13,002 nt of DNA from Candidatus Thorarchaeota archaeon (GCA_003345545.1 PRDH01000043.1:1-13002); one strand, 5' to 3'; counted from the stretch's first letter, positions 1 through 13,002 are shown. Program-made: numbers and translations. Notes: generated by a model from the sequence alone, not told the origin.

Positions 1-105
1 GACCGTGTTGGCATCTTTCCGTTCAACATGGTCCTTCTCTGTGGTGGTCAACATCTCAAAGGCCATGGCTATACGAGAGAAGATGTTGATGTGGATCATT
101 ACTGA
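1..105 (+). CDS. 3' end of a MoaD/ThiS-like (beta-grasp, ubiquitin-like) protein with an extension after GG; partial
   Basis: Frame 1 reads DRVGIFPFNMVLLCGGQHLKGHGYTREDVDVDHY* (TGA at 103-105). DRVGIFP matches the last-strand motif of the next gene (DLIVIFP). Not in the ORF track because it is cut by the window edge. Confidence 0.6.
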   Translation, partial: DRVGIFPFNMVLLCGGQHLKGHGYTREDVDVDHY

Positions 106-116
106 GTGATGTGCCC

Positions 117-359
117 ATGAGAGTTTTAGTCAAGCTCTATGCAACCCTCCGAGAATACGCTCCTATTGATTCTGAGATTGGGGCATCATTTGAGGTGCAT
201 TTTGATGGTAGAACCCTCAGTGAGTTAATTCAGCATCTCGGTTTCGGACTTGATAGGGCAAAAATCGTGATGATTAATGGGATTCGAGTGCTGGACATGA
301 GTGCAATATTGAATGAAGATGACCTGATTGTGATTTTTCCCCCTCTAGGGGGAGGATGA
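117..359 (+). CDS. MoaD/ThiS family ubiquitin-like sulfur carrier / SAMP-like protein (80 aa)
   Basis: N-terminal VKLYATLRE, central VMING and C-terminal DDLIVIFPPLGGG with a free di-glycine. ATG 117 is preferred over GTG 111 because of the SD-like GAGTGAT at 104-110. Confidence 0.93.
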   Translation: MRVLVKLYATLREYAPIDSEIGASFEVHFDGRTLSELIQHLGFGLDRAKIVMINGIRVLDMSAILNEDDLIVIFPPLGGG

Positions 360-610
360 CTCTATAATAGCATGAACAACTCTGAGTGCTCCTATTTCCA
401 TCAAAATCGAACCTTGATGTTTTTGGCAGCAACGATCTCTTTTCTGAAGTAATCAGTGCTTTTCAGGATTCCAGGGAGGTTACTGATGAGAGGACCAAGG
501 CTACCACGTAGTGCCAACGAATGATGGCTCTCAAACTCATCGACAAAGTGAATATGCTTTGCAGGATTGAGTTGTTCTTGTAACCTGCAAGATAGATATG
601 AAAGAAATGA

Positions 611-1420
611 TTAGGACTCAATGAGGATAGTCTGAAGTTCGTCAAGCAATGCACACAAATCTTCTACGAGATTCTTGTTTCTATCGTAGACCCACTCCTG
701 TTTCCAATGATTTGCAGTAATGTTCTCCTTCCTTCCGTTAGTAAGAATGCCTCCCAAGAAAACGGGTTCAATCAGTATTGATGAACTGGGTCTGTCCCAC
801 CTTGGAAGATTCTCCGATGCGCTTTTCATTTGTTGAATTGCAGCTGCTATGGGCATCAGTCTTGACACACTGAGATACCACTCTGGTGAAATGCAGTCCT
901 CCAAGGCCCCCTCGAAGACTTCCAGAGACATAAGTCGCGCGGAGTTGTTTGGCCAGAGGAGCAACACAACAGTCCACTGCGCCTCCCTTTCATCACAGTA
1001 ATTGCCGCGAGTCTTGACTGCAACAGCAGCACAAGGCAAGTTGTCCGGAATAGGTGACCCAATCCAGCTATTCACTAGTCGCCCGTAACTCTCTCGAAAC
1101 CCTTGAATACTCAACTCTGGATCATATTCGTAGAGTGGTAGTGGAATTGATCTTGCAGGATGCCATGATCTGTCATAGAATTCCTGTCCAACACTTGACC
1201 CTGCGCAGTTGAACCTACCAGAGAGATCCTCTCTTCCAGATCCACTGGAAATCTCAAGAAAAACAGGGAAGTAGGCATCAACTGGGAACTCGCCACGCAC
1301 GCTTCCCACAAGTCTAACACTACCAGGGATTTCTATCTTTCTGAAATCAAGCAGATTTCTCAGACTACCCCATATGAGTGAAAAGTCTGGCGCAGCGAAT
1401 TCATCCAGCATGCCTACCAT
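611..1420 (-). CDS. Hypothetical protein (269 aa), probably co-transcribed with gdh
   Basis: Long ORF starting 2 bp after the gdh stop. Globular composition, no motif recognised. Confidence 0.75.
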   Translation of the reverse strand: MVGMLDEFAAPDFSLIWGSLRNLLDFRKIEIPGSVRLVGSVRGEFPVDAYFPVFLEISSGSGREDLSGRFNCAGSSVGQEFYDRSWHPARSIPLPLYEYDPELSIQGFRESYGRLVNSWIGSPIPDNLPCAAVAVKTRGNYCDEREAQWTVVLLLWPNNSARLMSLEVFEGALEDCISPEWYLSVSRLMPIAAAIQQMKSASENLPRWDRPSSSILIEPVFLGGILTNGRKENITANHWKQEWVYDRNKNLVEDLCALLDELQTILIES

Positions 1421-1422
1421 GA

Positions 1423-2628
1423 CTAATGGCGACCTTTACCTTTCTTTTCCATAGCATCAAGAACTCTTGCCTGTGCTATTTCCAGAGCCACTTGCCTTGG
1501 GGTGAGCTTTCGGTCCATGTAACCTCTTACTACAAGTTCAGTGTTCTTCTTGATTTTTGATTCTATCATAGTGAATGCTTCTTCTTCGGTACCGCCCTTG
1601 TACTCGACATAGGAACCAATCACTCCTCCGGCATTCGCCAGAAAGTCAGGAATGATAATCACTCCGTTTTCAAAGAGCTCTTTCTCTGCTATTGGTCTAG
1701 TTGCATTGTTTGCGCCCTCGACAATCAGTTTTGCCTTGATCGAGTGCCAAGTACCCTCATTAATCACGTCACCGACTGCGCAGGGTACAAATATGTCACA
1801 GTCAATCCCTAGAATTGCATCTCTTGGTAGCACAGTTCCTTGTTTGCAGTTCTTTACTGATGCCTGCTCACTTGTAGCATATGCATGCTTCTCAGCCTTG
1901 GCGACATTCAGGCCTTTTTCGTTGTATATTGTGCCCCAGTAGTCGTTTAGCGCAAGAATCTTGGCTCCTTTGTTCTCTAGGTACTTAGCTATCCACAGTC
2001 CAACGTTGCCAAAACCTTGAATGACAACCCTCGTATCTGCAAAATCACTGGGAAGACCAATGGACTCGCCTATCATCTCGAATGTCTTCTCGAGCGCAAC
2101 TCCCATACCAAACCCTGTTGTTCCCAATTCGTGTGGAATGCCTCCTAGCTTGCTTGGTTTTCCGGTTGCCGCCTGCAAATCCCCAATTGTTTCAACAAAA
2201 GCTGCAATCTCTTTCTCGCCAACATTCATGTCAGGAGCTGCGATGTATCGCGATGGAGTTGACGGGGCAACTTTCTTGGCGAACTCTTGTATGAACCTTG
2301 TCTTACTAATATTGTAAGGATCTGCTCGAATACCTGACTTGGCGCCTCCAAAGGGAATGCCTGCTAGAGAGCACTTCCAAGTCATTGCTCTTGCTAGTCT
2401 AAAGACTTCCAAAGGAGTTACTGTTGAGGAGATTCTTATACCCCCTTTTCCAGGACCCAATGCTGTATTGTCAATGACTAGAACACCTTGCATCTGCGTA
2501 ATTGGGTCGTAGACCTGTATGACCTCTTCCGGACCCCATGAGTCGAGAAAAGACGATACATTTACCTGATCTAGGGCCTGTATTACTCTCTCAGTGCTTA
2601 GGACTGCCTTGCTATCCATTACAACCAT
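1423..2628 (-). CDS. gdhA: Glutamate dehydrogenase (Glu/Leu/Phe/Val dehydrogenase family)
   Basis: GPGKGGIR (Lys that binds the glutamate gamma-carboxyl is retained; Leu in LeuDH), MTWK, GGAKSG, APDMN, Rossmann QGFGNVG, EGAN, PDFLANAGGVIGS. ATG 2628 follows SD GGTGA; GTG 2637 is an alternative start. Confidence 0.92.
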   Translation of the reverse strand: MVVMDSKAVLSTERVIQALDQVNVSSFLDSWGPEEVIQVYDPITQMQGVLVIDNTALGPGKGGIRISSTVTPLEVFRLARAMTWKCSLAGIPFGGAKSGIRADPYNISKTRFIQEFAKKVAPSTPSRYIAAPDMNVGEKEIAAFVETIGDLQAATGKPSKLGGIPHELGTTGFGMGVALEKTFEMIGESIGLPSDFADTRVVIQGFGNVGLWIAKYLENKGAKILALNDYWGTIYNEKGLNVAKAEKHAYATSEQASVKNCKQGTVLPRDAILGIDCDIFVPCAVGDVINEGTWHSIKAKLIVEGANNATRPIAEKELFENGVIIIPDFLANAGGVIGSYVEYKGGTEEEAFTMIESKIKKNTELVVRGYMDRKLTPRQVALEIAQARVLDAMEKKGKGRH

Positions 2629-2659
2629 TAGTGTCACCAGTATGCGAAAAATACCAATC

Positions 2660-2676
2660 TAATATAAGGATTTGGC
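2660..2676 (-). promoter_or_regulatory. Putative BRE/TATA promoter of gdh
   Basis: Minus strand GCCAAATCC-TTATATTA lies about 32 bp upstream of ATG 2628, implying a short leader that contains the SD. Confidence 0.55.
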
Positions 2677-3000
2677 ATTAGGATACAAGTTTTGTGACAT
2701 TCATTTATACAAACAAATCTTTCAGCGCGAAAAGAGATGGCTGTTCTTGCTATATTTCCTGGTTCTTTATGTTCATTCATGACAGACTTGGGCTCACTCT
2801 TGCTCATCTCCCTATATACTCCCCCTCTCGCTTTATCTATCCAATGCCGTCATCCTTTTATTCGGTCTTTGCGTTTGAACGGTGATACGACGTATGAGGT
2901 GCTACATATTCTGGCACCCGCATCATTGACTATTGGAATCACCAGGATAGCATCTGAGTTTCCAAAGCCCATACAGAATGCGAGGTTGGGAGTAAGCTTG

Positions 3001-4068
3001 ATGGATGATTTGCTGAACGACCCACTAAACGTAGAATTAATGAAGCGTGTTTGCGGAGGGGAAGGCATTGAAATCAACATAGCCGAGCTCTCCAAACTCC
3101 TTGGGAAACATCGAAACACCATCCAATCAAGGCTAGACCAACTATTTCAACATGAGATAATTGACCGTCCCTTTCATCCCTTTCCTTGGCTCCTAACTGA
3201 GTACCCCCTTCTAGTCGTCGAGAGGATAGGCCTTTCTCGGGACCCTAAGACGAATCTTTGGATTGAGTTGGACCCAAACATATGGGCGGCGTTCTTCTTC
3301 AAAGATGAAGAATACAACACACTGCTGATAGAGCTGCATAGAGATCTCTATGAGTACCAACTTTGGAAGAAGCGGGCTCTGACCGAGGACATGATCTCCG
3401 CCAAATCAGGAATGGACTATATTCCATCGGACCCCTACTATTTGAGCACGAAGGCTATACTGAAATACACCCCCAACGCATCATTCGAAGTCTTCAAGGA
3501 GAACTTCAGACAGGGCCTTCATCTCAAAGTCGGGGGATTGGAACTAGATGAAACCTCGGTAGACCTCCTTGAGGCACTCCTGTTGGGAAAGGGTATACAT
3601 ACCAATCCAAATAAGCTGGCGGAGCTTCTCAATGTGCATCGAAGAACAGTCCTGAGACGGCTGACGCTTCTTCTAGACGAAAAGATAATCCTCCCTCCTG
3701 TCTGCAGATTCCCTAGAATATGGACGCCACCTGAGTACTTCATAGTCATTTCTCTGTTAGAGATAATGAAGAACAAAGACAGGATTGTGAAGACGCTGTC
3801 TGAAGACCCGCACATATCATTCTTAGTGGAAGCTAACGTCGGAAGATACAATCTCTTGGCTCTCAATAGCTCCTACAGGATGAGCGACCATCTTGCATGG
3901 GAAGAAGGTTATGACCAGAGGTTCTCGGGAACTTTCGGCGCTGTCAAGAACTTCTATCTTTCTCCTGCAATGACTTTTGCTATTCATCAGCAGTACGTCG
4001 CACTAGCCTATCTAAACTCACGAGCTGACTATCTACGTGGGAGAATGCTGATGAAAACAATCAGGTAA
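3001..4068 (+). CDS. Lrp/AsnC-like transcriptional regulator with two tandem wHTH + effector-domain repeats (355 aa)
   Basis: Two similar HTH units: DPLNVELMKRVCGGEGIEINIAELSKLLGKHRNTIQSRLDQLFQHEII and DETSVDLLEALLLGKGIHTNPNKLAELLNVHRRTVLRRLTLLLDEKII. Each is followed by a RAM-like region (DPNI..EYNTL; DPHI..GRYNLL). ATG 3001 chosen (GGGAGT upstream); the frame is open from 2737. Confidence 0.8.
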   Translation: MDDLLNDPLNVELMKRVCGGEGIEINIAELSKLLGKHRNTIQSRLDQLFQHEIIDRPFHPFPWLLTEYPLLVVERIGLSRDPKTNLWIELDPNIWAAFFFKDEEYNTLLIELHRDLYEYQLWKKRALTEDMISAKSGMDYIPSDPYYLSTKAILKYTPNASFEVFKENFRQGLHLKVGGLELDETSVDLLEALLLGKGIHTNPNKLAELLNVHRRTVLRRLTLLLDEKIILPPVCRFPRIWTPPEYFIVISLLEIMKNKDRIVKTLSEDPHISFLVEANVGRYNLLALNSSYRMSDHLAWEEGYDQRFSGTFGAVKNFYLSPAMTFAIHQQYVALAYLNSRADYLRGRMLMKTIR

Positions 4069-4399
4069 GACTAACCATGACAGTCTTGCTGTGCTGAAGT
4101 CCTTCATCGTCTTCGCCACTGTGTTCTGGTTATTATCTTTTATCGGTTGAAAGAGGATGGCAATGTGCATGCTCATATCCCTGATGACGATGCTTACCGG
4201 CCTAGGGCCCCATCGATGATGTTTTTGGTTGTAGCCCTGTATCAACTAGACTTCTCAGATTCTGCATACTCTGCAACTCGGAAACTGTGTGGCTCTTGCT
4301 TTGAACATCATTCTATTATGCCATATATCTGTCAATGAGAACACTCTCAACACGCTCTTCTACATCGAAGAATGGCTGGTCCAGCTGATTGAAACGGAG

Positions 4400-5197
4400 T
4401 TGTTCAACCTGACGATAGGAGTCTCAAAGAAACAAGGAGCAGTAGTGCTTGTTGTGCTTCTTCTTGTTGTAGGCTCTCTGACGCTTGCCCTCAGGAATCC
4501 GGCGGGTATGGAAGGAATCCGTGTGGCTGTCTATAATGATACAGGAGTTCTTCAGAGCAGTGCTACAGCATTACTAAACATGTTTCTCTGGATGAATGCC
4601 GATGCAGACTACGTAAACTCCACTGAGATTCAACAGGGTGTGCTTGATGGCTACGACATTGTTGTTTTTCCTGGAGGACCTGCTTCTGACTTCTTTTCCT
4701 CTCTTGGAGTCACAGGCGGGCTTGCAGTCCTTGACTTTGTTGAAGGAGGTGGATCATACTTTGGCATATGCGGAGGTTCTGTATTAGGTACCAACTATTA
4801 CCTCAGACTTTTCAATGGCTATACAGTTGGTGCTGTGAATGGCTCCGGGATCAAAATAATCCAGCTGATTGTGAATGGCAACTCGACAGGTCCAGACCTA
4901 TCCAGCGAGCCCTCAACATATGGTGTCCTTTACTGGAGCTCAGGTTACTTCTATTCGAGTAATGCAACTTATATGTCCACAGTGATTCCTATCACTCTCT
5001 ATCCGCAGAACAATGAGCCCAGCATGATGGTCTGTAGGTATGGCGCCGGTACAGTCTTTCTCTCATATCCACACCCAGAATATGAGGAAGACAGTGAGCG
5101 TGACGGAACTGACTATTTTGATTACTACGACGACCCTGACTCCGAATGGGGCCTTCTCATGAAAGTGTCACTATGGCTCGTTGAGGCCTCAAAATAG
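4400..5197 (+). CDS. BPL_N-like class I glutamine amidotransferase-fold protein with an N-terminal membrane anchor
   Basis: RVAVYND, DIVVFPGG, FVEGGGSYFGICGG (nucleophile Cys), GAGTVFLSYPHPE (His-Pro-Glu). KKQ is followed by a hydrophobic helix GAVVLVVLLLVVGSLTLAL. Start uncertain (TTG 4400 chosen; frame open from 4289). Confidence 0.82.
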   Translation: MFNLTIGVSKKQGAVVLVVLLLVVGSLTLALRNPAGMEGIRVAVYNDTGVLQSSATALLNMFLWMNADADYVNSTEIQQGVLDGYDIVVFPGGPASDFFSSLGVTGGLAVLDFVEGGGSYFGICGGSVLGTNYYLRLFNGYTVGAVNGSGIKIIQLIVNGNSTGPDLSSEPSTYGVLYWSSGYFYSSNATYMSTVIPITLYPQNNEPSMMVCRYGAGTVFLSYPHPEYEEDSERDGTDYFDYYDDPDSEWGLLMKVSLWLVEASK

Positions 5198-5238
5198 ATA
5201 TTTGTGCAGTGTGATGACAGGGGCTCCGGGATCTTGGC

Positions 5239-6489
5239 TCAGCTCTTGAGGTCTACGACTCTATGCTCCTTTCTGCTTCTCTCAGCGGCAAAGGCCATCA
5301 AGTGTGTTTCAAGCGTTTCATCCTGCCCTGAGAGAATCTTGCTTGGATCATTCTCGACTACTGCTGAAACAAATGCGTGAATCAGCGCATAGTCGCCTCC
5401 GCCATGGTCCGCAAGCGACGGAGGTGTTTCAGTAGAAATATCCACGACCTCGGACCTGCCCGTCAAGAACTCGTAGACTTGGATTTTGGTGCCGTTGCCG
5501 TAGATCTCCCCTCTGGTGCCGAAGATGCGGGTCTCTCTCGGCCTTGCTTTGGCAAATGCGGTCATGGTGAATGAGGCAGTTACACCACCCTCGAACTCCA
5601 TGTTCACAACTTGATGGTCCACAACATCGTTGTCGCACTCGTATACGCACCTACCGTATGGCCCATCTCGGAGTGCTTTGATGACACCTGCTGATGTTAC
5701 GTCTGAGGTAACGACACTCACAGGCCATCCTGTGACTCCTCGTTTGATGAAACCAAGGTAGATCCTCTTTGCCGAATAGGGGCAATCTGGTTCATAATCA
5801 CACTCTAGGCAGTTACTGCCTGCAATGGCAGGCTTATTCTCCTTCTTGAAATGTGTAAGGGATCCGAACGAGGAAACTGTGACACATCTCTTACCAATGA
5901 TATATCTGATCCAATCCAAGTCGTGGCAGGATTTTGTGAGCAGCATGAAGGAGGATTCTCTCTCATTTCTCCAATTGCCTCTGACAAACGAGTGTGCCTG
6001 GTGCCAGAATCCGACGGGCTCAAGGTGTTGTATACTGACAATTTCTCCGATAAGTCCAGAATCGACGATTGACTTGAGCTCCTGTGTGTATCTCGTATAT
6101 CGAAGAACATGCGCTACTGCGAACATGATAGTCTTTCCTGTGACTGCCTTAACAATGTCTCGGCAGCTCTTCTCATCCGGAGCCATTGGTTTTTCAAGGA
6201 GAATATGATAGCCCCTCTTCGCGAAGGCAATGGCAGGGTCTCGATGCATCTGGTCCTGAGTCGTGATGAGTACAGCATCTGCGAATTTATCCCTCTTCGC
6301 CATGTCTTTCCAGTCCTTGAAGACATTCTCCTCGGGAATATTGTATTCGAGAGCCATCTTCTCTCGGTAGAACTCGCGTGGCTCAGCGACGCCAACGATT
6401 CGAGCTCTGTCAGGATGTTCTCTGGCGTATGATGCATAGACGAACCCTCGGTCTCCAGCACCTGCAATAATCATCTCCATAGGCTTCAT
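5239..6489 (-). CDS. Gfo/Idh/MocA family NAD(P)-dependent oxidoreductase
   Basis: Rossmann GAGDRG, LLEKPMA, HVLRY, HSFVRGNWR, KSCHDLD, YGRCVYECDNDVVD, HGGGD. Confidence 0.95.
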   Translation of the reverse strand: MKPMEMIIAGAGDRGFVYASYAREHPDRARIVGVAEPREFYREKMALEYNIPEENVFKDWKDMAKRDKFADAVLITTQDQMHRDPAIAFAKRGYHILLEKPMAPDEKSCRDIVKAVTGKTIMFAVAHVLRYTRYTQELKSIVDSGLIGEIVSIQHLEPVGFWHQAHSFVRGNWRNERESSFMLLTKSCHDLDWIRYIIGKRCVTVSSFGSLTHFKKENKPAIAGSNCLECDYEPDCPYSAKRIYLGFIKRGVTGWPVSVVTSDVTSAGVIKALRDGPYGRCVYECDNDVVDHQVVNMEFEGGVTASFTMTAFAKARPRETRIFGTRGEIYGNGTKIQVYEFLTGRSEVVDISTETPPSLADHGGGDYALIHAFVSAVVENDPSKILSGQDETLETHLMAFAAERSRKEHRVVDLKS

Positions 6490-6990
6490 TCTTTTTCCTC
6501 AGGTTCTATCATCCTACTGCACTTTGTTCGAGTTGCGTTTTAACTCTGTTCTCTTCTCTGCTATCACCAATTGAGCAAAGACTTGGTATCTCGCTATTCA
6601 CGAATCAAAGTAGAATGACTAACGATAATCTACTGTTCAATCATGACTTCATCTATGCTCTATCACGCAAAGGTGAAACCTGAATCAGCTTGCCCACTTG
6701 ATGGAATTTGGGAGTGATTTGATTTCATTCACAAGAATCATAGTTCTGAAGTACATAGACATTGGAGAAAAGTGGGCACTCTCAATGAGAGCTGCAGTAC
6801 AGCGAAGTCTCAGAGTGAAACTGATTACCAACATAGAATCCGATCTCTTCACGGTGACAGAAAGAATGTAGAACTAGCTGCACGGCTGAATTCGGCTCAA
6901 ATTGAGACCGAATCTGAGGGCTTGTTCCTCCTGAAGGGAAGGCGGAGAGTTCATAATCACTCCTGACATAGTCTATCGTGGCTAGACGAG

Positions 6991-7578
6991 ATGGGAGCAT
7001 TCGAATCAGGGTCAAATTCGGCTGATTTGCATGTCAAAGACATGTCACGCATTGCTAACGCCTCTGGTGTAACAATAGCCCTGTTGGGCCTATTAGCTCC
7101 TGTAATGATGATGTCCGCCAATTATGACGGATACGTTGATTTCGCTATCCAGGCCATTCTCTGGTCTTTCAATCTGGGGAGCTTTGGCTCTGGTTTTCAA
7201 TTCATCTCTCTCTACGCGGTTTCCACGATGTTCCCTCTACTGATTTTACGAATGGTACCTGCTTATGTGATAGTAAGGTACTACCACGGGAAGACGACTA
7301 GAAAGCGAGCACTAATTGGTGTAGCGGTTGGAGACATTCTCTTTCTAGCCGAAGGTCTGCTATTCTTTGTTTTCTCATACATGTCTATGGGTTCATTCCT
7401 CCTTGTTCCTCTTCCATTTGAGATGCTAGCTGGCCTCCTTGTTTTGTGGAGATTTCCTATTCCTGAACCAACAAGGCCTTGGGAGGGCTCCGACGAGACA
7501 AAACCTTGGTGGGAGAAGGAATCGAGTGAGAAGACTGCTTCTTCCGATGCCAATGATGACAAGAATAGACTGTGGTAG
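6991..7578 (+). CDS. Hypothetical multi-pass membrane protein with a polar C-terminal tail
   Basis: About 4-5 hydrophobic segments, then PIPEPTRPWEGSDETKPWWEKES...LW. ATG 7042 is an alternative start. Confidence 0.8.
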   Translation: MGAFESGSNSADLHVKDMSRIANASGVTIALLGLLAPVMMMSANYDGYVDFAIQAILWSFNLGSFGSGFQFISLYAVSTMFPLLILRMVPAYVIVRYYHGKTTRKRALIGVAVGDILFLAEGLLFFVFSYMSMGSFLLVPLPFEMLAGLLVLWRFPIPEPTRPWEGSDETKPWWEKESSEKTASSDANDDKNRLW

Positions 7579-7844
7579 CAGTTACAAGTATCATGATAAT
7601 GGAACTCGTTGAGGAGCTTGATAGTGCGTGAATCTTCTAGGTTTGACCTTCAATACACCAGTCACCGCAGAGTAATTTCTTACTTCCCTCGGGAACGAGG
7701 TAATTTCAGCCCGAATTATCATTGATGACAACTGATTCGAGTCTGATGGATGCGAGCCGATTGTGTTTTTGGATGGTGCCATAGTTCATGCCACCTAAAG
7801 GATTCTCAGTCAACCTCATAAGAATACAAGAAACATCTACATCT

Positions 7845-8690
7845 ATGCAGCTTCCTGCTCGACGAGCTTACCATGTGATATATGATACTTCTCTATATGA
7901 GTCGATTAGGTATGCTGCAGAGAATGACTGGACTGGCATTGTTCCAGACATTGGCGTCCCATTATTCTCGCCTGAGAGAATTACATCCGAGGAGAGAGTA
8001 CGTCTGCGGGAGTTATCAAGAGATCTCTCCATTGAGTGGGGATTTCATGCACCCGGCGATGATGTAAACCTCATGTCGACGTATCCTCCAATCAGAACTG
8101 GAGTCATCTCGTACTTCAAGCAAATAATCAATCTGGCCAGAGAGCTCAGTACAGGCCCCACCAATCTAGTTGTGCATCCTGGAATCCTCCCGAGCTTCGA
8201 AAAGGCGGGGAATCAGCCATCAGATAGTTTCAGTCAGCAATACCATTCTGTCTATGCTCAAGTCCTGCGCGAGAATCTCTCCGAGCTTCTTGCACATGCT
8301 CGTCCGCATGTTCGTCTGGTGATTGAGAACGTCTATTGGACACCACTTGTTCGCGAAGTGATTGAACATCTAATACCTCAGGGTCTGAAGCTTTGTCTTG
8401 ATATACCCAAACTCTACGGTTTTGACCTGAAGCTGAGAGAGTCTGACTGGAGTCTATTCCAGAGATACAAGGGCTCAATCGAGGTTGTCCATATTCATGA
8501 CATCATTCCGCAGATTGGAAGCCATCAGGTTGTAGGAAATGGGCTTATCGACTTCCAAGAAACATTGAGTTTTCTCAGCAAACTACCAACAAAACCCCAG
8601 TATGTGTTTGAAGTCAGGCCTCGAGAGGAGGCACATAGAAGTCTGATGGGAATTGGCGAGATCATGAGGATTTTCGGTTATGACTTGTAG
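7845..8690 (+). CDS. Sugar phosphate isomerase/epimerase family (xylose isomerase-like / AP endonuclease 2 TIM barrel)
   Basis: GFHAPGDDVN, VVHPG, LVIENV, LCLD, VHIHD, HQVVGNGLIDF, VFEV. ATG 7845 preferred; frame open from 7788. Confidence 0.88.
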   Translation: MQLPARRAYHVIYDTSLYESIRYAAENDWTGIVPDIGVPLFSPERITSEERVRLRELSRDLSIEWGFHAPGDDVNLMSTYPPIRTGVISYFKQIINLARELSTGPTNLVVHPGILPSFEKAGNQPSDSFSQQYHSVYAQVLRENLSELLAHARPHVRLVIENVYWTPLVREVIEHLIPQGLKLCLDIPKLYGFDLKLRESDWSLFQRYKGSIEVVHIHDIIPQIGSHQVVGNGLIDFQETLSFLSKLPTKPQYVFEVRPREEAHRSLMGIGEIMRIFGYDL

Positions 8691-8789
8691 CTTCTCTAGG
8701 ATCAGACGTACTCCAATGAAGGATAGCACGACAAATACGACTACTCCGATCACCAGCAGGACTGCTGCTGCCGTGATTTCCCAGTTTAT
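8583..8789 (-). pseudogene. Small single-TM ORF with an ATA start (mutated start, non-canonical start, or permease C-terminal remnant)
   Basis: Reads INWEITAAAVLLVIGVVVFVVLSFIGVRLILEKLQV. SD GAGGTG (8797-8802) is 7 nt upstream and the ATA overlaps the TAA of the upstream gene. First in-frame stop is at 8583-8585, inside the convergent isomerase gene. Confidence 0.45.
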
Positions 8790-9565
8790 ACCTTGACACC
8801 TCTCGTATGGGATCGTGCTCTCAGAACATTCCTGATTTCTATGAAAGCATCCAATGTCTCTCTATTCAGGACTCGGTTCCCACGTCGGGTTCGTTTTGAT
8901 GGCATGTGTTTCGCAGGCGTTCTTCCAAAGGCTCTCATCTCTCCGAGAATGAAGTCACGTAATTCCTCGTGGAACGTGATGCCCTCGATTCTCTCCTCAG
9001 ATGCATCTGAGGTCAGTCTTTGAATAAGGAGTGCAGCAAGTCCGGTTGCTTGTGCCACCGTTGAACCACCCGCGGTTTCTATCAACACTGTTCCAATTCG
9101 GAACAGTCTGTCGAACGGCCCCCTGCGTGTCCGCACATTGACCACGGTGCGGAATGGCAAATGCCTCTTTGTGATGTTGATGATGCCCTTACGTGAGTAA
9201 ATCTCTGGGATTGCATCACCCGACCAACCTATTGCTGAATACTCGATTCTCCTCACATAGACGAATGAGTAGATTGAGCCAAGGGCAAAGAAGACTGCTG
9301 CAGCTATGATGTAGATCAGGCTTGCTGTCTCCCAGCCGATAATGGTCAGGATCTCTAGTGGTTCAAATGCTGCAAGGGCAATCTCCAAAAACCAAGGGCT
9401 GTCAAGTCCAATGAAGAGCACTCGTATTGCGAGCCAGATGAATGCAATAACAGTTCCTACTTTAAGCATCTTCTTGTACAGGAATGCATTGCTTGGCCTG
9501 AACACTCTACCACTAGTGATGGGTTCAATTGGCGGTCTTATGAGTCGTTCCTCATCCTGAGTCAT
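8786..9565 (-). CDS. bPH_2 (bacterial PH / DUF304, YdbS-like) membrane protein, paralog 4 (divergent, basic)
   Basis: Two TM segments, then KGIINITKRHLPFRTVVNVRTRRGPFDRLFRIGTVLIETAG..IEGI. ATG 9565 aligns with the paralog N-termini; GTG 9574 is an alternative. Confidence 0.88.
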   Translation of the reverse strand: MTQDEERLIRPPIEPITSGRVFRPSNAFLYKKMLKVGTVIAFIWLAIRVLFIGLDSPWFLEIALAAFEPLEILTIIGWETASLIYIIAAAVFFALGSIYSFVYVRRIEYSAIGWSGDAIPEIYSRKGIINITKRHLPFRTVVNVRTRRGPFDRLFRIGTVLIETAGGSTVAQATGLAALLIQRLTSDASEERIEGITFHEELRDFILGEMRAFGRTPAKHMPSKRTRRGNRVLNRETLDAFIEIRNVLRARSHTRGVKV

Positions 9566-9577
9566 AGGGTACACGCT

Positions 9578-10300
9578 TCACTTTCTTTCTTCTCTCAATA
9601 GGTCCCGAATCTCTCGCAAGACCAGCAGAATCTCATCCTCAAGGTTGTCTTCTGTTCTTTGAACTGCTTCTTCCTCAGGTAGTACAACTTCAGTTCCTGT
9701 CACATAGGGGTCCTTGAACCTCCGCAACTCTCTCAGAATGAAGTCTCTCAGTTCTTCATAAAATGTGATACCCTCAAGTTTCTCCTCTGCGGCTTGCGTT
9801 GTTCCGGAAAATCCTGCTGTTTCAATCTCCACTGAACCTATACTGAATAGCCTGTCAAAGAGACCGGCTCTGCTTGCGATATTCGTAATCGTTCTAAACG
9901 GAACATGTTTCCTTGTTATGTTGATGATTCCTTTCTTTACGAATATCTCTGGCATTGCTTCTCCTGAACGGGCAATCACCGAGTACTCGATGGACCTCAG
10001 ATAGATGGGGATAATGATGAGTGCGGGAATCAACCAGATTGCTGTAATGACCCAATACCAGATATTCAGAGTCAGCCACCAATACTGGTAGAAGAACTCC
10101 GAGGTCGCGTTCGACCCTGTTATCCAGTCGGTAAGCCAGAGTGCTACGGAAATAGATCCAACGATAATCACCCAGAGCATCACCGCAGTGAAGACTCCCA
10201 CGAACCACATCTTATTTCTGAATGCTCTCGAAGGCTTGAACACCTTACCACTTGACACATTCTCCATTGGGGGCCTGATTACCTTTCCTTCGTCTGCCAT
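9578..10300 (-). CDS. bPH_2 membrane protein, paralog 3
   Basis: Two TM segments, KGIINITRKHVPFRTITNIASRAGLFDRLFSIGSVEIETAG..LEGI, C-terminal EILLVLREIRDLL. Confidence 0.92.
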   Translation of the reverse strand: MADEGKVIRPPMENVSSGKVFKPSRAFRNKMWFVGVFTAVMLWVIIVGSISVALWLTDWITGSNATSEFFYQYWWLTLNIWYWVITAIWLIPALIIIPIYLRSIEYSVIARSGEAMPEIFVKKGIINITRKHVPFRTITNIASRAGLFDRLFSIGSVEIETAGFSGTTQAAEEKLEGITFYEELRDFILRELRRFKDPYVTGTEVVLPEEEAVQRTEDNLEDEILLVLREIRDLLREERK

Positions 10301-10302
10301 CT

Positions 10303-11061
10303 CTATCTCTCCTCTCTACCTGTTTTTCTGTCGATGCGTTCCAACACATCTCTAATCTCATGCAGTGTCATCAGTATCTCGTCGTCCAGACTTTCATGCA
10401 GTCTAGGAACAGGTTCATCTCGAGGCAAGACGACTTCCGTGCCCGTGACATAAGGGTCTCTGAATCTTCTTAGTTCCTGCAAGATGAAATCTCTGACCTC
10501 CTCGTAGAAGGTTATTCCCTCCAGCTTCTCTTCAGGTCCTGTTTGGCCGCCTGGACCACCTGAGTATCCGGCCGTCTGAATCTCGACAGTGCCAATCCCA
10601 AACAATCTATCGACAGGACCTGCTCGCGAACTGATATTCGTAATTGTCCTGAATGGAACATGTTTCTTGGTCACGTTGATGAGGCCCTTGCGGACATAGA
10701 TCTCTGGCATTACCATTCCTGACTTCGAGATGACACTGTACTCAATTCTTCGTATGTAGAGTGGAATGGCCACCATAATGGGCAGCCACCAGAAGAGAAG
10801 CGCGATTGCGTACCAGAAGTTGAGCATGGGGAACACATCATAGAAAACAGCAAAGAAGGTCGCCCAGGTTCCACTATTGTCCATCATGTTGAAAAAAGCC
10901 CCCAATATGAGTATTCCATTGGCCACTAGCCAGAACCATATTGCAAGAAAGCTGTATTCGGACCATTCCTTGTAGTAGAATCTGGTGTCTGGTCTGAATA
11001 CTCTCCCACTTGTTACATCTTCCATTGGTGGTCTAATGATACGTCCTTCTTCGTTTCCCAT
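10303..11061 (-). CDS. bPH_2 membrane protein, paralog 2
   Basis: Two TM segments, KGLINVTKKHVPFRTITNISSRAGPVDRLFGIGTVEIQTAG..LEGI, C-terminal EILMTLHEIRDVL. SD GAGGT upstream. Confidence 0.92.
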   Translation of the reverse strand: MGNEEGRIIRPPMEDVTSGRVFRPDTRFYYKEWSEYSFLAIWFWLVANGILILGAFFNMMDNSGTWATFFAVFYDVFPMLNFWYAIALLFWWLPIMVAIPLYIRRIEYSVISKSGMVMPEIYVRKGLINVTKKHVPFRTITNISSRAGPVDRLFGIGTVEIQTAGYSGGPGGQTGPEEKLEGITFYEEVRDFILQELRRFRDPYVTGTEVVLPRDEPVPRLHESLDDEILMTLHEIRDVLERIDRKTGREER

Positions 11062-11085
11062 TTTTCCTAACCTCGCCTTTTCTAC

Positions 11086-11817
11086 TTACAACTTGGTCCT
11101 AAGAATCTCTCGGATATCGCGAATAGCCTTCAGAATCTCGTCATCCAGAGAGCCCTCAATCCTTGGGACTACATCGTTTTGTGGAACGGGTATCTCAGTG
11201 CCTGTTGCATAGGGTTCTCTGAATCTCCTGAGCTCAGCCAAGACAAATCGCGTGAGTGTTTCGTAGGCCTTAATGCCCTCAAGCTTTTCCTCGGGTCCAG
11301 TCTGACCACCGGGGCCGCCTGAGTAGCCAGCTGTCTGAATCTCAACATTGCCGATTCCGAATAGTCTGTCAATTATGCCTGCTCTCGAGGAGATGTTCGT
11401 TATGGTTCTGAATGGAACGTGTTTCTTAGTCACGTTGATGATTCCCTTACGACAGTAAATCTCTGGGGATGCCTCTCCTGTTTCAGAAATCACTGAATAC
11501 TCTATCGAGCTAATGTAGATTGGTATTGCTACCATGGCGGGAATCAGCCAAGCAAGCTCTGCAACAATGGTCCAATAGTTCACGATGCCCAACCATTGAG
11601 TGATAAAGAGTGTATGACTCCATCCCTCATCCAATGATACCAGAAATGATATACCGTAGACAGATCCAATGACCATGAACCAGGTCATGGTGGCTGCCAA
11701 CGCTGCACTGAACCAGTACTTATTTTGCAAGGCCTTTGACGGCCTGAACGTCTTTCCGCTGGTTATACCCTCAATTGCTGGAAAATATCCAGCTGCTACT
11801 TCCTCGTTCAAACTCAT
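11086..11817 (-). CDS. bPH_2 membrane protein, paralog 1
   Basis: Two TM segments, KGIINVTKKHVPFRTITNISSRAGIIDRLFGIGNVEIQTAG..LEGI, C-terminal EILKAIRDIREIL. ATGA overlap with the upstream gene. Confidence 0.92.
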   Translation of the reverse strand: MSLNEEVAAGYFPAIEGITSGKTFRPSKALQNKYWFSAALAATMTWFMVIGSVYGISFLVSLDEGWSHTLFITQWLGIVNYWTIVAELAWLIPAMVAIPIYISSIEYSVISETGEASPEIYCRKGIINVTKKHVPFRTITNISSRAGIIDRLFGIGNVEIQTAGYSGGPGGQTGPEEKLEGIKAYETLTRFVLAELRRFREPYATGTEIPVPQNDVVPRIEGSLDDEILKAIRDIREILRTKL

Positions 11818-12470
11818 TCACCTTCTTGTGTTTCTCTCTGATAGCGAGGAAGTTGTTTCGCTCCAAGCTTGCCGAAGATTCTGATAGACTGTTGAGTCAT
11901 ATACATCTCTTCTTCCTTAGGGTTCAGAGTGAGATTGTATTCCTTTAGGATTGTATCGAGAGTCTCTCTGCATTCCTCGAGTTTTGGACACTGCTTTCCA
12001 TCAGTCTGAGCTAGGGGGTCATATGGTGTTCCATCACAGAGCTTTCCGCCATAGTTGGTATGCTCATACCAAATGATCACACCCAGTCCAAGAGTAAAGA
12101 CAATGTACACATTTGTGTTCGCCTGGTAGTCAAAGCCTGTGAGGATGCCCTTCTCTCCGTTGACATTCTCGATATCCAGTCGATGACTGTTTGCATGCTG
12201 CTTGAGGCTATCCTCGATCTTTGACTTGGCTCTAGTAAGAACCCTGGAAACATAGGCTGAGCTTGTGAACTGCATCCTGCTAATCTTCTCTTTCTCCTTC
12301 TCTGCCTCTTTTGGATTGCTGATTCTGCTATCAATTTCCTTGGCAAGGATACTAAAGATATAGTCAGGAATGTGCTTGGGCTTCTCATACTCACTGAAGA
12401 TATCAGATGTGGGCTTACCGTGATGGTATTCCCACCAGACCACTGCTTCATGAGTCGAGAGTAGTCCCAT
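11814..12470 (-). CDS. Putative transcriptional regulator: sigma70-region-4-like HTH with an insertion, plus a C-terminal His/Cys3 metal-binding region
   Basis: LSTHEAVVWWEYHHGKPTSDIFSEY and TSSAYVSRVLTRAKSKI match the LS..E..V......G....EIA...S...V...L.RAK.KL pattern. C-terminal WYEH-x7-C-x15-C-x5-C. First gene of the operon, next to a palindrome array. Confidence 0.65.
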   Translation of the reverse strand: MGLLSTHEAVVWWEYHHGKPTSDIFSEYEKPKHIPDYIFSILAKEIDSRISNPKEAEKEKEKISRMQFTSSAYVSRVLTRAKSKIEDSLKQHANSHRLDIENVNGEKGILTGFDYQANTNVYIVFTLGLGVIIWYEHTNYGGKLCDGTPYDPLAQTDGKQCPKLEECRETLDTILKEYNLTLNPKEEEMYMTQQSIRIFGKLGAKQLPRYQRETQEGE

Positions 12471-12495
12471 AGTGTTCTTCCTCGCATCACGCGCA

Positions 12496-12510
12496 ATTTA
12501 ACCCTTTCTG
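12496..12510 (-). promoter_or_regulatory. BRE/TATA promoter for a leaderless regulator-bPH operon transcript
   Basis: Minus strand CAGAAAGGG-TTAAAT ends 26 bp upstream of ATG 12470. No SD is visible before that ATG. Confidence 0.65.
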
Positions 12511-12591
12511 GTCAAACTTTACTGCGCTGTGGTAAACATTTATATGCGAATGAATATAAATCTTTACCATCGTGCTGTAAACATTTACAGC
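12511..12591. promoter_or_regulatory. Array of four palindromic operator-like boxes GTAAA-NN-TTTAC
   Basis: GTCAA-AC-TTTAC 12511-22, GTAAA-CA-TTTAT 12532-43, ATAAA-TC-TTTAC 12556-67, GTAAA-CA-TTTAC 12577-88 (extends to GCTGTAAA-CA-TTTACAGC). Start-to-start spacing is 21, 24 and 21 bp. Confidence 0.8.
12531..12545 (+). promoter_or_regulatory. Putative BRE/TATA promoter of the ABC ATPase gene, overlapping box 2
   Basis: GGTAAACA-TTTATAT, which predicts a TSS near 12570. Confidence 0.5.
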
Positions 12592-12607
12592 TCACGAGAT
12601 GATAACG

Positions 12608-13002
12608 ATGGCACGAAACGGAACGGTAATTCGAACTGAAGGTCTGAGCAAGAGCTTTGGCTCTGTTCAGGCTGTTAGAGATTTGAACCTAGAGGTTTCC
12701 TCAGGCAGCAGATTCGGTTTCCTCGGCCCAAACGGAGCTGGGAAGACGACCACGGTAAGAGTGTTGTCAGGTCTCTTGAAGCAGACTAGCGGCAATGCCA
12801 CAGTCTGCGGTTTTGATGTGAACACTCAACGAGATGCAATCAAGGCTGCGACGGGTCTACTTCCAGAGTCACCTGGGCTCTACTCAAAGCTGTCTGCCGT
12901 GGAATTCCTAGAGTTCATAGGAGCACTTCACGGTCGGAATGGGGAGGCTCTGAATAGACGCATTGACAGTCTGCTTTCCATTCTTGGATTGGAAGGTCGA
13001 CA
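12608..13002 (+). CDS. ABC transporter ATP-binding protein (ABC-2/multidrug type), 3'-truncated by the window
   Basis: MARNGTVIRTEGLSKSFGSVQAVRDLNLEVSSGSRFGFLGPNGAGKTTT (Walker A), then GLLPESPGLYSKLSAVEFLEF. SD-like GAGATGA upstream; in-frame ATG 12599 is an alternative. Not in the ORF track. Confidence 0.93.
   Translation, partial: MARNGTVIRTEGLSKSFGSVQAVRDLNLEVSSGSRFGFLGPNGAGKTTTVRVLSGLLKQTSGNATVCGFDVNTQRDAIKAATGLLPESPGLYSKLSAVEFLEFIGALHGRNGEALNRRIDSLLSILGLEGR

Follow-up and report, generated by a model that had tools for sequence, protein, structure and literature searches.

The 13,002-nucleotide stretch of Candidatus Thorarchaeota DNA analyzed here (the window) probably holds a self-contained divergon, in which a regulator that we call REG controls an operon of bPH_2 membrane proteins together with an exporter operon, and whose role would be membrane protection or export. 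The predicted core of the system is an autoregulator plus bPH_2 membrane proteins, because the exporter is a frequent partner and not a universal one. The regulatory architecture, which comprises REG, its predicted operator and the linked genes, is well supported by sequence comparisons.

REG (11814..12470, minus strand) is a soluble protein of 218 amino acids from an unannotated archaeal family. It is followed on the same strand by four bPH_2 paralogs: PH1 (11086..11817; 243 amino acids; PF03703 E 8.7e-9, 36 bits versus a cut-off of 22), PH2 (10303..11061; 252 amino acids; E 7.7e-10), PH3 (9578..10300; 240 amino acids; E 1.2e-7) and PH4 (8786..9574; 262 amino acids from a GTG start, with an alternative ATG at 9565; E 1.5e-10). 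The list of open reading frames and the junction sequences bear out the tight packing from 12470 to 8786 that a sequence-only reading of the window had described. The PH1 start lies on the REG stop in a 4-bp overlap (ATGA), and the remaining gaps are 24 bp (PH1-PH2), 2 bp (PH2-PH3), and either 3 bp to the GTG or 12 bp to the ATG of PH4. The control region (12471..12598, 128 bp) separates this five-gene array from the 5' part of a divergent ABC ATPase gene (12599..13002, plus strand), which supplies 134 codons of a 259-amino-acid DrrA-like protein with a PF00005 match. Both the divergent orientation and the four palindromes that the same reading placed in the spacer are present in the window sequence. 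None of the PADLOC anti-phage models matches REG, the four bPH_2 proteins or the permease described below, and the ATPase matches only generic ABC/AAA models.

The pairing of REG with bPH_2 genes is nearly invariable. REG is directly followed by one to five bPH_2 genes in 99 of 100 loci (20/20 and 79/80) from Thorarchaeota, Bathyarchaeota and unclassified archaea, counts that overstate independence, the compared loci being relatives. This neighborhood search thus finds the consistent adjacency expected of the proposed module, rather than regulator homologs scattered away from bPH_2 genes. Of the 85 genomes of the window's family, 70 have REG, 72 have bPH_2 and 11 have neither. In another Asgard family, three bPH_2 genes again come after a distant REG-like gene.

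REG appears to represent a previously undescribed family of archaeal DNA-binding proteins. Every one of its 239 homologs is named hypothetical, and no significant match to REG is found in Pfam (E <= 10, 22 family members), NCBIfam, PDB sequence profiles or PADLOC. In the AF2 model (pLDDT 90), the N-terminus forms a helix-turn-helix (HTH) resembling those of sigma-70 region 4 and LuxR. An insertion of two helices, some 35-50 amino acids long (residues ~30-65), interrupts this HTH, and beyond the HTH come a long helix (71-95) and an alpha/beta domain at the C-terminus. The top ~40 fold matches of the HTH (VIA) are LuxR/GerE and sigma region 4 HTHs, with modest Z scores of 4-5 and rmsd values of 1-2 A over ~50 residues. 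The best neighbors are EsrB, DesR, DegU, TraR, GerE and NarL, and many others are sigma region 4 domains solved with bound anti-sigma factors. EnfR (8HNO) superimposes on the HTH with an rmsd of 1.0 A over 47 residues and 28% identity. The recognition helix, YVSRVL.RA..KI, is invariant throughout the family, and Bathyarchaeota REG proteins carry it unchanged in an HTH that lacks the insertion seen in Thorarchaeota. All REG matches to Pfam HTH families are sub-threshold, including those to PF00196 (LuxR/GerE; best E 0.18, in 1 of 22 REG proteins); in distant REG-like proteins, PF00196 reaches E 0.001-0.004 (17-19 bits versus a cut-off of 23.5). Foldseek searches of the PDB with the whole model or the C-terminal domain alone return nothing below E 0.3, and VIA-align gives no fold match for the C-terminal domain (peak Z 3.2, to unrelated proteins). 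Within this domain, His137, Cys145 and Cys161 do not vary over the wider REG superfamily and Cys167 hardly does, which makes the set a candidate metal site. The alignment, model and fold matches indicate that the split HTH and His-Cys3 set are real, conserved features of the family, in keeping with the metal-site HTH regulator of the sequence-only reading.

In architecture only, REG is similar to Tfx and EnfR (MTH0916; TON_1525, PDB 8HNO), which are likewise small archaeal proteins in which a sigma-70 region 4-like HTH at the N-terminus leads into a long helix and then a C-terminal alpha+beta domain. EnfR, an archaeal regulator of the sigma region 4 type, is a dimer and binds a pseudo-palindrome in a promoter (PMC10570040). 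Protein-language-model neighbors of REG include Tfx clusters (scores 0.76-0.77), which we treat as a lead only. Membership of REG in Tfx was considered and rejected: TFX_C (PF14601) is not detected at E <= 10 in 22 family members, nor anywhere in the genome. REG differs from Tfx in its C-terminal domain, which carries the His-Cys3 set and has no fold match, Tfx included, and in the insertion that splits the Thorarchaeota HTH. It differs from GerE-type regulators of the LuxR/FixJ/NarL group in having no receiver or autoinducer domain, and in its archaeal distribution.

The control region contains four matches to GTAAANNTTTAC, starting at 12511, 12532, 12556 and 12577, a perfect one and three that each deviate at a single position. 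These 12-bp palindromic boxes, GTAAA-N2-TTTAC (12511-12522, 12532-12543, 12556-12567 and 12577-12588), are spaced by 21, 24 and 21 bp. The chance expectation is 0.25 boxes per window, and none of 200 shuffles reaches four. Only 13 matches occur in the 2.69-Mb genome, their sole cluster is the REG/ABC spacer, and the half-site is about 3-fold under-represented in the genome. The two inner boxes overlap the TATA-like sequences TTTATAT and ATATAAAT, and a BRE/TATA-like element, GAAAGGGTTAAAT, and a GAGG ribosome-binding site precede REG. Because half-sites overlap TATA-like sequence, the boxes may owe part of their conservation to promoter elements and not to operator function. The positions given for promoters and start sites are guesses, and a second BRE/TATA-like element before REG allows another layout. 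The two outer boxes (CTGTAAA-N2-TTTACAG and GTAAAG-TTTGAC) do not resemble TATA elements and are nonetheless invariant. NarL sites have a 7-2-7 inverted-heptamer geometry, and the first of these outer boxes, in its extended form, shares it.

Comparison among loci ties the boxes to REG. In 11 congeneric loci the boxes are invariant and the spacers drift. Upstream of REG in 80 loci, the box density is 6.9 per kb versus 0.023 per kb elsewhere, an enrichment of about 300-fold. Bathyarchaeota loci have a single perfect box 18-50 bp before the REG start. Where the two arms are separated, the box is retained with the ABC operon as well: one locus (L078), in which the ABC operon lies 4.4 kb from REG, keeps two boxes, and an ABC gene in Bathyarchaeota that is 2.1 kb from REG has a perfect box at its start. 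The shared operator of the sequence-only reading is thereby strengthened, the box being kept with REG in two phyla. Distant REG-like genes encode a different recognition helix and have different palindromes on their own TATA regions. The only other perfect box in the genome, at C44:107509 between MarR-like and TraB/PrgY-family genes, was considered as the mark of a second regulon member and rejected. It is consistent with chance, because the base composition by itself predicts about four perfect matches.

All four bPH_2 paralogs pass the gathering cut-off of PF03703 (32.3-41.6 bits versus 22), and the proteins of relatives have precomputed PF03703 matches and the name YdbS-like. The paralogs share 37-54% identity. 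By a simple hydropathy scale, which is not a topology predictor, each has two hydrophobic segments (approximately residues 35-60 and 79-105), and a single PH domain begins at about residue 105. PH1 comprises a conserved N-terminal tail, two transmembrane (TM) segments, the bPH_2 domain and a C-terminal helix. The bPH_2 domain and the N-terminal tail are predicted, by positive-inside reasoning, to face the cytoplasm. PH4 is the most divergent copy (37% identity to PH1), with an insertion in its PH domain and a basic tail. In trees, the last and penultimate paralogs form position-specific clades across genera: PH4 belongs to a deep, separate clade of last-position paralogs, and PH3 to a clade of penultimate paralogs from several genera. 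PH2 clusters with the genes at position 2 in the closest relatives, and positions 1 and 2 are less cleanly resolved across genera. A hetero-oligomeric bPH_2 complex, as proposed in the sequence-only reading, is suggested by one feature, the antiquity and conserved order of the paralogs.

The ABC ATPase gene continues on another contig (C18), which shares an identical 125-bp overlap with the window. The permease predicted to lie beyond base 13002 is found there, 5 bp after the ATPase gene, as a 557-amino-acid protein with about 12 hydrophobic segments, and the order of ATPase and permease is the same in orthologous loci. Both halves of the ATPase match PF00005. Its best NCBIfam match is drrA, below cut-off (for an orthologue, TIGR01188 E 7e-61, 206 bits versus a cut-off of 312), so the protein is predicted to be an ABC ATPase nearest DrrA and not a certified member of that subfamily. 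The permease has no Pfam or NCBIfam match at E <= 10, including the ABC-2 and 12-TM families PF01061, PF16949 and PF09847. Its protein-language-model neighbors (0.96-0.97) include clusters of 12-TM putative ABC exporters, partly assigned to PF16949 or PF09847, and are a lead only. Like DrrAB-type (ABC-2, type V) exporters, the locus has a drrA-related ATPase with a polytopic permease directly downstream. It differs from them in the sub-cut-off ATPase score and in its permease, which is a single protein of ~12 TM segments with no Pfam match. An ABC gene adjoins the REG array in 43 of 73 evaluable loci, comprising 35 of 39 loci with multiple bPH_2 genes versus 8 of 33 with a single one, and is not adjacent in Bathyarchaeota-labelled loci. 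Because adjacency is lacking at most single-bPH_2 loci, the exporter cannot be essential to the core function. Its proposed place in the module therefore holds in part: it is a frequent and probably co-regulated partner that keeps its boxes when separated, and it is not part of a universal core.

An open reading frame of 56 amino acids at 8583..8753 (minus strand), the left edge of the span first assigned to the system, was rejected as a sixth gene in this form. It shares DNA with the 3' end of a TIM-barrel gene that is transcribed toward it. Most multi-bPH_2 loci have micro-ORFs of 30-33 amino acids located -3 to +19 bp from the last bPH_2 stop, and conserved micro-ORFs of ~30-32 and ~70 amino acids occur within or right after the array in many Thorarchaeota loci. 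When compared with the single-TM micro-ORF of relatives, the frame in the window reads ATA at the ATG position, lacks the relatives' stop and runs 108 bp into the TIM-barrel gene; its distal part, antisense to that gene, contains stops in relatives. It may be a remnant or a variant of a small membrane ORF; relatives keep this ORF intact, and the copy here looks decayed. Rather than cationic amphipathic peptides, the micro-ORFs encode plain hydrophobic TM helices, which look more like small membrane subunits.

The closest known parallels to the effector arm are bacterial. YdbS/YdbT of B. subtilis and the DdE/DdF and Geo6B/C proteins of leaderless-bacteriocin loci likewise have two TM segments per bPH_2 domain, are encoded in tandem and often lie beside an ABC transporter. 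The literature connects these proteins with the export of membrane-active peptides or with resistance to them (PMC8144471, PMC8657885, PMC10311245). YdbST confers protection from amylocyclicin (PMC8144471), and YdbS/YdbT-like bPH_2 proteins beside ABC transporters are needed for export of enterocin DD14, with the same gene set present in the geobacillin 6 locus (PMC8657885, PMC10311245). Instead of YdbS and a triple-domain YdbT, the archaeal locus has four single-domain paralogs (one to five elsewhere). These are longer than YdbS (240-262 versus 159 amino acids) and have additional conserved parts, an N-terminal tail (IRPP.E..TSG..FRP) and the C-terminal helix. Control would also differ, with a dedicated local regulator here versus an ECF sigma factor for the Bacillus system. 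Unlike leaderless-bacteriocin loci of the ddABCDEFGHIJ type, the window contains no structural bacteriocin ORF. A membrane-stress or antimicrobial role may be proposed by analogy, on the sole basis of Bacillota YdbS/YdbT and leaderless-bacteriocin loci.

In the mechanism that we favor, REG would be a sequence-specific DNA-binding protein, with the HTH, connecting helix and alpha/beta domain arranged on the overall plan of Tfx/EnfR, and would probably bind each GTAAA-N2-TTTAC palindrome as a dimer. The four boxes, about two helical turns apart, would lie over the TATA-like elements and the probable start sites of the promoters on both sides; from this position, REG most likely acts as a joint repressor of its own operon and the ABC operon. 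Alternatively, REG might activate from the box beside the BRE-like element. The signal for release might be read by the His-Cys3 site (zinc, Fe-S or thiol redox) or might arrive through the co-translated bPH_2 membrane proteins. The effectors would be a membrane assembly of four differentiated YdbS-like proteins, probably a mixed ring, to which Thorarchaeota would have added the DrrA-type ATPase and 12-TM permease. Their joint role might be export of, or resistance to, a membrane-active compound or peptide, or some other protection of the membrane.

That the palindromes are instead bidirectional TATA/BRE promoter architecture or the site of another regulator, with REG serving the bPH_2 complex as a cytoplasmic subunit or an assembly factor, seems highly improbable. 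The overlap of the inner boxes with TATA-like sequence, the large insertion in the Thorarchaeota HTH and the sub-threshold Pfam scores would fit such an arrangement, but the invariance of the outer boxes and the rarity of the box and its half-site in the genome would not. Moreover, the palindrome accompanies REG into Bathyarchaeota despite a different gene context and promoter, and there the HTH is uninterrupted with an identical recognition helix. It is also improbable that the locus is a peptide export and immunity module of the leaderless-bacteriocin kind, with a small peptide encoded in or near it and REG as only a local repressor. The part played by bPH_2 proteins and ABC transporters in the enterocin DD14 and geobacillin 6 systems, and the recurrence of micro-ORFs at the array, are suggestive of this. 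However, the micro-ORF products have the wrong character for such peptides, the copy in the window looks decayed, neither a micro-ORF nor an adjacent exporter is present at single-bPH_2 loci, and a YdbT-like triple-PH protein is absent from the locus, where only single-domain paralogs accompany the ABC transporter.

A more far-reaching idea, which we regard as unlikely, is that the bPH_2 proteins are also the sensor. They would retain REG at the membrane, much as anti-sigma factors retain ECF sigma factors, until a perturbation of the membrane releases it. REG and a bPH_2 ring might then be, speculatively, an archaeal counterpart of ECF sigma/anti-sigma envelope-stress switches, in which a PH domain or the N-terminal tail sequesters REG, and REG is freed to act on the boxes when the membrane is damaged or the His-Cys3 site changes. 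The His-Cys3 site itself would resemble the zinc site of ZAS anti-sigma systems or be simply structural. Strict adjacency of REG and bPH_2 genes and their translational coupling, conserved across phyla even without the exporter, are consistent with this, as are the sigma region 4-like DNA-binding domain, whose fold neighbors were often solved with anti-sigma factors, and the predicted cytoplasmic location of the bPH_2 domain and tail. Plain autoregulation of an effector operon explains the adjacency equally well, however. The lack of fusions also argues, weakly, against tethering: a search for fused REG forms of 383-2000 amino acids found none, REG-bPH_2 fusions included, and the few longer members of the superfamily have an extra HTH or nothing besides.

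Asgard archaea and Bathyarchaeota are mostly without cultured representatives, and to our knowledge, few transcription regulators from either group have a known operator. The locus supplies a predicted regulator-operator pair that can be tested with recombinant protein alone. bPH_2 proteins are widespread in prokaryotes, and we know of no established mechanism for them; a previously unannotated regulator family is now tied to these membrane proteins. The tight pairing across phyla suggests that solving one partner will explain the other. The expansion in Thorarchaeota, where loci have as many as five paralogs in conserved order along with micro-membrane ORFs and one or two ABC exporters, offers a natural series for studying the membrane role of bPH_2 proteins. 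If bPH_2 proteins did hold and release REG, the system would represent a principle of signal transduction new to Asgard and TACK archaea, and would assign a bPH_2 domain its first molecular role.

The window is the whole of contig C43 (13,002 bp) from a 2.69-Mb metagenome-assembled genome, and close homologues of its proteins are found in Thorarchaeota. The locus of interest is a run of five tightly packed minus-strand genes, an arrangement proposed in the sequence-only reading and borne out by the ORF list and junction sequences. The first gene, REG (11814-12470), encodes a predicted DNA-binding regulator, and its stop codon overlaps the start of the bPH_2 gene PH1 (11086-11817) in an ATGA. 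Three paralogs follow on the same strand: PH2 (10303-11061) after a 24-bp gap, PH3 (9578-10300) after 2 bp, and PH4 (8786-9574), which lies 3 bp from PH3 if translated from a GTG start, or 12 bp from it if translated from the ATG at 9565. Divergent from REG, the 5' part of an ABC ATPase gene, recognized by profile matches, begins at 12599 on the plus strand.

The remaining genes of the window are metabolic and look unrelated. They include a glutamate dehydrogenase gene, a GFO/IDH/MocA oxidoreductase gene (5239-6489) and, near the latter, a gene for an AP_endonuc_2 (xylose isomerase-like) TIM-barrel protein (7788-8690, plus strand), which is convergent to the bPH_2 array. This TIM-barrel gene adjoins the array in 26 loci, with identity down to 47%, and its conservation there may reflect a functional link or, more simply, plain synteny. 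A 443-aa protein (2737-4068, plus strand) has several sub-threshold HTH matches of the PucR and AsnC types; it may be another uncharacterized regulator, and looks unrelated to the REG/bPH_2 locus.

Searches of Pfam, NCBIfam, PADLOC and the PDB sequences gave no match for REG, and each of its 239 homologues is named hypothetical. Most are 167 aa long in Bathyarchaeota and 190-250 aa in Thorarchaeota. Their alignment reveals an N-terminal LS.HE..VW....GK.TSDIA ... YVSRVL.RA..KI pattern, which in Thorarchaeota is split by an insertion of about 35-50 aa. The AlphaFold model of REG is confident (pLDDT 90). Foldseek returned no match to it, and an exhaustive VIA-align search returned about 40 top matches, all of them LuxR/GerE or sigma-70 region 4 structures plus the archaeal regulator EnfR (8HNO), spanning REG residues 1-95 (Z 4-5, rmsd 1-2 Å). 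EnfR belongs to the Tfx family, in which a sigma region 4-like HTH is combined with a long helix and an alpha+beta head, and its dimer binds a promoter pseudo-palindrome (PMC10570040). REG shares this overall plan, but the TFX_C signal is missing from it, and REG was therefore rejected as a Tfx protein. Fold searches with the C-terminal domain modelled alone (pLDDT 73) were without a match. Within REG, three residues (His137, Cys145 and Cys161) never vary and Cys167 does so only rarely, even in REG-like paralogs of only 23-28% identity, a conservation that points to a putative metal or redox site.

The wider REG superfamily is small: a search of 1.84 billion representatives gives 202 clusters at E <= 0.001. 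REG-like paralogs of about 155-170 aa, found in Thorarchaeota (L134, L135, L139 and L140) and in another Asgard family (L136-L138), keep both the HTH and the His-Cys3 residues. Those in Thorarchaeota have no bPH_2 neighbour. In the other Asgard family, the distant REG-like genes are followed by three bPH_2 genes, and a different palindrome lies on their TATA region.

The 128-bp spacer between REG and the ABC ATPase gene (12471-12598) contains four matches to GTAAANNTTTAC, at 12511, 12532, 12556 and 12577, spaced by 21, 24 and 21 bp. Only 0.25 matches are expected by chance in the window, and none of 200 shuffles reached four. The whole genome has 13 matches, and the spacer is their sole cluster; relative to base composition, the half-site pentamers are under-represented about three-fold, with 852 copies of GTAAA and 918 of TTTAC in 2.69 Mb. 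All four boxes are invariant in 11 congeneric loci, and the sequence that separates the inner boxes varies. The outer box on the ABC side is extended to CTGTAAA-N2-TTTACAG, and the inner boxes overlap the TATA-like TTTATAT and ATATAAAT. Ahead of the REG start are a BRE/TATA-like GAAAGGGTTAAAT and a conserved GAGG. Two promoter layouts are possible, and in both the boxes would lie on predicted core promoter elements. Outside the spacer, a perfect GTAAACGTTTAC occurs just once in the genome, flanked by a MarR-like gene and a TraB/PrgY/GumN-family gene (G000:C44:107509; L141:3010-3021), and this single site is compatible with chance.

The association of the boxes with REG extends well beyond the genus. 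With at most one mismatch allowed, GTAAANNTTTAC is found at 109 sites in the 15.7 kb that precede REG in 80 loci, versus 26 sites in the other 1.14 Mb; the loci compared are relatives, so these counts are not independent, and the operator-regulator pattern holds across two phyla. Several of the 26 matches still lie before the true REG start or before an ABC gene. In Bathyarchaeota, the usual arrangement is a single perfect box located 18-50 bp ahead of the start. In distant REG-like genes whose recognition helix differs, the palindromes on the genes' own TATA regions differ as well (AAGGTAA-N3-TTACCTT and TATTAC-TAGTAATA).

Searching 400 genomes of the phylum with a profile located REG in 109, concentrated in three families. 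The strong bPH_2 matches fall in those families too, and within the window's family both are missing in 11 genomes. The sequence-only reading predicted that regulator, bPH_2 and exporter genes would co-occur. This expectation holds, with bPH_2 genes directly following REG in 99 of 100 loci (20 from genomes of the phylum and 80 from a scan of GTDB species genomes) in numbers from 1 to 5. The exporter is a frequent but not a universal component, with a divergent ABC ATPase and permease in 43 of 73 evaluable loci. In the one locus that lacks the bPH_2 pairing (L098), REG is followed by a compositionally different sequence (5381-6280) that encodes a MerR/excisionase-like HTH; this foreign-looking stretch may have been inserted, or the assembly may be chimeric there.

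PH1-PH4 all score above the Pfam bPH_2 threshold, and are 37-54% identical in pairwise comparisons. Two hydrophobic segments precede the bPH_2 domain in each, and both an N-terminal tail (IRPP.E..TSG..FRP) and a C-terminal helix are conserved. The four proteins resemble Bacillus subtilis YdbS in having two TM segments and one domain, which is predicted to be cytoplasmic here. A tree built from 78 bPH_2 proteins places the paralogs of the last and penultimate positions in separate clades, each extending across several genera. These position-specific clades argue that the array is old and ordered, and not a recent tandem duplication.

Most Thorarchaeota multi-bPH_2 loci also have a 30-33-aa single-TM ORF at -3 to +19 bp from the last bPH_2 stop (for example, L055:13682-13774 and L073:13621-13713), which was found in none of the single-bPH_2 loci. 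The counterpart in the window (8583-8788) reads ATA where its relatives read ATG, and its stop codon is lost, such that a resulting 56-aa ORF (8583-8753) extends into the convergent TIM-barrel gene; this copy seems to have decayed. In five loci of sister species (L061, L062, L063, L120 and L133), two conserved small hydrophobic ORFs are located between bPH_2 paralogs 1 and 2 (for example, L063:11406-11718). The first (MVSAARL.VKVVVL...) encodes one TM segment in about 32 aa, and the second two in about 70 aa. Both are absent from the window.

The exporter arm continues on another contig. The final 125 bp of C43 recur without a difference at one end of contig C18, and the joined sequence encodes a 259-aa ATPase and, 5 bp on, a 557-aa protein that lacks a Pfam match and has about 12 hydrophobic segments. 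The join is sound, because orthologous loci on single contigs have the same ATPase-permease order. The exporter is present in 35 of 39 multi-bPH_2 loci versus 8 of 33 single-bPH_2 loci, and no Bathyarchaeota-labelled locus has one adjacent. In L078, where 4.4 kb separate the ABC operon from REG, the ABC operon retains two boxes, and this split arrangement is the strongest evidence available for placing the exporter under the same control as the REG operon. One Thorarchaeota genus (L073, L074, L078, L079, L081-L083, L086, L089, L092 and L093) has a second ATPase, in the order ATPase-permease-ATPase, and its arrays are also the largest, reaching five bPH_2 genes. A second permease is located further out in L073 and L079, and in L070 of another genus.

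The candidate function that best fits REG is autoregulation with control of both arms, in which REG dimers would bind the boxes. The boxes cover TATA-like elements and probable start sites, which favours repression over activation. A signal might be received by the His-Cys3 site or by way of the bPH_2 proteins; their strict pairing and coupled translation across phyla make a putative physical link between REG and bPH_2 proteins plausible. Ring formation is known for the PHb domains of a related family, and Xu et al. proposed that membrane-anchored PHb families are pores or transporters (PMC2817789). YdbST confers protection against amylocyclicin in Bacillota (PMC8144471), where export of leaderless bacteriocins requires YdbS/T-like proteins beside ABC transporters (PMC8657885, PMC10311245). 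By analogy with these rings, YdbST and the leaderless-bacteriocin loci, the Thorarchaeota locus might serve in the export of, or protection from, membrane-active compounds.

Literature searches, conducted without archaeal lineage names as queries, did not find this system described. Comparative evidence supports the predicted regulatory wiring of the locus well. A local regulator that controls a membrane and export module is an already known kind of system; new here is its core, made up of a regulator family that lacks annotation and of bPH_2 proteins expanded in archaea.
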